Assembly: GCA_965230975.1 (NCBI GenBank)
Contig: OZ246402.1
Span: 711,228-775,227 of the forward strand
Reading direction: 5' to 3'
DNA from: an uncultured Candidatus Saccharibacteria bacterium
GTDB lineage: Bacteria > Patescibacteriota > Dojkabacteria > J137
DNA length: 64,000 bases
Part shown: positions 1 to 64,000 of the stretch, one piece after another
How the letters are laid out: every line of letters starts with the position of its first letter
How positions within the stretch are numbered: the stretch's first letter is position 1
Notes under the pieces: model-generated
Databases searched by the model: none
What the model saw: only the letters and a program-made list of their open reading frames with translations
What the model was told of the DNA's origin: nothing
Translations under genes and position numbers: made by a program

Positions 1-317
1 AGGCTGCTATAGATGAAACAAGAAGACGAAGAAAAATTCAAGATGATTTTAATAAAGAGCACGGCATTGTGCCTACATCTATTGTAAAAGAGATTAAAGA
101 TCAGTTAGATAAATTTAAAAATAATGAGGATGAAAAACTAGATGAGAAGGAGCAAGATTTAATAAAACAGGCTGAAAGTTACAAAGCAATGCCAAAATCT
201 GACCAAAAAAGATTTATTAAAGAGGTTAAATTTCAAATGCAACTATTTGCAGACATGCTAGAATTTGAAAAAGCTGCAGAGCTTAGAGATGTTTTAAACG
301 ATATTGAAGGCAAGTAG
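1..317 (+). CDS. uvrB: Excinuclease ABC subunit B, C-terminal fragment (5' end lies outside the window)
   Basis: The open frame runs from base 1 and ends in a UVR-domain-like motif (EFEKAAELRDVL) typical of the UvrB C-terminus. The ORF track shows only the last 82 aa. Confidence 0.7.
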   Translation, partial: AAIDETRRRRKIQDDFNKEHGIVPTSIVKEIKDQLDKFKNNEDEKLDEKEQDLIKQAESYKAMPKSDQKRFIKEVKFQMQLFADMLEFEKAAELRDVLNDIEGK

Positions 318-323
318 CCTGGT

Positions 324-839
324 TTAAAAGCTAAATAACACTATTGCTGTTGCTTGGCTTACATTCAAACTTGCTCCTTTACCGTACATTGGTATAAAAA
401 CACTTTCATCACATTTTTCTAAAGTTTTTTTATTAACTCCAAAAACTTCACTACCGGCTACAAAACAAATTTTATTTACACCATCTAGCATTTCTGGTAA
501 TTCAAACAAGTGTTTTGCAGTATCTGTTAATTCAATTGCAATAATTTTAAAACCTTTATTTTTAAGTTCTGTTAAAAGCTCCGATGTAGATTCTTTGTAC
601 ATCCATTCAACAGACTCTTCTTTATGACGTGATGTTTTTTGTAAGTCTTTTCCGAATGGGGGTTGGTGAGAAATGCCAGTTAAGTAAATTCTTCTTACAG
701 CAGCAGCATCTGCAGTTCTAAAAAGACTTGCAACGTTTACCGCATATTGTAAGTTCTCTAAAACTAAGTATATTTCTTGGTCTCTTTTTGTTGGTTTTTT
801 TAAAAACTTTTTTACTTCTTTTTTGTTTAATTGTCTCAT
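324..839 (-). CDS. SPOUT (TrmH/SpoU family) RNA 2'-O-methyltransferase
   Basis: 171 aa. The C-terminal SpoU-like motifs are present (ICFVAGSEVFGV ... IPMYGKGASLNVSQATAIVLF). Confidence 0.65.
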   Translation of the reverse strand: MRQLNKKEVKKFLKKPTKRDQEIYLVLENLQYAVNVASLFRTADAAAVRRIYLTGISHQPPFGKDLQKTSRHKEESVEWMYKESTSELLTELKNKGFKIIAIELTDTAKHLFELPEMLDGVNKICFVAGSEVFGVNKKTLEKCDESVFIPMYGKGASLNVSQATAIVLFSF

Positions 840-901
840 GTATGAATTATATTAAAAAAAGATGAGTTTGCATAATTTAAATAAAATCGGGATAATTAAG
901 C

Positions 902-1603
902 ATGGATTACAAAATTGATAAAGATAGAGTAAAAGAATATTTTAAAAATAAAACTTGGTATTATAACTCTATAGCAGAGTTTGAAATTTTAGCCGCATCA
1001 AAAGATGGATTATCTGAAAACGAAAAGTCAATTTTAAGCAATAGAAAAATTGAACTTGTAAATTATATTGCAGAACTTTTAGAATCTGAGCAAATAGCTT
1101 TAGCACAAGATGGTGAGGATTACGATATAGATAGAAAACCTATAGATACAATTGTAATTCATCACTCAGGCAGTTCTTGTTCAAGAGCTTCTAACCCAGA
1201 AAGCTATATAAATGCTTTAGAGTTGATTATGCTTTATGCGCCGGTTTTTAAAAGTAAAAAAAGAGATTATGGAATGTGGTCTGGTCACTTTTTCAATAAC
1301 AAGATGACTTTTATTCCATATCATTATTTAATTTACAAAGATGGTTCTTTTTCAAACCCGCTAAAAGACGAGTATATTGGCTGGCACGCAGGTAATTGGG
1401 ACGTAAATACAAGGAGTATTGCAATAACCTTTGTTGATGATCTTGAAAATAGAGAACCAACTGAAATAGCTATGCTTACAGCTAGAGATTTAATTAAAAA
1501 ATATCCAAATGCAAAACTTGTAGGGCATTCAGAAGTTTCACCTACCGTTTGCCCGGGAAATTTATTTAATATTAAAGGTGGGTGGAAAGACAAACTATTA
1601 TGA
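902..1603 (+). CDS. N-acetylmuramoyl-L-alanine amidase (amidase_2/PGRP fold)
   Basis: Zn-amidase motifs are present: IVIHHSGS, GWHAGNW and a C-terminal H...C (GHSEVSPTVCPG). Confidence 0.7.
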   Translation: MDYKIDKDRVKEYFKNKTWYYNSIAEFEILAASKDGLSENEKSILSNRKIELVNYIAELLESEQIALAQDGEDYDIDRKPIDTIVIHHSGSSCSRASNPESYINALELIMLYAPVFKSKKRDYGMWSGHFFNNKMTFIPYHYLIYKDGSFSNPLKDEYIGWHAGNWDVNTRSIAITFVDDLENREPTEIAMLTARDLIKKYPNAKLVGHSEVSPTVCPGNLFNIKGGWKDKLL

Positions 1604-2241
1604 AAAACGTCATGAGAATTATATTCACTCTTTCTTTAGTTATACTTTTTTTAAGCTTGTGTCTTGGAATAATTTCTATTGGATACTCGGGAATTTGGTT
1701 ACATACATATAATGTTTTTACAGAGAGAACCAAAGTTGCAGATATAGAGCTTTCAGAACTTAAAGAAGATGATGGTGGTCAATATGTTGATGTTGTATAT
1801 AAAGAATATAAACAGCCAACTGGTTTGGAAAGTGTTTTAGGAATATCTTCTATAAAGATATCTGAAAAATCATTTAAAATTTATGGAGATTCTATTTATA
1901 TTGGTGGTCCGATTTTAAAGTTTAAAGATGAATTAACTCTTTTTAACTTTAAAACTATGTACAAGCTTGCAAAGATTTATGGAAGATATTCTGACAATAA
2001 TCAGGAGATTAGTAGAAATGACATAGCTTTAACAAGTTATTCGTATGATTTGAATGATGGCTATGGTGATTGGAAGAATGTTTTTGAAGTTTATAGATCT
2101 GATTCTTTTGTAGGAGAGGTTTATAGGCAATTTATAGATACAACTCAATTAAGTGAGCCGGGTCAGTTTGCAACAAATAGACTTTTAAAATACGAGTTGT
2201 ATATAGCCAATTCCGGGTTTATTTGGGAATATGTTGAATAG
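1600..2241 (+). CDS. Hypothetical membrane-anchored protein
   Basis: The start was moved to the MKNVMRI Met, which makes an ATGA stop/start overlap with the amidase. An N-terminal TM helix is present. No recognisable domain. Confidence 0.45.
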   Translation: MKNVMRIIFTLSLVILFLSLCLGIISIGYSGIWLHTYNVFTERTKVADIELSELKEDDGGQYVDVVYKEYKQPTGLESVLGISSIKISEKSFKIYGDSIYIGGPILKFKDELTLFNFKTMYKLAKIYGRYSDNNQEISRNDIALTSYSYDLNDGYGDWKNVFEVYRSDSFVGEVYRQFIDTTQLSEPGQFATNRLLKYELYIANSGFIWEYVE

Positions 2242-2297
2242 TTACCTAGGTGTTTAAAATAAATTGGATTTAGCATATAATCGCAAAGTATTTAAAC

Positions 2298-2369
2298 GGT
2301 GACATGGCCAAGTGGTAAGGCGAGAGTCTGCAAAACTCTTATTCCCCGGTTCGAATCCGGGTGTCACCT
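2298..2369 (+). tRNA. tRNA-Cys (anticodon GCA)
   Basis: Cloverleaf read by hand. Acceptor GGTGACA/TGTCACC. Anticodon stem AGAGT/ACTCT with loop CTGCAAA. T-arm CCCGG-TTCGAAT-CCGGG. Discriminator is U. No encoded CCA. Confidence 0.9.
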
Positions 2370-2384
2370 TAAAATTCAAAATAA

Positions 2385-2523
2385 TCTCTCTCCCCAATCC
2401 CTCTCTCATAATATGAAAGAGGGCTGGTTCGATTCCCACTGTCACCTTGCTAAAATACGTATTTACCTCTCTCCTCAATTCCTCTCTCACAATGTGAAAG
2501 AGGACTCGAATCCGGGTGTCACC
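2385..2523 (+). repeat. Two tandem degenerate ~82-bp units, each ending in a tRNA-Cys 3'-half-like segment
   Basis: Unit A ends ...gaaagagGGCTGGTTCGATTCCCACTGTCACCtt and unit B ends ...gaaagagGACTCGAATCCGGGTGTCACCtt. The genuine tRNA-Cys 3' end reads GGTTCGAATCCGGGTGTCACCtt. Each unit also carries a CCTCTCTCA...TGAAAGAGG inverted repeat. Confidence 0.5.
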
Positions 2524-2533
2524 TTAAAATCAA

Positions 2534-3679
2534 CTAAGACTTCTTATTTAAGCTTCGTTCTACTAAGCTCATTGCTATAAACCCCACAATACCTATGATT
2601 ATAAAGCTATCGTAAAAGCCAAAATATGTAATTAAGATTGCTGATAATATATAAAAGATAGCGGTAGCTATATTTGTTGTAATTTCTCTAATAACAATAA
2701 ACTCTATTTTAATATCTGAATGTTTTGAATTATTCATTAACTCAAAATCTATTACATCTGAAACAGATGATCTAAATACCTCATTTAATTTATATACAGT
2801 ATCTGTTATTAAGGCTGTTATGTAGTTAAAAGTAAAAGCCCTAAAAAACCATGCAAAGGTAGAAGTCCACTTAACTTTATCAAATATCTTTAACTCGTTT
2901 TTTCTATTTACAATTTTTCCAACAGTATATGCTATTAAAATTGATATAAAATTTACTATCGTAAATAAAATACCTACTTGCAAGAAACTATCTTTAAAAA
3001 GTAAAAATATAAATAATGGCCATAAAATATTAAAGTTTTCAGTTATAACTCTGCCGATTTTAAATAGAATAATTTTTTTAGATTCAACTGTTTGTAAACT
3101 TGCATGTAAATTTAATTTTTTATCTAATTTGAAATCATTCATTGCAATTACAGGTATTATTGAACCTATATAAAGTATCAAAGCAATTAACATTGTACCG
3201 TTTAAATTCAAAAACTGAGCAGTCAAACCTCCAAGCAAAGGATGTATTATTGCTAACAATATAAATGCGATTTTTCTTAAGCTAAAAAGTCTAGGTCTGT
3301 TTATATCTGTTGTGTTATGACCCAGAATATAAATCACAGGAATATAATGGAATATGTTTCCTATGGCATTAAATAAAACCCACAAAACTAAAGTACCAAC
3401 AGATAATTGTGAATCAAAGTAAATTAATATAGAAGCTAGTGAGTAAAATAAAGCTCCAATGGTCAATGATTTTTTTATACCTATTTTAAATAAAATTTCT
3501 ACAAAAAACTTAAGTAAACTACCGTGAACAAGATGTATTAACGCTACCGGTATTACAGCAAGCAGTACTGACTCACCAAGTTTTTGGTAAAAGAATAAAA
3601 CCCCAAATATAAAAACTAAAGAGTGTGCGAATTCAAAAAGAAGATCTGAAATGGTTATTAAGAAAAAATTTCTCTGCAT
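2534..3679 (-). CDS. Polytopic membrane protein (about 10-12 TM helices, transporter-like), function unknown
   Basis: 381 aa, strongly hydrophobic with periodic TM segments. No catalytic motif recognised. Confidence 0.45.
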   Translation of the reverse strand: MQRNFFLITISDLLFEFAHSLVFIFGVLFFYQKLGESVLLAVIPVALIHLVHGSLLKFFVEILFKIGIKKSLTIGALFYSLASILIYFDSQLSVGTLVLWVLFNAIGNIFHYIPVIYILGHNTTDINRPRLFSLRKIAFILLAIIHPLLGGLTAQFLNLNGTMLIALILYIGSIIPVIAMNDFKLDKKLNLHASLQTVESKKIILFKIGRVITENFNILWPLFIFLLFKDSFLQVGILFTIVNFISILIAYTVGKIVNRKNELKIFDKVKWTSTFAWFFRAFTFNYITALITDTVYKLNEVFRSSVSDVIDFELMNNSKHSDIKIEFIVIREITTNIATAIFYILSAILITYFGFYDSFIIIGIVGFIAMSLVERSLNKKS

Positions 3680-3726
3680 TTAAAAATTATACAGATTATT
3701 TTTGTAGTTGGTAGTGTATTTTAATA

Positions 3727-4806
3727 TTATGCAATTACGCCTCCGCCTAGGCATTCATCTTCGCAATAAAGCACCAGTGATTGCCCAGAAGTTACTGCTC
3801 TTTGAGGTTGTTCAAATATAAACTTTTTGTTTTCTATGTCTAAAGTTCCGCTTTGTGGTTTTTGCCTATATCTAATAGAAGCTGTAAGTTTTACATCTTG
3901 GGTGGTTAGTTTATTTAAAGTATTTGGATTTATAAAATGTATATTTTCTAGCGCAACCTCTTTTTTGTACATTTTTGGGTGGTCTGTACCGTGGCCAACA
4001 AATACAATATTATTTTCAATATCTTTATCTACAACAAAGTAAGGAATTTGTTGGCCGCCAATTCTTAAACCTTCTCTTTGGCCTAAAGTATAAAAGTAAA
4101 CCCCTTTATGTTTCCCAACAACTTTGTTTGAATCAATATCTACAATGTCTCCATCTTTTTCTGGGATACGACTCATTAAGAATTTAAGAACGTTAATTTC
4201 ACCAATAAAACAAATTCCTTGGCTATCTGGTCTTTCTGCATTTGGTAGTTTATATTTTCTTGCAAGTTCTCTTACCATTGGTTTTTCAAATTCTCCAATT
4301 GGGAATAAGCTCTTTGAAAGTTGTTCGTAAGTTAAGTTATACAAAAAGTAAGTTTGGTCTTTATTATTATCAACACCTTTAAGCATTTTAAATTGGGATT
4401 TACCATCAATTTTATCTTCGACTTTTCTTGCATAGTGACCGGTGGCTATTAAATCAGCACCCATCTCCATGGCTTTCTCTAGAAATAACTTAAATTTTAT
4501 CTCTTTATTACACATTACATCAGGGTTTGGGGTTCTGCCTTTTTGGTATTCCGCAAAGAAATATTCAACTACCTTTTCTCTATATTGTTTTTCGAAATTG
4601 AAAGACCGAAATTCAATCCCTAAATGTTTTGCTACAGCTTCTGCAGATTTTTGATCTTCTTCCCAAGGGCACTCAGCTTGAATTCCATAATCATCGCCAG
4701 ACCAGTTCTTCATAAAGATTCCAACAACTTCATAGCCTTGATCCTTCAGCAATGCAGCTGAAACAGCAGAATCTACACCTCCGGATAATCCAACAAAGAC
4801 TTTCAT
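3727..4806 (-). CDS. mnmA: tRNA-specific 2-thiouridylase MnmA
   Basis: PP-loop motif MKVFVGLSGGVDSAV and MnmA-like Cys motifs. The start was trimmed to the Met just before the PP-loop; the ORF-track start at 4923 is probably too long. Confidence 0.85.
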   Translation of the reverse strand: MKVFVGLSGGVDSAVSAALLKDQGYEVVGIFMKNWSGDDYGIQAECPWEEDQKSAEAVAKHLGIEFRSFNFEKQYREKVVEYFFAEYQKGRTPNPDVMCNKEIKFKLFLEKAMEMGADLIATGHYARKVEDKIDGKSQFKMLKGVDNNKDQTYFLYNLTYEQLSKSLFPIGEFEKPMVRELARKYKLPNAERPDSQGICFIGEINVLKFLMSRIPEKDGDIVDIDSNKVVGKHKGVYFYTLGQREGLRIGGQQIPYFVVDKDIENNIVFVGHGTDHPKMYKKEVALENIHFINPNTLNKLTTQDVKLTASIRYRQKPQSGTLDIENKKFIFEQPQRAVTSGQSLVLYCEDECLGGGVIA

Positions 4807-4947
4807 ATGTTTGTTTTCTATAGGGTGACATTTTAACATTAAACTTAATCTTACGACATAGTTATGAATGTATCCTATAGAGAAAAAGTTAGTGCAATCA
4901 TAAATTCGTTTTGTATAATACACGGCATTAACTTTTAAATAATAATA

Positions 4948-5400
4948 ATGCCAAAGAAAGCTACTGGATCAAGAAGTGCATATTATCTTAGGGGTGATAC
5001 TATTATAGATGAAAGCTTTACAGAAGATCAATTAGCTGAATTTAGAGAGCCGGGCTATACTTACCGAGCTGAGGATTTTGAAACATCAAATACTAATGTT
5101 CAAAGATTTTTTGCTATTGCGGGCAATGGTAGATATCATGAATTAACTCCTTCTAACGCTTCTGAGCTTATATCAATTCTGTCGGCTGGTTACCGATTCA
5201 TCTTACCTGTCCCATTAGATAAGTTAAAAGATTATTTAATAGAAGTAGCAATGACAAAAGGGGAATTAGCTTTAAGATTTATTGAGCATAGAAAAAGGGA
5301 AATAGCATTTAAAAGCCCAAGGTTAGGAGCTACTCCCGATTGTGAATTCAAGTATTTGTTTATAACGGAATCAGATAGTAAAAATTCTAAGGAACAATAA
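4948..5400 (+). CDS. Hypothetical protein
   Basis: 150-aa ORF with good coding appearance. It is followed by an intrinsic terminator. Confidence 0.45.
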   Translation: MPKKATGSRSAYYLRGDTIIDESFTEDQLAEFREPGYTYRAEDFETSNTNVQRFFAIAGNGRYHELTPSNASELISILSAGYRFILPVPLDKLKDYLIEVAMTKGELALRFIEHRKREIAFKSPRLGATPDCEFKYLFITESDSKNSKEQ

Positions 5401-5403
5401 AAA

Positions 5404-5426
5404 AAATCCCCCAGTTTGGGGGATTT
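5404..5426. terminator. Bidirectional intrinsic terminator between convergent genes
   Basis: Hairpin aTCCCCCagtttGGGGGAt, flanked by an A-run on the left and a T-run on the right. Confidence 0.6.
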
Positions 5427-5446
5427 TCAATTTAAATTAACTTTGA

Positions 5447-5884
5447 TTAAAACGGTAAGTCGTTTGGATCAATTGAATCTGTTGAATCTTCTGGAGTTGG
5501 CTCTGAGCTAGGTGCTGAAGAACCTCTAGAACCACCCATGTCATCATTTGCTCCTTCGTATCTTGCAATTAAGATTGTTTTATCAGAAACAACCTCTGTT
5601 TTGTATTGCTTTTTACCATCTTTATCATCCCAACTTCTGGTTTGAATTCTACCTTGAACTAAAATTCTAGTACCTTTTTTAATTCTTTGTGCAAGTTGTT
5701 CCGCACTGTTCCAAATAACAATATTGTGAAAAGATGGTTCATCTACCCATTCCTCACCCTTTTTGTATCTTCTATTAGTTGCCATGCTGAAAGATAAAAC
5801 ACCAGCACCAGAAGGTGTGTATCTTAAGTCAGGGTCTTTAGTTACATTGCCCATTAACGTTACCTCATTTAAATCACCAAACAT
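5447..5884 (-). CDS. ssb: Single-stranded DNA-binding protein
   Basis: OB-fold SSB N-terminus, a Gly/Ser-rich linker, and an acidic C-terminal tail ending in DLPF. Confidence 0.85.
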   Translation of the reverse strand: MFGDLNEVTLMGNVTKDPDLRYTPSGAGVLSFSMATNRRYKKGEEWVDEPSFHNIVIWNSAEQLAQRIKKGTRILVQGRIQTRSWDDKDGKKQYKTEVVSDKTILIARYEGANDDMGGSRGSSAPSSEPTPEDSTDSIDPNDLPF

Positions 5885-5972
5885 AAATTATAAATAATAG
5901 ATATTTTTGTTATTTTATTAACATTATTATAATAACCTTAGTATAATAATTTATACAAGTTATAAAAAACAG

Positions 5973-6425
5973 ATGGACATACAAGATGCTATTAAAAACA
6001 TACTTAATAATGCCCACCTTTTAACTTTAGCTACAGTTGATTCTAAAGGGCCTTGGTGTAGCGTACTCGCGTTTATTGCAGATGATGATTTCAATATTTA
6101 TTGGATGTCTATTCCGGATTCTAGGCATCAATTAGCCTTAAAAGAAGATAATAGAGCCTCAATAAATATAACAACTGCTCAAAAACCAGGAGATGAAAAT
6201 AAATTAATTCAAGTTTTTGGAACTGTAGAAGAATACACTGGAAATGCTTTAGAATTAAATGATAAATACAAACAAAAGAAGAATGACCTGCTATACGCTC
6301 CAAGGCACGCTGTTCAAGGTTTTATGGAAAAGTGGTATAAATTTACACCTGAATACATAGATGTAACATTTGAACCAGAATGGGCATTTGAGAAAAGAAG
6401 ATATGTTGTAAATCAAAAAGCTTAA
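5973..6425 (+). CDS. Pyridoxamine 5'-phosphate oxidase-like FMN-binding split-barrel protein (general stress protein 26-like)
   Basis: LATVDSKGPWCSVLAFIADDDFNIYWMS matches the PNPOx-like family pattern. It is a paralog of the next gene. Confidence 0.55.
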   Translation: MDIQDAIKNILNNAHLLTLATVDSKGPWCSVLAFIADDDFNIYWMSIPDSRHQLALKEDNRASINITTAQKPGDENKLIQVFGTVEEYTGNALELNDKYKQKKNDLLYAPRHAVQGFMEKWYKFTPEYIDVTFEPEWAFEKRRYVVNQKA

Positions 6426-6435
6426 CTCCTTAAAT

Positions 6436-6873
6436 ATGGATTTAAAACCTTACGTTTTAGAGATTTTAGACAACACATATCTAATGTCTTTAGGAACAGT
6501 TTTAGATAACAAACCTTGGGTTAGTGATGTGGTTTATGTTTTCGATGATAAATTTAATATTTATTGGCTATCAAAAACCGAGACTAGACACTCTAAAAAT
6601 ATATCCTCAAATCCTAATGTATCTGCAAGCATCACCTTAAGTACCAATCAAGGGGAAGATAATAAAGGTTTGCAAATAGAAGGTAAAGCTTACAAAGTAA
6701 ATGGCTTACTACCCGAAATGGCTATTAAGCATCTTTCTAAAAGAAAGAAAGTAGGTGTTGACTTAAAAGACATTCTAAAAATTAGGGATGAAAGATGGTA
6801 TAAACTAATTCCAGAAAGTATAGAAGTTATATATGAACCGTTATTTGGATTTGAGAGGCGAAAATTTAAATAG
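6436..6873 (+). CDS. PNPOx-like FMN-binding protein, tandem paralog
   Basis: LMSLGTVLDNKPWVSDVVYVFDDKFNIYWLS has the same architecture as 5973-6425. The two appear to be a tandem duplication. Confidence 0.55.
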   Translation: MDLKPYVLEILDNTYLMSLGTVLDNKPWVSDVVYVFDDKFNIYWLSKTETRHSKNISSNPNVSASITLSTNQGEDNKGLQIEGKAYKVNGLLPEMAIKHLSKRKKVGVDLKDILKIRDERWYKLIPESIEVIYEPLFGFERRKFK

Positions 6874-7744
6874 TTATTAATATCAAACTTCTTTCTCTCC
6901 CAAATTTTCGCCAATCAGAAAGACCTAGTTCTAAAGATTTACTTTTTAGTAATTCAATATTTCTTGTAGTCCTTACAGAGTCTATTAAATCTTTAAACTC
7001 TGCAGAGTTAACTAAATCTTCAAAACCATCTGAATAAAAAAGTACATAATCTCCTTTTTCTAATTCAATAGTACCGTAAGAAATAAAATTCAAAGCAGAT
7101 TCTTCTCCTGTTAATGCACCAAAGCTTACAAGTTTCTGATCAATTACTTGTTTTAAATTGTTTCTGAATTCTTTTCTTACATGCTTTCTCCATTCTGGTT
7201 TGTTCCAGTCAAAACCTTGTGGTGTATGTCCTGAGTAGTGAAAGTATTGCTCGAAAACTTCGTGGTTATTTGGAGAGTCTAGCTTAATTTTAAAATCTTT
7301 ATCAAAAACTTTGACTTTACAATCGTCAATGCTACCCCAATATAAGATATTGCTCTTAATAACACCTCCACAGGCAACACAAGCCCAATAATCGTTATCT
7401 AAATAATCTGGATTTGGGTTGTGTGTTTTATTTAACTTTTCTATTTCTAAATTAGATTGCTTAAAAGCTTCTTTAACTGAGTCTTCAGGTTTACCTGCCT
7501 GGTTGTTTAAGACTTCTATAAAAGTTTCAACAAATTTATCTGCTGCAACTTTTGCAGGGCTAGGATTGGGATAAGTTTTAGCTAAATCTTGCATTGTAAA
7601 TTTAGAGAAATCTAAATTTCCAATTGGGTCTCGAGTTATCCCATCTGCTATTGCAAATGAATTATCTGTATGTTTCAAAGCATCTTCTTGTGGATGTTGC
7701 TTAGAATATTTTGAATCATCAAGCGAAATGCTAAATATATTCAT
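6866..7744 (-). CDS. PP2C-family Ser/Thr protein phosphatase
   Basis: PP2C motifs appear in order: QEDAL, FAIADGI, ACVACGG, GSIDDCKVKVF, LFYSDGFEDLV, and a C-terminal LILITI. Confidence 0.5.
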   Translation of the reverse strand: MNIFSISLDDSKYSKQHPQEDALKHTDNSFAIADGITRDPIGNLDFSKFTMQDLAKTYPNPSPAKVAADKFVETFIEVLNNQAGKPEDSVKEAFKQSNLEIEKLNKTHNPNPDYLDNDYWACVACGGVIKSNILYWGSIDDCKVKVFDKDFKIKLDSPNNHEVFEQYFHYSGHTPQGFDWNKPEWRKHVRKEFRNNLKQVIDQKLVSFGALTGEESALNFISYGTIELEKGDYVLFYSDGFEDLVNSAEFKDLIDSVRTTRNIELLKSKSLELGLSDWRKFGRERSLILITI

Positions 7745-7853
7745 TTTTTAAATTTAATTGGTTTTATTATAAACTACTACGGAAATTGTGGAAATCTATT
7801 TCATTAAATTGATATTATAGATATAATTACCCTGTTATTTACACTTCCTGATT

Positions 7854-8894
7854 ATGAATTCAGTACAAGAAAAAATTGAAAGTTTAAAAGCTTCTGCTAT
7901 GCAGGAGTTAACACAAGTTTCTGACACAAGAGCATTAGAAGAATTTGAAATTAAATACTTAGGTAGAAAAGCAGAACTTAACGATGTATTAAAATCGATT
8001 AAAGATATCCCTGTAGAAGAAAGAGCCTTGACTGGACAAAGTGCAAACCAATTTAGAAATGAATTAAGCTTAAAAATAGAAAACTTAAGAGCAGAATTAG
8101 AATCAAAAATCGATTTATCTGATTTAGATGTTACAGCACCAGGAGTTATTCACGAACAAGGTCATTTGCACTTAACAACCCAGGCCATTAAAGATATTAC
8201 AAAAATCTTTCAAAGAATTGGATTTTACAGAGTAAGATATCCTGAAATTGAATGGGATTGGTATGCTTTCACAGCCTTAAACTTTCCAGATGATCACCCT
8301 GCAAGGGATGATTGGGAAACATTGTTTATTGATTCAGAAAAAGAAGCTGACCCAAAACTAGGTAGAAGATTGTATACACCGCACACTTCTTCCGGTCAAA
8401 TTAGAGAGATGGAGGTTAGAAAACCACCAATTAGAATGATTAATATTTCTAAAACTGGTAGACGACAGCTTGATGTTTCTCATACTATTATTTTCCATCA
8501 GTTTGAAGGTTTGTGCATAGATGAAGGAATAAATATTTCAAATTTAAAAGGTACTATAGATTACTTTGCAAAAGAGTTTTTTGGTCCAGACAGAGTAAGC
8601 AGAATTAGACCTTATAACTTTAGATTTACAGAACCAAGTTTTGAAGTTGATGTTTCCTGTGGTAACTGTAATGGGAAAGGTTGTAGATTATGTAAAGAGG
8701 GTTGGTTAGAAATTGGAGGAGCTGGAATGGTTCATCCTAATGTTTTAAGAAATGGTGGTTTAGATCCAGAAAAATATTCTGGATTTGCATTTGGATTTGG
8801 AGTAGAAAGAAATGCGATTATGAGAGCAGGAGTTAGAATTGCAGACTTAAGATTACTTTATCAAAATGATGTTAGATTTTTAGAACAATTCTAA
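7854..8894 (+). CDS. pheS: Phenylalanine--tRNA ligase alpha subunit
   Basis: Class II aaRS motifs FRFTEPSFEVD and GFAFGFGVERNAIMR. Confidence 0.9.
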   Translation: MNSVQEKIESLKASAMQELTQVSDTRALEEFEIKYLGRKAELNDVLKSIKDIPVEERALTGQSANQFRNELSLKIENLRAELESKIDLSDLDVTAPGVIHEQGHLHLTTQAIKDITKIFQRIGFYRVRYPEIEWDWYAFTALNFPDDHPARDDWETLFIDSEKEADPKLGRRLYTPHTSSGQIREMEVRKPPIRMINISKTGRRQLDVSHTIIFHQFEGLCIDEGINISNLKGTIDYFAKEFFGPDRVSRIRPYNFRFTEPSFEVDVSCGNCNGKGCRLCKEGWLEIGGAGMVHPNVLRNGGLDPEKYSGFAFGFGVERNAIMRAGVRIADLRLLYQNDVRFLEQF

Positions 8895-8908
8895 ATTAAT
8901 AAAATTCT

Positions 8909-10954
8909 ATGGACTTAAAATTATCTTACAAATGGGTTAAAGAATACGTTAAAACTGAACTTTCTGCAGAAGATTTTGCTAGAAAGTTATCTTTACATGG
9001 TCCATCAATTGAGAGATGGCATAAAAATGATGCAATGGATGATTTTGTTTTAGATATTGAAGTTACAACAAATAGAATAGATTCTGCATCTGTAATTGGT
9101 ATTGCAAGAGAAGCAAGCGCTATTTTAAATACCGATTTTTTATGGACAAAACCTAACCCAGATTTAACTGTCAATAAATCTTTCCCATTAAAAGCTAGTA
9201 TTGAAGACCATGCTCGTTGTCCTAGATTTCAAGCTATTGTTATTCATAATGTAACAATTAAAGAATCTCCTGAATGGTTAAAACAAAGATTAGAAGCTAG
9301 CGGAATTAACTCAATTAACAATGTTGTAGATATAACAAACTACGTTCTACTTGAATACGGGCAACCAATGCATGCTTTTGATTATTCAAAAGTAGAGGGT
9401 TCTGAAATAAAAGTAAGACTTGCAAAACAAGGTGAGAAAATAACAACACTAGTAAGTACTCAAGAAGTAGAATTAACATCAGATGACTTGGTTATAGCAG
9501 ATGCAACTTCACCACTTTCTATTGCTGGTGTTGTTGGTGGCTCAAAATCTGGAATAAAATCAGAAACTAAAACTATAATCCTAGAAGCAGCTAATTTTAA
9601 TGCAATAAAAACAAGAAAAACTGCAAGAAGACACAACACATTAACAGATGCTTCATCACTTTTTGAGAAAGACTTGCCGGCAGAACAAACTGAAATTGCA
9701 ATTTTAAGAGCGATAGAACTTGTAAAAGAACTTGCAGGTGGTGAAGTTGCATCTGAGTTACTAGATGTAAAAGCAGATTTACCACAGCCTAAATTTATAA
9801 AATATCCATATTCTTTAACAAAAAGAATCTTAGGATTGGAAATTACAAAAGAAGAAATTATTAATAATTTAACAAGACTTGGGTTTGAGTGCGAAGATAG
9901 TGGTGAATACTTGAATGTTAAAGTGCCTTACTACAGATCAAAAGATGTTCAACTTGATTATGACTTAACCGAAGAGATAGCAAGAATTTATGGTTATCAT
10001 AAAATCCCAAGTGTACTACCAGTAGGACAAATTCCGCAAGTCAACACACCTAGCATTATTACTAACGAAGATAAGGTAAGAGAGTTTTTAGCAGCAAATG
10101 GATTTACAGAATTATTTAGTTATTCGTTAATATCTGATAGGTATTTAAAGGTTTCTAGTATTAACCCAGAAAGTGCATTCGAAATTTCAAATCCACTTAA
10201 CGAAGACTTTAAGTATTTAAGAACAGATATGGCTTCTACAATGCTAATTACAGCAGAATCTAACGAAGCTTTGAAAGATAACTTAAAGCTATTTGAAATT
10301 TCAAATGTTTATTTAAAGAAAGATCCAAAAGATTTGCCTTTAGAGGAGAGTCATTTGTCAATTCTTGTTAATGGGACAAACTATAAACACTCTTTTTACG
10401 AGCTAAAAGGAATTTTTGAATTAGTATTGAAATCTTTTGGTATAGATACAGATGCTATTGAATATAAAAACGAGAAAGTTATTGAGCCTTTTTTTACAGG
10501 CAAATCTGCAAATATATATTTAAATAATGATTTGCTTGGAACATTAGGGTTGGTTTCTAGAAATGCCAAATCAATCTTAGGTTTAAAAAAAGAGACTGCC
10601 TTACTTGAAGTGAATTTTGTTAAACTTAGCCAAATTATAGACACTACTGTTAAATCTTATTCTCCAATTCCAAAATATCCAGCTGTAACAAGAGACTTGG
10701 CTTTTGTACTGAACAAATCAATTCAGTGGAAAGAGATTCAAGATTTAGTTAAAGAATCTGCAGGGGATCTATTAAAATCTATAGAGCTGTTTGATATGTT
10801 CGAAGATAAAAAACTTGGTGAAGATAAAAAGAGTATCGCTTTTCATGTAACCTTACAATCACTAGATAGAACTTTAGTAGAAGAAGAGGTAAGTAGAACT
10901 ATAAACGAAATCTCAAATCAGATAGTATCTAAATTTAATGCTATAGTTAGATAA
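8909..10954 (+). CDS. pheT: Phenylalanine--tRNA ligase beta subunit (short form, 681 aa)
   Basis: Sits directly downstream of pheS. B3/4, B5 and C-terminal FDX-ACB-like regions are present. The N-terminal tRNA-binding OB domain seems to be missing. Confidence 0.85.
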   Translation: MDLKLSYKWVKEYVKTELSAEDFARKLSLHGPSIERWHKNDAMDDFVLDIEVTTNRIDSASVIGIAREASAILNTDFLWTKPNPDLTVNKSFPLKASIEDHARCPRFQAIVIHNVTIKESPEWLKQRLEASGINSINNVVDITNYVLLEYGQPMHAFDYSKVEGSEIKVRLAKQGEKITTLVSTQEVELTSDDLVIADATSPLSIAGVVGGSKSGIKSETKTIILEAANFNAIKTRKTARRHNTLTDASSLFEKDLPAEQTEIAILRAIELVKELAGGEVASELLDVKADLPQPKFIKYPYSLTKRILGLEITKEEIINNLTRLGFECEDSGEYLNVKVPYYRSKDVQLDYDLTEEIARIYGYHKIPSVLPVGQIPQVNTPSIITNEDKVREFLAANGFTELFSYSLISDRYLKVSSINPESAFEISNPLNEDFKYLRTDMASTMLITAESNEALKDNLKLFEISNVYLKKDPKDLPLEESHLSILVNGTNYKHSFYELKGIFELVLKSFGIDTDAIEYKNEKVIEPFFTGKSANIYLNNDLLGTLGLVSRNAKSILGLKKETALLEVNFVKLSQIIDTTVKSYSPIPKYPAVTRDLAFVLNKSIQWKEIQDLVKESAGDLLKSIELFDMFEDKKLGEDKKSIAFHVTLQSLDRTLVEEEVSRTINEISNQIVSKFNAIVR

Positions 10955-11556
10955 TGAAGTATATCAAGCTACTTCAATTAGTTTCATTGTTAGTAGCTGT
11001 ACTTGGGTTTTGCCTTTCCTATTTAGTTACCTCTCAAAATTGGATTGATCAACCAATCATTTTTGCATTAAGTAATTTTCTAAGTTACTTTACTGTTCAG
11101 AGTAACATTCTTGCAATCGCATCACTTATAATTATGCTTACAAATTCAAAATCTAAGCTTTGGAGGTTAATTAAGTTTGGAACTGCCGTGAATATTACGA
11201 TTACGTTAATAACGTACTGGCTTTTCTTGTCCTATTCGGTACCATATTTTGGACTGGCACAAGTTACAAATTTGTTAATTCACTTAATAATACCCTTTTT
11301 ATATATTGCAAACTGGCTTTTATATTCCCCTAAACACATAGATTATAAAGATGCGTTTATATGGATGATTTACCCGTTATCTTACTATTTGATATTTTGT
11401 TTGATAAAAGGTTTGGCTACAAATTGGTACCCATACTATTTTGTTGATTTGAATCAATTTACATTTATTCAAACATTGCCATATGTAATAACTGTCGCAG
11501 CTTTCTTCCTTTGTATCTCATTAATTTTTGTAAAGATTGGCAAGTTAAGAACCTAA
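10954..11556 (+). CDS. Hypothetical integral membrane protein
   Basis: 200 aa with 5-6 TM helices. Its ATG overlaps the pheT stop (TAATG). Confidence 0.45.
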   Translation: MKYIKLLQLVSLLVAVLGFCLSYLVTSQNWIDQPIIFALSNFLSYFTVQSNILAIASLIIMLTNSKSKLWRLIKFGTAVNITITLITYWLFLSYSVPYFGLAQVTNLLIHLIIPFLYIANWLLYSPKHIDYKDAFIWMIYPLSYYLIFCLIKGLATNWYPYYFVDLNQFTFIQTLPYVITVAAFFLCISLIFVKIGKLRT

Positions 11557-11732
11557 AATTTGCTTGCATACACTTTTGATAATGCTAATATACATAGCAT
11601 AGTTAACCTTATCCTATGTTACTAAATATTGCTACGCAGAATATTGAAGATGATGTTGTTGGTGTTATGACTAGAATCGCAACAGAAATTCAAAATAAGT
11701 TTAAGGCTTTAGAGAGAGTATAATAATTTTCG

Positions 11733-12365
11733 TTAAAGATTATTAATGCTTTCGTAAGACAATTTAAAACCATAGGTTGTATAAAACAATTTATCAAAAC
11801 TTTCTGACGATTTATTCTCGGGTAAACCTTTTATTAACATTAATAACTTTTCTTTCCCAAAAGTCTTAACAAGTTTTTCTACAACAAATCCCGATTCTTG
11901 ATAAACAGAACCGTCGATAGTTGGCTCAAAATGATTTAGAAAATCAGTAAATATCTCAGGTTTGTTTTTAAGATTGAGTTGTTCAGAAAGATATACTGCA
12001 CATCCTTCCCATAACCAGTCGGGTTTACTATTATATTTAGATAATATTTGGTAAAAGCAGTGACTAAGTTCGTGTTTTATAAGCTTTTTATATCTTTCTT
12101 CGAGTTGGTCAGTACCCATCATTTTTGCGTAGAGATCTTTGTTAACAACATAAACATTGCCGTTACCAACCCAACCAGTAGCTCCTGGATATCTAAATAA
12201 TTCTTTGTCTGAATTTACAACAGATAAATCAGTTTCTTCTATTACAATTACTTTTGGTTTATTGTAAATCCAGTTTAATTCGTAAAATTCATCTAACTGT
12301 TGGAAAGTACTTATCACAAAAGTCTCTAGCTCAGAATTCTTGTTTATAGTTAATGAATACACCAT
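11733..12365 (-). CDS. Putative gluzincin-type Zn metallopeptidase (HExxH)
   Basis: HELSH motif, with a candidate third ligand Glu in WLWEGCAVY 20 residues downstream. Confidence 0.4.
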   Translation of the reverse strand: MVYSLTINKNSELETFVISTFQQLDEFYELNWIYNKPKVIVIEETDLSVVNSDKELFRYPGATGWVGNGNVYVVNKDLYAKMMGTDQLEERYKKLIKHELSHCFYQILSKYNSKPDWLWEGCAVYLSEQLNLKNKPEIFTDFLNHFEPTIDGSVYQESGFVVEKLVKTFGKEKLLMLIKGLPENKSSESFDKLFYTTYGFKLSYESINNL

Positions 12366-12381
12366 AATAAAATTCTAATTT

Positions 12382-12804
12382 CTATGATTCTGAATTCGCA
12401 TCTTCAAATAAATGAGGGTATATTGCTCTAACAACATCGTCTGAAGGAACATCTTTGTTGAAATCCTCTTGTGCTATATTTAATGCTGATGTTAAAGCTC
12501 TATTATAAGCTTCGCCTCTTTTGACACTTCCAATAGAAGAGCTAATTTTATTTAATATAATTGGAATAGTCATGCCATCTCTGTTTCTATAGTATTTATG
12601 CTGTATTCTCATTGCTATTAATTCTTTTTGTGAATCAGTTAATCCAAACCAAATAGAGTTGGCATTGTCTATAGAATTAACAAATGTTTGGTTTGCTTCT
12701 AATGTTTCATCTAGACATCCAAATAGAAATATTAACAAACTAATAGTATCTGGCCCTACATTTCTTATTTTAGCTAGTTCTTTGTTAAATCTTGGAGTTG
12801 TCAT
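12382..12804 (-). CDS. Hypothetical protein
   Basis: The start was trimmed to MTTPRF so the ORF does not run through the tRNA-Gly gene. Co-oriented with the HExxH gene, 16 bp apart. Confidence 0.4.
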   Translation of the reverse strand: MTTPRFNKELAKIRNVGPDTISLLIFLFGCLDETLEANQTFVNSIDNANSIWFGLTDSQKELIAMRIQHKYYRNRDGMTIPIILNKISSSIGSVKRGEAYNRALTSALNIAQEDFNKDVPSDDVVRAIYPHLFEDANSES

Positions 12805-12821
12805 AATGTTTTTAATAAAAA

Positions 12822-12892
12822 AGCGGTATACGAGGCTCGAACTCGTGCCACGTCCTTGGGAAGGACGCATACTACCACTGTACTAATACCGC
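12822..12892 (-). tRNA. tRNA-Gly (anticodon CCC)
   Basis: Minus-strand read GCGGTAT-TA-GTAC...GTAT-G-CGTCC-TTCCCAA-GGACG-TGGC-ACGAG-TTCGAGC-CTCGT-ATACCGC-T. Discriminator is U73. Confidence 0.85.
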
Positions 12893-13037
12893 TTATGTTA
12901 ATGTACATTATAATCCTATTTGTATAAATTCAAAAGACTCTTAATTCTTAATGTTAGATTTCCCTATTAGGAAAATATTGTGCTTTACTGTCTATGCTAA
13001 GATGATATAATCTGGCGACATATATTACTAGTAGCAA

Positions 13038-13391
13038 ATGATAAATAAACCATTTGACGAAGATTTATTAACTGATCTAATGGAAAAGTTTACACCTAAC
13101 AAGAGGTTAAATTTCATTAACGAGATTTATGTTTTTTTAAGTGACATCTTTGAACAACCAAATTATTCAATTGAGCAATTCGACAAACTATTACAAAATC
13201 TACGGATATTCGAATATTTAATAACTGCTGATAAACTTCAAATTACAGAAGATGAAAATAAGATGTTTTTAAGCCTTAAGGAAATTATAGGAAATATTTT
13301 AATGATGGATGAGTATAAACATTCCAACTTACTTGAACTTATTAAAATGAATACAGTTTTTAATGAATTGATGAAGAACTTTAAAGGTTAG
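13038..13391 (+). CDS. Hypothetical protein
   Basis: 117-aa ORF with no recognisable motif. Confidence 0.4.
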   Translation: MINKPFDEDLLTDLMEKFTPNKRLNFINEIYVFLSDIFEQPNYSIEQFDKLLQNLRIFEYLITADKLQITEDENKMFLSLKEIIGNILMMDEYKHSNLLELIKMNTVFNELMKNFKG

Positions 13392-13394
13392 CAA

Positions 13395-13529
13395 TGCGTA
13401 AGGCAGCATTCTTAAAAACTCTCTATAAAGAGAATTTGCAGACTAGGAACATTACCCCACGGGATAAAGACTTCGTCCGACCAAAAGTTTTTATTTGTTG
13501 GAGTTTTAAACGAACACTAACCTTACGCA
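13395..13529. ncRNA. Candidate structured RNA element (6S-like or 3'-UTR structure), unclassified
   Basis: A 9-bp terminal closing helix TGCGTAAGG (13395-13403) pairs with CCTTACGCA (13521-13529). An internal perfect hairpin TCTCTataaAGAGA is present. No ORF. Confidence 0.25.
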
Positions 13530-13726
13530 AATATATTATACCTTTAAATTAAGCCTTTTTTAAAGTCAAAACCCATTTTTAGTAATTTATTTGCTCAGGC
13601 ATCTTCCAAAATATTGAAATCCAAACCAATAAGTTTAAAAAAATATTACTGCAATAGTTTATTGTTGATACAAACTTACTAAGGTTTTATACTAGGTTTT
13701 AATAATTTATTAAACAGACTTTACAC

Positions 13727-14245
13727 ATGGTTCATCCAATAGTTTTAGTTATACTACTTTGCCAATTACTTCTAATTTCTTTTGCAATTTATCTTATATT
13801 TAGCTTTATTAATAAAACGCCATTCTATCCATCTTCAATAAAGCAGCTAAATCTGTTAAAAGAGTCTCGATTATTAGATTTTAATAGGTATAAAACATTT
13901 ATAGACATTGGGAGTGGTGATGGAAGAATTGTAAGATGGGCTAGCAAAATTGGATTTAAAGACGCTCATGGCATAGAGTACAACCCATACCTGTCTTTAT
14001 ATAGTAAGGTAAGATCTCCTTTTGCCAAAGGTATTACAATTCATAATAAACGATTTGAGAATCATGATTTTTCTAAATACGATGTTGCTTATCTATATAT
14101 ATTCCCGGAGCACATGGAAAATATAAAAGAGAAGTTATTTACACAAATGAAGCCAGGTAGTGTGATTATATCTAATACGTTTAAATTTAAAGATATTGCA
14201 CCATCGGATACATTTGAGAAGCTTTATTTGTACTTTGTCAGCTAA
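13727..14245 (+). CDS. Class I SAM-dependent methyltransferase with N-terminal TM anchor
   Basis: SAM-binding motif I FIDIGSGDGRIV. Confidence 0.5.
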   Translation: MVHPIVLVILLCQLLLISFAIYLIFSFINKTPFYPSSIKQLNLLKESRLLDFNRYKTFIDIGSGDGRIVRWASKIGFKDAHGIEYNPYLSLYSKVRSPFAKGITIHNKRFENHDFSKYDVAYLYIFPEHMENIKEKLFTQMKPGSVIISNTFKFKDIAPSDTFEKLYLYFVS

Positions 14246-15590
14246 TAAGTAAAGGAATAATTCCAACAATCATAGATAAGATCATACCCACTGTAATATA
14301 TATAGCAAATCTTTTATTGCCAGCTACAAATGCATAAGTTGACTTACCTAAAGTATTTACAAATATAGTAAGAATCACAGAAATCATTGCTAGCTCTATT
14401 GAGATTTGTTTATTTGCAAAAAGTCCGGAGAATGCTACAGATGGAGCATCTATTCCTGCAAAACCACTTAAAGAAGTTATTAAAATTAACAAAACCGAAC
14501 TAACTTCAAAGGAACTTAAAACTTGAACCATCACTCTCACAATAAGTATAAATGCTACAAACTTAATAGCTGGGAAAACTGAAAATGGCTCGTATTTAAG
14601 TTCAATTCCACTAGTCTTATTTACTCTATTAGTTGCAAAATAAAATATTAAACCAATTAAAATTCCAGAAATGAACATTACTATAAAGAAAGGAGTGAGT
14701 TTGAATAATAACGTTGTACTGTTAATAAAAATTAAGATCCCAACCGTTACTAAGCTAAAAGTATTTGATAGTACAGCTATACCTGCAAGCAAAAGTTGCA
14801 TTTTTTTGTCGTGATTATTTTTAGATCTTAAAGTTAGTGCAGCAATAGCAGATGTAGATGATATAAACCCTCCAAGAATACCGGATAGTATTAAACTTGC
14901 TTTGGACCCAATAAACTTACTTAAAATATAAGTTATTAAAGATATTCCAGAAATAATCACAACTGTTAGCCAAATTTGAAAAGGGTTGAAAAGTTGTTCA
15001 ATTACAAAACTTAAATTGCTAGTAAATGTTGGTACTGCAATCCTAACAATATCTTGTAAAGAAAAATTTGAATTTGGTAATAGTGGCAATATTACTATTG
15101 CTACTAAACCAAACTTTACCACATCTATAACCTCTTTATGATTTATTTTGGCTATGAAAGCACCTAAACCTCGTTTTTGAGATAGAAAAAAAGTAAGCAA
15201 AACAAGCACAACTAAAATTACCGGAACCCCGACAATAGCGGTGGTAGTCAAAAACCCAATAATAAATGTTATTAAAACAGCAATTTCAGTAGTTATACCA
15301 AAAGCTCTTTTAAGTTGTACATTTAAAACATATGCAACTAAAACAAATAAAATTATTGCTCCAAAAAGAATATAGGAAAGAATAAACGAACCTTGGTTAT
15401 ATAATATTCCGGATATACCACCCAGTAATGAGATTACCGTATATGTTCTTAGCCCTCCTATTTTGGTTTTTTCAGACTTTAAAGCTAATTTAAAACCTTT
15501 TGACTCTACTTCTCTGGTTTCTGTTTCTAGACCGAGAATTGCGCCAAATACAATGGTAAGCAATAATCTTAATATAATAATATTTTCCAT
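14238..15590 (-). CDS. MgtC/SapB family membrane protein with C-terminal DUF4010-like polytopic domain
   Basis: N-terminus LRLLLTIVFGAILGLETE...GGLRTYTVISLLGG matches the MgtC signature. The rest is about 10 TM helices. Confidence 0.55.
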   Translation of the reverse strand: MENIIILRLLLTIVFGAILGLETETREVESKGFKLALKSEKTKIGGLRTYTVISLLGGISGILYNQGSFILSYILFGAIILFVLVAYVLNVQLKRAFGITTEIAVLITFIIGFLTTTAIVGVPVILVVLVLLTFFLSQKRGLGAFIAKINHKEVIDVVKFGLVAIVILPLLPNSNFSLQDIVRIAVPTFTSNLSFVIEQLFNPFQIWLTVVIISGISLITYILSKFIGSKASLILSGILGGFISSTSAIAALTLRSKNNHDKKMQLLLAGIAVLSNTFSLVTVGILIFINSTTLLFKLTPFFIVMFISGILIGLIFYFATNRVNKTSGIELKYEPFSVFPAIKFVAFILIVRVMVQVLSSFEVSSVLLILITSLSGFAGIDAPSVAFSGLFANKQISIELAMISVILTIFVNTLGKSTYAFVAGNKRFAIYITVGMILSMIVGIIPLLIS

Positions 15591-15714
15591 AGATTAATTT
15601 AATTACGTATTAATAATACGTGTTTCTTGTTTCAATTTGTAGCCAAAAAAAGTTTTTTTCGAAAATGTTAATTGATATACTAGTTTAATATTTTTAGCTT
15701 TCTTTTAAAATATA

Positions 15715-16284
15715 ATGAATCAAATTGAAGAGCTGACTAGAAAAATCCAAAGGGATCTTTATTCAAAAAATAATCCAGGTAGTGTGATTTTAAGTTTGAG
15801 AGAGAAATGGTTAGAAATCTTCACTCAAAGCTATAATGTAAATATAGATGCTTTAATGCTTGGATTTATGTTGGCAGACTTTAAATTACAAGAGTCGATA
15901 GACTTAAGAAAACAAACTGACCATATTCGTATGGCTTTGGATTACGCTAATCAAGCATTTGAAAGATACTCTGAAATCCCAAAAGATTTGCAAGAAATAG
16001 TTATTGAGATAATTGCAACCCATCATGGAGGGTCTCAAAACTATACAGAATCTAAACTTTTTAAAAACGCAGTTGCAATGTCAATGTTAGAACCAAAAGG
16101 TTGGATTCATCAATTCTCTCTTATATACGATGGTAAGGATGATGACTCATTTCAATTTGCTATTAAAAAGATTGATGAAAAATTTGAAGAGATGTTTTTA
16201 TTGGTTGATTTAGATGAAAATACAATTAATGAAGCAAATTTACTTAAAGAAAAGTATGCCTGGTTCAGAAAAAGATTACTATAA
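15715..16284 (+). CDS. Hypothetical protein
   Basis: 189-aa ORF. No motif beyond an isolated HHGG. Confidence 0.4.
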   Translation: MNQIEELTRKIQRDLYSKNNPGSVILSLREKWLEIFTQSYNVNIDALMLGFMLADFKLQESIDLRKQTDHIRMALDYANQAFERYSEIPKDLQEIVIEIIATHHGGSQNYTESKLFKNAVAMSMLEPKGWIHQFSLIYDGKDDDSFQFAIKKIDEKFEEMFLLVDLDENTINEANLLKEKYAWFRKRLL

Positions 16285-16540
16285 ACTTCAACATATTAAA
16301 GTTCCAAGAAATATAAAGCGTTTACTATGGCCATTTAGAATATTTGTAGGCTTTGCATTAATTGTTTTTGGAATTATTGGAATAATTTTACCTGGGCTTC
16401 CAGGGTGGACTCCTTTAATTCTTGGTGTAATGATAATATCGCCTAAACATGGTAAATCACTTGCAAGTTGGGTTTATGGTATATATAAAAAGTATATAGT
16501 AAAATTCCTCAAATATATTTCAAATTTATGGAAAAAATAA
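16256..16540 (+). CDS. Small two-TM membrane protein (PGPGW/YbaN-like)
   Basis: ILPGLPGWTPLILG motif inside a hydrophobic hairpin. The start was chosen at the internal Met to limit overlap with the upstream gene. Confidence 0.4.
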   Translation: MPGSEKDYYKLQHIKVPRNIKRLLWPFRIFVGFALIVFGIIGIILPGLPGWTPLILGVMIISPKHGKSLASWVYGIYKKYIVKFLKYISNLWKK

Positions 16541-17421
16541 TTATTGTTGGAGGACCTACTGGTTCTGGCAAAACAAAATTTGCAATTAAATTGGCAAAAG
16601 ATATTAATGGTGAGCTTATTAATGCAGACTCTAGACAGATTTATAAATATTTAAATATTGGAACAAATAAAGGAGTTCTGTCGGGGGATTCAAAAAAATA
16701 TATTGATGGTATTCCTATTCATTTGATAGATTTTTTGAAACCGGATGTTAGGTTTAATGTGTTTGAGTGGAGAAGTTTAGCTATTAATTGCATTAAAGAT
16801 ATTCAAAGTAAGGGTAAACAGGCAATAGTTGTTGGTGGTACCGGTTTGTATATTGATTCATTAATAAAAGAATATGATTTCGAATCCAAATTTCAAATTT
16901 CTGATGATCAAAGAAAACCACTTACAAGTTTCGATAATTCTAACCTTTTGAAAGTTCAAGAGCATTTTAAAACTCAATTAACTCAAGTTTGGGATTCTTT
17001 GAATTATAGTGATCAAAATAATTTAAGAAGATTACAAAGACTAATTACAAAATTATCTACATCTGAGAAACCTGTAACTAATATATTGCCAAGTTTTAAA
17101 GACTACACTTTTTACTATCCTAAATATAATTGGGATAATCTTAAGATGATTATAGAGAATAGAGTAGACGAGATGTTTAAAGAAGGCTTAGTAGAGGAGA
17201 CCAGAAATGTTTTAGCAATGGGTTATGATAAATACTGTGTTGGTCTACAAGTTATGGGTTATAAAGAAGTAATCAGGTTCTTAGATGGCGAAATTAACCT
17301 TGAAAAATGTATAGAACTTGTAAAGTATTCTCATAAACAATACGCAAGAAGGCAAAGAACTTGGTTTGAAGGTGAAAAAAGAGGATATAGATTCAATTAT
17401 TTTAAACCTATATCCTCCTAG
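16528..17421 (+). CDS. miaA: tRNA dimethylallyltransferase
   Basis: P-loop IIIVGGPTGSGKT followed by NADSRQIY. Confidence 0.85.
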   Translation: MEKIIIVGGPTGSGKTKFAIKLAKDINGELINADSRQIYKYLNIGTNKGVLSGDSKKYIDGIPIHLIDFLKPDVRFNVFEWRSLAINCIKDIQSKGKQAIVVGGTGLYIDSLIKEYDFESKFQISDDQRKPLTSFDNSNLLKVQEHFKTQLTQVWDSLNYSDQNNLRRLQRLITKLSTSEKPVTNILPSFKDYTFYYPKYNWDNLKMIIENRVDEMFKEGLVEETRNVLAMGYDKYCVGLQVMGYKEVIRFLDGEINLEKCIELVKYSHKQYARRQRTWFEGEKRGYRFNYFKPISS

Positions 17422-17443
17422 TTACTTATTCATGACCTGTTAG

Positions 17444-18970
17444 CTACTTAATCTCCTCCCCATAAATCTGAACAGTAAGTGGGTCAAGCTCTGATTTCAA
17501 TTGAGGGAAAGGAACCCCTTCTCTTGCTGTTACATCTTCTAAAAACCAGAAAACTCTTTCTGAATGTCCATAGCCAAATGTTGGTGGCATGCCGTATTCC
17601 AACATTTCAACAAAATCAATATCTAACCATTGAGCTTCTGCATCACCTGAGTCTCTCAATCTTTGTTGCTCAACAAATCTATTGTATTGATCTACTGCAT
17701 CATTAACCTCACTCCAACCATTTCCTAGCTCTGTACCTGCAATAATTGGTTGAAATCTTTCAACCATGTCTGGGTTTTCTAGGCTAGGTTTTTGCAATGG
17801 AGATAAGTATTTTGGATGATTTACTAAGAATGCTGGTCCTCCAATATTTTTTCTTAATCTTTTCCAAAGTGCATCTACACCACGGGCCACATTAACACTT
17901 CTATCAAATTCAATATTATGTTTTTCTAGTAATAGTTTTACCTCATCTAAATTAATTGTGTAAATATCGTTTACACCATATTTTTCTTTAAAAATTTCGT
18001 TAAAGTCAATAATCTCCCAATCTTTAGAGAAATCTACATTAAAGCCTCTGATAGTAAATTGCATTTTGCCACCATAGACTTTTTCTAGAATGTATCTAAA
18101 CATCTCTTGAATAAATTGCATACCATCTTTCCAATCTGCATAAGCCCAATAAAATTCCATTGCTACATGTTCTGGCAAGTGTTCGTCAGATAAACCTTCG
18201 TTTCTAAACCTTGCACCAATATCATAAACTTTATCAAAACCGGCACCTATCAATCTTTTTAAAGGTAATTCATGAGATATTCTTAAAAAGAAATCTTGAT
18301 CAAGTGCGTTCATGTGTGTTGTAAATGGAACTGCATCTCCACCTCCTGGTACGTGCTCTAAAACAGGAATGTTAACCTCGTAAAATCCTTTTGAGTTAAA
18401 AAAGTCTCTATGAGCTTGCCAAAACAATGCTCTTCTTTTCATTCTCTCTTTTACTTCTGGATTCACTGCCATGTCTACATACCTTCTTCTAAATCTCTCT
18501 TCTTTGTCTGTTAGTTCTGTAGGTAGTGGTCTAATTACTTTTGTTAGCATTCTAACGTTTTTTGCTAATACTGATATTTCGCCCCTTTGAGTTTTTGTTA
18601 ACGTTCCATGAACTTCAATATAGTCTCCAATATCCATTAAATGGAACTCTTCAAATGTTAAAGATCTTCCACTTGCAAAATCTTTTGTTGCAATTTCATC
18701 TGATTTTACATAGATTTGTATTTTACCAGAGTCATCAAAAAGATCCATAAATACAAGTTGTCCGTGTCCTCTAAGTGATTTGATTCTACCTGCTACTACA
18801 ACCTCTTGATTTTCAAGATCTGAAAAGTTGTCTACTAATGCTTTATTAGTATGTGTTTTGTAAGATTTAGCAGGGTAGGGGTCTATTCCTAGTTTTCTAA
18901 GTTCTTCTACTTTTTTTAATCTTAATTGACGTTGACCAATAAGGTCAGAGGAGATATTTGTAGTTTGCAT
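17444..18970 (-). CDS. lysS: Lysine--tRNA ligase, class II
   Basis: N-terminal OB anticodon-binding domain, then class II motifs (FRNEG..., GxGxGxxRL-like). Confidence 0.9.
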   Translation of the reverse strand: MQTTNISSDLIGQRQLRLKKVEELRKLGIDPYPAKSYKTHTNKALVDNFSDLENQEVVVAGRIKSLRGHGQLVFMDLFDDSGKIQIYVKSDEIATKDFASGRSLTFEEFHLMDIGDYIEVHGTLTKTQRGEISVLAKNVRMLTKVIRPLPTELTDKEERFRRRYVDMAVNPEVKERMKRRALFWQAHRDFFNSKGFYEVNIPVLEHVPGGGDAVPFTTHMNALDQDFFLRISHELPLKRLIGAGFDKVYDIGARFRNEGLSDEHLPEHVAMEFYWAYADWKDGMQFIQEMFRYILEKVYGGKMQFTIRGFNVDFSKDWEIIDFNEIFKEKYGVNDIYTINLDEVKLLLEKHNIEFDRSVNVARGVDALWKRLRKNIGGPAFLVNHPKYLSPLQKPSLENPDMVERFQPIIAGTELGNGWSEVNDAVDQYNRFVEQQRLRDSGDAEAQWLDIDFVEMLEYGMPPTFGYGHSERVFWFLEDVTAREGVPFPQLKSELDPLTVQIYGEEIK

Positions 18971-19002
18971 ATTTTTAAGGTAATGAATTTATATAATTAT
19001 AC

Positions 19003-20073
19003 TTAATATTTATATTTAATCATAAGACTTTCCACTAATTCTGCTAGTTTTTTAAAATCACTCTTCTTAATTCGTTCAGATAATTTATGTGTATCGTAAA
19101 CTGCATCTCCAAGGCAATATGTTTCTATTCCAACTGAATTTAAAAATGCTGCATCACTTCCAGATGTTACGGCTTTAGGATTTATCTCAACTTTTTGTTC
19201 TGAATAGATCTTTTTTAATTGTATAAAGTTTTGAGATTCTAAGTTCATATTGTAACCAATTGAATATGGTATCCATTTAAATTCTACCGTTGCATTTAGT
19301 TTTTTTGCAGAATTATTTATTGTCTCTTCAAACTCTCTTTTAATTCTTTTAAAACTTTCTGAATTGGTGCTTCTTAAATCACCTTTAAGTTCTAAAATCT
19401 CCGGTACAGTATTTGTAGAAAAACCACCAGATATTAAACCAATGTTTAAAGTTGAATATTCATCTGGCTTGCCCAGTTTCAAATTATTGGATGTATTTAA
19501 TAGTACTTGTAGCGCATTAACCCCATTTTGTGGAGCACTAGCATGGGCCGATTTACCTCTAATTTGAATCTCAAAATCTTCAATAGTTGGTGCCGACTGG
19601 GCAAGCCAACCAATTTCTCCTAATCCACCATCAAATATAAATCCTACTTTAGATTCTAGTTTTGATACATTAAATTGTTGAATTCCAGAGTCTGTTTCTT
19701 CTCTTACTGTAAAAAGCAGTTCTATGTTTAATTCTTTATTATCTTCGATTAATTTTCTTAAAGAATAAAGAATTGTGGCCAAAGATACTTTATTGTCTCC
19801 ACCTAAAATTGTAGTATTATCTGATTTAATCCACTCTTGGTCCTCAACAACTTTTACTCCACGGCCTGGTTCTACTGTGTCCATATGTGCACAAAATAGA
19901 ATTGGGTTTGGTTGATTACCTATTCTACAATAGATGATTCCATTAGAATCGGTTTCTGGGTTAAGGTTTAAATCTTGTAAAAACTTAACAATAAACTCAC
20001 AAACTTGGGCTTCTTTACCTGAAGGAGAATCTATTTGCGCTAGTTGTGTAAAAAGTTTAAATAATTGGTTCAT
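19003..20073 (-). CDS. M20/M42-family metallopeptidase (peptidase T-like)
   Basis: CAHMDTV metal-binding motif and a dimerisation-domain-like middle region. Confidence 0.6.
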   Translation of the reverse strand: MNQLFKLFTQLAQIDSPSGKEAQVCEFIVKFLQDLNLNPETDSNGIIYCRIGNQPNPILFCAHMDTVEPGRGVKVVEDQEWIKSDNTTILGGDNKVSLATILYSLRKLIEDNKELNIELLFTVREETDSGIQQFNVSKLESKVGFIFDGGLGEIGWLAQSAPTIEDFEIQIRGKSAHASAPQNGVNALQVLLNTSNNLKLGKPDEYSTLNIGLISGGFSTNTVPEILELKGDLRSTNSESFKRIKREFEETINNSAKKLNATVEFKWIPYSIGYNMNLESQNFIQLKKIYSEQKVEINPKAVTSGSDAAFLNSVGIETYCLGDAVYDTHKLSERIKKSDFKKLAELVESLMIKYKY

Positions 20074-20074
20074 A

Positions 20075-20860
20075 TTATGATTCTTGTATGTTGACCTCTG
20101 GGTTCCAATTTAAAATATTAGCAAATCTTCTTCTATTTTCATATGATGGTTGCCCAAAAGTTTCACTTACAAGTAATTCTAACCTTTGTGCAACATTTGA
20201 GTTTGAAAAAAACATTACGCATTTACCTGCGGTCATTTGATCTTGCGTTACTTCTGCTACTGGAATATCATTTTCAGTTATTAACCTATTATTGCACTCT
20301 TCTTTCATCTGTATACCTGTCCCGTATGGTGGGTGAGTTGGTTCGCATACACAAGTGCTTGCTCCTAGGTATCCATCAGGAGTGCCTTTCATGTAACCTA
20401 CATTGAATGTATTTGCAAAATTCAAGCCAAGAGCTTTAATCATAACGTAAGTAGTTGTTGTACCCATAAATAAAACCTCTTCGTTTATAAGTTGATCTTT
20501 GAATCTTTCGTGTAATTGAGTTAAAAGCTCTTTCCCATGACCTTTGCCTCTATGAGCAGGGTGTACAATTACTGTCCCTAGCTCGTAAATATCTGGCAGG
20601 TTAGGGTTCCATTGGTTATTTCCAATATGTTCTCTGCCTAACACGGGTATTAGCCTGCAAAACCCAATCAAGTTATTGTGTTCATCAAAGCACATAGCAG
20701 CTAACCCTCTTTTAATTGATTCTTTAATTACTTCAATTGGTGGGTGTAACATTTTTTCTTCATGAGATAACAGCTCTTCAAGTTGAATAGCTATTTCAGT
20801 TAGTCTCGCATCACTTAAGTTTAAGTAATTATTATCGTTACAATTTATTTGATCATTCAT
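20075..20860 (-). CDS. GNAT-family N-acetyltransferase with N-terminal extension
   Basis: Acetyl-CoA-binding motif A VIVHPAHRGKGHGKELL. Confidence 0.6.
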   Translation of the reverse strand: MNDQINCNDNNYLNLSDARLTEIAIQLEELLSHEEKMLHPPIEVIKESIKRGLAAMCFDEHNNLIGFCRLIPVLGREHIGNNQWNPNLPDIYELGTVIVHPAHRGKGHGKELLTQLHERFKDQLINEEVLFMGTTTTYVMIKALGLNFANTFNVGYMKGTPDGYLGASTCVCEPTHPPYGTGIQMKEECNNRLITENDIPVAEVTQDQMTAGKCVMFFSNSNVAQRLELLVSETFGQPSYENRRRFANILNWNPEVNIQES

Positions 20861-20876
20861 ATTGTATTTTTAACTA

Positions 20877-21023
20877 TTAAAAAACCCTCCATTTGGAGGG
20901 TTTGGATTCTTAAATATTAATATATTAAGCCCTCCTGAAATTTAGGATTGACTTAACCTTCTTTATTAATGCTGTTATATTTTTCATGCGGTGAATAATA
21001 ATGTATCCAATAAATAATGTCAA
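20877..21023 (-). promoter_or_regulatory. Consensus sigma70-type promoter plus a 5' leader with terminator/antiterminator potential, upstream of the GNAT gene
   Basis: Minus strand: TTGACA, 17 nt, TATTAT. The leader contains GGAGGG ... CCCTCC ... GGAGGG and ends in hairpin AACCCTCCaaatGGAGGGTT+UUUUUU, 20 nt before the ATG. Confidence 0.4.
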
Positions 21024-21115
21024 ATATTTATAAACATATTTAGAATAAAAAATTTACTTTATTCTTTATTTTTTTGTTTCTACTAAAATTGATTTATGAT
21101 ATCTTGGTATAAAAC

Positions 21116-23143
21116 ATGGAATCTCAACGTAAGAAAAAAATAGTAATACTCTTAATAATAGTAACCTTTTTGCTAGGTTTATTATCTGTTGGTATATCTT
21201 ACTATATACAGCAAAGTCAATCTCCGAATGATAGTGGTGCTGATGCACAGTGCTCAGGCTATAATCCCGCAAAGAACGGTGTTCAATGTTTATGTACTAC
21301 TGACAATGGTAAGACTTCGCTAGATGGAGGTGTAATGTATTCTTGTACAGCTACATATGATGAAGATACTAATATTACCACTGCTACTTGGACTGCCGTT
21401 GGATGTGATATTGACGGTTCCGGTGTATTAGTTGGTCACATTAGAGATTCTACGTGTGGTTCTGGATCTTGTGCACCTAATCAGAGGGAGGTTAAGACTT
21501 GTAATCTACTAGAGGGTGTAGCCAATGTTTCTACAACTTGTAACAATGATTCAACATGTTTACAAACATGCGAAGCTGGGCTTTCCTGCTCTGGAAGACC
21601 ATTTAATGGTGCTACCATTAACTGTATAACAACAGCTAACGAAGTTGCGTATTGCTGCCCTAGTGGTTATTTGAATAAAGATGGAACTTGTATACAACCA
21701 AGTGTACAACAAAATGGATGTAAAGTAGGTGATACATTTCTAAATTTAGGCGAGTCGATTAAGCAAAAGTGTGGTGGTAATTGTCAACAAGGTTTTTATG
21801 AGACAGTGACATGTACTTCTGATGGTAATCCAACTTCTGTTTGTGTAAAAGATAGTAGTTGTCCTATTGAAGTTGCTACAACAACTGGAGGTTGTTCAGT
21901 TTCATCTGCAAGCTCTTGCTATAACCTAAATGTTGGGAATTCATGTGTAGTTTCATCAGTTAAAGGAACTTGCACAGATGCAAGTACTGGTTCTGGTACA
22001 GATTCAAAAATTAAGTGCTTTTGCAAGACAGAATCAGTCACTTCTCCTATTCAGGAATCCCAAACTTATCTGCCTTCATCTGATGGTCAAAAAACCTCAA
22101 TAACTACTTATTCTCAAACTTGTAACGATGCCGATGGTTGTACATGTCCTTCTGGTTCTGCATCTACTAGTGTTACCAGTGGAAACGTATGTACCCAATC
22201 AGGATCGCTTCCAGTAGTTGGGGGATCTTGCGGAAGTGGTGGGTCTTGCTTTTTGCAAGGAGGAGTTTATTCTGGTGTAACAGTTAATAACTGTGGAAGC
22301 GTAGGTAGAATAGACTCTACACCAAACAATTGTTCTGCAGGTTACTTATGTTGCAAAACAAATAGCTATATAGCTCAATGTACATGGAATTCTAACTCTC
22401 CAGCTGGTTGTACAGGCGATGGCGTAAATAGACAATATGTAAACGGAACTCCAACAAGAGCTGCTTGCTGCAGCGGTTTAACAGAAGATGGTTACGGAAC
22501 ATGCGGTTGTACTCAAGCAGTAACTCTAGCCTTATCTTGCACAAATGGTGCAACTAATTATCCAGATTGTAATGCTTGCCCAGCTGGTCAATCGTATATT
22601 GGCGGTAACTGCCAAAGTGTTTGTACCAACGGAGCTACTAACTATCCATCTTGTAACGCTTGCGTAGCAGGTTATACATTAGTTAACGGAACTTGCTCCG
22701 CACCATGCTTAAATGGTGCAACTAATACTCCAAGCTGTACAACTTGTCCTAGTAACTTTACAATGGTAAATAATCAATGTGTTGCAAACTGTACCAATGG
22801 TGCTACAAATCCTTCTGCTTGCAATGAATGTCCTGCAGGTAAAACTTTAATTGGCGGAAGTTGTATAGTACCAACAACAGTACCAGGTGGAATAGGCGGG
22901 GGGGCATTGCCAAGTACAGGGTTATTTGATAGCAACTACAACAAAATGATTTTGGGTATTATATTCATGCTTTTAGGTGTAATTTTCTATAAATATAATG
23001 TATATTCAAACTCTCTAGAGCTATTAGCAGGTTTAGAAAAACAATATTCTGTATATAAAAAAGGTAAAAAAAGTAGTTCTAAAAAATCAATAAATTCTAA
23101 ATTTGAAAATGCAGTAGAAAAACGATTTGATGACTTTAGCTAA
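21116..23143 (+). CDS. Cysteine-rich tandem-repeat cell-surface protein with a C-terminal LPSTG sortase sorting signal
   Basis: N-terminal signal anchor. At least four ~33-aa repeats of the form C-TNGATN-P-C-C-AG. C-terminus ...GGALPSTG, then a hydrophobic helix and a K-rich tail. Confidence 0.65.
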   Translation: MESQRKKKIVILLIIVTFLLGLLSVGISYYIQQSQSPNDSGADAQCSGYNPAKNGVQCLCTTDNGKTSLDGGVMYSCTATYDEDTNITTATWTAVGCDIDGSGVLVGHIRDSTCGSGSCAPNQREVKTCNLLEGVANVSTTCNNDSTCLQTCEAGLSCSGRPFNGATINCITTANEVAYCCPSGYLNKDGTCIQPSVQQNGCKVGDTFLNLGESIKQKCGGNCQQGFYETVTCTSDGNPTSVCVKDSSCPIEVATTTGGCSVSSASSCYNLNVGNSCVVSSVKGTCTDASTGSGTDSKIKCFCKTESVTSPIQESQTYLPSSDGQKTSITTYSQTCNDADGCTCPSGSASTSVTSGNVCTQSGSLPVVGGSCGSGGSCFLQGGVYSGVTVNNCGSVGRIDSTPNNCSAGYLCCKTNSYIAQCTWNSNSPAGCTGDGVNRQYVNGTPTRAACCSGLTEDGYGTCGCTQAVTLALSCTNGATNYPDCNACPAGQSYIGGNCQSVCTNGATNYPSCNACVAGYTLVNGTCSAPCLNGATNTPSCTTCPSNFTMVNNQCVANCTNGATNPSACNECPAGKTLIGGSCIVPTTVPGGIGGGALPSTGLFDSNYNKMILGIIFMLLGVIFYKYNVYSNSLELLAGLEKQYSVYKKGKKSSSKKSINSKFENAVEKRFDDFS

Positions 23144-23412
23144 TCAAGCTCCTCACAATTAAGTATAGTTTCTAAACGTTCTAACATTTCATCAAAATCT
23201 TTACCATCAATGCCATGAATTTGAGCACCTTCTTTTAAAGTATCAAACCCAGAAAACATACAATTAACACAATGAAACCCATAATCTTCTGCTAAAACTT
23301 CTACTAGTTGTGGGTAGGTAATAATAAACTCAGACAAATTAATATCCGGGTCAATCTGAATGTAATTTGAAATGATTGTAGAGTTATTATTTGTACTAGT
23401 CATTTTAGTCAT
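23140..23412 (-). CDS. DUF1858-like redox-disulfide protein (hybrid-cluster-protein-associated family)
   Basis: Motif GFHCVNC...GAQIHGID matches the DUF1858 pattern. Confidence 0.5.
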   Translation of the reverse strand: MTKMTSTNNNSTIISNYIQIDPDINLSEFIITYPQLVEVLAEDYGFHCVNCMFSGFDTLKEGAQIHGIDGKDFDEMLERLETILNCEELD

Positions 23413-24748
23413 TTGTTAAGTTATTCCAAATATCAATAATGTTGGCTTCTACATTTGTAGGATCATCTTTCGACATTACAATGATATTCGCTTTATCCCA
23501 ATTATAAATTTTGTTTGCAAGGTTAATTACATCTTCAAATTTAAAGCTTTGAATCAATTTTATGTAATCAGAAATTGCAATACTCTTACCATGATATTCT
23601 AGCTCTTCTTCTTGAGAACTAATCCAATCAATTACAGTTGCTGGGTTATCGTATCTCATTAGCTCTGTATCTATTAATCTTTTCTTTCTTCTTTCAAAAA
23701 TTTCTTTACCTTCTAAACCCATTTTAATTTTATTAACACCTGAATATATTTCGCTTAATACAACCTTTAAATTTTCTGGGTTAAAGTTTGTATCTATTGC
23801 AAACATTGATCTAGACATCATGGAATATGTCCATGCGGATACATCGTAAACTAATCCAAGCTCTTCTCTAAGCCTTCTCCACAAAATAGATGTTTGATGT
23901 TGTTGTGATGCAGTGATTACTGATAAAAATGCAAGCAAAGATCTCTCTTCAAAAGTAGTAAGTAAGAATTCAAGTGAAGGAAAACTTATAATTAAATAGT
24001 ATTGATTTATATCAAGTTTTTGCTTAGCTTTGATAGTAAAATTTGAATAATTTGGGTACGTATTTATAAATAATCTATTTGGTTTTGCTTTTGATTTGAA
24101 AGTACCAAAATATTTTTCTAGTAAATTTGTAGCTTTTGCTATATCAAAATTCCCAACTAAATAAACTTCAATATTTTCTGGAACATAATGCTTGTTAAAA
24201 TGGTCCTCTACAGTTTGTTTAGTAAAACTTTTTAAATTTTCTACAGTACCTATAAGATCTCTGCTAAAACATGTATCATTATCTTCAAATCTATTTTTCA
24301 AAACTTCCATTTGAACTTGATATTCTATTGAATCATCGTATCTGACTTTTTCGTCTAAAATTATATCTACTTCTTTTTTAACATCAGATTCATTAAATAA
24401 TTGGTACAAAGATACTTGGGAGATATATTTAATACCATCCTCTAAATATTGATAGGGTAGTGTTGCATAATATTTTGTGTGATCATCTGATGTATATGCA
24501 TTAGAACTTCCGGAAAAGCTGTTCATGTAAGTGTTTAGTTTTTCCCAAGAGTCATAGTCTTTGGTAGCATCAAAAGCTAAGTGTTCAAGTAAATGTGATA
24601 TACCGTTTGTTTCTTTAGTTTCATCTAGCGAGCCGACGTTTATTTTTGCGGAGATACTCACAGAGTGAATTTCTGTTCTAGGATATAATATGCACTTTAT
24701 GCCATTACTAAGTGTAAATTTTATATATTCTGTTTTAAGGCTGCTCAT
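23405..24748 (-). CDS. M16-family (insulinase/pitrilysin-like) zinc peptidase
   Basis: Inverted zinc motif HLLEH and a downstream E. Confidence 0.75.
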   Translation of the reverse strand: MSSLKTEYIKFTLSNGIKCILYPRTEIHSVSISAKINVGSLDETKETNGISHLLEHLAFDATKDYDSWEKLNTYMNSFSGSSNAYTSDDHTKYYATLPYQYLEDGIKYISQVSLYQLFNESDVKKEVDIILDEKVRYDDSIEYQVQMEVLKNRFEDNDTCFSRDLIGTVENLKSFTKQTVEDHFNKHYVPENIEVYLVGNFDIAKATNLLEKYFGTFKSKAKPNRLFINTYPNYSNFTIKAKQKLDINQYYLIISFPSLEFLLTTFEERSLLAFLSVITASQQHQTSILWRRLREELGLVYDVSAWTYSMMSRSMFAIDTNFNPENLKVVLSEIYSGVNKIKMGLEGKEIFERRKKRLIDTELMRYDNPATVIDWISSQEEELEYHGKSIAISDYIKLIQSFKFEDVINLANKIYNWDKANIIVMSKDDPTNVEANIIDIWNNLTND

Positions 24749-24836
24749 AATAAATTTATTTAAGGAAATACATCAATAGCTTTACTGAAAGATTTCCAAT
24801 ATAATATTTTGTTCGGACCATTATACCAAAGAAAAA

Positions 24837-26408
24837 ATGAGAAAAATAAAATTAGGTAATACTAACAATATAAAATTATTATTTGGAGTTTTAATAATCT
24901 TTATTTTGTTTTTTACAAGTTATGTAATTGCTAACTATGTTTATTTTGATCCTTCAAAAATTAGATTTGAAACATCATCTGTAAAAATATTTGATGAAAA
25001 TAATACCTTGCTTTGGGAAATATCTAAAGATAATGCTGTTAAAAATACTCCAGTAACAATTTCAGATGTGCCTCTTGATTGTAAAAATGCATTAATAGCA
25101 ATTGAAGATAGAACATTTAAATCAAATATAGGTTTAGATTTTAAAGGTTTGGGTAGACTTACTATATCATTCTTTTCTAATGGCTCACTAGGTGGTGGAA
25201 GCACCATATCTCAACAAGTTATTAAAAATTACTACAATAATATTTATAACAGAAGTGCTGTAGATAAATTAAAGGAGATTATTTATGCAGTTAAATTAAA
25301 TAGCTACTATTCAAAAGATCAAATTCTAGAAATGTATTTAAATAATGTTTATTTTGGAGATTTAAATTATGGACTTGGTTCTGCAAGCGAAAATTATTTT
25401 GGTAAAAAAGTTCAAGATTTAAACCTATCTGAATGTGCGTATTTAGCTGGCATTCCACAATGGCCAGGAGTTTATAGCCCTAATGGAAACTTAGAAAAAG
25501 GTAAAAAAAGACAAGCTCAAGTTTTGCAAGCAATGCTAGAAGAGAAATATATAACTTACCAAGAGTCAATAGATGCATATTCTCAAAACCTAGAATTTAA
25601 TTTGCAACCTATAGAGGTTAGGGCTCCGCACTTTATTCAATTTGTTCAAGATACTTTAAATTCAAGTTCGGGAAATAATACATCAGATAATTCATTAAGC
25701 ACAACATACAACTACAAAATGCATTCAGATATTTTAAGCTTAATACAAAATAATATAAAAATTGCAAATTTAACAAAACTTAATAATGGAGCTGTGGTGA
25801 TTTTTAATAAAAATGAATTAAAGGTAATGATTGGTAGCCAAAATTACTTTGACGATTCAATAAATGGTAAATTTAATAGTGCATTAGGTTTAAGACAACC
25901 GGGATCTTCTCTTGGTCCTTTATTTAAATATTTTCAATTAGAAGTTAAAGGTAGTAATAATGAACTATCTGACTTAGATATATACACAAATTTTGAAGAG
26001 TATTTAAGAGCTCTCACAACAGTGCCTGCAAGTAACCTGTGCAATGAAAATCTTTTAAATGAAGGTTGTGAAGTTTCTATTTATGATCTATCAAAAATAT
26101 ATCATTTATTCTTGAATGGTTATTCCTCTAGTTTTATAAAAACTGATGTTCAAGTTGTAGATTTTAAAAATTCAGAATTTGAAAAATATTTTAATCAAAA
26201 CGCAATAACTTATGATAATTTTAAAATATTATTAGGTGATACATCTAATATGAAAGATATATTTGCAATTGCAACTAATGGTGAATATACTATTGGTATT
26301 TGGTTGGGCAATACAGATGGTGATCCAATAGATGGTTTGTCGGCCGGTAAATTCGCATTGCCTACTGCCCAAAATATTATTGATTATATTTTAAAAAATG
26401 AACGGTAG
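24837..26408 (+). CDS. Peptidoglycan glycosyltransferase (GT51, PBP1-like) with non-canonical C-terminal domain
   Basis: N-terminal TM. GT51 motifs IAIEDRTF and GGSTISQQ. No clear SxxK/SxN/KTG transpeptidase motifs in the C-terminal half. Confidence 0.65.
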   Translation: MRKIKLGNTNNIKLLFGVLIIFILFFTSYVIANYVYFDPSKIRFETSSVKIFDENNTLLWEISKDNAVKNTPVTISDVPLDCKNALIAIEDRTFKSNIGLDFKGLGRLTISFFSNGSLGGGSTISQQVIKNYYNNIYNRSAVDKLKEIIYAVKLNSYYSKDQILEMYLNNVYFGDLNYGLGSASENYFGKKVQDLNLSECAYLAGIPQWPGVYSPNGNLEKGKKRQAQVLQAMLEEKYITYQESIDAYSQNLEFNLQPIEVRAPHFIQFVQDTLNSSSGNNTSDNSLSTTYNYKMHSDILSLIQNNIKIANLTKLNNGAVVIFNKNELKVMIGSQNYFDDSINGKFNSALGLRQPGSSLGPLFKYFQLEVKGSNNELSDLDIYTNFEEYLRALTTVPASNLCNENLLNEGCEVSIYDLSKIYHLFLNGYSSSFIKTDVQVVDFKNSEFEKYFNQNAITYDNFKILLGDTSNMKDIFAIATNGEYTIGIWLGNTDGDPIDGLSAGKFALPTAQNIIDYILKNER

Positions 26409-27060
26409 TAGTGTTTTTAAATGGACCAAAGAATATTTGGTAAGCATTATGTCTACTGGCAAAGACCCAATTCTTAAAGATCCTTTAATAATTAATGCAT
26501 TTACCCAAATAGATAGATCTGATTTTGTACCAGAACTTTTAAAAAGCAAAGCTTATAACGATTTAGAATTAGATATTGGCTTTAACGAAAAGTTATCAAG
26601 GCCGACTGTAATTGCACAAATGATAGCTTTATTACAACCTAAATTGGGTGGAAAGTACTTAGATATAGGGTCTGGCACCGGTTATAGTGCAGCAGTTTTA
26701 GGTTTTATTGTAGGTGAAAATGGGAAAGTGTATTCTTTAGAACGTGTTCAATGGCTTTGGGAGCAGGCTAGATCAAATATTCAAAAGTATCCAAAACTTG
26801 TTCAAAATGTTCAGTATGTTTATAAAGATGGTTTAGAAGGTTTGGTTAACCAAGCGCCGTTTGATGGTATTCATATAGCATTTGCTATTGATAAAATTCC
26901 AGAGTCATTACTTATGCAATTAAAGATGGATGGAGGTAGATTAATAGCTCCTACAACTGATTTATCAATTAGAATTATTCAAAGAAACAGTAAAGATGAT
27001 TACGAAGAAGAAATTGTCCCGGGCTTTACGTTTGAAAAGTTTAAAGAGGGGATTGCATAA
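26398..27060 (+). CDS. pcm: Protein-L-isoaspartate O-methyltransferase
   Basis: LDIGSGTGYSAAVL SAM motif with overall PCMT-like layout. Confidence 0.75.
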   Translation: MNGSSVFKWTKEYLVSIMSTGKDPILKDPLIINAFTQIDRSDFVPELLKSKAYNDLELDIGFNEKLSRPTVIAQMIALLQPKLGGKYLDIGSGTGYSAAVLGFIVGENGKVYSLERVQWLWEQARSNIQKYPKLVQNVQYVYKDGLEGLVNQAPFDGIHIAFAIDKIPESLLMQLKMDGGRLIAPTTDLSIRIIQRNSKDDYEEEIVPGFTFEKFKEGIA

Positions 27061-28081
27061 AAAATATAAGATTCCTGTATTAACTTTAGGATTTATTTTT
27101 AGTGTAGTAATTTTCTTTACTATACTATTTATACCATCTGGAAATTTAGTAAATAATTCTATAAAGCGTACTCAAGATATACTTTCTACCAATGAGTTAA
27201 TAATTTCTAATCTTAGTAAACCAGAATCTGACTCTATAAAAATTCTTTTTGTGGGGGATATTATGTTGGCTCGGTCAATAGGTCAATCTATTAAATATGG
27301 TAACGATCCATTCGTAAATGTTAAAAATAAATTTAAAGATTATGACATTGTAGTGGGTAATTTAGAAACCACTATTGCTAATTTGAATACAGGATATAGC
27401 GCTTCTAAAGGCTATAATTTTAAAGCTCCAATAGAATCTGCTAAAAACCTTGCAGATTCCGGAATCGATATTGTAAGCTTAGCCAATAATCACTCTATGG
27501 ATTATGGTGAAGATGCATTGCTAGAAACTATTCACTTACTAAATAATAATGGAGTTGGCTCATTTGGTGCTGGGAAAACTTTTACAGATGCATATAAACC
27601 TTTTTATGTTAAATATAAGAATATAAAAATTGCATTTATAGGCTTAAACAATATTGAAAGATGGGTTACAGATATTAATGATTACCATGGTGGAAGTGCT
27701 TACTTTGATGAAACGCTTGTTAGGAAATCCTTAAAAGATGCTCAAGATAATTCTGATTTGCAAATAGTTTTCCCTCATTGGGGTGAAGAATACACAACAC
27801 TTGTTAATGCAGATCAAAAAAAGTGGGCAAGGTTTTTTATTGATAATGGTGCAGATTTAGTTGTTGGCTCTCACCCGCATGTTGTTCAGACATACGAGAC
27901 CTACAAAGATAAGTTTATTTACTATTCTTTAGGCAATTTTGTGTTTGATGGTATGAAAGGTATTTATTTAGCAGATAAAGGCTCTATGCTGGAGGTTAAT
28001 ATTGTTAACAAAGAGATTGCCGGGCACAAGGAGTATTTTGTAGAGTTGGGTTGGAACGGATTTCCAAGGCTTTCTAACTAA
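26996..28081 (+). CDS. CapA/PgsA-family metallophosphatase-fold protein (poly-gamma-glutamate-type capsule biosynthesis family)
   Basis: Motifs ILFVGDIMLARS and LANNHSMDYGEDAL, with an N-terminal signal anchor. The ATG start overlaps pcm by 65 bp; an in-frame TTG near 27031 is an alternative. Confidence 0.65.
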   Translation: MITKKKLSRALRLKSLKRGLHKKYKIPVLTLGFIFSVVIFFTILFIPSGNLVNNSIKRTQDILSTNELIISNLSKPESDSIKILFVGDIMLARSIGQSIKYGNDPFVNVKNKFKDYDIVVGNLETTIANLNTGYSASKGYNFKAPIESAKNLADSGIDIVSLANNHSMDYGEDALLETIHLLNNNGVGSFGAGKTFTDAYKPFYVKYKNIKIAFIGLNNIERWVTDINDYHGGSAYFDETLVRKSLKDAQDNSDLQIVFPHWGEEYTTLVNADQKKWARFFIDNGADLVVGSHPHVVQTYETYKDKFIYYSLGNFVFDGMKGIYLADKGSMLEVNIVNKEIAGHKEYFVELGWNGFPRLSN

Positions 28082-28271
28082 TTTCTTTCTAAGGATAGTG
28101 TCTGTTTTACAAAAACTATGCACCTCTCGAATTCTATTAGGTAACTTTTAAATCTAAGGAAGATTTGTAGTATCTTTTAAGGAGTTGTGAATATAAATAA
28201 TTAATATTAATGGCATTCTAGTACCATCAATGTATACAATATGTGAGCTATGGTGAATTTAGGGTGAAGAT

Positions 28272-29081
28272 TTATGGTATATATCCTTCTGTACTAAGTT
28301 TATATATCAGAATCGTGAAGTCTCTAAGTTGTCTTTTATTAACTTTCAATACCCCAGATTCGAACTTATTGTGGAGAGTATCATGAATTAAACGATATGA
28401 AAGATTATATTTTTTGATAATTTTAACAATCTGAAATTGATATTCGTTATTTAATGGCTCTTGTCTTTTTATCTTTTTAACCATTAAATATAATAGGATT
28501 TCTGGTACCAAATCACTACGATACCTTTCTTCAAATAGCTCCTTAATAAGATTGTTTGAAGAATTTGAGTTTACAATTGCAATAGCATCTATAGATTCGT
28601 AATCACTTGTTTTATCTTCATGAGTTGCAAATAAGTTTTGTCCATGCTGATCAGGTCTAGTATTACTTGTTTCTAAAGATAAAGTAGATCTGTAATAAGC
28701 TCTCATTTTCGGATTTCTAAGCACTTGATATGCTTGTTGTAACCTATCTACATAGCTTGCCCTAAGTATTTCGTTGCTAATGTTATCTGATTTATTTAGT
28801 AAAAGAAGGTATGTTTCTTTTATTAGTTCATCATCATTTATGTCTGTAGGTAGTCCTAATATGTCAAAATAATTGACTTTGAGAATCTGATGCGATAGAA
28901 AAACAAATGCTGTTTCAATCTCTGCAAATTCATCAGCTTCTATATCACCCGTGTTATATCGATTGAGTAGTAGTCTATACCTCCTATAGATATCTTCTAA
29001 GCATACATCTTCGTCAAATTCCATTCTCTCAAGATACTCTCTTCTTGAGACACTTTTTTCTTTTGGTAATGGTCTTGTCAT
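28272..29081 (-). CDS. Hypothetical protein with a degenerate J-domain-like segment (no HPD)
   Basis: NYFDILGLPTDINDDELIKETYLLLLNK...AYQVL follows the helix II/III spacing of a J-domain, but the HPD tripeptide is absent. Confidence 0.35.
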   Translation of the reverse strand: MTRPLPKEKSVSRREYLERMEFDEDVCLEDIYRRYRLLLNRYNTGDIEADEFAEIETAFVFLSHQILKVNYFDILGLPTDINDDELIKETYLLLLNKSDNISNEILRASYVDRLQQAYQVLRNPKMRAYYRSTLSLETSNTRPDQHGQNLFATHEDKTSDYESIDAIAIVNSNSSNNLIKELFEERYRSDLVPEILLYLMVKKIKRQEPLNNEYQFQIVKIIKKYNLSYRLIHDTLHNKFESGVLKVNKRQLRDFTILIYKLSTEGYIP

Positions 29082-29153
29082 GTTTATATTATACTATAGG
29101 GTTGGTATTGTTATCAACAATTAACAACAGAATAAAACGTCTAATTGTAAGAC

Positions 29154-29696
29154 TTAGGATTCTTGTAGCCGTTTAGAAGTTACAGCCTCAAATTCTTTAT
29201 CAGTGTAAATTTCCCACTCTTTAATAGCATCTATAAACAAATTGGCATTTTGAATAGGAATTTCTATAGGTTCATTCGGGCTTTGATATCTAACACTGCT
29301 TATACCTACGTATTTACTATCTTTATATAATAATTTTATATCGTAAATAGTATCTTTAGCTTTGCCAATATAAATTCTAATCCGAGATACATACTCTTCA
29401 TCTAAATCATTATAGTTACTTAATGCAAATAATTCTGCTGGTTTAATTTCTTTACCATCCCTTATAAATATTTTATACCCGCTCCACGAACTTCCATCAA
29501 AAGTTACATCCTCTAATTCTGGGTGAGTTTCTAAATCGATACTTGTTGCAGGATAGACGATATTTAATGGCCTACTTTGAGCCACGGCAATTAGACTACA
29601 AATTAAGAGCTGTAAATAAATAGGTTCGTCTTCTATGTATATAGTTTCAAATCTTTTCTTAAAGATTCTTATAGCACCTTTTAGTTTATTATCCAT
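29154..29696 (-). CDS. Hypothetical protein
   Basis: 180-aa ORF with no recognisable motif. Confidence 0.4.
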   Translation of the reverse strand: MDNKLKGAIRIFKKRFETIYIEDEPIYLQLLICSLIAVAQSRPLNIVYPATSIDLETHPELEDVTFDGSSWSGYKIFIRDGKEIKPAELFALSNYNDLDEEYVSRIRIYIGKAKDTIYDIKLLYKDSKYVGISSVRYQSPNEPIEIPIQNANLFIDAIKEWEIYTDKEFEAVTSKRLQES

Positions 29697-29767
29697 ATAG
29701 TTATTAATTTGAAGGATAATATCACTTAAGTTTTGAAAAACAAAATTATTGAGTCTAGTTAGTTAAT

Positions 29768-30913
29768 TTAATTTTGCGTTAGAAGAGAAATTGTAAAAGT
29801 GTTACTGTCTTTTTTAGTGTTTACAGCAATTTTGCCACCAAAAGCTTCAATAATCTCTTTAGTTATTGCTAAACCCAAACCAAACCCTCCGGTTGATCTC
29901 GATCTCGATTTGTCTATTCTAAAGAATCTATCAAAAATCTTATCTTTAAATTCGTCTGATATTTGTTCCCCTGTATTTGTAATGTATAATTCAATATTAT
30001 TGCCATTATCATTTAATGCTATAACAACATCACTTTTCTTATAAGAGTATTTAATAGCATTCTCAACTAAATTAGAGACTGCTCGTTTTAACAAAATTTC
30101 ACTTGCGCTAACCAAGTATTTTTTATCTACACCAACATCAAATTTTAAGTTTATCTCATTTGCTTTTGCGGATGTGTTTAATTCTTCTATAATATCTTCA
30201 CATAATACCTTTAAATCTATCTCTTCTTTTTTAATATCACCTTTGTCTAAAAACGATAAAAGCATTAAGTCCTCTACAAGGTTATTTAAAAAGTTAATTG
30301 AATCTATAGAACTATGCATAGCCTCGTCTAAATCTGACTTTGATATATGTTTATCTAAAATAATAGATTCAAGATTTGTTCTTATTACAGTTAACGGCGT
30401 TTTAACTTCGTGAGATACATTTTCTACAAATTGTTTTTGAGATTTAAATGCTTTATCTAACCTTGCCATCATCTTATTAAAATTGCCAATTAATTGTGCA
30501 AGCTCTTCACTTGTATCTTCTGTTGCATTTATTTGGAGATATAATAGCTTTTCATTAATATCTTCCATTGTCTTATTTAGATCAGCCAATGGTTTTAGCT
30601 CTTTACGAATTAACAGGTATGTTCCGGCAGATGTAAATATAACTTGAAAAAAGATTCCAATTAAAGATGCAGTTAAAAGTCTTAAGGCATTTTCTTTACG
30701 CTCTTCTTGAATGCTTTCTTGAATTTGAGCTTGAATTTGTGCTCTTTGCTGACTCCAACTTAAAGATGTATCTACAGTAACAGGTATTGGGTCTTTATTT
30801 GGCTTTTGTTGTGTTACTAGGTTTACAAAAATAAGTACAAACACAGTTGAAATAATCACTAAAAGTGAGATTTGTATTATCAATTTTGTTTTTAAGCTTT
30901 TAAAAAAATTCAT
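29768..30913 (-). CDS. Sensor histidine kinase (TM, HAMP-like, HisKA, HATPase_c)
   Basis: H-box HEVKTPLTVI, N-box ENAIKYS, G-boxes TNTGEQI and GGFGLGLAI. Confidence 0.8.
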   Translation of the reverse strand: MNFFKSLKTKLIIQISLLVIISTVFVLIFVNLVTQQKPNKDPIPVTVDTSLSWSQQRAQIQAQIQESIQEERKENALRLLTASLIGIFFQVIFTSAGTYLLIRKELKPLADLNKTMEDINEKLLYLQINATEDTSEELAQLIGNFNKMMARLDKAFKSQKQFVENVSHEVKTPLTVIRTNLESIILDKHISKSDLDEAMHSSIDSINFLNNLVEDLMLLSFLDKGDIKKEEIDLKVLCEDIIEELNTSAKANEINLKFDVGVDKKYLVSASEILLKRAVSNLVENAIKYSYKKSDVVIALNDNGNNIELYITNTGEQISDEFKDKIFDRFFRIDKSRSRSTGGFGLGLAITKEIIEAFGGKIAVNTKKDSNTFTISLLTQN

Positions 30914-30962
30914 ATATTATAAACAGCAACTTTTTTAACTTTAGTTAATCTAAACTATACAA

Positions 30963-31622
30963 CTATTCTACTAGGTAACCTTTCCCTTTGATTGTTTTAA
31001 TTAAGTCTCCATTCCCATTCATCTTGCTACGTAATGTTTTTATATGTGTTTTAACGGTATCTGTAAAAAGATCCATATTTGTATCCCAAACATGTTCTAA
31101 AAGTTCTTCTGTAGAAACAGCCCTACCTTTATTTAAAATCAAATATTCCAAAACTGCGCACTCCTTATTACTTAAATTGTATATTTTTTCGCCTTCATTT
31201 AATTGATTTTTACCAGTGTCTAAAACTAAATTCCCAACCTTAAGCTCGGTGTTTTTGTTAGGGCTTCCTCTTTTTATTAAAGCATTAATTCTTGCTAATA
31301 ACTCTTGTAAGTCAAATGGTTTTGTTAAGTAATCGTCTGTACCAACATCAAACCCTTCAAGCTTGTTGTATATTTGGCTTCTGGCGGTAAGCATTAAAAT
31401 AGGTGTAGCAATTCCCGATTCTCTAGCTTTTTTGCAAATATCTATGCCGTTAATTTCGGGTAAATTCAAATCTAAAACTATGCAATCATAATTATTTTCT
31501 AAAATCATGGCTAAACCTTTTTTGCCATCCATTGCATAATCTACAAGATAGTTTCTTGATCTTAAAACCCTTATTACTGGTTTTGCTATATTTTCTTCGT
31601 CTTCTATATATAAGATTTTCAT
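30963..31622 (-). CDS. OmpR-family response regulator
   Basis: Receiver domain MKILYIEDE...DLNLP...MLTA...K, then a C-terminal winged-helix. The start was trimmed to MKILYIEDE. Confidence 0.8.
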   Translation of the reverse strand: MKILYIEDEENIAKPVIRVLRSRNYLVDYAMDGKKGLAMILENNYDCIVLDLNLPEINGIDICKKARESGIATPILMLTARSQIYNKLEGFDVGTDDYLTKPFDLQELLARINALIKRGSPNKNTELKVGNLVLDTGKNQLNEGEKIYNLSNKECAVLEYLILNKGRAVSTEELLEHVWDTNMDLFTDTVKTHIKTLRSKMNGNGDLIKTIKGKGYLVE

Positions 31623-31727
31623 ACTGTTGATTATAACTAATTTTGGTGAAGTTAGCGTGAAGGTTATATCACTTTTCAAGTGACTGTATTACTTATTAGA
31701 GCTATAATTCTTAATACTTTTTTCCAA

Positions 31728-33014
31728 ATGATTTTGAAAACATCACATATAGAAATTTTGGCCCCTGCCGGTTCTTTTGAATCTTTACAAGCTGCTATAA
31801 ACGCCGGTTGCCATGCAATATATTTTGGTATTGGAGACATGAACATGAGGGCAACTGCTGCGGCAAATTTTTCAAATGAAGACATGCCAGAGATTGTTAA
31901 AATTTGCCACGAAAATAATGTAAAGGCATATTTAACACTTAATACTTTGGTTTACGATCAAGAGGTAGCAGAGATGAAAACCATTGTTGAAACAGCAAAA
32001 AAAGTAGGGATAGATGCAGTTATTGCAGCAGATATGGCTACAATTGCTTATGCTAACCAAGTTGGCTTGGAGGTTCATATTTCTACTCAATTATCTATTT
32101 CTAATATTGAAAGTGTTAAATTTTATTCTAAGTTTTCTGATAGATTAGTTTTGGCCAGAGAACTTACTATTGAACAGGTTAAAGAGATTTGTGAGGAGAT
32201 TAAAACTCAAGACATTAAAGGCCCAAAGGGTAATTTGATAGAGATAGAAGTTTTTGCACATGGTGCATTGTGTGTCGCGGTTAGTGGTAGATGTTCTATG
32301 AGTTTGTATTGTTATAACACCTCTGCAAACAAAGGTAGGTGTACTCAAATTTGTAGAAGAAGATACAAGGTAACAGATATTGATACTGGTAAAGAGCTTG
32401 TTGTAGACAATAACTATATTATGAGTTCTAGTGATTTATGTACTATTGGTATGTTAGATAAACTTGTAGATGCCGGGGTTAGTGTTTTAAAGTTTGAGGG
32501 TAGAGGTAGGTCTGCAGATTATGTAGATACAGTAATTAAAACTTACAAAAATGCTTTAAAAAGCCTTGAAGATGGAACATATACATCTGAAAACATTATT
32601 CAATGGAATAGAGATTTAAAGACTGTGTTTAATAGAGGTACTACAGAGGGTTTTTATATGGGTAGAAAGATGGATGAGTGGTCTGGTGTTCATGGTAGTA
32701 AGGCAACAAAAGAAAAATATGCTATTGGTACTGTTGAGAAATACTATCCTAAGATTAATGTTGTTCAAATTGCTATTCAAGCAAAAGATGAAGTTGAATC
32801 AGAAGAAGAATTCTTAATTATTGGCCCTAAAACTGGTGTAGTTAAAGGCAAAATTCCTGAATTTATGGTTAACGATAAACCTTCAAAAGTTATGGCACAA
32901 GGTGATGTAGTTACTTTTAAAATAGATTCTGCAGTTAAAGAGGGAGATAAGTTTTATGTTGTAAGAGATAGGCTTTCAGATATTCCAAAGGGTAGAGAGG
33001 TTTTGATAAAGTAA
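31728..33014 (+). CDS. Peptidase U32 family protein (collagenase-like / RlhA-type)
   Basis: N-terminal ILAPAGSFESLQAAINAGCHAIYFG and the Cys-rich CxxxxxxCxxxC region (CRRRYKV...). The start was trimmed to MILKTSH. Confidence 0.7.
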   Translation: MILKTSHIEILAPAGSFESLQAAINAGCHAIYFGIGDMNMRATAAANFSNEDMPEIVKICHENNVKAYLTLNTLVYDQEVAEMKTIVETAKKVGIDAVIAADMATIAYANQVGLEVHISTQLSISNIESVKFYSKFSDRLVLARELTIEQVKEICEEIKTQDIKGPKGNLIEIEVFAHGALCVAVSGRCSMSLYCYNTSANKGRCTQICRRRYKVTDIDTGKELVVDNNYIMSSSDLCTIGMLDKLVDAGVSVLKFEGRGRSADYVDTVIKTYKNALKSLEDGTYTSENIIQWNRDLKTVFNRGTTEGFYMGRKMDEWSGVHGSKATKEKYAIGTVEKYYPKINVVQIAIQAKDEVESEEEFLIIGPKTGVVKGKIPEFMVNDKPSKVMAQGDVVTFKIDSAVKEGDKFYVVRDRLSDIPKGREVLIK

Positions 33015-33071
33015 GTTATCATACTTTCACATCAATGATATATAATTAGCGCAATATCTTTAAATATTCAA

Positions 33072-33539
33072 TTGATGGATAATACGTTATTTACTAGAAA
33101 AGAAGCAGGAGAGCAACAACTAGAAAGTATTTTGATTTCAGACATTTTAAATGGATTTAATTTTTCTGAGGAACAGATTAAAGAAGTAAAAAATATTCTT
33201 AGATCTATATTTGAGTCAGAAAGCCTTACTCCAGAAACCATTTCTCCATTAAAAGCTGCGATAGAAGGCTTTAATAATCAAAATAATCAGGTAGTTCCTA
33301 CATTCAACCTTCTATTAGCACAATTATTATATGCAATAGTTCACTTTTATTTTGAAGATACTCAATCTCTTAAAAGATCATTCGATACACTAGAAGATGA
33401 AGAACTCTTAGAAATTCCATTTTTTGATTATTTTGAATCGGCTTATACATTATCTGAAGAAGTAGCGGACGAAGCTTTATGGGATTATATTAATAATCTT
33501 GAAGGAGGATTGTTAAATAACTCATGGATAATTAATTAA
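33072..33539 (+). CDS. Hypothetical acidic protein
   Basis: 155-aa ORF. Confidence 0.4.
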   Translation: MMDNTLFTRKEAGEQQLESILISDILNGFNFSEEQIKEVKNILRSIFESESLTPETISPLKAAIEGFNNQNNQVVPTFNLLLAQLLYAIVHFYFEDTQSLKRSFDTLEDEELLEIPFFDYFESAYTLSEEVADEALWDYINNLEGGLLNNSWIIN

Positions 33540-33586
33540 TCTTGAGGAATTCTTAAAAAAAACGTATAATTCAATGCTTTCAATTT

Positions 33587-33658
33587 GGCCCTATCGTCTA
33601 TCGGTTAGGACACCAGGTTTTCATCCTGGAAAGCGGAGTTCGATTCTCCGTGGGGTCA
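33587..33658 (+). tRNA. tRNA-Glu (anticodon UUC)
   Basis: GGCCCTA-TC-GTCT...GGAC-A-CCAGG-TTTTCAT-CCTGG-AAAG-CGGAG-TTCGATT-CTCCG-TGGGGTC-A. A TATAAT -10 element sits 16 bp upstream. Confidence 0.8.
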
Positions 33659-33706
33659 ATAATTTCAATAAATCTAAACAATCTTGTTCTTTTTAAGTAG
33701 ATATAG

Positions 33707-34396
33707 TTATTGCAATTTATCTGTCTTATCCTTGAAAGTTTGAAAAACACTTACCCTATAAAGCTCAGCATTTCTTTCCATAACATCTAACCTATTTTTA
33801 AAGTCATAAATACTATATTTCTGAGAGGGTAGAAACTCATTACTTGAAACATTAAAATATTTTTTCAAAATATTATCGATTGTAAAAATATTAGCATAAT
33901 CATCGATAAAAGATGCTAATAATCTTACACTTAGCAAGTCTTTTAAACTTAAACTTTTTGGATCAATATTTGAGTTTATTGTATGCATAGCTAAATCAAG
34001 AATATACTTTATTTCTGCGTATGAAATATCATACCCAATATAGGCTAAAATCGCCCTAGATCTATCATTAAACGATCGTTCAATTTTTTGAATAGTAAAA
34101 TTCTCAATTTCGATTACCATTCTTTGATCAATATGATTTCTAACAAAATTGTCAAAAACACTAATGATTGATTTATCTATGTCTAGTAGATGGTCTCTTG
34201 GTATTTCATAACGAGTCTCTTTTAAGGGGTCATAGTATGTAAATTTGTCATTAGAGCTTAAAAACCCTATTCTTTGAATAAGTTTAGTGTTTTTACTTTG
34301 TCGCTTATTTAGTTGTGATAAAAGTCGCATGCGGTATTCGTTGGTAGGAGGTCTAGTTTCAGAAGTCCGTTTATTGAATAAGTTAAAGTTCAACAT
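33707..34396 (-). CDS. Hypothetical protein
   Basis: 229-aa ORF next to tRNA-Glu. Confidence 0.4.
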   Translation of the reverse strand: MLNFNLFNKRTSETRPPTNEYRMRLLSQLNKRQSKNTKLIQRIGFLSSNDKFTYYDPLKETRYEIPRDHLLDIDKSIISVFDNFVRNHIDQRMVIEIENFTIQKIERSFNDRSRAILAYIGYDISYAEIKYILDLAMHTINSNIDPKSLSLKDLLSVRLLASFIDDYANIFTIDNILKKYFNVSSNEFLPSQKYSIYDFKNRLDVMERNAELYRVSVFQTFKDKTDKLQ

Positions 34397-34498
34397 AAAA
34401 TTTTAGATTGATTAACACAAATCTATAATTATATTGCAAAAAATAGTACACTTATATATACAATAATATATCAGTAGTAATATATTTTAAAGAAGAAT

Positions 34499-36208
34499 AT
34501 GGAAAATATTAAACAAGATCTTCTAGCATTTTTTGGAAATGAAAAAAATAGATTATTTATTTATATTCTCTTTGGATTTATTTCTTTAATTGTTATAAGT
34601 TCTGCAGTACTTCTAATATTATCTGTACCTAAAACTCCAAAACTCTCAAATGCAGAAGAAACAAAAGTTATAGATGAAATAATCAAAAATAACCCATCTG
34701 CTATTTTAGAAGAAACTATTAAAGATTCTAAAGATTCAAATGTACCTAATGAAAGTGCTCCATTTGGTACTCCAAGTCAAACTCCTGATCTTACTAAATA
34801 CAACTATAGAATCAGTGAATATAGCTATAAAACGGGGCCAGCTTATAAAGCTTGTAATTTAAATAATGGTAACTTTGAAGGCGGGCAAAACTCATCCTTA
34901 ATGAACTATTTTGATGGTAACTATAATTATACTTTTACAGAATATTTTGAAAAAAATCGTTCTGTTAACAAAAGCTACGTAACGTCTAATACATCTGGTC
35001 TGTTTCAAATAAATATATCAGATTATTCTAATATTCAATCACAATCTTATCAATATAATGGTGGAGAATATGCGATTAAAGCAATTTACGAACCTTACGA
35101 AGGCTATGTACAAGATGAGTACTTAAGTTACCCTGCATCTTATGCGAATCAATACTTAGATAACAGTTACTATACATTTATTGGAGAAGAAAAAATTGAT
35201 GGTAAAGATACTTACAAAATTCAAACAAATTATTATACTTTTTGTGATGGTAGCTACGGCTTGCTAAGTTCTGATTCTGAAAATGAAATACCTAATGCTG
35301 TAAAAATAGTAAATATAATTTATGCAGATAAAAATACCTACAGCATTCTAAGATATCAATCTTTCTTAAATGAGGTTAGTGACTCAAATCTTATAAGTAC
35401 TACAAATTCTTCTATAAAAACTTCATTAGTAAAGCTAGCAGATGTTAACGGAGAGTTTAAATTTAATTACAATGTTGCAGTTAAAATTATTGACTACACA
35501 GGTTACTGGGATTTGTTTAATGAAGATAATATTAAAAGTATATTTAAAAATTACTTAGCAACAAGTAATACTAGTCTTTTAAATGATAGTAGTTATGTTG
35601 TAAGTGGCATTTCAATACCAAGTGCATACCCTAAATTAGCAAACTCAGGATTTTTAACAGACAGAAAGTTTTACCCTACAAGTGTAGAAGGTGACGATTT
35701 TTACTTATATATGGTCACAAATAATAATATTAACCCAGAATCATCTATTAATCTTTATAGACGTGTTAACTTTGAGAGCTATGACTATATTAATTTAGAT
35801 ATTTACGATATCTCGGTTACTAAAGATGACCTTATTGCTTCACTTTTGCAAGATAAATACACTAGTTTTGAATCTTTTGAAGAAAAATTAATTATTGATT
35901 CAATAGAGGTTCCTGCAACTAAAATAAGTTTTGAATACAAGTACTTTGAAATACCTACTTCTTACACGTCAAGTAGCTCTTACCCTGCATCTTACCCATC
36001 CTATCACTGGACTTCAGATGTTTATGTCTTTAGCTTTAACAATCGGGTATACAAACTAACTTCATCTCAAGATGCAACAAGTTTAAATTTTAAATCTTAT
36101 AGTTCTAATAATCAGACAGAGTTAAATAACTTTTTTGATTTAATTGTGGGTTACAATTACTACTTTCCAACAAGTTATGCAAGCTATCCAGTAAGTTATA
36201 ATTGGTAA
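34499..36208 (+). CDS. Secreted/membrane-anchored Tyr/Ser/Asn-rich protein with YPASY-type C-terminal repeats
   Basis: N-terminal TM anchor. Low-complexity, Y/S/N-rich. The motifs YPASYANQY, SYPASYPSYHW and YASYPVSYNW recur. Confidence 0.5.
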   Translation: MENIKQDLLAFFGNEKNRLFIYILFGFISLIVISSAVLLILSVPKTPKLSNAEETKVIDEIIKNNPSAILEETIKDSKDSNVPNESAPFGTPSQTPDLTKYNYRISEYSYKTGPAYKACNLNNGNFEGGQNSSLMNYFDGNYNYTFTEYFEKNRSVNKSYVTSNTSGLFQINISDYSNIQSQSYQYNGGEYAIKAIYEPYEGYVQDEYLSYPASYANQYLDNSYYTFIGEEKIDGKDTYKIQTNYYTFCDGSYGLLSSDSENEIPNAVKIVNIIYADKNTYSILRYQSFLNEVSDSNLISTTNSSIKTSLVKLADVNGEFKFNYNVAVKIIDYTGYWDLFNEDNIKSIFKNYLATSNTSLLNDSSYVVSGISIPSAYPKLANSGFLTDRKFYPTSVEGDDFYLYMVTNNNINPESSINLYRRVNFESYDYINLDIYDISVTKDDLIASLLQDKYTSFESFEEKLIIDSIEVPATKISFEYKYFEIPTSYTSSSSYPASYPSYHWTSDVYVFSFNNRVYKLTSSQDATSLNFKSYSSNNQTELNNFFDLIVGYNYYFPTSYASYPVSYNW

Positions 36209-36223
36209 AATACAAACATAAAA

Positions 36224-36249
36224 AGTGGCCCAACACAGTTGGGCTACTT
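36224..36249. terminator. Bidirectional intrinsic terminator
   Basis: AGTGGCCCAAC-acag-GTTGGGCTACT flanked by A and T runs, between convergent genes. Confidence 0.5.
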
Positions 36250-36261
36250 TAAACTCATGTT

Positions 36262-37623
36262 TTAAAAGCTTAAAGGAAATTTCTTAGCAAAAGATATTAC
36301 ATTCTTTTTGACATCTTTTATTCTTGAATCCTTACTTGCAAGTACATCAAATTGTGAAAAGTCTATGGATTTTGCTTTTAAATCTACTGCAATATCTGTT
36401 ACTTCGTTAATCCATTTAGCAACCTGCTTCATCTCTTTTTCCTTCATTCCTCTAGTTGTTAATGTTGGTGATCCAATCCTTAGGCCGCTTGGATTTAAAG
36501 GGGATCCAGATTCGTATGGTACTGTATTCATGTTGCTTATAATATTTGCATAGGCTAATGCTCTTGAAACATACTTACCTCCAATATCACGGCTTGATTT
36601 TAAATCTATTAAAACAAGGTGCTTATCTGTACCACCCGAGACAATTCTTAATCCGTAATTAGATAACTCAGTTGCAAGAACTTTTGCATTTTTTAATATT
36701 TGGCTACAATACTTTTTAAATTCTCGTGTGTCTGCTTCAAATAAAGCTTGTGTAATACCAGCAATAGTTCCGTTGTGTGGACCACCCTGCATGCCTGGCA
36801 TTACAGATTTATTAATTTTTTCAACAAATTCTTCTTTCATAAGTATCATGGCTCCCTTAGGGCCTCTTAAAGTTTTGTGAGTAGTCATTGTAACTACGTC
36901 TGCTATTCCAACTGGAGATTCAACTACACCTGATGCAATTAAACCTGCCTCGTGAGCTATATCAGAGAGGTAAATAGCACCAACTTTATCTGCAATCTTT
37001 CTGATTTTTTTGTAATCTATCCCTCTTGGGTATGCAGTCCCACCTGTAATAATCATTTTGGGCTTTTCTTCTATAGCTAGTTTTTCTATAAAGTCATAAT
37101 CAAAAACTTCGGTTTTAGAATCAGTTTTGTACTGAACAACATTAAAAATTTTAGATACTATACTTATTTTTACATTACCACCTCTATAAGTCATATTAGT
37201 TGCCATATCTTCTTTATCTTGTTCGGTTCTATCTTTAGTTGGAATATAACTCCAGCCATGCGATAAGTGACCTCCATCTGGCAAATACATGCTTAAGATT
37301 TTGTCACCTGGTTCTAATAAGGCATTGTAAACAGCCAGGTTTGCATTTGAACCTGCATATGGTTGTACATTTGCAGACCAACCTTTTGGTGCTTTAAATA
37401 CTTTTAAAGCCATTTCTATACAAAGATTTTCTAATTGATCTATAAATTCGTTACCTTCGTAGTATCTAGCACCAGGGTACCCTTCGGAATACTTATGCAT
37501 AAAAATACTTCCAACAGCTTCTCTAACTGCAGGGGACGTAAAGTTTTCAGATGGAATTAAGTCTAGTGTTTCTGATTGTCTTTTCTTTTCATTATCTAGG
37601 ATCTTCTTAATTTTAGGGTTCAT
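36262..37623 (-). CDS. glyA: Serine hydroxymethyltransferase
   Basis: N-terminus LIPSENFTSPAVREAVGS and the PLP-Lys region TTHKTLRGP. Confidence 0.9.
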   Translation of the reverse strand: MNPKIKKILDNEKKRQSETLDLIPSENFTSPAVREAVGSIFMHKYSEGYPGARYYEGNEFIDQLENLCIEMALKVFKAPKGWSANVQPYAGSNANLAVYNALLEPGDKILSMYLPDGGHLSHGWSYIPTKDRTEQDKEDMATNMTYRGGNVKISIVSKIFNVVQYKTDSKTEVFDYDFIEKLAIEEKPKMIITGGTAYPRGIDYKKIRKIADKVGAIYLSDIAHEAGLIASGVVESPVGIADVVTMTTHKTLRGPKGAMILMKEEFVEKINKSVMPGMQGGPHNGTIAGITQALFEADTREFKKYCSQILKNAKVLATELSNYGLRIVSGGTDKHLVLIDLKSSRDIGGKYVSRALAYANIISNMNTVPYESGSPLNPSGLRIGSPTLTTRGMKEKEMKQVAKWINEVTDIAVDLKAKSIDFSQFDVLASKDSRIKDVKKNVISFAKKFPLSF

Positions 37624-37767
37624 AGTATAAAAATAATAATTATTTGGGAATTTGAGTTTGTGTTGTCAGATACTTCAGATCATAAAGAAGGTTTAATAGA
37701 TTATCTTTGAATGATTAAAATACATTATTTATGATATCCTTGAAATATTCAATCGAAAAATAACTAT

Positions 37768-38712
37768 ATGGATGAGATTCTAAAATTGATTCTTGAAAAG
37801 TATCAATTTGATTTTATAAATATTGCCGCTGCTCAAAAAGGGTATAGAAATTCTTCATATTTAGTTACATGTAAGAATGGTGAGCTAATTAATTTGATTT
37901 TATATAAAAGGGAGCTTGGCATTTTGCAAAAAATTAAATCTGCAAATAAAGTTTCTTTAGAAATGCATAAATCTGGATTGCCTGTAAGATATCCAATAGG
38001 AAAAATATTAAGACTAACTGAAAATTACTACGCATGCATTTATAACTACCTTCCTGGGTCAACTATTCCTTGGGAATCTTACAGTATGGATCATTTAAAA
38101 TTGCTTGGTCAATATCTTAACAAAATACATTTTCATGGTAAAAATATGCCTTCACAAAACCTCGTTAAAGAGGCGGAAGTGCTTAAGGTGATACTTAGTA
38201 GGGTAGATAATTACTTTAAAAATGATAATGTTAAAGTTGCATTAAAAAATAAATTAAACATTGAAATAAATTTTGATAATCTCTTAAAACAATCAGAAAA
38301 GATTATCAATGATGTAGAAAGTTCAAATAAATCTACGATTTTACACATGGATTTTGTTCGTGGAAATATCTTGTTTGAATATAACCCAACAAGAATTTCA
38401 GGAATACTAGATTTTGAAAAAGCATCTTATGGTTCCCCATTATTTGATATTGCAAGAACAATGGCCTTTTTAATAGTAGATTGTAAATATAAATCTGAAG
38501 AAAAGATTAGAAAGTATTTTTTAAAGTCTGGATATATTAAGAATGGGAACTACAAATTTGATAGCTTTAAATACTTGAATGAACTTGTAGCACTATATTT
38601 AATTTATGATTTTTATAAGTTTTTAAAACATAACCCGTACGAATATTTGAACCAAAACGAGCATTTTAATAGAACAGTTAAAGTACTAAAAGATACAAGA
38701 CTTCTTCTATAG
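37768..38712 (+). CDS. APH/ChoK-family small-molecule kinase (protein-kinase-like fold)
   Basis: Brenner motif HMDFVRGNILF and the DFE metal-binding motif ILDFEKASYGSPLFDIA. Confidence 0.55.
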   Translation: MDEILKLILEKYQFDFINIAAAQKGYRNSSYLVTCKNGELINLILYKRELGILQKIKSANKVSLEMHKSGLPVRYPIGKILRLTENYYACIYNYLPGSTIPWESYSMDHLKLLGQYLNKIHFHGKNMPSQNLVKEAEVLKVILSRVDNYFKNDNVKVALKNKLNIEINFDNLLKQSEKIINDVESSNKSTILHMDFVRGNILFEYNPTRISGILDFEKASYGSPLFDIARTMAFLIVDCKYKSEEKIRKYFLKSGYIKNGNYKFDSFKYLNELVALYLIYDFYKFLKHNPYEYLNQNEHFNRTVKVLKDTRLLL

Positions 38713-38780
38713 GGTTTATCGACAGTCTACGCCTTTTACTTTAGAATATATTTCTAGTAATTACCTTTTACCCACTTTTT

Positions 38781-39335
38781 ATGGCTTCTGCATGGAAAAA
38801 ACGTCTTATAGATCAAAGCGATTTAATGACTTTAAACGAAAAATTGAAAGAGAAAGATAAGAAAATTGTCTTTACTGCAGGTAGTTGGGATTTATTGCAT
38901 GTTGGGCAGTGCAGATATTTAGAAGAGGCAAAAAGCAAGGGTGATATTTTAGTGGTTGGGGTAAGTTCTAACGAGGCTATTAGAAAGGTTAAAGGGCCAA
39001 ATAAACCAATTTTAGACGAAAAGATCAGAGCAGAGATGCTTACTTATTTAAGATCTGTTGATTTTGTAACCATATTACCAGAACCATCTTGCCAGCCAAC
39101 TTTAGGTTTACTAAAGCCAGATGTTTATGTAACTGTAAAAGAAGATTGGACAAGTGAATATAAAGAATCAAAAGAATATAAAACAGTAGTTAAATACGGA
39201 GGGGAAGTTTTAGTTGTAGATAGGCAATCAACAAAATTATCTACTACAAAGATTATTCAAAGAGCAATTGGTGGCCATTTAGGTGAGATTTTTAAAGATT
39301 TTATGGAACTTAGAAAAGACCCTTTAAAAGAGTAA
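38781..39335 (+). CDS. Cytidylyltransferase-like nucleotidyltransferase (RfaE domain II / heptose-1-P adenylyltransferase-like)
   Basis: VFTAGSWDLLHVGQCRYLEEAKSKGDILVVGVSSNEAIRKVKGPNKP matches the HxGH-type nucleotidyltransferase signature closely. Confidence 0.6.
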   Translation: MASAWKKRLIDQSDLMTLNEKLKEKDKKIVFTAGSWDLLHVGQCRYLEEAKSKGDILVVGVSSNEAIRKVKGPNKPILDEKIRAEMLTYLRSVDFVTILPEPSCQPTLGLLKPDVYVTVKEDWTSEYKESKEYKTVVKYGGEVLVVDRQSTKLSTTKIIQRAIGGHLGEIFKDFMELRKDPLKE

Positions 39336-39336
39336 T

Positions 39337-40350
39337 ATGTCTAACGAAAAGCAGGTAAACAAAGTCACATCACATTTAACTGAAGATGAAAAGCAACAGC
39401 TATATAAAAATGCACGGGCAAAAGATTGGTATGGTGGTATTTGGCAGAATGTTGGCAAATGTGTTTTTTGCGATCTAAAAGATAAATACATTCTTCACGA
39501 AGAAAACGGTGTTGTTTTGACAATAAACCTTTACCCTTACATTGATGGACAGATGATGGTTATCCCAAGAAAGCATGTTTCCTCGCCAAAAGAGTTAACA
39601 GATTTAGAATGGGAAACGATGCGTAAGTTATCTTACCTTGGTAAAAAGTTAATTAAAAAAGTTCATGGTCATAAAGCGATGTGGAACTTAATAAGAGAAG
39701 GGGGAGAAGCAGGTCAAATGACTGTAAGTGACCATTTGCATATGCAATTAATTCCTTTTGATGCAAAAGATTTATGTAACTGGAATTTCAGAGAATTGAA
39801 ATATACTCCCTTAGAGAATGTTCAAATGTATAAAGACCAAGCAAAGGAATTTATTGAAGATAAATATAAATTTGAAAAAAAATATGGTGCAAGTGTTAGT
39901 TTGCCAGTAGTTTGTGATGTAATAATCCAAAATAAAGAGGGTAAGTTCTTATTTCAAGAAAGAAAGCCAGAATATAAATTTCATCCAGATTATTTGACCT
40001 TACCAGGTGGTCATGTAAATGATTTTACTAAACCTTTTGAAGAAAACTTAAAGCGAGAAGTTTTTGAAGAGACTGGTTTGAAAATCAAAGAGACGGACTT
40101 AAAACTTCTCGCGTCCAGAGTGTCCAGTTTAAACTATGTCTCTAAGTCTATTCATTTGAATAAGAAAATTGCTACCTATAAACAATTTGTTTGGAACACA
40201 TACTTACTTAACTATTCTGTTGATGAGACTAAACTAATACCCGGTGATGATTGCGAAAGCTTTGTATGGTTGAGTTTAGATGATATTAGAAACAATAAAA
40301 GAGTTTCTGAAGCTTTACAGACAACATTTATTCAACATTTTTCAAAATGA
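39337..40350 (+). CDS. HIT(HINT-like)-NUDIX fusion protein
   Basis: N-terminal half: CVFCDL ... GQMTVSDHLHMQLIP, i.e. the HIT histidine triad. C-terminal half: NUDIX box LPGGHVNDFTKPFEENLKREVFEETGL. Confidence 0.6.
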   Translation: MSNEKQVNKVTSHLTEDEKQQLYKNARAKDWYGGIWQNVGKCVFCDLKDKYILHEENGVVLTINLYPYIDGQMMVIPRKHVSSPKELTDLEWETMRKLSYLGKKLIKKVHGHKAMWNLIREGGEAGQMTVSDHLHMQLIPFDAKDLCNWNFRELKYTPLENVQMYKDQAKEFIEDKYKFEKKYGASVSLPVVCDVIIQNKEGKFLFQERKPEYKFHPDYLTLPGGHVNDFTKPFEENLKREVFEETGLKIKETDLKLLASRVSSLNYVSKSIHLNKKIATYKQFVWNTYLLNYSVDETKLIPGDDCESFVWLSLDDIRNNKRVSEALQTTFIQHFSK

Positions 40351-41282
40351 AAAGTTACGATTGGAATAAAATTTCAAATGAGAAAAAGGAGGAATTATCA
40401 AAGTTAAAACCTATATTTATACAAGGTTCTAGAGATATATCTACCAAAAAGATAGCACAGCTAGCAAAGTTAGCTGAAAAGAGAAAATTAATTTGGGGTG
40501 TTTTAAAAGATGAATACATTAATGGTTTGGAAGGAAGTATTCAGTTTAAAACCCTATCTAAGAAAGTTATAGAAGAAACTTTAGAAGAGAGTAAAAATGT
40601 CTATTTACTAGAATATTATCAAAGAGATTTAAAACACATTTTTAAAGAGTTAGATTTTTCCTTAGTTATATTGATTAATGGATCTTGGCATAAAGCAATT
40701 CATTTCAACCCAGAAATTTGGCAATTAATTAACAAGAAAACAGAATATAAATTAATAAGCCCATTTGTAAACGAATTAGAAGCAAAAGAGTATGCAGAAA
40801 AGATAGTCCTAGAGTATTCAGCTAGAACGATTTTTGAAGAAAATAAAATCTACACAGATAAAGAGATTTTTGAAATTTTGAAAGAGGAGTCTAAAAGATC
40901 ATTTGATTGGAACTATCAAATTGCCAGTGCACTTGTTAACGATGGAAAAGTATTACTAACTGCTCATAATACAGTGATACCATACGAGACATACAGTGCA
41001 CATTTTGGATCAGAACGTGAGAAATACTATGTAGCACCAGGCGATTCAAATTTTTACGATACAAATCACGCAGAGGTCGAATTAATCTTAAAATCAAACA
41101 AAGAAAAAATTGATTTATTAGGTACATCAATTTACTTGAATGTTTTACCATGCCCAACTTGTTCTCGTATGCTTTTAAGGAGTGGTATACAAGAGATAGT
41201 ATATTCTCAAGATCATTCTGATGGTTATGCTATAAAAATGTTTGAAATGGCAGGTAAAACTGTCCGCAGATTTATTCCTTAA
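40347..41282 (+). CDS. dCMP/cytidine deaminase-fold protein with ~170-aa N-terminal extension
   Basis: C-terminal zinc motifs HAEVELI and LPCPTCSRML. The N-terminal domain is unassigned. Confidence 0.6.
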   Translation: MKSYDWNKISNEKKEELSKLKPIFIQGSRDISTKKIAQLAKLAEKRKLIWGVLKDEYINGLEGSIQFKTLSKKVIEETLEESKNVYLLEYYQRDLKHIFKELDFSLVILINGSWHKAIHFNPEIWQLINKKTEYKLISPFVNELEAKEYAEKIVLEYSARTIFEENKIYTDKEIFEILKEESKRSFDWNYQIASALVNDGKVLLTAHNTVIPYETYSAHFGSEREKYYVAPGDSNFYDTNHAEVELILKSNKEKIDLLGTSIYLNVLPCPTCSRMLLRSGIQEIVYSQDHSDGYAIKMFEMAGKTVRRFIP

Positions 41283-41322
41283 ACTATAAAAATTTTAGAA
41301 CTTTAACTATTAACTACAAAAT

Positions 41323-42186
41323 ATGACACATCCAGAACTTCAATATTTAAAGTTAATGTATTCTATCTTAAAGGATGGAAAGGGTAAGAAAACAAGAGGT
41401 ATTCATGGTGTTAGATCTATGTTTGGGTATCAAATGAAGTTTGATTTAAGACATGGATTCCCCTTACTAACAACCAAAAAGATGCCTTTTAAAATGCTAG
41501 TGAATGAGTTGCTTTGGTTTATTTCTGGAGATACTAATATTAAAAAATTAAATGAAAACAAGATATTTTATTGGGACGGTTTTGCAGATGAAAATGGTGA
41601 TTTAGGTCCAGTTTATGGTTCTCAATGGAGAAAGTGGCCAACTTTTGTAGATTCTAGAACAGGTAAAAGTGCAAATGCGCAAACGCCTAAAGAATTTTTA
41701 CAATACAAAGAGATAGATCAACTTCAAAATATTATTGAAGAGATTAAAACAATGCCTAATTCTAAAGCTATGATAGTCACAGCACACAATCCAGCTCAGT
41801 TATCAGAAATGCGTTTGCCACCATGCCATGCTTTCTTTCAATTTAATGTTACAAAAGAGAAGTTAAAGTTGCAGTTGTATCAAAGAAGTTCAGATGTATT
41901 TTTAGGTTTACCATTTAATATTGCTCAGTATGCTTTATTGTTGATGATGGTTGGGCAGGTTACTGGTTACGAGGCCAGAGAGCTTGTTGTGACTATTGGA
42001 GATGGTCATATTTATTATAACCATTTTGATGCAGCAAAAGAGCAGTTAAAAAGAAAGCCATTTGCTTTCCCTAAGGTCAAATTAAATCCAGATGTTAAAA
42101 ATATTGATGATTTTAAGCTAGAAGACTTTACTTTAGAGAATTATGAGTCTCACGAGGCTATTAAAGCTCCGTTAGTTATTATTTAA
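41323..42186 (+). CDS. thyA: Thymidylate synthase (ThyA type)
   Basis: Canonical ThyA motifs: N-terminal LVNELLWFISGDTN, and LPPCHAFFQFNV carrying the catalytic Cys. Confidence 0.85.
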   Translation: MTHPELQYLKLMYSILKDGKGKKTRGIHGVRSMFGYQMKFDLRHGFPLLTTKKMPFKMLVNELLWFISGDTNIKKLNENKIFYWDGFADENGDLGPVYGSQWRKWPTFVDSRTGKSANAQTPKEFLQYKEIDQLQNIIEEIKTMPNSKAMIVTAHNPAQLSEMRLPPCHAFFQFNVTKEKLKLQLYQRSSDVFLGLPFNIAQYALLLMMVGQVTGYEARELVVTIGDGHIYYNHFDAAKEQLKRKPFAFPKVKLNPDVKNIDDFKLEDFTLENYESHEAIKAPLVII

Positions 42187-43303
42187 CTAAGGATTTATAA
42201 ACTTCTAAATGTTCTTTGCACATTCTCTCAATTGAGAATCTTTGCTCAAATACTTTCCTACAGCTTTCTCTATTTATTGAGACTATGTTTTTTATCGCTT
42301 TAACTAAAGTATCAACAGCATCTATATCATTTTCAACTAATAATCCAGTTTTACCTTCATCTATTACCTCAGGAATTGCACCAGCTTTAATTCCAATAAC
42401 TGGAGTACCACAAGCTAAAGCTTCAATCATAACCATTCCAAAAGGTTCCTCCCATGTTGAAGGCACAATAAGTGCTTTGGCATTACCTAAAAATTCTTGC
42501 TTTTCAGAATTCTCTTTAAGGTAACCGACATACTTAATTTGCTTACCGTCAACGAATGGTTCAATCTTTTCAGACCAATACTTATCTTTAGCATAATCAG
42601 AATAATGTTTACCAGCAATTCTAAGTTCAACTCCAGCTTTTATTGCTGCATCTATAGCTAAATGAACACCCTTGGGTTCTATAATTCTGCCAAAATATGC
42701 AAAATAATCTTTTGAAGGGTTTTTTAAAGGGACAAATTTATTAACATCCATTCCATGGTAAATAGTCCGTAGGAAATTTGTCCCGGTTGGCATGCTTTTT
42801 CTTTGAGAACTTGAAATTGAAATCCAGTTTAAGTGCTTATATTTAGGCATAATGCTCCTGTATTTTGCGGAGAAATTGAAAGGTTCGTGGTGTGTAAAAA
42901 CTAGAGGTTTTTTGCAAAAATCAGCAAAAACCAAAGCTAACTCTTCCTCGTTAGTATAAACATGAACAATGTCAAATTCATTATTATTTGCTCTTTGAAA
43001 AGCGTCTTTAATAATCTCTGATTGAACTTGTCTTGCCATATTAATAAATACTAGTGGGTGTTTTTTTAAGAGTTCTATGTAAGAATCTTTTCTGAATTCA
43101 AGTTCTTTTTCAAACAAAGATAAATCTGCACTAATATTTTTTACCGAAGTATTTACCTTTCCTGGCGTAAAAAGAGTAACAACATGACCAAGTTTTTGAA
43201 GTCCCTCAGCTAAATCTAATGCTAAATATCCCGGGGAGAAAATAACATCAGGTAGTATCTCCTGATTCATGAATATATGAGGAACAACAATTGCTATTTT
43301 CAT
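42179..43303 (-). CDS. Glycosyltransferase family 4 (GT-B)
   Basis: EPFGMVMIEALACGTPVI...G motif. Confidence 0.8.
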   Translation of the reverse strand: MKIAIVVPHIFMNQEILPDVIFSPGYLALDLAEGLQKLGHVVTLFTPGKVNTSVKNISADLSLFEKELEFRKDSYIELLKKHPLVFINMARQVQSEIIKDAFQRANNNEFDIVHVYTNEEELALVFADFCKKPLVFTHHEPFNFSAKYRSIMPKYKHLNWISISSSQRKSMPTGTNFLRTIYHGMDVNKFVPLKNPSKDYFAYFGRIIEPKGVHLAIDAAIKAGVELRIAGKHYSDYAKDKYWSEKIEPFVDGKQIKYVGYLKENSEKQEFLGNAKALIVPSTWEEPFGMVMIEALACGTPVIGIKAGAIPEVIDEGKTGLLVENDIDAVDTLVKAIKNIVSINRESCRKVFEQRFSIERMCKEHLEVYKSLVK

Positions 43304-43332
43304 TAGTAAATTGAGAGTTTTAACAAAGAGAA

Positions 43333-43521
43333 TTACTCCTCTTTATCTTCTTCGTCATCCAAAAAGCTTAAGTCTAAATCATCCATGCTTGTATCTAAAT
43401 CTTCGTCAAAATATCCATCTGCTTCATTTTCAGACTCATCCTGTTTATCAAGATTAAGCATTGGATCATCTAATAATTCATCATCTTTCTTTACTGGGTT
43501 TGTGTTTGCTGTATTGCTCAT
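43333..43521 (-). CDS. Small highly acidic hypothetical protein (62 aa)
   Basis: D/E-rich with no hydrophobic core. Co-oriented with the GT4 gene immediately upstream of it. Coding status uncertain. Confidence 0.3.
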   Translation of the reverse strand: MSNTANTNPVKKDDELLDDPMLNLDKQDESENEADGYFDEDLDTSMDDLDLSFLDDEEDKEE

Positions 43522-43578
43522 AAATAGAAAAATAATTAGTGTATAATAATTTGATTTCTAAATATTACCACTAAAAAT

Positions 43579-44115
43579 ATGATTAGCATAATTGTTGCCA
43601 TGGCAAAAAATAGAGTTATTGGGAATAAAAATCAGATCCCTTGGCACATTTCAGAAGATTTAACTCACTTTAATAATGTAACTAGTGGTCACCCTGTAAT
43701 TATGGGTGTTAAGACTCACGAATCAATTTCTGGTTTTGAACCTGGCAAAGGTTGGGACCCTACAAAGCCATTAGTGCATAAATTGCTTCCAAGAAGAACT
43801 AATATTATTGTTAACGATCAAGGTAATTATGAGGTACCTGGTGGAATTGTTGTAACAAATTTAGATGATGCTATTAAGGCTGCTAAAGAATCTGAGGGTG
43901 GTGATGAGATGTTTATTATTGGTGGTGCAATGATGTACGAATCTACAATTGGAATGGCAGATAAGCTTTATATTACAATGATTGATGCAGAGGTTGAAGG
44001 TGATAGATACTTTCCAGAAATCCCAGCAGAATTTAAATTGGTAGAAGATAAGAAAAGAATATGTAGGTTAAATGATGTTGAGATTAGATATAGTTTTCAA
44101 GTTTATCAAAAATAA
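43579..44115 (+). CDS. folA: Dihydrofolate reductase
   Basis: MISIIVAMAKNRVIGNKNQIPW...FIIGGA matches DHFR. Confidence 0.85.
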   Translation: MISIIVAMAKNRVIGNKNQIPWHISEDLTHFNNVTSGHPVIMGVKTHESISGFEPGKGWDPTKPLVHKLLPRRTNIIVNDQGNYEVPGGIVVTNLDDAIKAAKESEGGDEMFIIGGAMMYESTIGMADKLYITMIDAEVEGDRYFPEIPAEFKLVEDKKRICRLNDVEIRYSFQVYQK

Positions 44116-44562
44116 ATGCTGTCTGAACAATCTTTAAAACAATTAATTGCAGATAAGCAACTATTGATAGAAGGATCTAGTGACATTTTAAAAGGAAATG
44201 CAATAAAACTTCATTTAGGAGCTATATGCAAAAGATTAACTTCTGAAATAGTCGATATAAAATCTTTAGAGGATGCTGAGTACGAAGAGGTAGATATATC
44301 TTCGGGATACGATTTGAAACCGAATGAATTTCTATTAGCTTACACATTGGAGAAAGTAACAATGCCAAAAGGTTATATGGGTTGGATTGAAACTCGTGGT
44401 AGCTTAGCAAATATTGGCTTTCAAGTTCATTTTTGTGATGCTCATATAGACCCTGAATCCTCTTTGCATATTGCTTTGCAAATAAAAAACAACTCAAATT
44501 CAATAATAAGAATTTCCCTGAAGGAATACATTGCAAAGATGTATGTAGAAAGATTAGTGTAA
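44116..44562 (+). CDS. dCTP deaminase/dUTPase-family protein (short Dcd-like)
   Basis: IKLHLG and YMGWIETRGSLANIGFQVH...AHIDP parallel Dcd VDLRLG ... GWLDGRSSLARLGLMVH...HRIDPG. Confidence 0.6.
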   Translation: MLSEQSLKQLIADKQLLIEGSSDILKGNAIKLHLGAICKRLTSEIVDIKSLEDAEYEEVDISSGYDLKPNEFLLAYTLEKVTMPKGYMGWIETRGSLANIGFQVHFCDAHIDPESSLHIALQIKNNSNSIIRISLKEYIAKMYVERLV

Positions 44563-44592
44563 CCTCAAATCTTACAGTTTCAAAAAAAGTTA

Positions 44593-44623
44593 TTGACCAT
44601 TGTAGCTTTAATGAGGTATAAAT
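44593..44623 (+). promoter_or_regulatory. Sigma70-like promoter (TTGACC, 18 nt, TATAAAT)
   Basis: Near-consensus -35/-10 elements in a 150-bp gap that is otherwise non-coding. Confidence 0.45.
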
Positions 44624-44629
44624 ATAGTA

Positions 44630-44714
44630 ATGTTAGTGGGTGAAAGTCCCTTCTCCAGTATAGAATAAAATCGAAACCGGGAACTAACATTTTAAAGCAC
44701 CTATTCGGTGCTTT
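44630..44714 (+). ncRNA. Candidate small RNA (~85 nt) ending in an intrinsic terminator
   Basis: Sits between the promoter and terminator AAAGCACC-tattc-GGTGCTTT+TTTATTT. Internal helices: GTTAGT...ACTAAC, plus CCC pairing with either of two GGG runs. Confidence 0.35.
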
Positions 44715-45096
44715 ATTTATCCTTTAACATAACACTTAAGAAAGTATATTTATAGTTTTCAATTCGTTCAATAACTATCCTTATAGTATGCTTGTTATCT
44801 ATTATATATATTAAAGAGTAGTGCTTAACTTTGTGTGAGTGTTTAGATAATTTATACTCTATTATTCTAATTTGCTCAATCTCTTTGCTGTCATTTATTG
44901 CCTTTACTACATATTTTAGAAGTGAGAGTTTTAATATCTGTTCATTAATGCTCCTATCCTTTCTATTAGAATCATAAATCAAATGATTAAACCCTTTAGA
45001 AGTAAAATAAACCCATCTCTTTAAAGCAGGAGAATAAACTCTTCCTATTTTTTTATAAAATTTACGGTATTCTTTTCTCTCGTAATACAAATTCAT
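44713..45096 (-). CDS. Hypothetical Lys-rich protein
   Basis: 127-aa ORF, divergent from the recombinase gene. Confidence 0.35.
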   Translation of the reverse strand: MNLYYERKEYRKFYKKIGRVYSPALKRWVYFTSKGFNHLIYDSNRKDRSINEQILKLSLLKYVVKAINDSKEIEQIRIIEYKLSKHSHKVKHYSLIYIIDNKHTIRIVIERIENYKYTFLSVMLKDK

Positions 45097-45162
45097 GAAG
45101 ACATTTTCTCACTCTAATCTTACAAAAACCTTACAACTACAATTTTGTGATATATTAGATGT

Positions 45163-46380
45163 ATGGATATAGAATCTGATGTAATAACTCAAACCAGCTC
45201 TAAAAAACTCAACCCGTACTCCTTACCATATCTAAGAGAGTACCTTTCTAACCTGAAAAATAATAACTATTCCCGAGAGACACTAGAAAACTACGCACGA
45301 GATTTAGAAATATTTAGCGCATTTTTGTATTATTTAGAGGTCCCATTTGAAAAGATAGAAAAGCTAACTATCAGTGAATTTAAAGGTTTTTTAAGAGAAC
45401 AAAACTATATACCAATACTGCATAAATACCAAGCAGGATATGAACTTACAGAAGCAGATGTAGCTAAAAGCAAAACAGATGTATCTGAAGTAAAAAAAGC
45501 TATGTATAGAGGACAACTATCGGATGCAAGTGTAAATAGAATGCTTTCTGCATTACGTTCTTACCTAACATTTTTAGTAGATAATGATAAACCAATTCCA
45601 ATACCTCCAACTGCTATTAAAATGATCAAGGCAGAAAAGAAAGAAAAGCAGGTTGCAGAACTAAATGAACTTATTCAACTTATTGAATGCCCATTAGAAT
45701 ACGAAGATGAAATTATTGTTCAAAAAAGAAATAGAGCGATTTTAGAACTTATATTTTCAACAGGAATGAGAATTTCTGAAGTAGTAAATCTTAATCGCGA
45801 CCAAATTAAAATGATTAATGGCAGAATATCTGACGATAGAATTTATATAGTAGGTAAAGGAAAAAAACAAAGGTTTGTTTATTTAACACCTAGGGCAATA
45901 GAAAGACTTCAAGAATATTTAGATGATAGAGTCGATGATTACCCAGCTATGTTTATCCCAACTAGAGGAACTAGAAAAGCAACTGAAAACCCTTATATTG
46001 TAAGACTTTCTCAAAACTATATTCAAATGAAAATCGCCTACTACCGAAGAAAACTGGGGATAATTGTCCCAACATCTGCACATAGTTTGCGTCACGGGTT
46101 TGCAACATATATTGCAGAAGAAGGTGCAAACCCTGCAGCAATTCAAAAATTATTGGGGCACTCTTCATTGCAAACTACATCTAAATACGTACATGCGTCT
46201 GATAAATTTGCAGAAAAGGCTCATAGAGATTTTCACCCACTGCAAACAGATGAAGATGACCAAAAAATCCAAGATGATAAAGTTAACAATGTAGAACCTG
46301 AAGCCGAAAATCAACATGAGTCTAAAAATCAAACTGACTTTGAGCCTTCAATTGAAAGTTTAGATACTTTTGCAAGCTAA
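45163..46380 (+). CDS. Tyrosine site-specific recombinase (XerC/XerD-like) with acidic C-terminal extension
   Basis: N-terminal SAM-like core-binding domain. Catalytic R...HxxR...Y: LRHGFATY...LLGHSSLQTTSKYVH. About 70 extra C-terminal residues, D/E-rich. Confidence 0.8.
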   Translation: MDIESDVITQTSSKKLNPYSLPYLREYLSNLKNNNYSRETLENYARDLEIFSAFLYYLEVPFEKIEKLTISEFKGFLREQNYIPILHKYQAGYELTEADVAKSKTDVSEVKKAMYRGQLSDASVNRMLSALRSYLTFLVDNDKPIPIPPTAIKMIKAEKKEKQVAELNELIQLIECPLEYEDEIIVQKRNRAILELIFSTGMRISEVVNLNRDQIKMINGRISDDRIYIVGKGKKQRFVYLTPRAIERLQEYLDDRVDDYPAMFIPTRGTRKATENPYIVRLSQNYIQMKIAYYRRKLGIIVPTSAHSLRHGFATYIAEEGANPAAIQKLLGHSSLQTTSKYVHASDKFAEKAHRDFHPLQTDEDDQKIQDDKVNNVEPEAENQHESKNQTDFEPSIESLDTFAS

Positions 46381-46480
46381 GATTAAGTGTTGCAATACAT
46401 AATAAGTGAAATCTAAGTGAAATTTTTGACAGAATAAAATTACCGGATTTACAATAAACTGTATTTATTAAAATTAACAT

Positions 46481-47647
46481 ATGAGAAATCTTATATTTGC
46501 TATTGGTGGTGTATTTATAATAATTTTCTCTTGTTTTGCCGGTATTTTTGGTGGGGTAATAGGGGCTAGATTTTCCGGTGTATCATCTTTGGGAGATTTT
46601 GCAAATACAATAACTCAAGAAGTTAAAGTAACCGATGAGCAATCTGCAATTATAGATGTTGCTAATAAGTCTACTCCATCTGTAGTAAGTATTGTTGTTT
46701 CAAAGGATGTGTCTAAATACTACAATAACAGGTATTTTAATGATTTCTGGCTAGACCAAGAATCTAATAATTCGCAATTGCAAGAAGTAGGAGCTGGTTC
46801 TGGTTTTGTTATAGATTCAAACGGATTGATAATAACTAATAGGCACGTTGTTTCAGATGAAGATGCCTCATATACAGTAGTTTTTAACGACGGGAAACAG
46901 GTTGAGGCAAAGGTTTTAGCAAGAGACACAATACTTGATATAGCATTTTTAAAAGTAGAAGGGGTTGAAAATTTAACTGCATTATCTTTAGGCAGTTCTT
47001 CAGAGCTAAAGGTCGGGCAAACTGTAATTGCAATTGGAAATGCGTTGGGTGAATTTAGTAATACAGTAAGTAGCGGAATTATATCTGGCTTAAGTAGAGA
47101 TATTGTTGCATCTGATTCGCAAGGTGCAAACGAAGAATCAATTGAAAATGTTATTCAAACAGATGCGAGTATTAATCCTGGAAACTCCGGTGGACCTTTA
47201 CTTGACATTAATGGGAATGTAATTGGGGTTAATGTTGCTGTTGCAAGTGCAGAAAATATAGGTTTTGCAATTCCAATAGATATTGTTAAAGACCTTATTT
47301 CTAAACTTAATGCTAAAGGAGAAATTGAGAGACCTGCTTTAGGGGTAAGATATGTTTTAGTAGATGAATCTGTACAAAAAGAAAAGTCACTAAGTGTAGA
47401 TTATGGTGCGTTAATAGTTAAGGGCAATTTATCAACAGAAACTGCAATCGTACCTAATAGCCCAGCAGACAAAGCTGGTTTAAAAGAGGGAGATGTGATT
47501 TTAGAAGTTAATAATCAAAAAATTGATTCTGAAAATACACTAGTTAGTATTATTCAAAAATATAAAGTTGGAGATACTGTAAATGTTAAAGTTTTAAGTG
47601 GTGAAACCGAAAAGACTCTAACCATTAAATTAGAAAAGAGTATCTAA
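46481..47647 (+). CDS. htrA: HtrA/DegP-family serine protease with PDZ domain
   Basis: Catalytic-triad motifs HVV, D, and GNSGGPL. A C-terminal PDZ is present. Confidence 0.85.
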   Translation: MRNLIFAIGGVFIIIFSCFAGIFGGVIGARFSGVSSLGDFANTITQEVKVTDEQSAIIDVANKSTPSVVSIVVSKDVSKYYNNRYFNDFWLDQESNNSQLQEVGAGSGFVIDSNGLIITNRHVVSDEDASYTVVFNDGKQVEAKVLARDTILDIAFLKVEGVENLTALSLGSSSELKVGQTVIAIGNALGEFSNTVSSGIISGLSRDIVASDSQGANEESIENVIQTDASINPGNSGGPLLDINGNVIGVNVAVASAENIGFAIPIDIVKDLISKLNAKGEIERPALGVRYVLVDESVQKEKSLSVDYGALIVKGNLSTETAIVPNSPADKAGLKEGDVILEVNNQKIDSENTLVSIIQKYKVGDTVNVKVLSGETEKTLTIKLEKSI

Positions 47648-47718
47648 TATAAATACCCTAAAAACTTGCATTTTATGAGATAATTACCCCGTATTTTAGC
47701 GGGGTAATTTAAAACTAT

Positions 47719-48555
47719 ATGGCAATAGATGGTAAAAATATATCTTTACAAATTTATAAAGACATACAATCAAAACATTTATCTAATTTAAAATTAGCTA
47801 TTATTTTAGCTAATGATGATGAATCTTCAAAAAAATATACTGATCTTAAGAAATCATATGGTGAAAAATTAGGAATTTCTGTAGAAATATTTAGATTTGA
47901 TAAAAATTCCACCAAAGATAAAATTATTAATTTAATCTCACAATTAAATGCAGATGACTCCTTTAATGGAATAGTTGTGCAATTACCACTTTTTAAACAT
48001 CTTGAAGATGACACATTTGAAATATTAAATAATATAGACTATAGAAAGGATGCAGATGGTTTAACTACAACATCATTAGCAAGTGCATTTAATTACAATG
48101 AAAACTCTATAATGCCTGCTGCAGTGGAGGCTGTTTTAATAGCCTTGTCGCAAGCAAAAGATCCAAATGATTTGAACGGGCAGAGTATTTTAATAATAAA
48201 TAACAGCAATCTAGTTGGAAACCCATTGGCAATCGTATTGTCAAGATTTAATGCTACAGTAACAATCGCTAACGAGTTTACAAAGAACCTAAAAGATCTT
48301 ACATTGAATTCAGATATAATAGTTTCTGCTACTGGAGTTACGAATATTATCGAAGCTAAAGATATTAAAATGGGAGCTATTTTAATAGATGTAACAAGCG
48401 TTTCTTTAAATGGAATGGTTTTGGGAGATTTTGTTTATGATCAAGATCTAATTAATAAATGCAGTGCCTATACAAAGGTTCCAGGAGGAATTGGCCCAAT
48501 TACAGTAGCATCTTTGTTTAAGAACTTAGTAAGGTTAAAGGAAATATATGGATAA
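47719..48555 (+). CDS. folD: Bifunctional methylenetetrahydrofolate dehydrogenase/cyclohydrolase
   Basis: GIVVQLPL, the Rossmann region VGNPLAIVL, and C-terminal VPGGIGPITVASL. Confidence 0.8.
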   Translation: MAIDGKNISLQIYKDIQSKHLSNLKLAIILANDDESSKKYTDLKKSYGEKLGISVEIFRFDKNSTKDKIINLISQLNADDSFNGIVVQLPLFKHLEDDTFEILNNIDYRKDADGLTTTSLASAFNYNENSIMPAAVEAVLIALSQAKDPNDLNGQSILIINNSNLVGNPLAIVLSRFNATVTIANEFTKNLKDLTLNSDIIVSATGVTNIIEAKDIKMGAILIDVTSVSLNGMVLGDFVYDQDLINKCSAYTKVPGGIGPITVASLFKNLVRLKEIYG

Positions 48556-49108
48556 TTTAGAACAAAACAAATTTGATATATCTTTAATAAAACTAATAGT
48601 AGGCCTTGGCAATATGGGCAATGAATTTATTGCTACAAGACACAATGTTGGGTTTGAATTTTTAGACTCACTTGTTTCTGGAGCAAGATTTAAAGAGGAT
48701 AAGGACTTTTTTGCAGATTTTATTGAAGCAAAAATTGAAGATCAAAAGGTTTTACTAATGAAACCTAGGACAATGATGAATCTTTCAGGAAAAGCTGTTA
48801 TTGCTGCAACTAACTTTTATAAAATTAAACCAGAAGAAGTTTTAGTAGTTCATGATGATTTAGACATTAAATTAGGTGCGTTTAAAATACATTTTTCAAA
48901 AGGTCCTAAAGTTCATAATGGTATTCTATCAATTGAAAATAGATTTGGGACTCCAGATTTTTGGCGGTTAAGAATTGGCGTAGATAATAGAGATGTTGTA
49001 ACTAGAAATCATATGACAGGTGCTGCATATGTTTTAGGTAAATTTAAAGCAGATGAAAGAAATTTGATAATACAAACTTACAACGATATAATCAATCAAT
49101 ACTTCTAA
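48548..49108 (+). CDS. pth: Peptidyl-tRNA hydrolase
   Basis: LIVGLGNMGNEFIATRHNVGF plus HNG. Confidence 0.85.
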   Translation: MDNLEQNKFDISLIKLIVGLGNMGNEFIATRHNVGFEFLDSLVSGARFKEDKDFFADFIEAKIEDQKVLLMKPRTMMNLSGKAVIAATNFYKIKPEEVLVVHDDLDIKLGAFKIHFSKGPKVHNGILSIENRFGTPDFWRLRIGVDNRDVVTRNHMTGAAYVLGKFKADERNLIIQTYNDIINQYF

Positions 49109-49113
49109 GTTTT

Positions 49114-49440
49114 TCAAAAAAGATTAATTAGCATTTTCTCAATATCTTTACTACTAATTCGGGCAAGCCCAGGAGTTTTAGCAATTATCAAATATTTCCC
49201 CTTGCGAGGTTGACTATCCTTTAATATTTCAATTAAAGCAGCTCTAAACTTTCTTTTAATAGTATTGCGGACAACAGCGCTTTTACTTACTTTTAAACCA
49301 ACTGCAAGTGCAAATTGAGGGTATTCTAGAGAATTATCCCACCAAACTTTTATATCAAAAAGTTCTGATTGAAGTCTTTTACCCATTTTTGCAACCTGGG
49401 CAATCTCATTTGTGTTTAACCTATACTGTTTTGGAAGCAT
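49114..49440 (-). CDS. rnpA: Ribonuclease P protein component
   Basis: Small basic protein with the RnpA signature region (KSAVVRNTIKRKFR). Confidence 0.75.
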   Translation of the reverse strand: MLPKQYRLNTNEIAQVAKMGKRLQSELFDIKVWWDNSLEYPQFALAVGLKVSKSAVVRNTIKRKFRAALIEILKDSQPRKGKYLIIAKTPGLARISSKDIEKMLINLF

Positions 49441-49590
49441 ATTGAATTATACTAAGATTCATTAAAGAAAGCACCAAAAGTCATATCGAAAAATACTTTA
49501 AATTTTGTTATCATTACAAGTTACGCTACTTCATTGGACTGGGAATGAAAATGCGAATTGAATTTAATATTATAAATGTAAGAAAAAATT

Positions 49591-50955
49591 ATGATAAAGA
49601 TAGAATTTCATGGTGCTGCAAAAACTGTAACAGGTTCAAATTATTTAGTAACAACAGATAAATACCAATTTGTTGTAGATTGCGGAATGTTTCAAGGGCC
49701 AGATGTAGAACACTTAAACCTTAAAGAATTAGATTATGACCCTTCTAAATTAGACTTTGCGCTATTAACACACGCACACATAGATCACTCTGGAATGTTA
49801 CCAAAACTAACAGTAAGAGGCTTTAACGGTAAAATTTATGCTACAAGCCATAGCGTACAAATATCAACAGAATTACTTTTAGATTCTGCAAAAATACAAG
49901 AAAACTCATTCCAAAAAGGTTTACCTTATGGTAGATACACAGGAATAAAAGCAATAGTATTTAATACAAGAGACGCCATAGAAACTATAGGTAAGTTTTC
50001 TGTAGTAAATTTTGAAGAAACTTTTGAACCTGTTCCAGGAATTAAAATTAAATTCTTGAGAGCTGGGCACATATTGGGTGCCGCTTCAATTGAAATTGAT
50101 ATTGATGATAATGGACAAAATAAAAAAATTATTTTCTCTGGAGATATTGGTAGAAAAAAGAGTCATATAATTGAAACATTTGATGCAAATTATAAATCTA
50201 ATCCTGATATTGTTCTTATTGAATCTCTTTACGGAGGTCAAATTCATCCAGACAGAGACGAATCTGCAAGAGAGCTGATTAACATTATAAATAAGACAGT
50301 AGAAAACAGAGGTAATGTATTTATTCCATGTTTTGCAGTTCAAAGAGCTCAGGAGGTTTTGAATGATATTAAAAATGCTAAGGATTCTGGCGTTATGCCA
50401 AAAGAAACTCAAGTTTGGTTAGATTCACCTTTAGCTCAAAGAGTTACAAATATCTACACACAAGCACTTCAAACTACAGAAAAAGATCTGTTCAATTTTG
50501 ATAACCTTGTTTATGTAAAAAAGGCAAAACAGTCGGCTGGAATAACTAATAAAACAGGTAATGTTATCTTGGCAGGTAGTGGAATGGCAGATGGAGGTAG
50601 AATACAAAACCACTTAATTAAAGGTCTTCAAAACTCTAAAAACAGTGTTATTTTTGTAGGATTTCAAGCAGAAGGAACATTGGGTAGAGAACTTATTAGC
50701 GGTGCTAAAAGAGTAACTATTGAAAAAAACAGTGTGAAAGTAAATGCTCAAATTTATCATTTACAAGGTTTTTCCGCACATGGAGACAATAATGACTATA
50801 CTGCTTGGATAAACAGGTTCATTAGCCCTAATTTAAAAAGAGTATTTATGGTTCATGCAGAAGAAGAAAGGGCATTAATGCTTAAAAGCCACTTTGAAAC
50901 GCTTGGAATTCACAATTCGTACATTCCTTCAATGGAAGAGGTTGTTGAGCTGTAA
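49591..50955 (+). CDS. MBL-fold beta-CASP ribonuclease (RNase J / CPSF-like)
   Basis: HAHIDHSG metallo-beta-lactamase motif. Downstream beta-CASP motifs are present and the C-terminal His is conserved. Confidence 0.65.
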   Translation: MIKIEFHGAAKTVTGSNYLVTTDKYQFVVDCGMFQGPDVEHLNLKELDYDPSKLDFALLTHAHIDHSGMLPKLTVRGFNGKIYATSHSVQISTELLLDSAKIQENSFQKGLPYGRYTGIKAIVFNTRDAIETIGKFSVVNFEETFEPVPGIKIKFLRAGHILGAASIEIDIDDNGQNKKIIFSGDIGRKKSHIIETFDANYKSNPDIVLIESLYGGQIHPDRDESARELINIINKTVENRGNVFIPCFAVQRAQEVLNDIKNAKDSGVMPKETQVWLDSPLAQRVTNIYTQALQTTEKDLFNFDNLVYVKKAKQSAGITNKTGNVILAGSGMADGGRIQNHLIKGLQNSKNSVIFVGFQAEGTLGRELISGAKRVTIEKNSVKVNAQIYHLQGFSAHGDNNDYTAWINRFISPNLKRVFMVHAEEERALMLKSHFETLGIHNSYIPSMEEVVEL

Positions 50956-50984
50956 AAATTTGAAAATAAATATAAAATAAGAGT

Positions 50985-51293
50985 ATGTCAAAAGTTACAA
51001 AAGACGAAATAAAAAAAATAGCAAAACTTGCAAAGCTTGAACTTTCTGAGTCAGAGGTAGAAAAATTTGAAAACGAATTTAACGACATTCTAGGCTATGT
51101 ATCAAAAATACAAGAAGTAGACGTATCTGGAATTGATTTTGAACATAATATACAAAATCATTTAGGTGATAAACTTGCACCAGATACAGTCAAGACTTCT
51201 TTAAATAAAGATAAAGCTCTTGAAAATGCTACTAATGGCAGAAGTAAAAATGGTTACTTTAAAACCAGTAAAATAGTAAACAAAGAAGAATAG
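50985..51293 (+). CDS. gatC: Asp-tRNA(Asn)/Glu-tRNA(Gln) amidotransferase subunit C
   Basis: 102 aa with the GatC-like N-terminus ITKDEIKKIAKLAKLELSESEVEKF...ILGYV. Confidence 0.7.
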   Translation: MSKVTKDEIKKIAKLAKLELSESEVEKFENEFNDILGYVSKIQEVDVSGIDFEHNIQNHLGDKLAPDTVKTSLNKDKALENATNGRSKNGYFKTSKIVNKEE

Positions 51294-51309
51294 ATAATAT
51301 TATTAAACA

Positions 51310-51969
51310 TTAAAGTCTTATTCTAGCTAGCTTTCTGTAAGCTGGCGCTCCACCAAGAGTTGTTTGGCTTTCCATAACATCTATATATTCGGGTACAAAC
51401 TCTAAGGGTGCTTCTAATTTGATCACTTTGATTAATGACTCAACCTCTCTAATAAGACTTTTAGGTGCGTGAGGTTTTATTCTAGCTACAGTAATATGAA
51501 AACTATCTGAATGTTTAACTTTCCATCTTACAGTATCTTCTAAACCCATCTCTTTTAATAATGTATGTACAATATTAGCAATGTTAAGTAATTCTGGGCT
51601 ATCTTCAACCTCTGAAAGTACGTGTACAGGATCAAGTTGATCCGGGAAACCAAATTGTACGGGTTTAATTTTAATAGTTGGCTTAGAAAACTGACCTTGC
51701 AAACTTGTTAATCTTTGAATTAAAAAATCCTTGCTTGCATTACTAACCTCTGGACCTATAAATTTAACTGTAATGTGTATTTGATCAAGTGGAATAGGCC
51801 TTAAATTTCTTTTTTGTTTATCTAGCTCTCTTAAAACATTTCTAAAATATTCGCGATATTCTTCAGGAGGGAAAATAGCTAAAAACAATCTGTATGTACC
51901 CGGCTTTTGCAATGGCTTTCTTTTCTTTTTAAACCTATCGTCAGGAAGTCTTTTTCTTTGATTATTCAT
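51310..51969 (-). CDS. RNA 2',3'-cyclic phosphodiesterase / 2'-5' RNA ligase (LigT/ThpR, 2H family)
   Basis: Two H-x-T-x motifs (HITVKF and HITVAR) at the expected spacing. Confidence 0.7.
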   Translation of the reverse strand: MNNQRKRLPDDRFKKKRKPLQKPGTYRLFLAIFPPEEYREYFRNVLRELDKQKRNLRPIPLDQIHITVKFIGPEVSNASKDFLIQRLTSLQGQFSKPTIKIKPVQFGFPDQLDPVHVLSEVEDSPELLNIANIVHTLLKEMGLEDTVRWKVKHSDSFHITVARIKPHAPKSLIREVESLIKVIKLEAPLEFVPEYIDVMESQTTLGGAPAYRKLARIRL

Positions 51970-52006
51970 ACTGGTATTTTAACACATACCCTATAGATTA
52001 TACTGA

Positions 52007-53053
52007 TTATAAAAATAATTGTTGAACATCAAAATCTTCTGGTGGCGTTGAATCGTTTGATTCAGAAGTGTTGCTATTTTCAGATTTAGTATCGTTGGTT
52101 TTTGGTTTTGCCCCACTCCAAAATCTTGTATTGTTTAAGAACATATACGGTTTACTAAACTCGCTACCTTCAGGTATCAAATTAATTTGTGATAATGCAG
52201 ACCTGGTTTTAGCAGATAAATTATCTATATGTGTTAGCATTAACGCCTCCGTTGTACTTGGTAAGACTGGACTTCCCATATCAATTGAACCATGGTGAGA
52301 AAGTATCAGGTGACAAATATGTAAAAATGTATCTTCTGGCAAATCTTTTCCTCCAAACCTTTCAAACATCATAACACCCAATACTATATGACCAATTAAA
52401 CCACCTTTTTTTGTATAGACAGTAGAAACTCCATTTGTACCAAGCTCTTCTATTTTTCCAATATCGTGTAAAATAATTCCAGCGGTTAGAACATCATAAT
52501 TAAGTTGAGGGTAAAACCTTCTCATGCTTTTAGAAATAGTTATCATTTCTAATACATGTTGAAGCAGTCCAGACCTAAAATCATGGTGTATTGAGCTTGC
52601 AGCAACAGAGTATTTAAACTTACTAAGAACCTCGGGGTCTTTTAAAATTTTTGTTAATACCTTTTTTATCCCTTCATCTTGAATTTGATTTACTTCTTGC
52701 ATCAACTCATTAATCATGTCATCTGCGTTATATTCACTAGATTCTAAAAAATCATCTAAAGCGTTTTCATCTACACCCTCGGCTTTTAAAATATTCATTT
52801 GCAAATTCCCTTTATATTCTTCAATCTTTGCAGATACAGATATTATTTTTCCAACTTCTAAACACTTAATATCAACGCTAGGTAATTTATCGTTCCAAAT
52901 TTTTGATTGAACCCTACCGGTTTTATCTCCTAACACTAGTTTATAATATGGCTTACCATTTTTATCTTCCATTTTTTCCGATTCAAAAACGGCAAATGTT
53001 TCAGAGTCAATAACCTGATTTTTAACAAAATCTTTTACATATGTACTTTTCAT
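52007..53053 (-). CDS. YhaM-like 3'-5' exonuclease (OB-fold + HD domain)
   Basis: N-terminal OB fold, then HD motifs ILHDIGK and HLILSHHG. Confidence 0.65.
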   Translation of the reverse strand: MKSTYVKDFVKNQVIDSETFAVFESEKMEDKNGKPYYKLVLGDKTGRVQSKIWNDKLPSVDIKCLEVGKIISVSAKIEEYKGNLQMNILKAEGVDENALDDFLESSEYNADDMINELMQEVNQIQDEGIKKVLTKILKDPEVLSKFKYSVAASSIHHDFRSGLLQHVLEMITISKSMRRFYPQLNYDVLTAGIILHDIGKIEELGTNGVSTVYTKKGGLIGHIVLGVMMFERFGGKDLPEDTFLHICHLILSHHGSIDMGSPVLPSTTEALMLTHIDNLSAKTRSALSQINLIPEGSEFSKPYMFLNNTRFWSGAKPKTNDTKSENSNTSESNDSTPPEDFDVQQLFL

Positions 53054-53109
53054 ATATTTACAAACACTTAATTATTAATAGTATTTTACCAGAAGTTATA
53101 AATTGGAGC

Positions 53110-53394
53110 TTAATTAAATTTTATAAAGTAGTAAAGCCAAAATCCCGCAATACTTGCTACTTCAATAATAATTGAAAGTATAATCCCCACAACTTTCATC
53201 CCTCTAAGTAATAGAGCATTAGGTAGTATTTTAACTACTCCAAAAAGTATAGATACAATGTTAATAACCGTGGCAGCTATACTTACGGCTAAAAATGCGC
53301 CAGCATCTCCTAAAAAAGATGTTCTTAATGCTAAATATGCAACTATAGGAATGGCAATGCTTCTAAGAACTGTAAAAAAGATTCTTATTAACAT
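53110..53394 (-). CDS. Small integral membrane protein
   Basis: 94 aa with 3 TM helices. Confidence 0.4.
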   Translation of the reverse strand: MLIRIFFTVLRSIAIPIVAYLALRTSFLGDAGAFLAVSIAATVINIVSILFGVVKILPNALLLRGMKVVGIILSIIIEVASIAGFWLYYFIKFN

Positions 53395-53396
53395 AC

Positions 53397-53675
53397 TTAT
53401 ATTATTTTATCTTTTAAAAACCAAGTAAACACACCACCAACTATCAATCCTGCAATTACTCCTACAATAGCCCCATTAACAAAGCTAGTTTGAGTTTCCT
53501 CACTAACTGCTGGACTTTGAGTAGATGGTTGTTCTGTAGAATCATCACCAACTGGCAATTCGGGTTGAGTATTTTCTTCAATTACCGGAGCCATTAAAGT
53601 TGTGTCTTGAGCAACTATATGAAAAGGTAATAAAGAAGTTAAAATCAATACTGCAAAAAGAGTTAAAATTTTCAT
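53397..53675 (-). CDS. Small secreted/bitopic protein (signal peptide + C-terminal TM)
   Basis: 92 aa with a P/E/T/S-rich middle. Confidence 0.4.
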   Translation of the reverse strand: MKILTLFAVLILTSLLPFHIVAQDTTLMAPVIEENTQPELPVGDDSTEQPSTQSPAVSEETQTSFVNGAIVGVIAGLIVGGVFTWFLKDKII

Positions 53676-53744
53676 AAAGGTTTAAAATAATTACTAATAA
53701 TAATACTTTAGTTATAAAATATTTTAAAGTAGAAACCAAAATAA

Positions 53745-53772
53745 AAGCGGTCCCAATTTCTTGGGACCGCTT
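53745..53772 (-). terminator. Intrinsic terminator of the Cys-rich protein gene
   Basis: AAGCGGTCCCAA-tttc-TTGGGACCGCTT. On the minus strand it is followed by TTTTATTTT. Confidence 0.55.
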
Positions 53773-53792
53773 GTGTTAAAAACATTTTAAAA

Positions 53793-55553
53793 TTACAAAT
53801 CCGTATCTATGTTTTTTATTGGTAAGCAGGCATCATCTGAAATTTCTGGCAAATCAGGTAAATCTGCATATCCAACATTACAAGTACTTGAAGTTGGAGC
53901 TTTTGCAATAAATTTAAGTGTAAATTCATAGTAATTACCCGGAGCGATTGACCCTAACACACTGCTAGATGCTACATTTGCAATTTGAATTTCTCCATTA
54001 ATTTTCAATGTTAAGTGTGGGTTTATATCAGATATAGAACCACCTGAGCTTTTAATTGCAGAACCACCAACATATGTTATGTAGTTTGAATTATAGACAT
54101 CTCTAAATCTTACATTTGTAAGAGTTGTTTGACCAATATTTGTAATTCGTACTCTAAAAGTTACAAGCTCACCAATATTGAAAGGACCTTGGTTTCCTTC
54201 TAATACTTTTTCAATTTTATAGTTAGGCGGAATTACCTCTTGTGGCTGACATGTTGCAGAACTAGTATTTGACGGTAGTCTACATCTGTTTGTTCCGTCA
54301 ATGTTTGTACAACTTAATCCAGATGGACATAATAAGTCAGTATTATTACAAAGGTCATTACACTTTGGTTGTACAACCGCTGGTTGGCAAGTTGCAGAAC
54401 TTGGGTTTGCAGGCAATCTACATCTATTTGTTCCTGCTACATTTGTACAGGTTAATCCATTACCACAAAGTCTATTAGTTGTATTACACTCATCATTACA
54501 TGCAACAGTTTGAGGTTGTTCAGGTTGACATGTTGCAGATGATAGATTTGCAGGTAATCTACATCTATTAATGCCAGCAATATTTGTACAAGTTAAACCA
54601 TTACCACAAAGTCTATCTGAAGTATTACACTCGTCATTACAAGAAACAGTTTGAGTTTGTGGAGGTTGGCAAGCAACCCATTCTGGATGATCTGTTAATC
54701 TACATTTATAGCCTCCACCTAAATTAGTGCAAGTTAAACCATTTTGACAAGCTCTACCATTATCTGATGGACCACATGGGTGTTCACAAGCAGCTAATGA
54801 TGGTTGAACTGGTGGGTTTGTAGGAGTAGGAGGTGTGACAGTATTTGTTGGGAAACAGTCACCAGAACAATTTATTCTAGATCTGAAAACTAAATTTACT
54901 CCAGATGTTTTTATACAATCTGCTTGTCTAACGCTACAGCTTGGTGTACCTGCAATAAACGCCATAGCTTCTGATTCGCCTACAATTTTAATTGCACTGG
55001 TAGTAGGATTACATCCTTGAGCATAGGTTCCACAAGCATTCTGCTGAGCACTACACTCGTATAATTGCCATAAACCACTCTCACATTTGCCATTTTGGTA
55101 TTTACCACTTTGTGTTCCTATTGTACCTATATAGCCTTGGTTTGTTGAACCAGAAGTACCGCCACTATTGTTATTATTGTTTTGACTTGCATTATAGTCT
55201 GAAGGACAGTTTTCAGGTGTTTCTCCTGGTGGATTGTATTGACCATCTCCACAAGAAGCTGGTGTACCTCCTGTTCCACCATTACCAACACAAATATTTA
55301 CACAAGCATTGTAACAACCTTCAACCCATTGAGGGTTATTATTTTGCATTCCACCTTGAATACAACTTTGAGTACATTGATCGATTGTTTGAAAGTTCGA
55401 GTTACCTGGGCAAGAATCTGCACTTTGAGCGAAAGCGAGTCTATCACTATTAGTTACAATACTAAATGCGGTAAATATTCCGGCAATTATTAATATAAAC
55501 GTATATAAATATAATGCTACCTTTATGTTCATTTTCGGGATTTGTATTTTCAT
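53793..55553 (-). CDS. Secreted cysteine-rich tandem-repeat protein with C-terminal DUF11/CARDB-like beta domain
   Basis: N-terminal signal anchor. Four ~45-aa repeats of the form CNDECNT-RLCGNGLTCTN-GTNRCRLPAN-SSATCQP. The C-terminal ~160 aa are beta-rich. Confidence 0.6.
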   Translation of the reverse strand: MKIQIPKMNIKVALYLYTFILIIAGIFTAFSIVTNSDRLAFAQSADSCPGNSNFQTIDQCTQSCIQGGMQNNNPQWVEGCYNACVNICVGNGGTGGTPASCGDGQYNPPGETPENCPSDYNASQNNNNNSGGTSGSTNQGYIGTIGTQSGKYQNGKCESGLWQLYECSAQQNACGTYAQGCNPTTSAIKIVGESEAMAFIAGTPSCSVRQADCIKTSGVNLVFRSRINCSGDCFPTNTVTPPTPTNPPVQPSLAACEHPCGPSDNGRACQNGLTCTNLGGGYKCRLTDHPEWVACQPPQTQTVSCNDECNTSDRLCGNGLTCTNIAGINRCRLPANLSSATCQPEQPQTVACNDECNTTNRLCGNGLTCTNVAGTNRCRLPANPSSATCQPAVVQPKCNDLCNNTDLLCPSGLSCTNIDGTNRCRLPSNTSSATCQPQEVIPPNYKIEKVLEGNQGPFNIGELVTFRVRITNIGQTTLTNVRFRDVYNSNYITYVGGSAIKSSGGSISDINPHLTLKINGEIQIANVASSSVLGSIAPGNYYEFTLKFIAKAPTSSTCNVGYADLPDLPEISDDACLPIKNIDTDL

Positions 55554-55769
55554 ACTTTTAACTAAAAAGTAATAATTCTATATTAAAGACAAGCAAAAAT
55601 ATGCTTATTCAAATATATCGATTATATCATGACAAAAACAAAATAGTCACTATTAAAATAAAGCTATAAACATTATTGATAAACGCTTATAGCAAAGACT
55701 ATTCATGCTTTGTAAACAAAGTGTAAATATAAAAATCAACTCAAATTCAATCAACTTTAGAGCTTAATA

Positions 55770-57167
55770 GTGATTTTTGTAATACAATATGAAAGTCATA
55801 AATTTAACACTATGTTTGGCAGGAATAAAAGCAAAAAACATACAACACTAATTTCTAAACGAGACTCTAAAATTACTAAGCACAAAAAGCCAAGTACTAA
55901 AGGAAAGCCAGATATTCAAATTTTAATCGTATCTACGTTTCTAACACTATTTGGAGTAATTATGGTTTTCAGTGCAAGTGCATTTTTAAGCTTGCAAAAC
56001 GAAAGCTTTAATAATGACCCATTTTATATATTCAATAGACACCTAATTTGGATTTTTGCATCTGTAATATTTGCATATATATTTTATAAATTGCCAATCA
56101 ATAGTCTTACAAAGCTTTCGCTTGTATGGATTATTATCATGATAGTGATTATGATTTACATGTTGCCAGAAGCTTTATCTTCAATAGCAGACCCTCAAAC
56201 TTGTAGAAAAGCAATCGAAATGCCTTTGGTAAACACAAAAAATTGTGGAACAAGATGGATTGATTTAGGCTTTTTTGATATGCAACCATCTGAATTTATA
56301 AAAATTCCGCTTATTATTTTTACAGCTTATTGGATTAGTTTAGGAGACAAATCAAAAAAGAAAGTAGAGGAGTACATAAAGAGATTTAAAAATAATGAAG
56401 TTCTTCATTTCATATTATATGTAAGCTTGGTTTTCTTACCATTCCTTTTACTCGCAATTGTGGTACTTCTTGTATTAGCACAAAGAGACTTAGATAGCGC
56501 AATTGTTATTGCAGTTCCAATAATAGCGATTTATTTTGCGGCCACTACAAAAAGATCTCAAATCTACTCATTAATAGGTGTTTTAGTAATAGGCGTTTTT
56601 GCCGGTTTATTATTAGTTACACAACAAGACTATAGACGAGGAAGGTCTGATTCTTATGTAGAGATCTTACTAGAAGGAGAACCCAGTGTACAATCTCAAT
56701 CGTCAACAGGATTTCAAGTTTGGCATGGTTTAATAGCAATAGGTTCTGGTGGAGTATTTGGGAAAGGTTATAACGAATCAAGAGAAAAATTTTACTACTT
56801 GCAAGAAGCAGCTTATACAGATTCTATATTTGCCGTAACTGCAGAGGAATTTGGTTTAATAGGGTCAGTAACAATTTTATTAAGTTTTCTATTTCTTGGC
56901 TCAAGAGGTTTTAGAAATGCATCTGAAAATCCTAGCAAATTTGAATCATATGTAATTATTGGGATAACAACTTGGATTTTAATTCAGGCATTCCTGAATA
57001 TTGCGGCAAACTTATCTATTATTCCTTTCGCAGGAATGCCGTTACCTTTCTTTTCTTATGGCGGAAGCAATACTTTAATGATTTTAATTGCTATTGGAGT
57101 TTTGCTCAATTTAAGCAGAAAACATATATCTACTAGAGATAATCCACTATTTAGAAGGCGAATTTAA
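55770..57167 (+). CDS. FtsW/RodA/SpoVE (SEDS) family peptidoglycan glycosyltransferase
   Basis: SEDS signature near the C-terminus (GMPLPFFSYGGSN). The start is uncertain: MIFV at 55770 or MFGRN 14 codons later. Confidence 0.8.
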   Translation: MIFVIQYESHKFNTMFGRNKSKKHTTLISKRDSKITKHKKPSTKGKPDIQILIVSTFLTLFGVIMVFSASAFLSLQNESFNNDPFYIFNRHLIWIFASVIFAYIFYKLPINSLTKLSLVWIIIMIVIMIYMLPEALSSIADPQTCRKAIEMPLVNTKNCGTRWIDLGFFDMQPSEFIKIPLIIFTAYWISLGDKSKKKVEEYIKRFKNNEVLHFILYVSLVFLPFLLLAIVVLLVLAQRDLDSAIVIAVPIIAIYFAATTKRSQIYSLIGVLVIGVFAGLLLVTQQDYRRGRSDSYVEILLEGEPSVQSQSSTGFQVWHGLIAIGSGGVFGKGYNESREKFYYLQEAAYTDSIFAVTAEEFGLIGSVTILLSFLFLGSRGFRNASENPSKFESYVIIGITTWILIQAFLNIAANLSIIPFAGMPLPFFSYGGSNTLMILIAIGVLLNLSRKHISTRDNPLFRRRI

Positions 57168-57260
57168 AGGTTTAATTTGCTATAAATTAACTTTGAATAA
57201 ACACTCATAATTTTCAAAATAAATGCACCAAGGCTATTTTATTAAGTGTAAAAGTAAAAC

Positions 57261-57304
57261 GCGGTTGAGTAGTTATTAAGTTCAAATTTTAACTACTCAA
57301 CCGC
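57261..57304. terminator. Bidirectional terminator hairpin with long stem
   Basis: GCGGTTGAGTAGTT and AACTACTCAACCGC form a perfect 14-bp stem with a 16-nt loop, between convergent genes. Confidence 0.5.
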
Positions 57305-57315
57305 TTAAAGTTTGT

Positions 57316-58809
57316 TTACCCTATTACCTTTAAAAATGAAGATGTTATTAAAAATAACAAAATTGCAAAAGTTACAATCAGTATAAGTTTTAGCAAAAGC
57401 CCATAAATATTGTTAAATCTGCCAAAAATGGTTAAAGGAAATATTCTTTTATCTAATGTTTCTTTTACATAATTTGGAGCCATAATAAAGCTTAATGAGG
57501 CAAAACAAACCCACCATAATATTGATACAAAGATTGTTGGGTAGACAAATAATGAAAAGATTGGGACAGAAATTATTACAAATGCTATAGCGTAAAGCAC
57601 TTTATTATTATATAAATTTGCTTTTAAGGCTTTAGTTAAGTTAATTACTGCAAAGCTACCAAAAACAATATATGTAATAAAACCTATTAAACCTTGTATT
57701 CTTATAATATTAGAAAGTAACGAAGTATCTCCAATTGCACCTTTGAAGCCCGTTCCCATAAATACTGTCAAAAAGTTCTTGCTGGATTCTGAAAATAAAT
57801 AGTTGAATGAGTTAATAACACTATTAAAATCTGAAGTTATTCTGCTAACTTGATAAGTATTAGAGGCCAACATGCCTAAAATCAAAAGTAATATTAGCGC
57901 AGGAGAAGCAAATATTAACCCAACAAATAAGTTTCTTAAAAATAACCTAAGGTTGGTTACTTGTTTCTTAACTTTTATTTGTTTAAAAGAGGCTTTAAGC
58001 TCTTTTATATAAGATTTTATAACATTAGGATTAGTTTTATAAATAACAAAATCTAAAGTTAATGTAGACAAAAATAGAGGGACTAAAATATCTCCTAAAG
58101 CTATAGAAAAATTTTTAAAAGTGTAAAGTTGAACAAATACAAATGAAAGTAAGCCTATCAAAAGCAGTGTTCTAAATAATTTTAGCCTTCCAGAATTTAA
58201 AATTAGTATAAAAAAGAAGGCTGAGTAAATTACTAAAGCAGGTAATTCTGCGGACAATGAAACTTTATTTGTTACAAAAATTAAAGCTAATAGGTACATC
58301 GAAAACCCTAAAAATAAGAATCTTAAAAGAATTTTTAACCTGTTAGAATTAATAATGTAGTTTCTAACAAAGTAAAATAACAGCAAGAATAAAAACACCG
58401 CAAGACCAGAAACTATTTTTAAATCCTTAGACCCAAAAGTATTTGCAACGTTTGCTGGCAAAGCAAAAACAGATGCTGTGGTAGAAAAAAGTGTATATAA
58501 TATAACAGACATAAAGAATAAAGGGTCTTTAAGTTCTGTTTTACCAAAAAGAACTATCTTTCCAACATATAGAAATAGTAAAAACCCTAAAAATAAAACT
58601 ATAAAGCTCATTACTGATTGTTCCCAACTTACAGAGTTAAATTTATAGAATGGTAAAACTACAAACATTAGCGGTACAGTAATATAAAATAACCATTCTA
58701 TTAAATTTCCTAAGGCACCTAATTTTCTATTTTTTGATAGTGATAAATCTGGAAGTGTAATAATAAAATTTGTCTTTAATGCAGGTACGTTAATTGCGTA
58801 TCTTTTCAT
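57316..58809 (-). CDS. Large polytopic membrane protein (>=12 TM helices), function unknown
   Basis: 497 aa and hydrophobic throughout. No motif recognised. Confidence 0.45.
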   Translation of the reverse strand: MKRYAINVPALKTNFIITLPDLSLSKNRKLGALGNLIEWLFYITVPLMFVVLPFYKFNSVSWEQSVMSFIVLFLGFLLFLYVGKIVLFGKTELKDPLFFMSVILYTLFSTTASVFALPANVANTFGSKDLKIVSGLAVFLFLLLFYFVRNYIINSNRLKILLRFLFLGFSMYLLALIFVTNKVSLSAELPALVIYSAFFFILILNSGRLKLFRTLLLIGLLSFVFVQLYTFKNFSIALGDILVPLFLSTLTLDFVIYKTNPNVIKSYIKELKASFKQIKVKKQVTNLRLFLRNLFVGLIFASPALILLLILGMLASNTYQVSRITSDFNSVINSFNYLFSESSKNFLTVFMGTGFKGAIGDTSLLSNIIRIQGLIGFITYIVFGSFAVINLTKALKANLYNNKVLYAIAFVIISVPIFSLFVYPTIFVSILWWVCFASLSFIMAPNYVKETLDKRIFPLTIFGRFNNIYGLLLKLILIVTFAILLFLITSSFLKVIG

Positions 58810-58858
58810 AAATAAGTAAGTAATTAATTAAATTCTTGAAGTTACTAAATAAATAATA

Positions 58859-59956
58859 CTAAGGTAATGTAAAAATGCCAAGCCCTACGCTTCCTGTAAA
58901 CCCTCCAATTAGTATTACAAATATTAAAATTATTAAAAGTGAAAAGTGATAATGTGAAAAAGATCTAACACTGCTAAGCATTTTTGTTCTAGATAGAGCA
59001 ACAAAATCTATCAAAAATAATAATGCAAGAAATAGCAAGAAAGCTACATTTACAGTGTTTTGTAAACCAGGCGTAAACCCAGCTATTAACGAATCTGACT
59101 TTATAGAAATCTCATTACCAGTATTATTTGGTAAGTTTACGTTAACTTCTACAGAAGAATTCAAATCTTCACCTGTTTGAGTTGTGCCATTTACAACAAT
59201 AATATTTTTACCTTGCACTGGATCTTCTATTCTATATGTAAAAACACCGTCTAAAATTGCCGGGGAGGCTTTATACTCTGAATTATTATAGATAGTTAAC
59301 TTATCAACTCCAATAGCTTGACCATCTACATTAATAAATTCAGAATTAATTGTTTCGTTTTCTTTAGGGTTTAAAATGGTTATTTTACTAGAATTTAGAT
59401 CTGCAGATACATAAGAAGCCTGGCTACCAAAGTGAACTGCAATGATTAGATTATTATTTCTATTTTGATACGACCCAGTGATTAAGCCAAATCCAACTTC
59501 GGTAAATTCTGGTTTAAGAATGTTCTCTCTATGAGTTTTGCTATTTATCCAGGCATTCATAACATCTGTTATATTTGAAAATCCTTCTGCTAAATTTTCA
59601 CCTGCATAAGTATATATGTATCCAACATCATCAAAATATTTCCAGGGTTGAGTTCCTTCCGGACAATAATGTGACCAACAATCTAAATTTAGCATTTCAG
59701 TTGCTTTTTTTGTTGCAGATTGGTTTAGTAAAGAATTAAGTTTTAATTCTGGCAAATTATTTTCTTTTCTGAATTTGTTGTGTTCAACAAGAAGTGATTC
59801 ATTGTTTATAAGAGTTGAGTAGTCTTGTGCAATAATGCTAGATTTGGCAAATAAATTAAAGAAAGTTATTACAATAGTGAATATAATAAGAATAGGGATC
59901 TTTAATAGATGAGCTTTATAGCCGTTTTTTTCGGAAGGTATTATCAAATCTAACAT
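58859..59956 (-). CDS. CAP/SCP/PR-1 domain protein with N- and C-terminal TM anchors
   Basis: CAP motifs HYCPEG...YAGENLAEG...W..S..HRENIL. Confidence 0.6.
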   Translation of the reverse strand: MLDLIIPSEKNGYKAHLLKIPILIIFTIVITFFNLFAKSSIIAQDYSTLINNESLLVEHNKFRKENNLPELKLNSLLNQSATKKATEMLNLDCWSHYCPEGTQPWKYFDDVGYIYTYAGENLAEGFSNITDVMNAWINSKTHRENILKPEFTEVGFGLITGSYQNRNNNLIIAVHFGSQASYVSADLNSSKITILNPKENETINSEFINVDGQAIGVDKLTIYNNSEYKASPAILDGVFTYRIEDPVQGKNIIVVNGTTQTGEDLNSSVEVNVNLPNNTGNEISIKSDSLIAGFTPGLQNTVNVAFLLFLALLFLIDFVALSRTKMLSSVRSFSHYHFSLLIILIFVILIGGFTGSVGLGIFTLP

Positions 59957-60030
59957 TTACTTTGAATGTATTGGATATTTTAATATAATTTACTTATACA
60001 TAATATTTGAAAACTGTAGAAAGATAAAGT

Positions 60031-60858
60031 ATGTTTACAAAATCTAAGGGTCACAGAAGGGTAACTAGTTTGTTTTATGCTATGGCAATAACATTAGGCA
60101 TTTACATTTCTGTTAACGAGTTACACTTTTTTCAAAATACTTATAACTTTATTGTATTTAGTGTTGCAACTTTCTTTATTTATATTGTAGAACTCTTTAC
60201 ATCTTTTCAAAATAAAAGCAGAAAAATTCAAATCAATTTTGATTATAATGATGAAGTAAACGAGCTATCAGAGGTCTTTCATAAAATACTTTTACCCATT
60301 TTTTTATATTTAAGTATTTTAGGATTCTCTTACTTTAATATTACAAATGCTAGCATCTATATTATTTTGGCAATTACATTTGTAAGTTTTTATACACTCA
60401 TTCTTAATACTAAGCTATTCTTGGAGCATGAAGTTAAAGAGGAACATAAAACTCACTATGTTTACGATGTAATAAAATTTTTAATTTTCTTTTTAATGGT
60501 AAATACTTTTGCGAATTTGTATAAATATATTGGTGATTATATTGCATATTTTACAATAGGAGTTTTTGCAATATCTTTCTTAATAAATTACCTTATGTTG
60601 ATTAGAATTAAGATGCTTACCAATAAATTTGTCATTCAATCAACATTAAACTCTGCAATAATTTCTTTGGTCTTTTTAGCATTAAACTTAGGATCTAAAT
60701 TTAACGCTCTTCAAATTGCATTAATCTTAATCTTTTTGTTTTATATTAGTACTGCTATAATTCACCATACTATTAGAAAAACCCTTACAAGAGAGGTTTT
60801 TTTGGAATATATGGTAGTAACCACACTATTATTAGTAATAGCATTCTTGGGCATTTAA
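60031..60858 (+). CDS. Hypothetical integral membrane protein (7-8 TM helices)
   Basis: 275 aa, hydrophobic. Confidence 0.4.
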   Translation: MFTKSKGHRRVTSLFYAMAITLGIYISVNELHFFQNTYNFIVFSVATFFIYIVELFTSFQNKSRKIQINFDYNDEVNELSEVFHKILLPIFLYLSILGFSYFNITNASIYIILAITFVSFYTLILNTKLFLEHEVKEEHKTHYVYDVIKFLIFFLMVNTFANLYKYIGDYIAYFTIGVFAISFLINYLMLIRIKMLTNKFVIQSTLNSAIISLVFLALNLGSKFNALQIALILIFLFYISTAIIHHTIRKTLTREVFLEYMVVTTLLLVIAFLGI

Positions 60859-60866
60859 ATTGTTTT

Positions 60867-60886
60867 TTTGTTGAGGGATCGTCTAA
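60867..60886 (+). repeat. Partial duplicate of the tRNA-Gln 5' end
   Basis: TTGAGGGATCGTCTAATG versus the genuine tRNA 5' end TTGCGGGATCGTCTAATG: 17 of 18 identical. It lies 140 bp upstream of the tRNA. Confidence 0.35.
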
Positions 60887-61008
60887 TGCTCAATAAGACA
60901 ATATTTATGCAAACAAAGTGTAGCATCAATATATTGTCGCATTAGTCACGATTTATAGGGAGTAGGACTTTAGAATTATTAAAAGGAGTAATGCACTTTT
61001 AACAATGT

Positions 61009-61079
61009 TGCGGGATCGTCTAATGGTAGGACGATGGTTTCTGGAGCCATCTATCTAGGTTCGAATCCTAGTCCCGCAA
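61009..61079 (+). tRNA. tRNA-Gln (anticodon CUG)
   Basis: TGCGGGA-TC-GTCT-AATGGTA-GGAC-G-ATGGT-TTCTGGA-GCCAT-CTAT-CTAGG-TTCGAAT-CCTAG-TCCCGCA-A. The U1-A72 pair is typical of tRNA-Gln. Confidence 0.85.
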
Positions 61080-61147
61080 ATTTCAACATTCCTTTAACAC
61101 TCCTCAAAACTTACTGTATAATCTCCAAATCATTTGAGAAAATATAT

Positions 61148-61948
61148 ATGAATAGATTTGAAATAATACAACTTCCTTCTAAGTATATTTCTGAAAAAGC
61201 TGCCATTAAATTTAAGTTAGCAAGTAAAGACCTTAGGTTGTTAAAACAAAAACTTCAAGTAAATAATATCTGTATTAGAGGAGGATTTATTATCGACACA
61301 CTTATAGGTAAAAACCCAAAAGATATAGATATTTTCTATATTTCTCAAAATGCTTTAAGTACTCAAAAAGAGTCCTGCATATGTGATTCTTTTAAAAATA
61401 CCTATTTGACTTTAAAAAATGATTTATCTCTAATAAGCAATTACGAAATTGACTGGGGTCATTATGGTAAGAATGAATTAGTATTACCTTTAGTAGAATG
61501 TATATGTGGCTATCTAACTCAAAGTTTGGATTTCCTTTCATTATTTGTACTTGATATAAATGGCAAGGTTTGGACCAACAAATATGGTCTTTACTGTTTT
61601 CAAAATCAAATTTGGGAGATAACACCAATGACCTGGATGACATATTCCCATTTTATGGCAGATAAGCCAGTAGATTTTTATGATCTTTATACTGGAATTT
61701 GCTTAAAAGTAATTCGTCATATTAAAGAAGGTAAAGCTAACAAAATAGGGCCAATGACTAAAGAACTATTAGAAAATTTTCATTATGTTCTGCAAAAAAT
61801 AAAACCTGAATCTGAAAGAGGCAAAAATATTGTTGGAAGATTTAATAAAAACGAGCTTAGTTTAGTAGATTTAAAAAAAATCTTAGCTATTTTAGAAATT
61901 GAAACTTCAGAGTTAATAATGATTCAATTTTCTAGAATTATAGGCTAA
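61148..61948 (+). CDS. Minimal pol-beta-superfamily nucleotidyltransferase-fold protein, function unknown
   Basis: G[GS]-x12-DxD motif IRGGFIIDTLIGKNPKDIDIF, with a possible third acidic residue in FVLDING. The start was trimmed to MNRFEII to avoid the tRNA. Confidence 0.4.
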   Translation: MNRFEIIQLPSKYISEKAAIKFKLASKDLRLLKQKLQVNNICIRGGFIIDTLIGKNPKDIDIFYISQNALSTQKESCICDSFKNTYLTLKNDLSLISNYEIDWGHYGKNELVLPLVECICGYLTQSLDFLSLFVLDINGKVWTNKYGLYCFQNQIWEITPMTWMTYSHFMADKPVDFYDLYTGICLKVIRHIKEGKANKIGPMTKELLENFHYVLQKIKPESERGKNIVGRFNKNELSLVDLKKILAILEIETSELIMIQFSRIIG

Positions 61949-61969
61949 GCAATAAAGCGAACATTTAAA

Positions 61970-63019
61970 TTAATAAGGTACATATGGAGCTGGATCGATA
62001 AAAACTCCATTTTTAATTAAAGAAAAGTGCAAATGAACCCCTGTACTATTACCAGTTGTTCCCATTTCCATTATTGATTGACCTTGCTGAACTCTATCTC
62101 CAGCTTTAACATAAAAAATACCACTACCATGGTAATAATGAGTTACAATTCCACCACCGTGATTAATTTTAACAGCGCATCCCTCACCTGTTCTAATACA
62201 TCCAACATATTCTACAACACCAGCAGCAACTGATTTAATTGTACAACCAGGCCATCTGGCAAGATCTAATCCATTGTGGTAAAAAGTATAACCTCTAGAT
62301 AGAATATACCCTGTGCAACTAGAGTCTTCTAAAGGATTAGAAAAGATACCTGTAGGAATACCCGCTATTACAATATCGTTAACGTTTAAGTTGCCGTCTG
62401 GAATAAATAATTGTTGACCATTAGTGAGAGTATATGGCTGAGTTAGCCCATTGAATTCTGCAATGTTAAATTCATTTGCTTCTGCATTATTTGCACTTGT
62501 ATGCGCAACCACATCAGCCAATGTTTGCCCAGCTTTTACAGTGTACAAAACTCCATTTATTGTTTGCCCTTCTGGAGTAGCAGGAATTTTAATTTTTGAA
62601 CCAATTTGTACCTCATCTGAAAAGGGGCTAATAATATCGGAATTAAACCATCTTATTGTATCTTTGGTTACAATATACTTATCTGCAATGCTATCTAGAG
62701 TGTCGCCAAGTTGAACTGTATAAGTTATTGTAGATACGCCACTACCGCTAGAAGTTAAAACGGCTTGAATAGAGCCACCTTGAGACAATAAGTCGTTTGA
62801 TCCATATGTGTTGCCTCCATCTAGGTAAACTGCATCGGCTACAGCAATTCTAGACACAACACCGCTAATTGCTACAAAGCCGGTAATAAAAATCATTGAA
62901 GCATGTACTATGTTCTTGTATGCACTACCCCTTCCCCAGTGTATTTTAGAAACAATAAACCGTTTAATTTCATCTATTAGGTTTGCTAAAAACCCAATTT
63001 GTTTTTTAAAGATTTTCAT
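61970..63019 (-). CDS. M23-family peptidoglycan endopeptidase with two LysM domains
   Basis: LysM repeats YTVQLGDTLDSIADKY and YTVKAGQTLADV. M23 motifs HNGLD and HLHF. Confidence 0.8.
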   Translation of the reverse strand: MKIFKKQIGFLANLIDEIKRFIVSKIHWGRGSAYKNIVHASMIFITGFVAISGVVSRIAVADAVYLDGGNTYGSNDLLSQGGSIQAVLTSSGSGVSTITYTVQLGDTLDSIADKYIVTKDTIRWFNSDIISPFSDEVQIGSKIKIPATPEGQTINGVLYTVKAGQTLADVVAHTSANNAEANEFNIAEFNGLTQPYTLTNGQQLFIPDGNLNVNDIVIAGIPTGIFSNPLEDSSCTGYILSRGYTFYHNGLDLARWPGCTIKSVAAGVVEYVGCIRTGEGCAVKINHGGGIVTHYYHGSGIFYVKAGDRVQQGQSIMEMGTTGNSTGVHLHFSLIKNGVFIDPAPYVPY

Positions 63020-63020
63020 T

Positions 63021-64000
63021 CTATTTACTTATTCTATTTAGTAATTCGGCTTTATTTATTAATTGCATTGCCTCAAAAAGAGAAGGTGAGAATGGAGAGC
63101 CAACTACACACATTCTTAAAACCATAAATGGGTCACCATTTTTTAAAGCATATTTTTGTGCGATAGATCTCATTTTGTCTACCCACTCAGATTGAATCCA
63201 TTTTGAAGGATCTTCTTCAAGAGAATTCATAACATGATATACCTCTTGTTTTAAGATTTCTAGCTTATCTTTAAATGCGGCTACCTGATCTATGTTCCAG
63301 TCTATATTACTTAGGGCTTGATAAAAGAATTGAATTTGATTTGCAATTTCTGACAAGGTAGTAGCTCTTTCTTTTACAAGTTCAATCTTTTTAGATAGGG
63401 TAGAGTCTGATTTATATTGTTCTAACATGGATTTATCTTCAGAATATTTTTCGCACCATTCTACAAATAATTTTGCTAATTCTTCAGAAGTCTTTAATTT
63501 AAAGTATTCTTTATTAAACCAAGCTAGTTTCTCTCTGTTAAAGATAGGGTTAGACTTATTAAAATCTTTTATATCAAATAATTGTACAAATTCATCTAAA
63601 GAGAATACCTCTTTCTCTTTTTGACCAAACTCTCGTATTTCGGGAGAAGACCAGCCCAAAAGCATTACAAAGTTTAAAACCGCATCTGATAAGTAACCAT
63701 CTTTCAAGAAAGCCTTTGCGGATACTGATCCTTTTCTTTTCGATAACTTACCCCCTTCTGGGTCAAGTATTGCTGTTAAATGAAAATAAGGGGGCATTTC
63801 CCAGCCAAAATACCTATGTAATAAAACCTGTTTAGGAGTAGATGAAAACCATTCTGCGCCTCTAAATACATGACTTATCTTCATTAAACGATCATCTACT
63901 ACAACAGCTAAATGATATGAAGCGATACCATTAGATTTTATTAAGACTTCATCTCCAACTAAGTTACTATCAAACTTAGTATGACCTTGAATGCCATCTG
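63021..64000 (-). CDS. gltX: Glutamate--tRNA ligase, C-terminal two-thirds (5' end beyond the window)
   Basis: VVVDDRLMKISHVFRGAEW matches GluRS VVDDHLMGITHVIRGEDH, and KLSKRKGSVS is the KMSKS-type motif. The reading frame stays open upstream to base 64000. Confidence 0.85.
   Translation of the reverse strand, partial: DGIQGHTKFDSNLVGDEVLIKSNGIASYHLAVVVDDRLMKISHVFRGAEWFSSTPKQVLLHRYFGWEMPPYFHLTAILDPEGGKLSKRKGSVSAKAFLKDGYLSDAVLNFVMLLGWSSPEIREFGQKEKEVFSLDEFVQLFDIKDFNKSNPIFNREKLAWFNKEYFKLKTSEELAKLFVEWCEKYSEDKSMLEQYKSDSTLSKKIELVKERATTLSEIANQIQFFYQALSNIDWNIDQVAAFKDKLEILKQEVYHVMNSLEEDPSKWIQSEWVDKMRSIAQKYALKNGDPFMVLRMCVVGSPFSPSLFEAMQLINKAELLNRISK

Follow-up and report, generated by a model that had tools for sequence, protein, structure and literature searches.

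The window (the whole stretch of DNA analysed here, 64,000 nt) contains a tRNA-Cys gene that does not encode its CCA end and that is followed on the 3' side by two gene-less units of ~78 nt, each terminated by a displaced copy of the tRNA 3' end (Table 1). The locus is bordered by a conserved gene on either side, and the stop codon of the right one, at 2534, falls just past the native flank of the tRNA gene. Repeats resembling tRNA 3' ends had been reported downstream of the genuine tRNA-Cys in an earlier, sequence-only reading, and a repeat search confirms that they are real, ARAGORN and Rfam placing the genuine tRNA at 2298-2369. The two repeated units described there were also recovered, with start-to-start spacings of 78 and 77 nt, and the inverted repeat said to precede each copy is present as a hairpin of 10 bp with one C.A mismatch rather than of 9 bp.

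Table 1. Features of the tRNA-Cys locus, and metagenomic copies of the repeat that shares its 40-nt module
Feature	Position	Strand	Basis or remark
213-aa gene, conserved left border	1600-2241	+	ORF list, relatives
Promoter-like TTTAAA-17-TATAAT, upstream of tRNA-Cys	2253-2281	+	Consensus scan, 10/12 matches; pattern match only
tRNA-Cys(GCA)	2298-2369	+	ARAGORN; Rfam RF00005, 68.1 bits
Alpha-type T-arm of tRNA-Cys: CCCGG, TTCGAAT, CCGGG	2345-2349 (CCCGG)		
Acceptor 3' strand and discriminator of tRNA-Cys, TGTCACCT	2362-2369	+	
Left 25-nt repeat copy, att-core-like, starting in the T-loop and reaching 6 nt beyond the tRNA	2351-2375	+	Bounds the 155-nt insertion
Lead 1, TAAAATTCAAAATAAT	2370-2385	+	Final 14 nt match the MITE copy in L053
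Module 1: CT tract CTCTCTCC, hairpin, end GCT	2386-2425	+	Boundaries from the metagenomic-family alignment
Module 1 hairpin: CCCTCTCTCA / loop TAATA / TGAAAGAGGG	2399-2408 / 2414-2423	+	-11.5 kcal/mol, z = -3.3
Displaced beta-type tRNA-Cys 3' fragment, GG-TTCGATT-CCCAC-TGTCACCT	2426-2447	+	Lacks T-stem positions 49-51
Lead 2, TGCTAAAATACGTATTTAC, with palindrome AAATACGTATTT inside	2448-2466	+	Aligns to lead 1 within the 56-nt, 80% repeat
Module 2: CTCTCTCC, hairpin, end ACT	2467-2506	+	
Module 2 hairpin: TCCTCTCTCA / loop CAATG / TGAAAGAGGA	2480-2489 / 2495-2504	+	-11.9 kcal/mol
Right 25-nt repeat copy: original alpha-type 3' fragment, T-loop onward, with native flank TAAAAT	2506-2530	+	
MFS-like membrane protein gene, convergent on the tRNA, conserved right border	2534-3679	-	ORF list; synteny
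155 nt missing from the empty allele	2376-2530 (equivalently 2351-2505)	+	L116 vs L031
78 nt missing from one-unit strains, between GGTTCGA repeats (2348-2354, 2426-2432)	2355-2432	+	
Module-bearing repeat copies	L041, L046, L051, L053 (two copies), L068, L079, L080, L084, L096, L100, L104		Metagenome contigs

Both units share one build, namely a short AT-rich lead (10-19 nt), a 40-nt CT-rich mirror/hairpin module and a 5'-truncated T-arm with the acceptor 3' strand. Two exact copies of a 25-nt direct repeat (TCGAATCCGGGTGTCACCTTAAAAT), one at 2351-2375 and the other at 2506-2530, were identified by the repeat search, together with a middle copy at 2429-2453 with 68% identity and a 56-nt repeat spanning lead and module with 80% identity (2370-2425 / 2451-2506). 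The final alpha-type fragment (CGAAT-CCGGG-TGTCACCT) runs to 2524 and is followed by TAAAATCAAC; the native flank 3' of the right repeat copy, CAACTAAGAC, is the flank found in the empty allele (see below). Each module is composed of the mirror-image CT tract CTCTCTCC, 5-6 nt, the 10-bp hairpin and an end GRCT (both units read ...GAGGRCT), and tract and hairpin together form a sharply bounded 40-nt sequence. The C.A mismatch of the hairpin is invariant in both units, and a single compensatory pair, C-G in unit 1 and T-A in unit 2, lies at the base of the stem. The inverted repeat CCTCTCTCA-N5-TGAAAGAGG occurs at 2400-2422 and 2481-2503, against a chance expectation of 0.01 matches per window, and pattern searches found no further copy of the module motifs or of the inverted repeat elsewhere in the 64 kb. 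Read as sequence, the CT tract CTCTCTCC mirrors the pyrimidine strand of the hairpin (CCTCTCTC) and may lie parallel to the purine strand (GAAAGAGG) in a pyrimidine-purine-pyrimidine triplex; the sole exception in the tract falls at the adenine that is mismatched (C.A) in the hairpin. A likeness of the leads to the native tRNA-Cys flanks of relatives was considered and dropped as too weak, being confined to TAAAAT.

Both displaced fragments lack the 5' strand of the T-stem and the 5' strand of the acceptor stem, and neither ARAGORN nor Rfam (E<=10) calls a tRNA or pseudo-tRNA on them, only the genuine tRNA-Cys being reported. The suggestion that the repeats could be tRNA-like structured RNAs that are still transcribed gained no support: neither Rfam nor the tRNA models give a signal, a scan of both strands of 2150-2700 detected nothing like a terminator, and covariation amounts to one pair and is not significant. 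TRF reports no tandem array at the locus, no insert-specific ORF was found, and no Rfam family corresponds to the units or to the metagenomic repeat described below. The repeat search over 2200-2650 revealed internal hairpins and no terminal inverted repeats, such as a MITE would have; the ends of the units are instead direct repeats derived from the tRNA, without a short target-site duplication. A long target-site duplication was also rejected, as the adjacent repeat copies that flank each unit (alpha/beta, beta/alpha) differ.

The acceptor stem of tRNA-Cys (2298-2304 / 2363-2369) is nearly palindromic (GGTGACA / TGTCACC). In a read-through transcript of the gene its own 3' strand or any of the three downstream 3'-strand copies is available for pairing, and 2298-2535 is predicted to fold with the 5' end of the tRNA paired to the last 3'-end copy. 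A tRNA-like fold in which an upstream acceptor 3' strand serves as the 5' strand would be possible only through this near-palindrome and was not retained.

Alleles with zero, one and two units

Conspecific contigs were obtained by looking up the flanking proteins in public assemblies, and they fall into three alleles. In the empty allele A, found in L116 (~97.4% nucleotide identity), the alpha-type tRNA is directly followed by TAAAATCAAC within the same synteny. The one-unit allele B is present in L032 and L034, and the two-unit allele C in five cases (the window, L030, L031, L033 and L107). An empty site with the same synteny was also found in the more distant relatives L036, L037, L039 and L109-113, where the neighbouring proteins are 84%, 61-64% or 38% identical. 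The comparison with relatives proposed in the sequence-only reading therefore does yield empty sites, in the conspecific L116 and beyond, but no occupied, gene-bearing island in the strains sampled. Nor are the same repeats carried everywhere without polymorphism, the pattern that was to have spoken for a simple duplication: the strains have 0, 1 or 2 units. Since closely related strains differ in this way, the locus is an insertion hotspot, small and still varying, and not a decaying duplication.

Allele A and one insertion of 155 nt with an exact 25-nt repeat reproduce the allele C of L031 base for base, which is the signature of conservative site-specific integration at the T-loop. The relationship of allele B to the others is less simple. 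Its tRNA has the 3' end GTGGG-TTCGATT-CCCAC-TGTCACCT, after which come lead 2, module 2 and the alpha fragment, and the window allele from which 2355-2432 has been removed is identical to it except for three adjacent bases, CCC -> GTG, at T-stem positions 49-51. GTG is the exact complement of CAC in the beta 3' strand, and the pairing of the T-stem is thereby restored in allele B. A single conservative crossover cannot link B to A or C; what is needed is either a correction of a hybrid, mismatched T-stem at three bases in one step or the import of a whole beta T-arm by homologous recombination. All three allelic tRNAs are good matches to the Rfam model (68.1 to 70.2 bits, the latter for allele B). 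The middle, beta-type copy of the window is identical to the working tRNA-Cys 3' end of L032 and L034, so that it represents a displaced functional variant of the T-arm and not a decayed one; alpha and beta differ at seven positions, compensatory stem changes included, in strains that otherwise differ by 0-2.6%. The description of the downstream copies as degenerate is thus contradicted at both of them, the last copy being an exact 25-nt repeat and the middle one a T-arm variant at work in sister strains. Position 2343, in the variable loop of the tRNA, is polymorphic (T/C) among the alleles: it is C in allele A and in the allele C of L031, and T in B and the remaining C alleles.

For the analysis of mosaicism, positions 1-5250 of the window were compared with L031, L032, L034, L107 and L108. 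L031 and L032, which carry two units and one unit, are 100% identical over 5.5 kb on the left and 2.1 kb on the right, and the window is identical to L032 to the right of 2426 and 97.5% identical to it on the left. Forty SNPs relative to the window are common to L031 and L032 and lie without exception on the left side of the tRNA; on the right side of the locus, L032 matches the window without a difference over 2.1 kb and L031 over 2.8 kb. These comparisons indicate that the alleles reside on mosaic strain backgrounds, with frequent homologous exchange and a breakpoint at or near the tRNA locus, and the exchange of ready-made alleles between strains by homologous recombination is clearly happening. 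On such mosaic backgrounds the gain and loss of units cannot be dated: either these events are recent or the alleles have been passed between strains. In the sample SRR12762304 the assembly breaks inside tRNA-Cys, just past the anticodon (end of L106, start of L033), which is what the presence of two alleles of the locus in that sample would lead one to expect.

The module in metagenomic DNA and the search for a recombinase

A scan of metagenome contigs for the hairpin returned 66 loci, mostly chance matches, among which the whole 40-nt module was found, with sharp boundaries, in 12 copies (Table 1) from the three samples Ga0247844, Ga0247840 and Ga0364866. The carrier is a modular intergenic repeat of ~330 nt with terminal inverted repeats of 25-34 nt (GGCTATGTTACAGAAAATAGTTGTT / AACAACTAT...). 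It is a MITE of an unrelated bacterium with a genome of the Gram-negative type, which encodes GlpK/GlpF/GlpD, MlaD, GidA/GidB and TrkA/TrkH and has a GC content of 34-39%, against 30% in the window. The repeat often lies 40-60 nt upstream of start codons, and its internal blocks are optional. No tRNAs adjoin the MITE copies. Lead 1 matches the subterminal right end of a MITE copy in L053 at 14/14 positions, and 0/3000 random segments of the window match as well; lead 2 showed no significant similarity to the MITE. When the window insert is read as an attP-like circle, the order of its parts (module 2, core, AAAATTCAAAATAAT) is that found in the MITE (module, 31 nt, AAATTCAAAATAAT). This common order supports an origin of the tails (the sequence of the units beyond the tRNA-derived part) in mobile DNA, and likewise the view that the module, adjacent to the core, is an accessory or arm-type site. 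The module copies resemble one another too closely for a structural test; the one compensatory pair and the invariant mismatch were seen in them.

Pfam scans covered 56/66 of the non-overlapping ORFs of at least 90 aa in the window, and precomputed Pfam assignments were used for the called genes at the flanks of the locus. Within this coverage no integrase or mobility gene was found in or near the inserts, and no phage or plasmid genes flank tRNA-Cys. The one tyrosine recombinase found in the 64-kb window (45163-46380, + strand) lies 43 kb from the locus in a housekeeping context. It has 405 aa, with a Phage_integrase domain and a SAM-like N-terminal domain, and is ~100 aa longer than a typical Xer protein; its best NCBIfam matches are XerC/XerD/XerA, all of them under the cut-off, and we regard it as Xer-like. 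We infer the involvement of an integrase at tRNA-Cys from the form of the locus.

Searches of viral, plasmid and phage collections identified neither a free, circular or full-length element nor a beta-type tRNA-Cys donor, and the donor was not found by a protein-space search either. In viral contigs, scans with the hairpin and with the alpha and beta 3' ends gave chance matches in coding sequence or nothing, the mirror-repeat pattern and that of a tRNA end plus CT tract gave chance matches only, and nhmmer did not find the module. Blastn of the locus against plasmids and phages returned nothing relevant. A scan of a genome collection, in which the species of the window was not found, with the tRNA 3' end found only single-copy tRNA-Cys genes, mostly from Fibrobacterota, and a protein-space search for other arrays, with a spurious ORF spanning the units as the query, found nothing.

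Origin of the units and alternative explanations

Genomic islands and prophages reportedly insert into tRNA genes by means of tyrosine integrases and may form tandem arrays there, as Reiter et al. 1989 and Williams 2002 are said to have described. The Islander collection comprises 1836 islands with sites in the T-stem region and 125 tandem arrays, and att sites in this region, displaced 3' fragments and tandem arrays are standard in islands of tRNA genes (PMC4383910). The tRNA-Cys locus resembles them in that the incoming sequence regenerates the gene and shifts the old 3' fragment away in direct orientation, the repeat extends from the T-loop past the 3' end, relatives have empty sites, and successive insertions stack with the newest one adjoining the gene. 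The displaced 3' fragment, the conservatively related empty site and the T-loop sublocation are thus all present, but there is no integrase inside the element: the inserts have 77-78 nt (155 nt as a pair) and no genes at all, and, unlike in islands, one allele requires the rewriting of three bases of the T-stem, which goes beyond conservative recombination. CIMEs, in turn, are att-flanked remnants without recombination genes that are mobilised in trans by a related integrative element (PMC5704250; ICEberg 2.0, PMC6323972). The units are like them in that att-type repeats flank DNA free of recombinase genes and in the tandem accretion at one att site; they have att sites on both sides and no recombination or transfer genes. 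Known CIMEs are of kilobase scale and derive from ICEs or IMEs, whereas the element in the window is little more than an attachment site and its mobilisation in trans is putative, with the polymorphism of 0, 1 or 2 units as indirect evidence. With MITEs the units have in common that they are tiny, gene-less and non-autonomous, and the 40-nt module and the 14-mer occur inside the ~330-nt MITE; unlike MITEs they are bounded by tRNA-derived direct repeats and lack terminal inverted repeats and a short target duplication.

We propose that the locus is a stack of two gene-less micro-insertions of ~78 bp at the T-loop of tRNA-Cys, produced by serial site-specific insertion or excision of micro-elements that consist of att sequence only, and we assign this reading a probability of about one half. 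Of the serial, integrase-mediated insertion or excision suggested in the sequence-only reading, the att-type footprints would be retained, borne out by empty, one-unit and two-unit alleles, and the island and nearby integrase would be given up in favour of inserts of 77-78 nt without genes. A unit would consist of a tRNA-Cys-like core (from the T-loop to the 3' end, plus a few bases), the AT-rich lead and the 40-nt module. An exchange within the GGTTCGA / TCGA that is conserved in the T-loop would join the 3' half of the T-arm and the acceptor strand of the unit to the resident tRNA and displace the old tRNA 3' end downstream, behind the module. From left to right, the locus would then read as the working alpha tRNA, unit 1, the displaced beta end, unit 2 and, last, the original alpha end and its native flank. 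Cutting and joining would be performed by a site-specific, putatively tyrosine-type recombinase supplied in trans, for which the module may be the accessory or arm-type binding site. A two-unit allele that lost unit 1, from one GGTTCGA repeat to the other, could have given rise to the one-unit allele, with a subsequent hairpin-templated template switch (CCC -> GTG) that re-pairs the hybrid T-stem; the intermediate with the hybrid stem would read TATTC-CCCGG-TTCGATT-CCCAC. Template switching that introduces several compensatory changes into a stem in one event has been documented (PMC8794818; PMC7202029), and here too the change turns an imperfect hairpin (CCCGG/CCCAC) into a perfect one, with GTG complementing the opposite arm; unlike the documented cases, this one is deduced from a comparison of alleles, and import of a whole beta T-arm gives the same sequence. 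Parsimony lends a slight preference to the order empty, two, one over empty, one, two, the history with the fewest changes being A -> C -> C(T) -> B. The predicted junctions are GAGGGCT-GGTTCGA-ATCC... for a circle of 78 nt and GAGGAC-TCGAATCC...TAAAAT-TCAAAATAAT for one of 155 nt.

The build common to both units and the identical end of their modules count in favour of micro-insertions. Against them it has to be noted that a circle of 78-155 bp is very small for synapsis by a tyrosine recombinase, that purely conservative exchange leaves the one-unit allele unexplained, and that at the junction of unit 2 the core of the unit and the alpha tRNA agree only in TCGA, followed by a mismatch. The negative searches for a nearby mobility gene, a free element and a donor, and the mosaic backgrounds of the alleles, count against them as well. 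Several other recombination schemes were rejected when their predicted junctions were not observed: a single conservative crossover placed in the anticodon loop, in the variable loop or in the acceptor strand, coupling sequences of the Tn916 type, IS200/IS605, IS91/ISCR (GTTC target) and integron attC x attI. The junctions predicted by these models retain the old T-stem 5' strand or have the target tetranucleotide at both joins.

Some of the same observations would follow if no site-specific recombination had taken place and imported DNA, foreign or conspecific, with tRNA-Cys, lead and module had replaced the resident 3' part by homology-facilitated illegitimate recombination (homologous in the tRNA body, and joined in the T-loop through short homology or illegitimately), allele B being a direct import of the beta T-arm. 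The 5' strand of the functional T-stem matches the 3' strand in every allele, position 2343 co-varies with the alleles as under co-conversion, the right junctions lie at differing positions of the T-arm (52 vs 55/56), and the recombination breakpoint between the window and L032 (97.5% on the left, 100% on the right) falls at the locus. We nevertheless consider such an import rather unlikely: both joins lie exactly at the end of the module (GRCT), which random illegitimate joining would not repeat, the relation of the empty to the two-unit allele is perfectly conservative with a 25-nt repeat, and none of the relatives examined has a native lead and module 3' of tRNA-Cys. Alternatively, one or two ordinary integrase-bearing elements (a prophage or an integrative element) could have entered at tRNA-Cys and later shrunk to their outermost sequence, ~16 nt from one arm and ~40 nt from the other, so that attL-attR scars are what is left. 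Full-size islands have repeats of the same attL/attR type and the same T-loop sublocation (PMC4383910), the tails share sequence with mobile DNA elsewhere, and a strain-specific insertion of 888 nt, sited exactly where a tRNA-Gln gene of the window ends, illustrates that larger cargo enters tRNA ends. Two independent collapses, however, would have to arrive at the same architecture, the same breakpoint between lead and module and nearly equal lengths (77 and 78 nt), no sampled strain has a larger occupant, and strains that differ by one unit are identical over 7.7 kb, so that there was no time for decay unless the strains acquired the allele in finished form; we regard the collapse of islands as unlikely.

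It is still less probable that the units are best explained as functional RNA or DNA structures (a hairpin in the pre-tRNA trailer, a protein-binding site or a triplex), with the manner of their arrival secondary. The near-identity of the 40-nt module in two unrelated genomes, the invariant C.A mismatch with one compensatory pair at the stem base, the mirror relation of the CT tract to the pyrimidine strand with its possible parallel alignment to the purine strand (a reading of the sequence), and folding of the hairpin better than that of shuffled sequences (z about -3) would fit a retained structure. On the other side stand the lack of any match to an Rfam family and of a terminator-like T run, covariation that is not significant (59/500 shuffles score as high), module copies too alike for a test of structure, and strains and relatives that live without the units. 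Duplication of the tRNA 3' end and trailer in tandem, by slippage or unequal crossing-over with subsequent decay, would account for the regular period of 77-78 nt and for tails that are 80% identical, but it is refuted for practical purposes: the empty allele has no tail sequence to copy, the middle copy is an intact T-arm variant that works elsewhere, the 40-nt module and the 14-mer are common to the MITE of an unrelated organism, and the one-unit allele combines an indel with three substitutions and is not a simple loss of a unit.

If the micro-insertions are mobile as such, a tRNA-gene integration system can be reduced to approximately its attachment site and yet spread, and part of an essential tRNA can be replaced in the process; one set of strains would now use a T-arm 3' half and an acceptor strand derived from the insert. 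Such units would go entirely unnoticed by island finders that ask for an integrase gene or for a minimum length. We also entertain, as a doubtful extension of the micro-insertion reading, the possibility that these are the smallest site-specific integrative elements yet: gene-free, 'att-only' units of ~78 bp that are moved into and out of an essential tRNA gene by a recombinase whose gene lies elsewhere (the integrase of a phage or plasmid, or the resident Xer-like enzyme), that rewrite its T-arm with hairpin-templated repair of the hybrid stem, and whose module is a portable site for a recombinase or accessory protein common to MITEs across phyla. The locus provides a clean natural case of a multi-base compensatory change in a tRNA stem, and the number of units (0, 1 or 2) is a compact strain marker for an uncultured bacterium with a small genome.

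The tRNA-Gln locus of the window

The 888-nt insertion mentioned above (61080-61967) is located exactly at the 3' end of a tRNA-Gln gene (61008-61080). The window, L267 and L268 carry it and L269 and L271 lack it, and it contains an ORF of 266 aa (61148-61948) with a weak precomputed Pfam match to Gad2. At its right end no clear tRNA-derived repeat was found, only CGCAAATTT / CGAACATTT. On the other side of the gene, 137 nt upstream, a copy of the first 20 nt of tRNA-Gln occurs at 60871-60890, with 18/20 identical positions in the window and 18/18 followed by C in strain L270. The copy, which is present in all strains seen, is separated from the gene by gene-less sequence with a long hairpin. 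By its sequence, 60871-60890 looks like a displaced 5' tRNA fragment and hence like the trace of a second micro-insertion at a tRNA gene.

What the first reader, a model, noticed from the sequence alone, without database searches (positions are those of the whole stretch)
37768..44562. Co-directional nucleotide-metabolism block: kinase, nucleotidyltransferase, HIT-NUDIX, extended dCMP deaminase, thyA, then folA and a Dcd-like gene
Seven nucleotide-handling genes sit within 6.8 kb. Only thyA and folA are canonical. The block lists an APH-like kinase, an RfaE-II-like nucleotidyltransferase, a HIT-NUDIX fusion, a deaminase with an unknown 170-aa N-domain, thyA, folA and a short Dcd-like gene. It echoes the kinase, transferase and pyrimidine-C5-enzyme gene sets that phages and some bacteria use to hypermodify deoxypyrimidines. 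The alternative is a salvage and dTMP-synthesis operon for an auxotrophic symbiont. Either way the operon logic is not a described one.
Basis: partly seen in the sequence, partly recalled or inferred. Interest (0 to 1): 0.55.

Follow-up and report, generated by a model that had tools for sequence, protein, structure and literature searches.

The report
Conserved thymidylate operon with unknown enzymes

Summary
All seven domain calls are confirmed by Pfam and NCBIfam, and the block sits in a cellular Patescibacteria genome whose nearest named relatives are Dojkabacteria.

The neighbourhood is strongly conserved. Of 68 species-level loci with enough flank, 67 carry kinase, NTase, HIT(±NUDIX) and N-domain+dCMP deaminase in this order. 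A convergent ThyA/GT4 pair lies beside them in 62 of 63 loci that have both genes.

HIT is fused to the deaminase in some Saccharimonadales.

ThyA is canonical. L143, C146 and N177 are invariant in 64 orthologues, so C5 hypermodification is not supported.

The 170-aa N-domain is lineage-restricted and has a Rossmann, nucleotidyltransferase-like fold (best match HldC). The GT4 resembles glucosylsucrose synthase. The Dcd-like gene has Gln in place of the catalytic Glu and is not part of the conserved set.

Best model (inferred, not shown): one collinear line in which the kinase makes X-P, the NTase makes (d)CDP-X, HIT/NUDIX release dCMP, the deaminase makes dUMP and ThyA makes dTMP.

Main rival: a Leloir-like sugar-nucleotide module that merely shares the operon.

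I rate it a new variant of a known kind, of moderate to high interest.

The parts
36262..37623 (-). glyA (serine hydroxymethyltransferase). It is transcribed divergently from the operon and supplies 5,10-methylene-THF.
   Evidence: Pfam SHMT 484 bits and NCBIfam PRK00011 494 bits, above the 335 cutoff. A terminator-like hairpin lies at 36244-36228. SHMT is adjacent in only a few related loci (L038, L057, L064).
37768..38712 (+). APH-fold small-molecule kinase of unknown substrate; first gene of the conserved core.
38781..39335 (+). HIGH-family nucleotidyltransferase (RfaE-II/HldC- and ECT-like) with a variant H-x-G-Q motif.
   Evidence: NCBIfam rfaE_dom_II 122 bits, below the 181.5 cutoff. PDB sequence hits are human ECT 3elb at 5e-15, HldC 5x9q at 1e-12, and TagD. 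The motifs TAGSWDLLHVGQ and RQSxxxSTT are conserved at 90% or more across 80 orthologues. The stop codon lies 1 nt before the HIT start.
39337..39861 (+). HIT domain, the N-terminal half of the HIT-NUDIX protein.
   Evidence: Pfam HIT and DcpS_C. PDB hits include the Ap4A phosphorylase Rv2613c 3ano at 1e-7. By profile, 6af2, a HinT-like protein and Rv2613c all score about 1e-10. The motif is H133-x-H135-x-[H in 66, Q in 17] and the CxxC is invariant; the window has HLHMQ. The domain is fused to the N-domain deaminase in L004, L005, L022, L064 and L075.
39862..40350 (+). NUDIX domain, the C-terminal half of the HIT-NUDIX protein; an accessory element.
   Evidence: Pfam NUDIX 50.4 bits, aa 192-322, with the REVFEETGL box. 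It is present in only 19 of 82 related loci.
40347..40856 (+). N-domain of the deaminase (aa 1-170): a lineage-restricted Rossmann, nucleotidyltransferase-like domain without a HxGH motif.
40857..41282 (+). dCMP deaminase domain.
41323..42186 (+). thyA, a canonical thymidylate synthase.
   Evidence: NCBIfam equivalog 357.6 bits, above the 327 cutoff. It scores 308 bits to PDB thymidylate synthase 6auj. L143, C146, H147, R166, D169 and N177 are invariant in 64 orthologues.
42179..43303 (-). GT4 glycosyltransferase (TeGSS-like), convergent with thyA and overlapping it by 8 nt; a conserved member of the cluster.
   Evidence: Pfam Glycos_transf_1 97.5 bits. PDB 7fg9/8x3q, the glucosylsucrose synthase TeGSS, matches at 3e-54 over aa 32-372. 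BH4 glucosyltransferase matches at 1e-26 over the C-terminal half only. The pair is convergent with ThyA in 62 of 63 loci, abutting in 43 and overlapping in 31. In L021 and L059 the gene is co-directional with the kinase and overlaps it by 4 nt.
43333..43521 (-). 62-aa highly acidic ORF upstream of the GT4; doubtful as a gene.
   Evidence: ORF list. It has no homologue in the 85 loci at E<1e-5. A small ORF lies in the same position in L001.
43579..44115 (+). folA (dihydrofolate reductase).
   Evidence: Pfam DHFR_1 155 bits. A DHFR/RibD_C-type gene accompanies the cluster in 58 loci.
44116..44562 (+). Short Dcd-like gene, abutting folA. It is probably not an active dCTP deaminase.
   Evidence: Pfam DCD 72.7 bits and NCBIfam dCTP_deam 77.7 bits, below the 92.8 cutoff. 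The alignment to E. coli Dcd puts Gln at the catalytic E138 position (window 'ALQIKN' against 'VLEFYN'), and the C-terminal lid is missing. It is absent from all 85 related loci. A terminator-like hairpin lies at 44693-44715.
   Evidence: Pfam THF_DHG_CYH and THF_DHG_CYH_C.

Best explanation
SHOWN. The block is a cellular operon that is conserved across the lineage (Saccharimonadia and Dojkabacteria). It is built around the ordinary thymidylate line: dCMP deaminase makes dUMP, canonical ThyA makes dTMP, and folA, glyA and folD recycle the folate. Four further enzymes are always clustered with it: an APH-fold kinase, a HIGH-family nucleotidyltransferase, a HIT protein (with or without NUDIX) and a TeGSS-like GT4. 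The deaminase always carries an N-terminal nucleotidyltransferase-like domain that occurs essentially nowhere else.

INFERRED working model. The gene order is the pathway order.
1. The kinase phosphorylates a small hydroxyl compound X. X may be a glucoside made by the GT4.
2. The NTase joins X-P to (d)CTP, giving (d)CDP-X.
3. HIT, and NUDIX where present, cleave the pyrophosphate bond and release (d)CMP.
4. The (d)CMP passes directly to the deaminase.
5. The degenerate NTase-like N-domain docks the deaminase onto the NTase/HIT pair or senses their nucleotide. The precedent is the tandem active and degenerate CT domains of ECT, which I recall from my own knowledge.

The net effect would be a controlled route from cytidine nucleotides to dUMP and dTMP that avoids free dUTP. 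No modified base is made.
For: Conservation:
- 67 of 68 loci with enough flank have kinase, NTase and HIT on the same strand upstream of the N-domain deaminase.
- The cluster keeps together in different genomic contexts. In Saccharimonadales it lies between rplA and rplJ; in the window it lies next to glyA.
- It also stays together after internal reshuffling, as in L021 and L059, where the kinase has moved next to the GT4.

Physical links:
- HIT is fused to the N-domain deaminase in at least 5 species representatives, and in P0144, P0152, P0171 and P0239.
- A partial N-domain fused to NUDIX occurs in L020.
- The junctions NTase/HIT and HIT/deaminase abut or overlap by 1-4 nt in the window and in the loci examined: L002, L004 and L005.

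Inserted accessory genes are deoxynucleotide enzymes:
- dUTPase_2 in L001.
- A nucleoside-deoxyribosyltransferase-like gene between the NTase and HIT in L001, L028 and L037.
- A Tmk fusion protein in 34 loci.

Chemistry:
- HIT hydrolases and NUDIX enzymes both release an NMP from NMP-P-X (established family knowledge).
- The deaminase domain is structurally a dCMP deaminase with an intact Zn site.
- The NTase's best solved relative is CTP-dependent ECT.
- The N-domain has an HldC-like fold.
- ThyA is canonical.
Against: - No substrate is known for the kinase, the NTase, HIT or the GT4.
- The route is roundabout compared with a simple dCTP pyrophosphatase or with Dcd plus Dut, and I know of no precedent for it.
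- NCBIfam places the NTase nearest to sugar-1-phosphate adenylyltransferases, not cytidylyltransferases.
- The kinase's second-best structural neighbour is the anomeric sugar kinase NahK.
- The GT4 is a UDP-glucose-type enzyme. Together these three fit a sugar-nucleotide module just as well.
- The HIT branch (hydrolase or phosphorylase) cannot be assigned.
- Fusions of abutting operon genes can be neutral, and some come from error-prone MAG assemblies (L082).
Confidence: 0.4

Rival explanations
1. Two modules share one operon. The kinase, NTase, HIT/NUDIX and GT4 form a Leloir-like sugar salvage and activation set. The steps would be: an anomeric sugar kinase; a sugar-1-P nucleotidyltransferase; a HIT enzyme acting as a GalT-type or ADP-glucose-phosphorylase-type nucleotidyl exchanger; a NUDIX NDP-sugar hydrolase; and a GT4 that consumes the NDP-sugar to make a glucoside or envelope glycoconjugate. 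The thymidylate genes are neighbours only for co-expression with growth. At most they are coupled in regulation, with the N-domain sensing the NDP-sugar.
For: - The NTase's best NCBIfam and PHROG hits are heptose-1-P adenylyltransferase.
- The GT4 matches the UDP-Glc:sucrose glucosyltransferase TeGSS over its full length at 3e-54.
- The kinase and GT4 overlap by 4 nt in L021 and L059.
- Precedents, from my own knowledge: the Bifidobacterium lnpABCD operon pairs the APH-fold NahK with a HIT-superfamily GalT; the mycobacterial operon Rv2613c (HIT)-pgsA1-Rv2611c-pimA (GT4)-Rv2609c (NUDIX) combines the same three families. Rv2613c is among the closest solved relatives of this HIT.
- In Saccharimonadales the cluster sits among ribosomal-protein genes, a growth-linked locus.
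Against: - It does not explain why HIT is repeatedly fused to the deaminase.
- It does not explain why the deaminase universally carries an NTase-like domain.
- It does not explain why dUTPase and NDT-like genes are inserted between the NTase and HIT.
- It does not explain why the set stays glued to the deaminase and ThyA in two candidate phyla with otherwise different contexts.
- The HIT is a single small domain, not the double-HIT GalT architecture.
Confidence: 0.3
2. Deoxynucleoside salvage line. The kinase is a deoxynucleoside (dC/dU/dT) or deoxyribose kinase of a non-standard fold. The NTase plus HIT act as a relay that raises dNMPs to dNDP or dNTP, or interconverts them, through a pyrophosphate-linked adenylylated intermediate. 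The deaminase, ThyA and Tmk complete the supply of dTTP from scavenged host DNA.
For: - Every identifiable accessory gene in the cluster handles deoxynucleotides: dUTPase_2, the NDT-like gene, the Tmk fusion, DHFR and SHMT.
- dTMP synthesis is noted as part of the minimal repertoire of Patescibacteria (PMC12455944).
Against: - I know of no APH-fold nucleoside kinase.
- CcrZ is a distant structural neighbour compared with the amino-alcohol and sugar kinases.
- The NTase/HIT relay has no precedent.
- The GT4 is left unexplained.
Confidence: 0.12
3. Pterin or folate cofactor tailoring or salvage. The GT4 glycosylates a pterin, and the kinase, NTase and NUDIX process a pterin side chain or its phosphate esters. 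This would supply the C1 carrier used by ThyA, DHFR and SHMT.
For: - The GT4's second family of solved relatives is UDP-glucose:tetrahydrobiopterin glucosyltransferase, at 1e-26.
- In L062, L070 and L007 a 522-541 aa protein made of an MtrA-like domain, an archaeal-type thymidylate synthase domain and a PterinBD-DUF4346 domain replaces ThyA. In L062 and L070 it fills the ThyA slot directly; in L007 it lies about 2.6 kb downstream.
- NUDIX enzymes include dihydroneopterin-triphosphate pyrophosphatase (own knowledge).
- The cluster is rich in folate enzymes.
Against: - The similarity to BH4 glucosyltransferase covers only the donor-binding C-terminal half, whereas the TeGSS match is full length and much stronger.
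- I found no pterin-biosynthesis genes in the roughly 30 kb scanned around the block.
- It does not explain the HIT-deaminase fusions.
Confidence: 0.06
4. One reading: the set hypermodifies a deoxypyrimidine, at the nucleotide level or in DNA, as phage kinase, transferase and ThyA-homologue sets do.
For: - The gene-family mix (kinase, NTase, ThyA family, GT) superficially resembles phage clusters.
- A phage GT whose best structural match is the same 7fg9/8x3q appears in a predicted cytosine-glycosylation cluster of Rhizobium phage RL38J1 (PMC13326640).
Against: - ThyA has L143 and N177, not the D/E and D substitutions of hydroxymethylases and hydroxylases, in all 64 orthologues. It also passes the thymidylate-synthase equivalog cutoff.
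- There is no second ThyA homologue in the block.
- The kinase and the N-domain deaminase have no relatives in IMG/VR viral contigs.
- The kinase has no PHROG hit, and PADLOC gave only two weak partial hits.
- The cluster is universal in a cellular lineage and sits among housekeeping genes.
Confidence: 0.04

Closest known systems
Classical thymidylate cycle operons (thyA-folA, with dCMP deaminase/ComEB, glyA, folD)
   Same: ThyA, DHFR, SHMT, FolD and a Zn-dependent dCMP deaminase domain are all present and look catalytically intact.
   Different: The deaminase carries a unique 170-aa NTase-like N-domain. Four further enzymes of unknown substrate are invariant members of the cluster.
Kennedy-type activation pair (choline/ethanolamine kinase plus CCT/ECT cytidylyltransferase)
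   Same: The two folds occur in the same order: an APH/choline-kinase-like kinase followed by a HIGH-family cytidylyltransferase-like enzyme. ECT is the NTase's best solved relative. ECT itself pairs an active and a degenerate CT domain (own knowledge), as the NTase and N-domain might.
   Different: There is no CDP-alcohol phosphotransferase in the cluster. The NTase has H-x-G-Q instead of H-x-G-H. NCBIfam places it nearer to HldC. The context is deoxynucleotide, not lipid.
Leloir-like and LNB/GNB sugar salvage (NahK plus the GalT-type HIT transferase of Bifidobacterium lnpABCD) and ADP-glucose phosphorylase or pyrophosphatase
   Same: An APH-fold kinase occurs together with a HIT-superfamily enzyme, a NUDIX and a glycosyltransferase. 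NahK is a close structural neighbour. The window's HIT has the H-x-H-x-Q variant, typical of the transferase and phosphorylase branch (branch rule from own knowledge).
   Different: Most orthologues have H-x-H-x-H (66 of 83). The HIT is a single small domain. The set is fused and interleaved with dCMP deaminase and ThyA.
Mycobacterial HIT Rv2613c (Ap4A phosphorylase) and its operon with pimA (GT4) and Rv2609c (NUDIX)
   Same: Rv2613c is among the closest solved relatives of the HIT domain. The same HIT+GT4+NUDIX family combination occurs in one operon (own knowledge).
   Different: The similarity is weak (about 1e-7 to 1e-10). The GT4 here is TeGSS-like, not PimA-like: 187 bits against 34 bits.
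Phage pyrimidine hypermodification clusters (T4 gp42/gp1/glucosyltransferases; RB69 and DLP3 5-hydroxy-dCMP synthase with arabinosyltransferases)
   Same: ThyA-family enzyme, kinase and glycosyltransferase are co-located. A 7fg9-like GT is reported in one such phage.
   Different: ThyA here is a canonical methylase by every diagnostic residue. The kinase is APH-fold, not a dNMP or P-loop kinase. The locus is cellular housekeeping.
Glucosylsucrose synthase TeGSS (PDB 7fg9) and pteridine glucosyltransferase BGluT
   Same: The GT4 aligns with TeGSS over both domains at 3e-54, which suggests a UDP-glucose donor and a small-molecule acceptor.
   Different: The acceptor is unknown. The match to BGluT is confined to the donor-binding half.

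Membership tests
Thymidylate synthase ThyA (dUMP methylase) | Score above the curated equivalog cutoff. | tested here: met
   NF002497 scores 357.6 bits against a 327 cutoff. The protein scores 308 bits to PDB thymidylate synthase 6auj.
Thymidylate synthase ThyA (dUMP methylase) | Catalytic Cys146. Asn177 for dUMP rather than dCMP. Leu143 to exclude water, where hydroxymethylases and hydroxylases have D/E143 and D177. | tested here: met
   L143, C146, H147, R166, D169 and N177 are invariant in the window and 63 orthologues. The rule is taken from PMC13326640.
dCMP deaminase (CDA-fold, Zn-dependent) | H-A-E and P-C-x-x-C zinc and catalytic motifs, and the closest fold being solved dCMP deaminases. 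| tested here: met
dCMP deaminase (CDA-fold, Zn-dependent) | Canonical allosteric G-Y-N-G loop for dCTP and dTTP (recalled from my own knowledge). | tested here: inconclusive
   Only the Asn (N208) is invariant, and the flanking glycines are absent ('TAHNTV'). Whether regulation has moved to the N-domain is untested.
HIGH-motif nucleotidyltransferase (HldC/TagD/ECT) - the NTase gene | The GxFDxxHxGH motif and the RTxGISTT-type C-terminal motif. | tested here: inconclusive
   The fold-family hit is clear. The STT motif is present. The second His is Gln (HVGQ), conserved in at least 90% of 80 orthologues. The protein scores below the rfaE_dom_II and TagD cutoffs.
HIGH-motif nucleotidyltransferase - the deaminase N-domain | The HxGH motif and detectable sequence homology. 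| tested here: not met
HIT superfamily | The histidine-triad motif H-phi-H-phi-H-phi-phi. Branch III transferases and phosphorylases have H-x-H-x-Q. | tested here: met
   H133 and H135 are invariant. The third position is H in 66 and Q in 17 of 83 sequences, and the window has Q. Superfamily membership is met. The branch, and therefore whether the enzyme is a hydrolase or a phosphorylase, is not assignable.
NUDIX hydrolase | The Nudix box GX5EX7REUXEEXGU. | tested here: inconclusive
   The REVFEETGL core is present and Pfam gives 50.4 bits. The spacing upstream of RE deviates from the consensus, as read from the sequence. No substrate-class signature was recognised.
dCTP deaminase (Dcd) | The catalytic Glu (E138 in E. 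coli) and the C-terminal lid; score above the equivalog cutoff. | tested here: not met
   Gln aligns with E138. The protein ends at residue 148, where E. coli Dcd has 193. TIGR02274 scores 77.7 bits, below the 92.8 cutoff. I therefore do not file it as a dCTP deaminase. It may be an archaeal-type Dcd-like dUTPase or a binding protein, which is inference.
Phage-type deoxypyrimidine hypermodification system | A ThyA homologue with altered specificity residues, or a DNA-acting kinase or transferase; phage or defence context. | tested here: not met
APH-fold small-molecule kinase | The Brenner motif HxDxxxxN, a DFE/DFG Mg site, the beta3 Lys and the APH fold. | tested here: met

The most novel reading that the evidence does not exclude
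Saccharimonadia and Dojkabacteria make their dUMP and dTMP through a previously undescribed multi-enzyme line. A cytidine deoxynucleotide is first parked on a small phosphorylated carrier by a kinase and an H-x-G-Q nucleotidyltransferase. A HIT or NUDIX enzyme then releases it. It is channelled into a dCMP deaminase that is tethered or regulated through a lineage-specific pseudo-nucleotidyltransferase domain. This would be a new piece of core nucleotide biochemistry, specific to ultra-small symbionts.
Probability: 0.27. Interest if true: 0.75.

Novelty: new variant of a known kind. Interest (0 to 1): 0.58.

Why it matters
Patescibacteria (the candidate phyla radiation) cannot make nucleotides de novo. 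How they balance DNA precursors is a central open point in understanding their dependence on hosts.

The cluster recurred in nearly every related Saccharimonadia/Dojkabacteria locus that the search recovered, and two relatives come from complete genomes of about 1.2-1.5 Mb. So its four uncharacterised enzymes and the orphan N-domain are probably important, not accessory.

If the enzymes feed or control dCMP deamination, this is a new route in central deoxynucleotide metabolism. It would also be a lineage-specific target, for example against oral Saccharibacteria.

If they instead form a sugar-nucleotide module, the fusion to the deaminase would show a direct coupling between envelope synthesis and the supply of DNA precursors.

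Either way, the finding gives precise, testable functional hypotheses for several families now annotated only as 'phosphotransferase', 'HIT family protein', 'NUDIX domain-containing protein' and 'deaminase'.

Tried and rejected
1. Hypermodification through a ThyA homologue. Rejected on the diagnostic residues and the equivalog score.
2. Phage or defence origin. The kinase and the N-domain deaminase have no IMG/VR relatives. The kinase has no PHROG hit, and the other PHROG hits are generic families. PADLOC gave only weak partial hits to NUDIX and deaminase.
3. The N-domain as a diverged copy of the neighbouring NTase. hhalign gives a probability of 4%, with only a shared 'GSW' tripeptide in a different topological position. 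A PDB profile search found nothing. Only fold-level similarity remains.
4. Assigning the HIT to the hydrolase or the phosphorylase branch. The third motif position varies between H and Q among orthologues and does not correlate with the presence of NUDIX. The profile search ties HinT-like proteins with Ap4A phosphorylase.
6. NrdR-box regulation. No box was found beyond chance. The promoter scan showed no enrichment.
7. Literature. Seven full-text searches found no description of the cluster.
8. Archaeal RibL-type FAD synthetase for the NTase. The only hit is RibF_rel at 16 bits, so I dropped the idea.
9. A pterin link for the GT4. I kept it only as a minor rival, because the BGluT match is confined to the donor domain.
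10. The NT+HIT fusion in L082. I discounted it because that locus carries frameshifted duplicate copies.

Full report
**Setting.** The window has about 31% G+C. It carries scattered tRNA genes and housekeeping genes: a two-component system, HtrA, Pth, the RNase P protein, GatC and FtsW. It is therefore a cellular chromosome. Identical copies of the HIT-NUDIX and deaminase proteins are on record from an NCBI contig of 1,193,217 bp. Their homologues come from Candidatus Dojkabacteria, Saccharimonadales and other Patescibacteria.

**Observation.**
- The five genes from the kinase to thyA are co-directional. They are separated by 68, 1, -4 and 40 nt.
- folA and the Dcd-like gene abut each other.
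- glyA lies upstream and is divergent. folD lies 3 kb downstream. Together they complete the thymidylate and folate cycle.
- Terminator-like hairpins occur only after glyA and after the Dcd-like gene.

**Neighbourhood conservation.**
- I used an alignment of 60 N-domain deaminases to scan one genome per GTDB species, which returned 80 loci. I searched their ORFs with the window proteins.
- Of 68 loci with at least 2.6 kb upstream, all 68 have the NTase and HIT, and 67 also have the kinase, on the same strand upstream of the deaminase.
- Of 63 loci with both ThyA and GT4, 62 have them convergent. They abut in 43 and their 3' ends overlap in 31.
- A DHFR gene accompanies the cluster in 58 loci. 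A thymidylate-kinase fusion protein accompanies it in 34.
- The genomic context differs between lineages. In Saccharimonadales the cluster is wedged between rplA and rplJ. In the window it lies next to glyA.
- In L021 and L059 the kinase has moved to follow the deaminase and overlaps the GT4 by 4 nt. The set thus stays together through rearrangement. That argues for selection on clustering, not frozen synteny.
- NCBI taxonomy lists Dojkabacteria and Saccharimonadota as separate candidate phyla.

**Fusions and variants.**
- HIT is fused to the N-domain deaminase in several Saccharimonadales: P0144, P0152, P0171 and P0239, and loci L004, L005, L022, L064 and L075.
- The NUDIX half is present in only 19 of 82 loci, so it is accessory.
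- L020 has an extra chimera of a partial N-domain with NUDIX.
- Genes found inserted inside the cluster are a dimeric dUTPase (L001) and a weak nucleoside-2-deoxyribosyltransferase-like gene. The latter lies between the NTase and HIT in L001, L028 and L037.

**The individual proteins.**
- **ThyA** is canonical. It scores above the equivalog cutoff and reaches 308 bits to a solved thymidylate synthase. It keeps L143, C146, H147, R166, D169 and N177 in all 64 sequences. These are the positions that change in dCMP hydroxymethylases and 5-hydroxy-dCMP synthases (PMC13326640).
- The N-domain has no Pfam hit. It has no sequence relative in the PDB. It shows no detectable homology to the neighbouring NTase.
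- It has only 67 relatives among 1.84 billion representatives. Most of them have the length of an N-domain deaminase.
- Conserved R29, S32 and R35 follow the strand at residues 23-25, which I infer is where HxGH would lie. This suggests a phosphate or nucleotide site.
- **The NTase** is nearest to heptose-1-P adenylyltransferase by NCBIfam and to human ECT and HldC by PDB sequence search. It has a conserved H-x-G-Q in place of H-x-G-H.
- **The kinase** model (pLDDT 95.6) is an intact APH-fold small-molecule kinase. Its neighbours act on homoserine, N-acetylhexosamine, antibiotics, aminopropanol, methylthioribose and choline. The substrate cannot be inferred.
- **The HIT domain** keeps the first two histidines and a CxxC. 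The third motif position is H in 66 and Q in 17 sequences, and the window has Q. It is equally close to HinT-like hydrolases and to the mycobacterial Ap4A phosphorylase.
- **The GT4** matches glucosylsucrose synthase TeGSS (7fg9) over its full length at 3e-54. It matches BH4 glucosyltransferase only in the donor half.
- **The Dcd-like protein** has Gln at the catalytic Glu position and lacks the C-terminal lid. It is below the equivalog cutoff and absent from all related loci.

**Interpretation.**
- What is shown is a conserved thymidylate-supply operon with four invariant extra enzymes and an orphan domain.
- I favour a single collinear pathway, in gene order: kinase, NTase, HIT/NUDIX, deaminase, ThyA. 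The first three enzymes would build and then cleave an NMP-P-X conjugate, most simply (d)CDP-X. That would hand (d)CMP to the deaminase.
- The NTase-like N-domain would dock onto the NTase or sense its nucleotide. The analogy is the tandem active and degenerate CT domains of ECT, which I recall from my own knowledge.
- Four observations favour this model: the HIT-deaminase fusions, the abutting or overlapping NTase-HIT-deaminase junctions, the deoxynucleotide enzymes inserted between the NTase and HIT, and the fact that both HIT hydrolases and NUDIX enzymes release NMPs.
- The weaknesses are real. No substrate is known, the route is indirect, and I know of no precedent for it.
- The main rival is that the kinase, NTase, HIT/NUDIX and GT4 form a Leloir-like sugar-nucleotide module that is only co-resident with the thymidylate genes. 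In its favour are the NahK-like kinase fold, the HldC-like NTase and the UDP-glucose-type GT4. Precedents, from my own knowledge, are NahK with GalT in Bifidobacterium and Rv2613c-pimA-Rv2609c in mycobacteria.
- That rival explains the GT4 well. It does not explain the fusions or the N-domain.
- Deoxynucleoside salvage by a non-standard kinase, and pterin-cofactor tailoring, are minor rivals.
- Phage-style hypermodification is not supported.

**Novelty.** Seven full-text searches found no description of this cluster. The literature only notes that thyA and folA belong to the minimal repertoire of these bacteria. I class the finding as a new variant of a known kind. It is a thymidylate operon with an undescribed, invariant accessory module and an orphan domain on the deaminase.

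Noticed in passing
window 44116-44562 (+): The Dcd-like protein has Gln where E. coli Dcd has the catalytic Glu138. It also has Asn where Dcd has Arg115, and it ends at 148 aa without the C-terminal lid. It may be an archaeal-type Dcd-like dUTPase or a non-catalytic nucleotide binder. It is not found next to the cluster in any related locus.
   Followed up: partly
L062 9964-11532; L070 6941-8509; L007 12542-14167: Three relatives lack ThyA and carry instead a 522-541 aa protein that combines an MtrA-like domain, an archaeal-type thymidylate synthase domain and a PterinBD-DUF4346 domain. In L062 and L070 it fills the slot between the deaminase and the GT4. In L007 it lies about 2.6 kb downstream and no GT4 was detected. 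This unusual thymidylate synthase architecture hints at a different pterin carrier.
   Followed up: partly
L002 10813-12633; L005 11937-14357; L017 10530-12446 (34 loci in all): Thymidylate kinase is fused to a C-terminal extension of 400-600 aa, which in L005 hits Pfam Thy1 (ThyX). It lies just downstream of the cluster in many Saccharimonadia.
   Followed up: partly
L004 and L005 (whole loci); L017, L079: In Saccharimonadales the whole cluster is inserted between rplK-rplA and rplJ-rplL, inside the otherwise highly conserved secE-nusG-rplKAJL region.
   Followed up: no
L001 7592-7984; L028 966-1385; L037 6940-7380: A 130-145 aa gene with weak similarity to nucleoside 2-deoxyribosyltransferase/DNPH1 (23.6 bits, below the 28.8 cutoff) lies between the NTase and HIT in three loci. 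L001 also has a dimeric dUTPase (PF08761) there.
   Followed up: partly
window 41323-42186 (aa ~108-128 of ThyA): The window's ThyA carries an insertion of about 18 residues relative to solved bacterial thymidylate synthases (alignment to 6auj). Its significance is unknown.
   Followed up: no
window 43333-43521 (-): A 62-aa extremely acidic ORF (rich in D and E) lies directly upstream of the GT4. A small ORF occupies the same position in L001, but no sequence homologue was detected in the other loci.
   Followed up: partly
L082 801-2969 and 6310-8409: One Microflora Danica MAG carries two copies of the NTase-HIT-deaminase segment. One copy is frameshifted into pieces. The other has an apparent NTase+HIT fusion and decayed deaminase fragments. 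This could be a duplication with pseudogenisation, or an assembly or long-read error.
   Followed up: partly
window 34499-36208 (+) and 33707-34396 (-): A 569-aa protein rich in Ser, Tyr and Asn, with an N-terminal membrane anchor, and a 229-aa protein both lack any Pfam hit. They lie just upstream of glyA. The larger one is probably a lineage-specific surface protein.
   Followed up: no
window 45163-46380 (+): A tyrosine recombinase (Phage_integrase plus a SAM-like N-domain) with a long acidic C-terminal tail sits 600 nt downstream of the Dcd-like gene. No other sign of a mobile element was seen around the block.
   Followed up: no
L001 9028-9408: A 126-aa four-helix-bundle protein of the 23S_rRNA_IVP/bAvd type is inserted between HIT-NUDIX and the deaminase in one relative.
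   Followed up: no

What the first reader, a model, noticed from the sequence alone, without database searches (positions are those of the whole stretch)
39337..40350. HIT (histidine triad) and NUDIX domains fused in a single 337-aa protein
Both nucleotide-hydrolase folds are visible in one ORF: CVFCDL...HLHMQLIP, then a NUDIX box GGHVNDFTKPFEENLKREVFEETGL. Fusing two different phosphoanhydride- and phosphoramidate-cleaving domains points to sequential processing of a nucleotide conjugate such as ApnA, ADP-sugar or a nucleoside phosphoramidate. Its position next to an adenylyltransferase-like gene supports that.
Basis: seen in the sequence. Interest (0 to 1): 0.5.

Follow-up and report, generated by a model that had tools for sequence, protein, structure and literature searches.

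The report
HIT–NUDIX fusion in thymidylate gene cluster
A real, conserved two-domain nucleotide-cleaving enzyme of tiny Patescibacteria belongs to an undescribed gene module (kinase, nucleotidyltransferase, HIT, dCMP deaminase) next to thymidylate synthase, so it probably supplies a pyrimidine nucleotide for making DNA's thymine.

Summary
ORF 39337-40350 (+) is one uninterrupted 337-aa protein with a HIT domain and a NUDIX domain, both above Pfam's cut-offs. More than 100 homologues of 315-345 aa share the architecture, and an independent assembly has the identical ORF, so it is not an assembly artefact.

In about 90 Patescibacterial loci the order is APH-type kinase, cytidylyltransferase-like NTase, HIT (with or without NUDIX), dCMP deaminase, ThyA, with a GT4 glycosyltransferase, DHFR, SHMT or Tmk nearby. 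Relatives fuse these parts in other combinations: kinase+NTase+NTase+HIT, NTase+HIT, HIT+deaminase.

HIT is therefore the core, and NUDIX is an optional C-terminal add-on found in about 40% of loci.

My best reading (confidence 0.4) is that both domains cleave a (deoxy)cytidine diphosphate-linked conjugate made by the kinase/NTase pair and release (d)CMP to the translationally coupled deaminase and ThyA. The main rival (0.3) is a Leloir-like NDP-sugar pathway serving the GT4.

The substrate is not identified and I found no literature on the module. Novelty: a new variant of known kinds. Interest: moderate to high.

The parts
39337..40350 (+). HIT-NUDIX fusion gene (337 aa). Its start codon lies 1 nt after the NTase stop, and its stop overlaps the deaminase start (ATGA).
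39337..39891 (+). HIT module, aa 1-185. It comprises a conserved N-terminal segment (Q20, A26, R27, Y32, W36), the GKCVFC knuckle, the HIT core and two conserved C-terminal helices. This unit occurs alone as proteins of about 175 aa in other genomes.
39460..39471 (+). C42-x-x-C45. Together with invariant H80 and H133 these are the four residues expected for a HIT/GalT-type zinc site (inferred, not shown).
   Evidence: Invariant. Analogy with the Zn ligands described in bioRxiv 10.64898/2026.09.13.751320.
39733..39756 (+). HIT motif H133-L-H135-M-Q137-L-I-P140. H135 is the predicted nucleotidyl-accepting nucleophile. The third position is Q here, and H or Q across the family.
   Evidence: role of the second His
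39910..40302 (+). NUDIX domain, aa 192-322.
40006..40080 (+). Atypical Nudix box, aa 224-248. G224, G225, E241, E244 and E245 are invariant and R240 is conserved in at least 90% of sequences. It has a one-residue insertion and no first Glu.
37768..38712 (+). APH-family small-molecule kinase (314 aa). The HxDxxxxN and DFE catalytic motifs are invariant. It is the first gene of the module.
38781..39335 (+). Cytidylyltransferase-like nucleotidyltransferase (CT1, 184 aa), with HxGQ in place of HxGH.
40347..40841 (+). N-terminal domain of the long deaminase (aa 1-165). It has a degenerate nucleotidyltransferase-like fold (CT2) without HxGH.
40854..41282 (+). dCMP-deaminase domain with HAE and PCxxC zinc motifs. 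Its best structural matches are T4, S-TIM5, S. mutans, PBCV-1 and human dCMP deaminases.
41323..42186 (+). Thymidylate synthase ThyA. It passes NCBIfam's equivalog cut-off.
42179..43303 (-). GT4 glycosyltransferase, close to glucosylsucrose synthase (7fg9, E 4e-54; 8x3q, 3.3e-54) and to tetrahydrobiopterin glucosyltransferase. It is conserved in the module and is translationally coupled to the kinase in other lineages.
43579..44115 (+). Dihydrofolate reductase.
44116..44562 (+). dCTP deaminase/dUTPase-superfamily protein (148 aa). It starts at the base directly after the DHFR stop.
36262..37623 (-). Serine hydroxymethyltransferase, divergent from the kinase.

Best explanation
The protein is a bifunctional nucleotide-conjugate cleaving enzyme. 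It is the 'release' step of a conserved Patescibacterial module made of an APH-type kinase, a cytidylyltransferase-like NTase (CT1, plus a degenerate CT2 domain), HIT (with or without NUDIX) and a dCMP deaminase, followed by ThyA. Proposed mechanism: the kinase phosphorylates a small alcohol or sugar X. CT1 couples X-phosphate to a cytosine nucleotide, giving (d)CDP-X. The HIT module attacks the alpha-phosphate with His135, forms an enzyme-(d)CMP intermediate, and passes it to water or phosphate. The Mg-dependent NUDIX domain offers a second route that splits the same kind of diphosphate linkage, or (d)CTP, into (d)CMP plus a phosphate ester. Both routes give a nucleoside 5'-monophosphate, which goes to the co-translated deaminase (dCMP to dUMP) and then to ThyA (dUMP to dTMP). 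Shown here: the domain identities, the conserved catalytic residues, the gene order, the translational coupling and the gene fusions. Inferred: that the nucleotide is a cytosine (deoxy)nucleotide, the identity of X, the direction of flux, and whether HIT acts as a hydrolase, phosphorylase or transferase.
Against: No substrate is identified. Neither the NUDIX sequence profile nor its fold gives a specificity: the hits are generic MutT-like proteins, with GDP-mannose mannosyl hydrolase and NudI at the top of the fold search. The NTase scores best against the ADP-heptose synthase domain RfaE-II/HldC (1.4e-35), an adenylyltransferase. Building and then cleaving (d)CDP-X looks futile unless X-P is a carrier or the conjugate has another use. 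The window already encodes a Dcd/Dut-like enzyme that could make dUMP. A GT4 is a conserved, sometimes translationally coupled member of the module, and the proposed mechanism does not need it. Neighbouring-gene fusions can arise from simple stop-codon loss in tightly packed operons.
Confidence: 0.4

Rival explanations
1. Leloir-like NDP-sugar pathway serving the GT4. The APH kinase would be an anomeric sugar kinase like NahK. The HldC-like NTase would make an NDP-sugar. HIT would be a GalT- or ADP-glucose-phosphorylase-type enzyme that exchanges or phosphorolyses the nucleotide-sugar. NUDIX would be an NDP-sugar pyrophosphatase that controls the donor pool. Adjacency to the deaminase and ThyA would reflect co-expression or nucleotide recycling, not a shared pathway.
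For: The kinase's best family hits are APH and homoserine kinase type II, and NahK is structurally close to exactly those families. NahK also works with a HIT-superfamily transferase, GalT2. The NTase scores best against RfaE domain II/HldC (1.4e-35; PDB 5x9q). The window's HIT motif is HxHxQ, the GalT-family variant. The GT4 is strongly similar to UDP-glucose-dependent small-molecule glucosyltransferases (7fg9 at 4e-54, 8x3q at 3.3e-54, 5ze7 at 8e-25). The GT4 start overlaps the kinase stop by 4 nt in L010, L021 and L030, their ORFs also overlap in L019, and the GT overlaps the kinase-NTase-HIT fusion in L085. The top Foldseek hit of the NUDIX half is GDP-mannose mannosyl hydrolase. In Corynebacterineae the closest solved HIT relative, Rv2613c, shares an operon with the GT4 PimA and a MutT-domain putative GDP-mannose hydrolase (PMC3229680).
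Against: It does not explain the HIT+deaminase and HIT+CT2+deaminase fusions, or the universal HIT-to-deaminase coupling. No fusion involving the GT4 was seen. The third motif residue is His, not Gln, in about 60% of family members. Single-domain HIT proteins of this size resemble Hint, Fhit or Rv2613c rather than the two-lobed GalT enzymes.
Confidence: 0.3
2. Generic house-cleaning or alarmone enzyme, as the automatic annotations say ('Ap4A HIT family hydrolase / MutT'). HIT would degrade dinucleoside polyphosphates or nucleoside phosphoramidates, NUDIX would degrade oxidised dNTPs or ApnA, and the gene neighbourhood would be incidental.
For: Source names. The closest solved HIT is an Ap4A phosphorylase. 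NUDIX profile hits include MutT, Ap4A hydrolases and RppH.
Against: All equivalog models are missed by wide margins: MutT 18 against 97.9 bits, and ATP adenylyltransferase 39 against 290. The extreme conservation of context and the many fusions with kinase, NTase and deaminase are not expected for a stand-alone sanitising enzyme. The family is small and confined to Patescibacteria, with 34 representatives at E<1e-30.
Confidence: 0.1
3. Part of a nucleotide or DNA hypermodification (glycosylation) pathway like those of phages. The sugar kinase and NTase would make the donor, the GT4 would glycosylate a pyrimidine, and HIT-NUDIX would act as the dCTPase-like pool-clearing enzyme.
For: The gene set parallels phage clusters for glycosylated 5-hydroxycytosine: a ThyA homologue, dCTPase, dNMP kinase, sugar kinase plus NTase, and GTs whose models resemble 5zfk, 7fg9 and 8x3q (PMC13326640). 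Some relatives also carry a second thymidylate synthase (a Tmk-ThyX fusion in L002).
Against: ThyA passes the thymidylate-synthase equivalog cut-off and retains the dUMP-type sequence motifs (sequence read against E. coli ThyA from memory). DHFR and SHMT sit beside it, as expected for a true TS. I know of no report of hypermodified DNA in these widely sequenced bacteria. The phage GT resemblance is at fold level only.
Confidence: 0.06
4. Artefactual fusion of two adjacent genes through a sequencing or assembly error.
For: None found.
Against: An identical ORF is present in an independent assembly. More than 100 homologues of the same length and architecture come from different samples and sources. 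The inter-domain segment is conserved. The two-domain model is confident.
Confidence: 0.01

Closest known systems
Rv2613c / MAV_3489 Ap4A phosphorylase of mycobacteria (PDB 3ANO, 3WO5, 6AF2)
   Same: It is the closest solved relative of the HIT half by sequence (phmmer 1.2e-7; profile 5e-11) and by fold (Foldseek E about 1e-7, 24-27% identity). It also sits in an operon with a GT4 (PimA) and a MutT/NUDIX protein.
   Different: Rv2613c has a full HxHxH triad, has no fused NUDIX, has a different N-terminal extension, and lies in a phosphatidylinositol-mannoside operon rather than a thymidylate cluster. The window protein scores 39 bits against the 290-bit cut-off of the actinobacterial ATP adenylyltransferase equivalog.
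NadM-Nudix bifunctional NMN adenylyltransferase / ADP-ribose pyrophosphatase (PDB 2QJT, 2R5W, 2QJO)
   Same: A nucleotidyltransferase of the same HUP/cytidylyltransferase-like superfamily is functionally joined to a NUDIX domain. The NUDIX half aligns to it over nearly its full length.
   Different: Here the NTase is a separate gene, a HIT module lies between it and the NUDIX, and the scores are far below the equivalog cut-offs (20.5 against 409 bits).
GalT-family HIT transferases and phosphorylases (GalT, BlGalT2, Apa2, ADP-glucose phosphorylase At5g18200)
   Same: The HxHxQ motif is present in the window protein. The nucleotidyl-His ping-pong chemistry is the same. The Cys-x-x-Cys plus His plus first-motif-His pattern of a Zn site is the same. 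BlGalT2 partners with an APH-like kinase, NahK.
   Different: Those enzymes have two HIT lobes or an auxiliary domain. This one is a single small HIT module, and most family members have His at the third position.
Phage T4-type dNTP-synthesis set (dCTPase/dUTPase gp56, dCMP deaminase Cd, Td, Frd, dNMP kinase). This comparison rests on my own knowledge.
   Same: It has the same logic of a pyrophosphatase that yields dCMP/dUMP beside dCMP deaminase, thymidylate synthase, DHFR and a kinase. The deaminase's top structural hit is T4 Cd.
   Different: gp56 is an all-alpha MazG-like enzyme, not HIT or NUDIX. T4 has no APH kinase or cytidylyltransferase in this role.
NitFhit Rosetta-stone protein (PDB 1EMS)
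   Same: A HIT domain is fused to a second, unrelated hydrolase domain. It appeared among the sequence hits.
   Different: The partner domain (nitrilase), the taxon and the pathway are all different.

Membership tests
HIT superfamily | H-phi-H-phi-[H/Q]-phi-phi motif with the second His as nucleophile | tested here: met
   H133-L-H135-M-Q137-L-I is read directly in the sequence. H133 and H135 are invariant in 30 homologues.
HIT superfamily | Profile match above Pfam's gathering threshold, and the HIT fold | tested here: met
   PF01230 scores 34.4 bits against a cut-off of 21.5. Foldseek matches 3ano, 3wo5 and 6af2.
HIT superfamily | Covalent nucleotidyl-histidine intermediate | not testable with these tools
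   Needs biochemistry.
GalT branch / Ap4A phosphorylase group of HIT | Third motif residue is Gln (HxHxQ), conserved in the family | tested here: inconclusive
   It is Q in the window protein, but the 84 loci give H in 53, Q in 23, L in 1, and 7 in which the motif pattern was not matched. H and Q both occur in the HIT-only, HIT+NUDIX and HIT+deaminase forms; the three triple fusions all have H.
ATP adenylyltransferase (Ap4A phosphorylase) equivalog NF052622 | Score at or above the curated cut-off | tested here: not met
   39 bits against a cut-off of 290.
NUDIX superfamily | Nudix box GX5EX7REUXEEXGU | tested here: inconclusive
   R240-E-V-F-E-E-T-G-L matches REUXEEXGU, and E241, E244 and E245 are invariant. 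The Gly-to-Arg spacing is one residue longer than canonical, and the first Glu is replaced by Thr/Lys.
NUDIX superfamily | Profile match above Pfam's gathering threshold, and the Nudix fold | tested here: met
   PF00293 scores 50.4 bits against a cut-off of 21.1. Foldseek gives E 6e-9 to 2i8t and also matches 6dt3 and 3grn.
MutT 8-oxo-dGTPase (TIGR00586 / NF008044) | Equivalog score cut-off | tested here: not met
   18 against 97.9 bits, and 19.3 against 148 bits.
GDP-mannose mannosyl hydrolase (NF011963) | Family score cut-off | tested here: not met
   17.1 against 146 bits, although it is the top fold hit.
NadM-Nudix bifunctional enzyme (PRK05379) | Equivalog score, and an NMNAT domain in the same chain | tested here: not met
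   20.5 against 409 bits, and there is no NTase domain in this ORF.
Patescibacterial kinase-NTase-HIT-dCMP deaminase module (defined here) | The HIT gene is flanked upstream by an APH kinase and a CTP_transf_like NTase, and downstream by a dCMP deaminase and ThyA | tested here: met
   Window genes 37768-42186. The same order is seen in L002-L091.

The most novel reading that the evidence does not exclude
The kinase, cytidylyltransferase, HIT(-NUDIX) and dCMP deaminase module would be a previously unrecognised pathway of Patescibacteria. In it a nucleotide-linked conjugate, for example a (d)CDP-sugar or (d)CDP-alcohol, is an obligatory intermediate. Either it is a carrier-mediated route from (d)CTP to dUMP/dTMP, or it makes a glycosylated pyrimidine nucleotide or glycosylated DNA through the co-operonic GT4. 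The HIT-NUDIX protein would be its committed nucleotide-release step.
Probability: 0.15. Interest if true: 0.85.

Novelty: new variant of a known kind. Interest (0 to 1): 0.55.

Why it matters
Patescibacteria (CPR) have minimal genomes and cannot make nucleotides de novo, so how they obtain and interconvert DNA precursors is central to their dependence on hosts.

This module is conserved from Dojkabacteria to Saccharimonadia and beyond. It is welded together by at least six different gene fusions and sits inside the thymidylate and folate gene cluster. That suggests an unrecognised step in pyrimidine deoxynucleotide supply, or in nucleotide-sugar use.

All the parts are soluble enzymes of well-understood superfamilies. 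The hypothesis can therefore be tested directly in vitro, and also in the Saccharibacteria that can now be manipulated genetically.

The result also corrects database names. 'Ap4A hydrolase / MutT' rests on domain-level similarity only.

Tried and rejected
1. Assembly or frameshift artefact. Rejected.

2. Assigning NUDIX specificity from sequence profile or fold. The profile search against PDB sequences and Foldseek gave only generic MutT-like hits, Gmm, NudI, RppH and NadM-Nudix. No family cut-off is met.

4. Identifying the kinase substrate. A profile of 16 orthologues against PDB sequences gave only YihE at E 0.0045, which is uninformative.

5. Anti-phage defence system. PADLOC gives only weak domain-level hits (PDC-S07 at 6e-7 for the NUDIX; dCTPase at 1e-7 for the zinc motif of the deaminase). 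Not supported.

6. Horizontal-transfer island. GC content is uniform at about 0.30-0.33 across 36-45 kb.

7. Promoter and terminator scan. The counts equal the shuffled expectation, so operon ends cannot be defined this way.

8. Is NUDIX presence complementary to a neighbouring Dcd/Dut or FolD? No homologues of those two window genes lie within +/-8 kb in the other loci, so the test could not be made.

9. Literature. Searches on HIT/Nudix/dCMP deaminase, on Saccharibacteria thymidylate metabolism, and on the five-enzyme combination found nothing about this module.

10. Is the ThyA a hydroxymethylase? It passes the thymidylate-synthase equivalog cut-off, so I treat it as a genuine TS.
Full report
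**1. The observation**

ORF 39337..40350 on the + strand is one continuous 337-aa reading frame. Pfam detects a HIT domain at aa 50-140 (E 3.5e-8, above the gathering score) and a NUDIX domain at aa 192-322 (E 2.9e-13, above the gathering score).

Two refinements come from reading the sequence.
- The HIT motif is H133-L-H135-M-Q137-L-I-P, that is HxHxQ and not a full triad.
- The Nudix box keeps R240-E-V-F-E-E-T-G-L, but it has one extra residue between the Gly and the Arg and lacks the first Glu.

**2. The fusion is not an artefact**

An independent Logan assembly (L001) has the identical ORF together with the same neighbours. A search of 5.8 billion proteins returned 254 hits. The best 120 are 301-345 aa long, and almost all carry both HIT and NUDIX Pfam hits.

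In a 30-sequence alignment the following residues are invariant: C42, C45, H80, H133 and H135 in the HIT half; G224, G225, E241, E244 and E245 in the NUDIX half; and a string of residues in the connecting segment (P140, F141, D142, L146, W149, R152, P158, Y165, K178, Y183). The AlphaFold model built on that alignment is confident (pLDDT 85.9, pTM 0.74). Both halves therefore look catalytically competent, and the protein is a conserved family.

**3. What the two halves resemble**

The HIT half is closest to the mycobacterial Ap4A phosphorylase Rv2613c and its M. avium orthologue. This holds for single-sequence search (1.2e-7), profile search (5e-11) and fold search. It misses NCBI's equivalog model for that enzyme by a wide margin (39 against 290 bits).

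The NUDIX half is a generic MutT-like domain. Profile hits are M. mazei MutT-related 3grn, AtNUDX1, MutT, NadM-Nudix and NudI. Fold hits are led by GDP-mannose mannosyl hydrolase, NudI and 3grn. No family cut-off is met.

A profile search with the NUDIX half alone shows that it forms its own clade. A few stand-alone or fragmentary members score E 1e-31 or better, and then nothing appears until E 3e-7.

According to a 2026 preprint read here, the second His of the HIT motif is the nucleophile that forms the nucleotidyl-enzyme. HxHxQ marks the GalT, Ap4A-phosphorylase and APS-phosphorylase family. In this family, however, the third position is His in 53 loci and Gln in 23 of 84. H and Q both occur in the HIT-only, HIT+NUDIX and HIT+deaminase forms. 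The Gln of the window protein is therefore a lineage variant and not a family signature.

**4. The neighbourhood is the main result**

In the window the gene is the third in a tight + strand series.

| Coordinates | Strand | Gene |
|---|---|---|
| 36262-37623 | - | SHMT (upstream, divergent) |
| 37768-38712 | + | APH-family kinase |
| 38781-39335 | + | cytidylyltransferase-like NTase; its stop lies 1 nt before the HIT-NUDIX start |
| 39337-40350 | + | HIT-NUDIX |
| 40347-41282 | + | 311-aa dCMP deaminase; 4-nt ATGA overlap with HIT-NUDIX |
| 41323-42186 | + | ThyA |
| 42179-43303 | - | GT4 glycosyltransferase |
| 43579-44115 | + | DHFR |
| 44116-44562 | + | dCTP-deaminase/dUTPase-like gene, abutting DHFR |
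| 47719-48555 | + | FolD |

I fetched 80 loci from species-level genomes, nearly all of them Saccharimonadia, Dojkabacteria or other Patescibacteria, plus loci from metagenomes. I then searched their ORFs with the window's proteins. Nearly every locus shows kinase, NTase, HIT, deaminase and ThyA in that order, with the GT4 beside them. DHFR, SHMT or thymidylate kinase often lie nearby.

**5. Architectures of the HIT gene**

Among the 84 loci counted (L001-L084):
- 41 have HIT alone (about 175 aa).
- 33 have HIT+NUDIX (about 325 aa).
- 7 have HIT fused directly to the deaminase domain (about 325 aa).
- 3 have HIT + N-domain + deaminase (about 515 aa). Further examples of this form are P0144, P0152, P0171 and P0239.

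A rough NJ tree of the HIT modules places HIT+NUDIX forms on both sides of the midpoint root, with HIT-only and HIT-deaminase forms interspersed. That pattern fits an early gain and repeated loss of NUDIX, but the tree is crude. In one metagenomic contig a stand-alone NUDIX of this clade sits directly upstream of the deaminase and overlaps it by 4 nt (L092).

HIT is therefore the constant element, NUDIX is an optional add-on, and both are wired to the deaminase.

**6. More distant relatives**

An exhaustive profile search with the HIT module found only 34 cluster representatives at E<1e-30. The next tier shows new fusions:
- NTase+HIT (P0264, P0265)
- two NTase-like domains + HIT (P0271)
- APH kinase + two NTase-like domains + HIT (P0274 and P0275, about 740 aa)
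- HIT+deaminase (P0270, P0273)

Their contigs repeat the same operon.
- L085: a glycosyltransferase overlaps the start of the kinase-NTase-NTase-HIT fusion. The fusion is followed, with overlapping stops and starts, by a short dCMP deaminase, a ThyA fused to pterin-binding domains, and thymidylate kinase.
- L088: APH+NTase, then NTase+HIT, then deaminase, then ThyA.
- L091: NTase, HIT, deaminase, ThyA, DHFR, SHMT.

**7. The second NTase-like domain**

The window's deaminase is a long form. Its AlphaFold model is very confident (pLDDT 95.2).

I infer that this N-domain is the same 'second CT-like domain' that sits between NTase and HIT in the distant fusions. It would be a degenerate partner, reminiscent of the tandem domains of ethanolamine-phosphate cytidylyltransferase, which is the NTase's top PDB hit. 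The active NTase itself carries HxGQ instead of HxGH in about 90% of orthologues.

**8. Mechanistic reading**

The fusion network links kinase, NTase, HIT and deaminase. Neither the GT4 nor ThyA is ever part of a fusion with them.

HIT and NUDIX enzymes share one product class, nucleoside 5'-monophosphates, and the next enzyme in line takes dCMP. The NTase belongs to the cytidylyltransferase family.

The most economical scheme is therefore the following. The kinase makes X-phosphate. The NTase makes (d)CDP-X. HIT, through His135, and where present NUDIX, release (d)CMP. The deaminase and ThyA convert it to dTMP.

This scheme is inferred and not shown, and I give it 0.4. Its weaknesses are these:
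- The apparent futility of building and then cleaving the conjugate.
- The NTase's equally good match to the ADP-heptose synthase domain.
- The presence of a Dcd/Dut-like gene in the window.
- The unexplained GT4.

**9. The main rival (0.3): an NDP-sugar pathway**

The GT4 is very similar to glucosylsucrose synthase (7fg9, 8x3q, E about 4e-54) and to tetrahydrobiopterin glucosyltransferase. Its start overlaps the kinase stop by 4 nt in L010, L021 and L030, their ORFs also overlap in L019, and it overlaps the fusion gene in L085.

An APH-like anomeric kinase (NahK) working with a HIT-superfamily transferase (GalT2) is an established pair. In Corynebacterineae, Rv2613c lies in one operon with the GT4 PimA and a MutT-domain putative GDP-mannose hydrolase (PMC3229680).

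The two readings can be combined if the donor is a (d)CDP-sugar.

**10. Minor rivals**

The generic Ap4A/MutT house-cleaning reading (0.1) is what the database names imply, but it does not account for the context.

A phage-like pyrimidine glycosylation pathway (0.06) is suggested by parallels with PMC13326640. Against it, ThyA passes the thymidylate-synthase equivalog cut-off (357.6 against 327 bits), and DHFR and SHMT sit beside it.

**11. Novelty**

The individual domains are ordinary, and the fusion is already present in databases under domain-level names. What appears to be undescribed is the module itself and its many fusions. Three full-text searches found nothing on it, though the library is incomplete.

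I rate it a new variant of known kinds, with interest 0.55. It offers a specific, testable lead into nucleotide economy in Patescibacteria, but the substrate remains unknown.

Noticed in passing
window 38781-39335 (motif near aa 33-42): The cytidylyltransferase-like NTase has G-S-W-D-L-L-H-V-G-Q. The second His of the HxGH signature is Gln, and this holds in about 90% of orthologues (72 of 80 scored).
   Followed up: partly
[not shown]
   Followed up: partly
window 43333-43521 (-): A 62-aa, extremely acidic ORF (D/E-rich, MSNTANTNPVKKDDELLDD...) lies between the GT4 and DHFR. It was not checked for conservation, and whether it is a real gene is unknown.
   Followed up: no
window 42179-42186: ThyA (+) and the GT4 (-) are convergent, and their 3' ends overlap by 8 nt.
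   Followed up: no
window 44116-44562: A 148-aa dCTP deaminase/dUTPase-superfamily gene starts at the base right after the DHFR stop. It is below the dCTP-deaminase equivalog cut-off (77.7 against 92.8 bits), so whether it is Dcd or Dut is undecided. No homologue lies near the module in the other loci.
   Followed up: partly
window 45163-46380: A tyrosine recombinase (phage-integrase family, 405 aa) sits between the thymidylate genes and HtrA/FolD. It could be XerC/D-like or mark a mobile element.
   Followed up: no
window 34499-36208: A 569-aa protein has an N-terminal hydrophobic segment, is very rich in Ser, Tyr and Asn, and has no Pfam hit. It may be a surface protein.
   Followed up: no
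L085 10711-12180; L088 4144-5571: In distant relatives ThyA is fused to MtrA-like and/or PterinBD-DUF4346 domains (475-489 aa). This hints at an unusual pterin cofactor arrangement for thymidylate synthase in those CPR lineages.
   Followed up: no
L002 11356-13716; L003 10840-12633: Thymidylate kinase occurs as long forms (555-786 aa). In L002 it is fused to a ThyX (Thy1) domain, so that genome has both ThyA and ThyX.
   Followed up: no
L011 8960-9763: An extra 267-aa ORF between HIT-NUDIX and the deaminase hits both the NUDIX half and the deaminase N-domain. It may be a duplicated or rearranged intermediate.
   Followed up: no
L034, L037, L041-L045, L047, L049, L050: Several MAGs labelled 'uncultured Pseudomonadales' (and L075, labelled 'Verrucomicrobiia') carry this Patescibacteria-type cluster. 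The taxonomic labels of those records are probably wrong.
   Followed up: no
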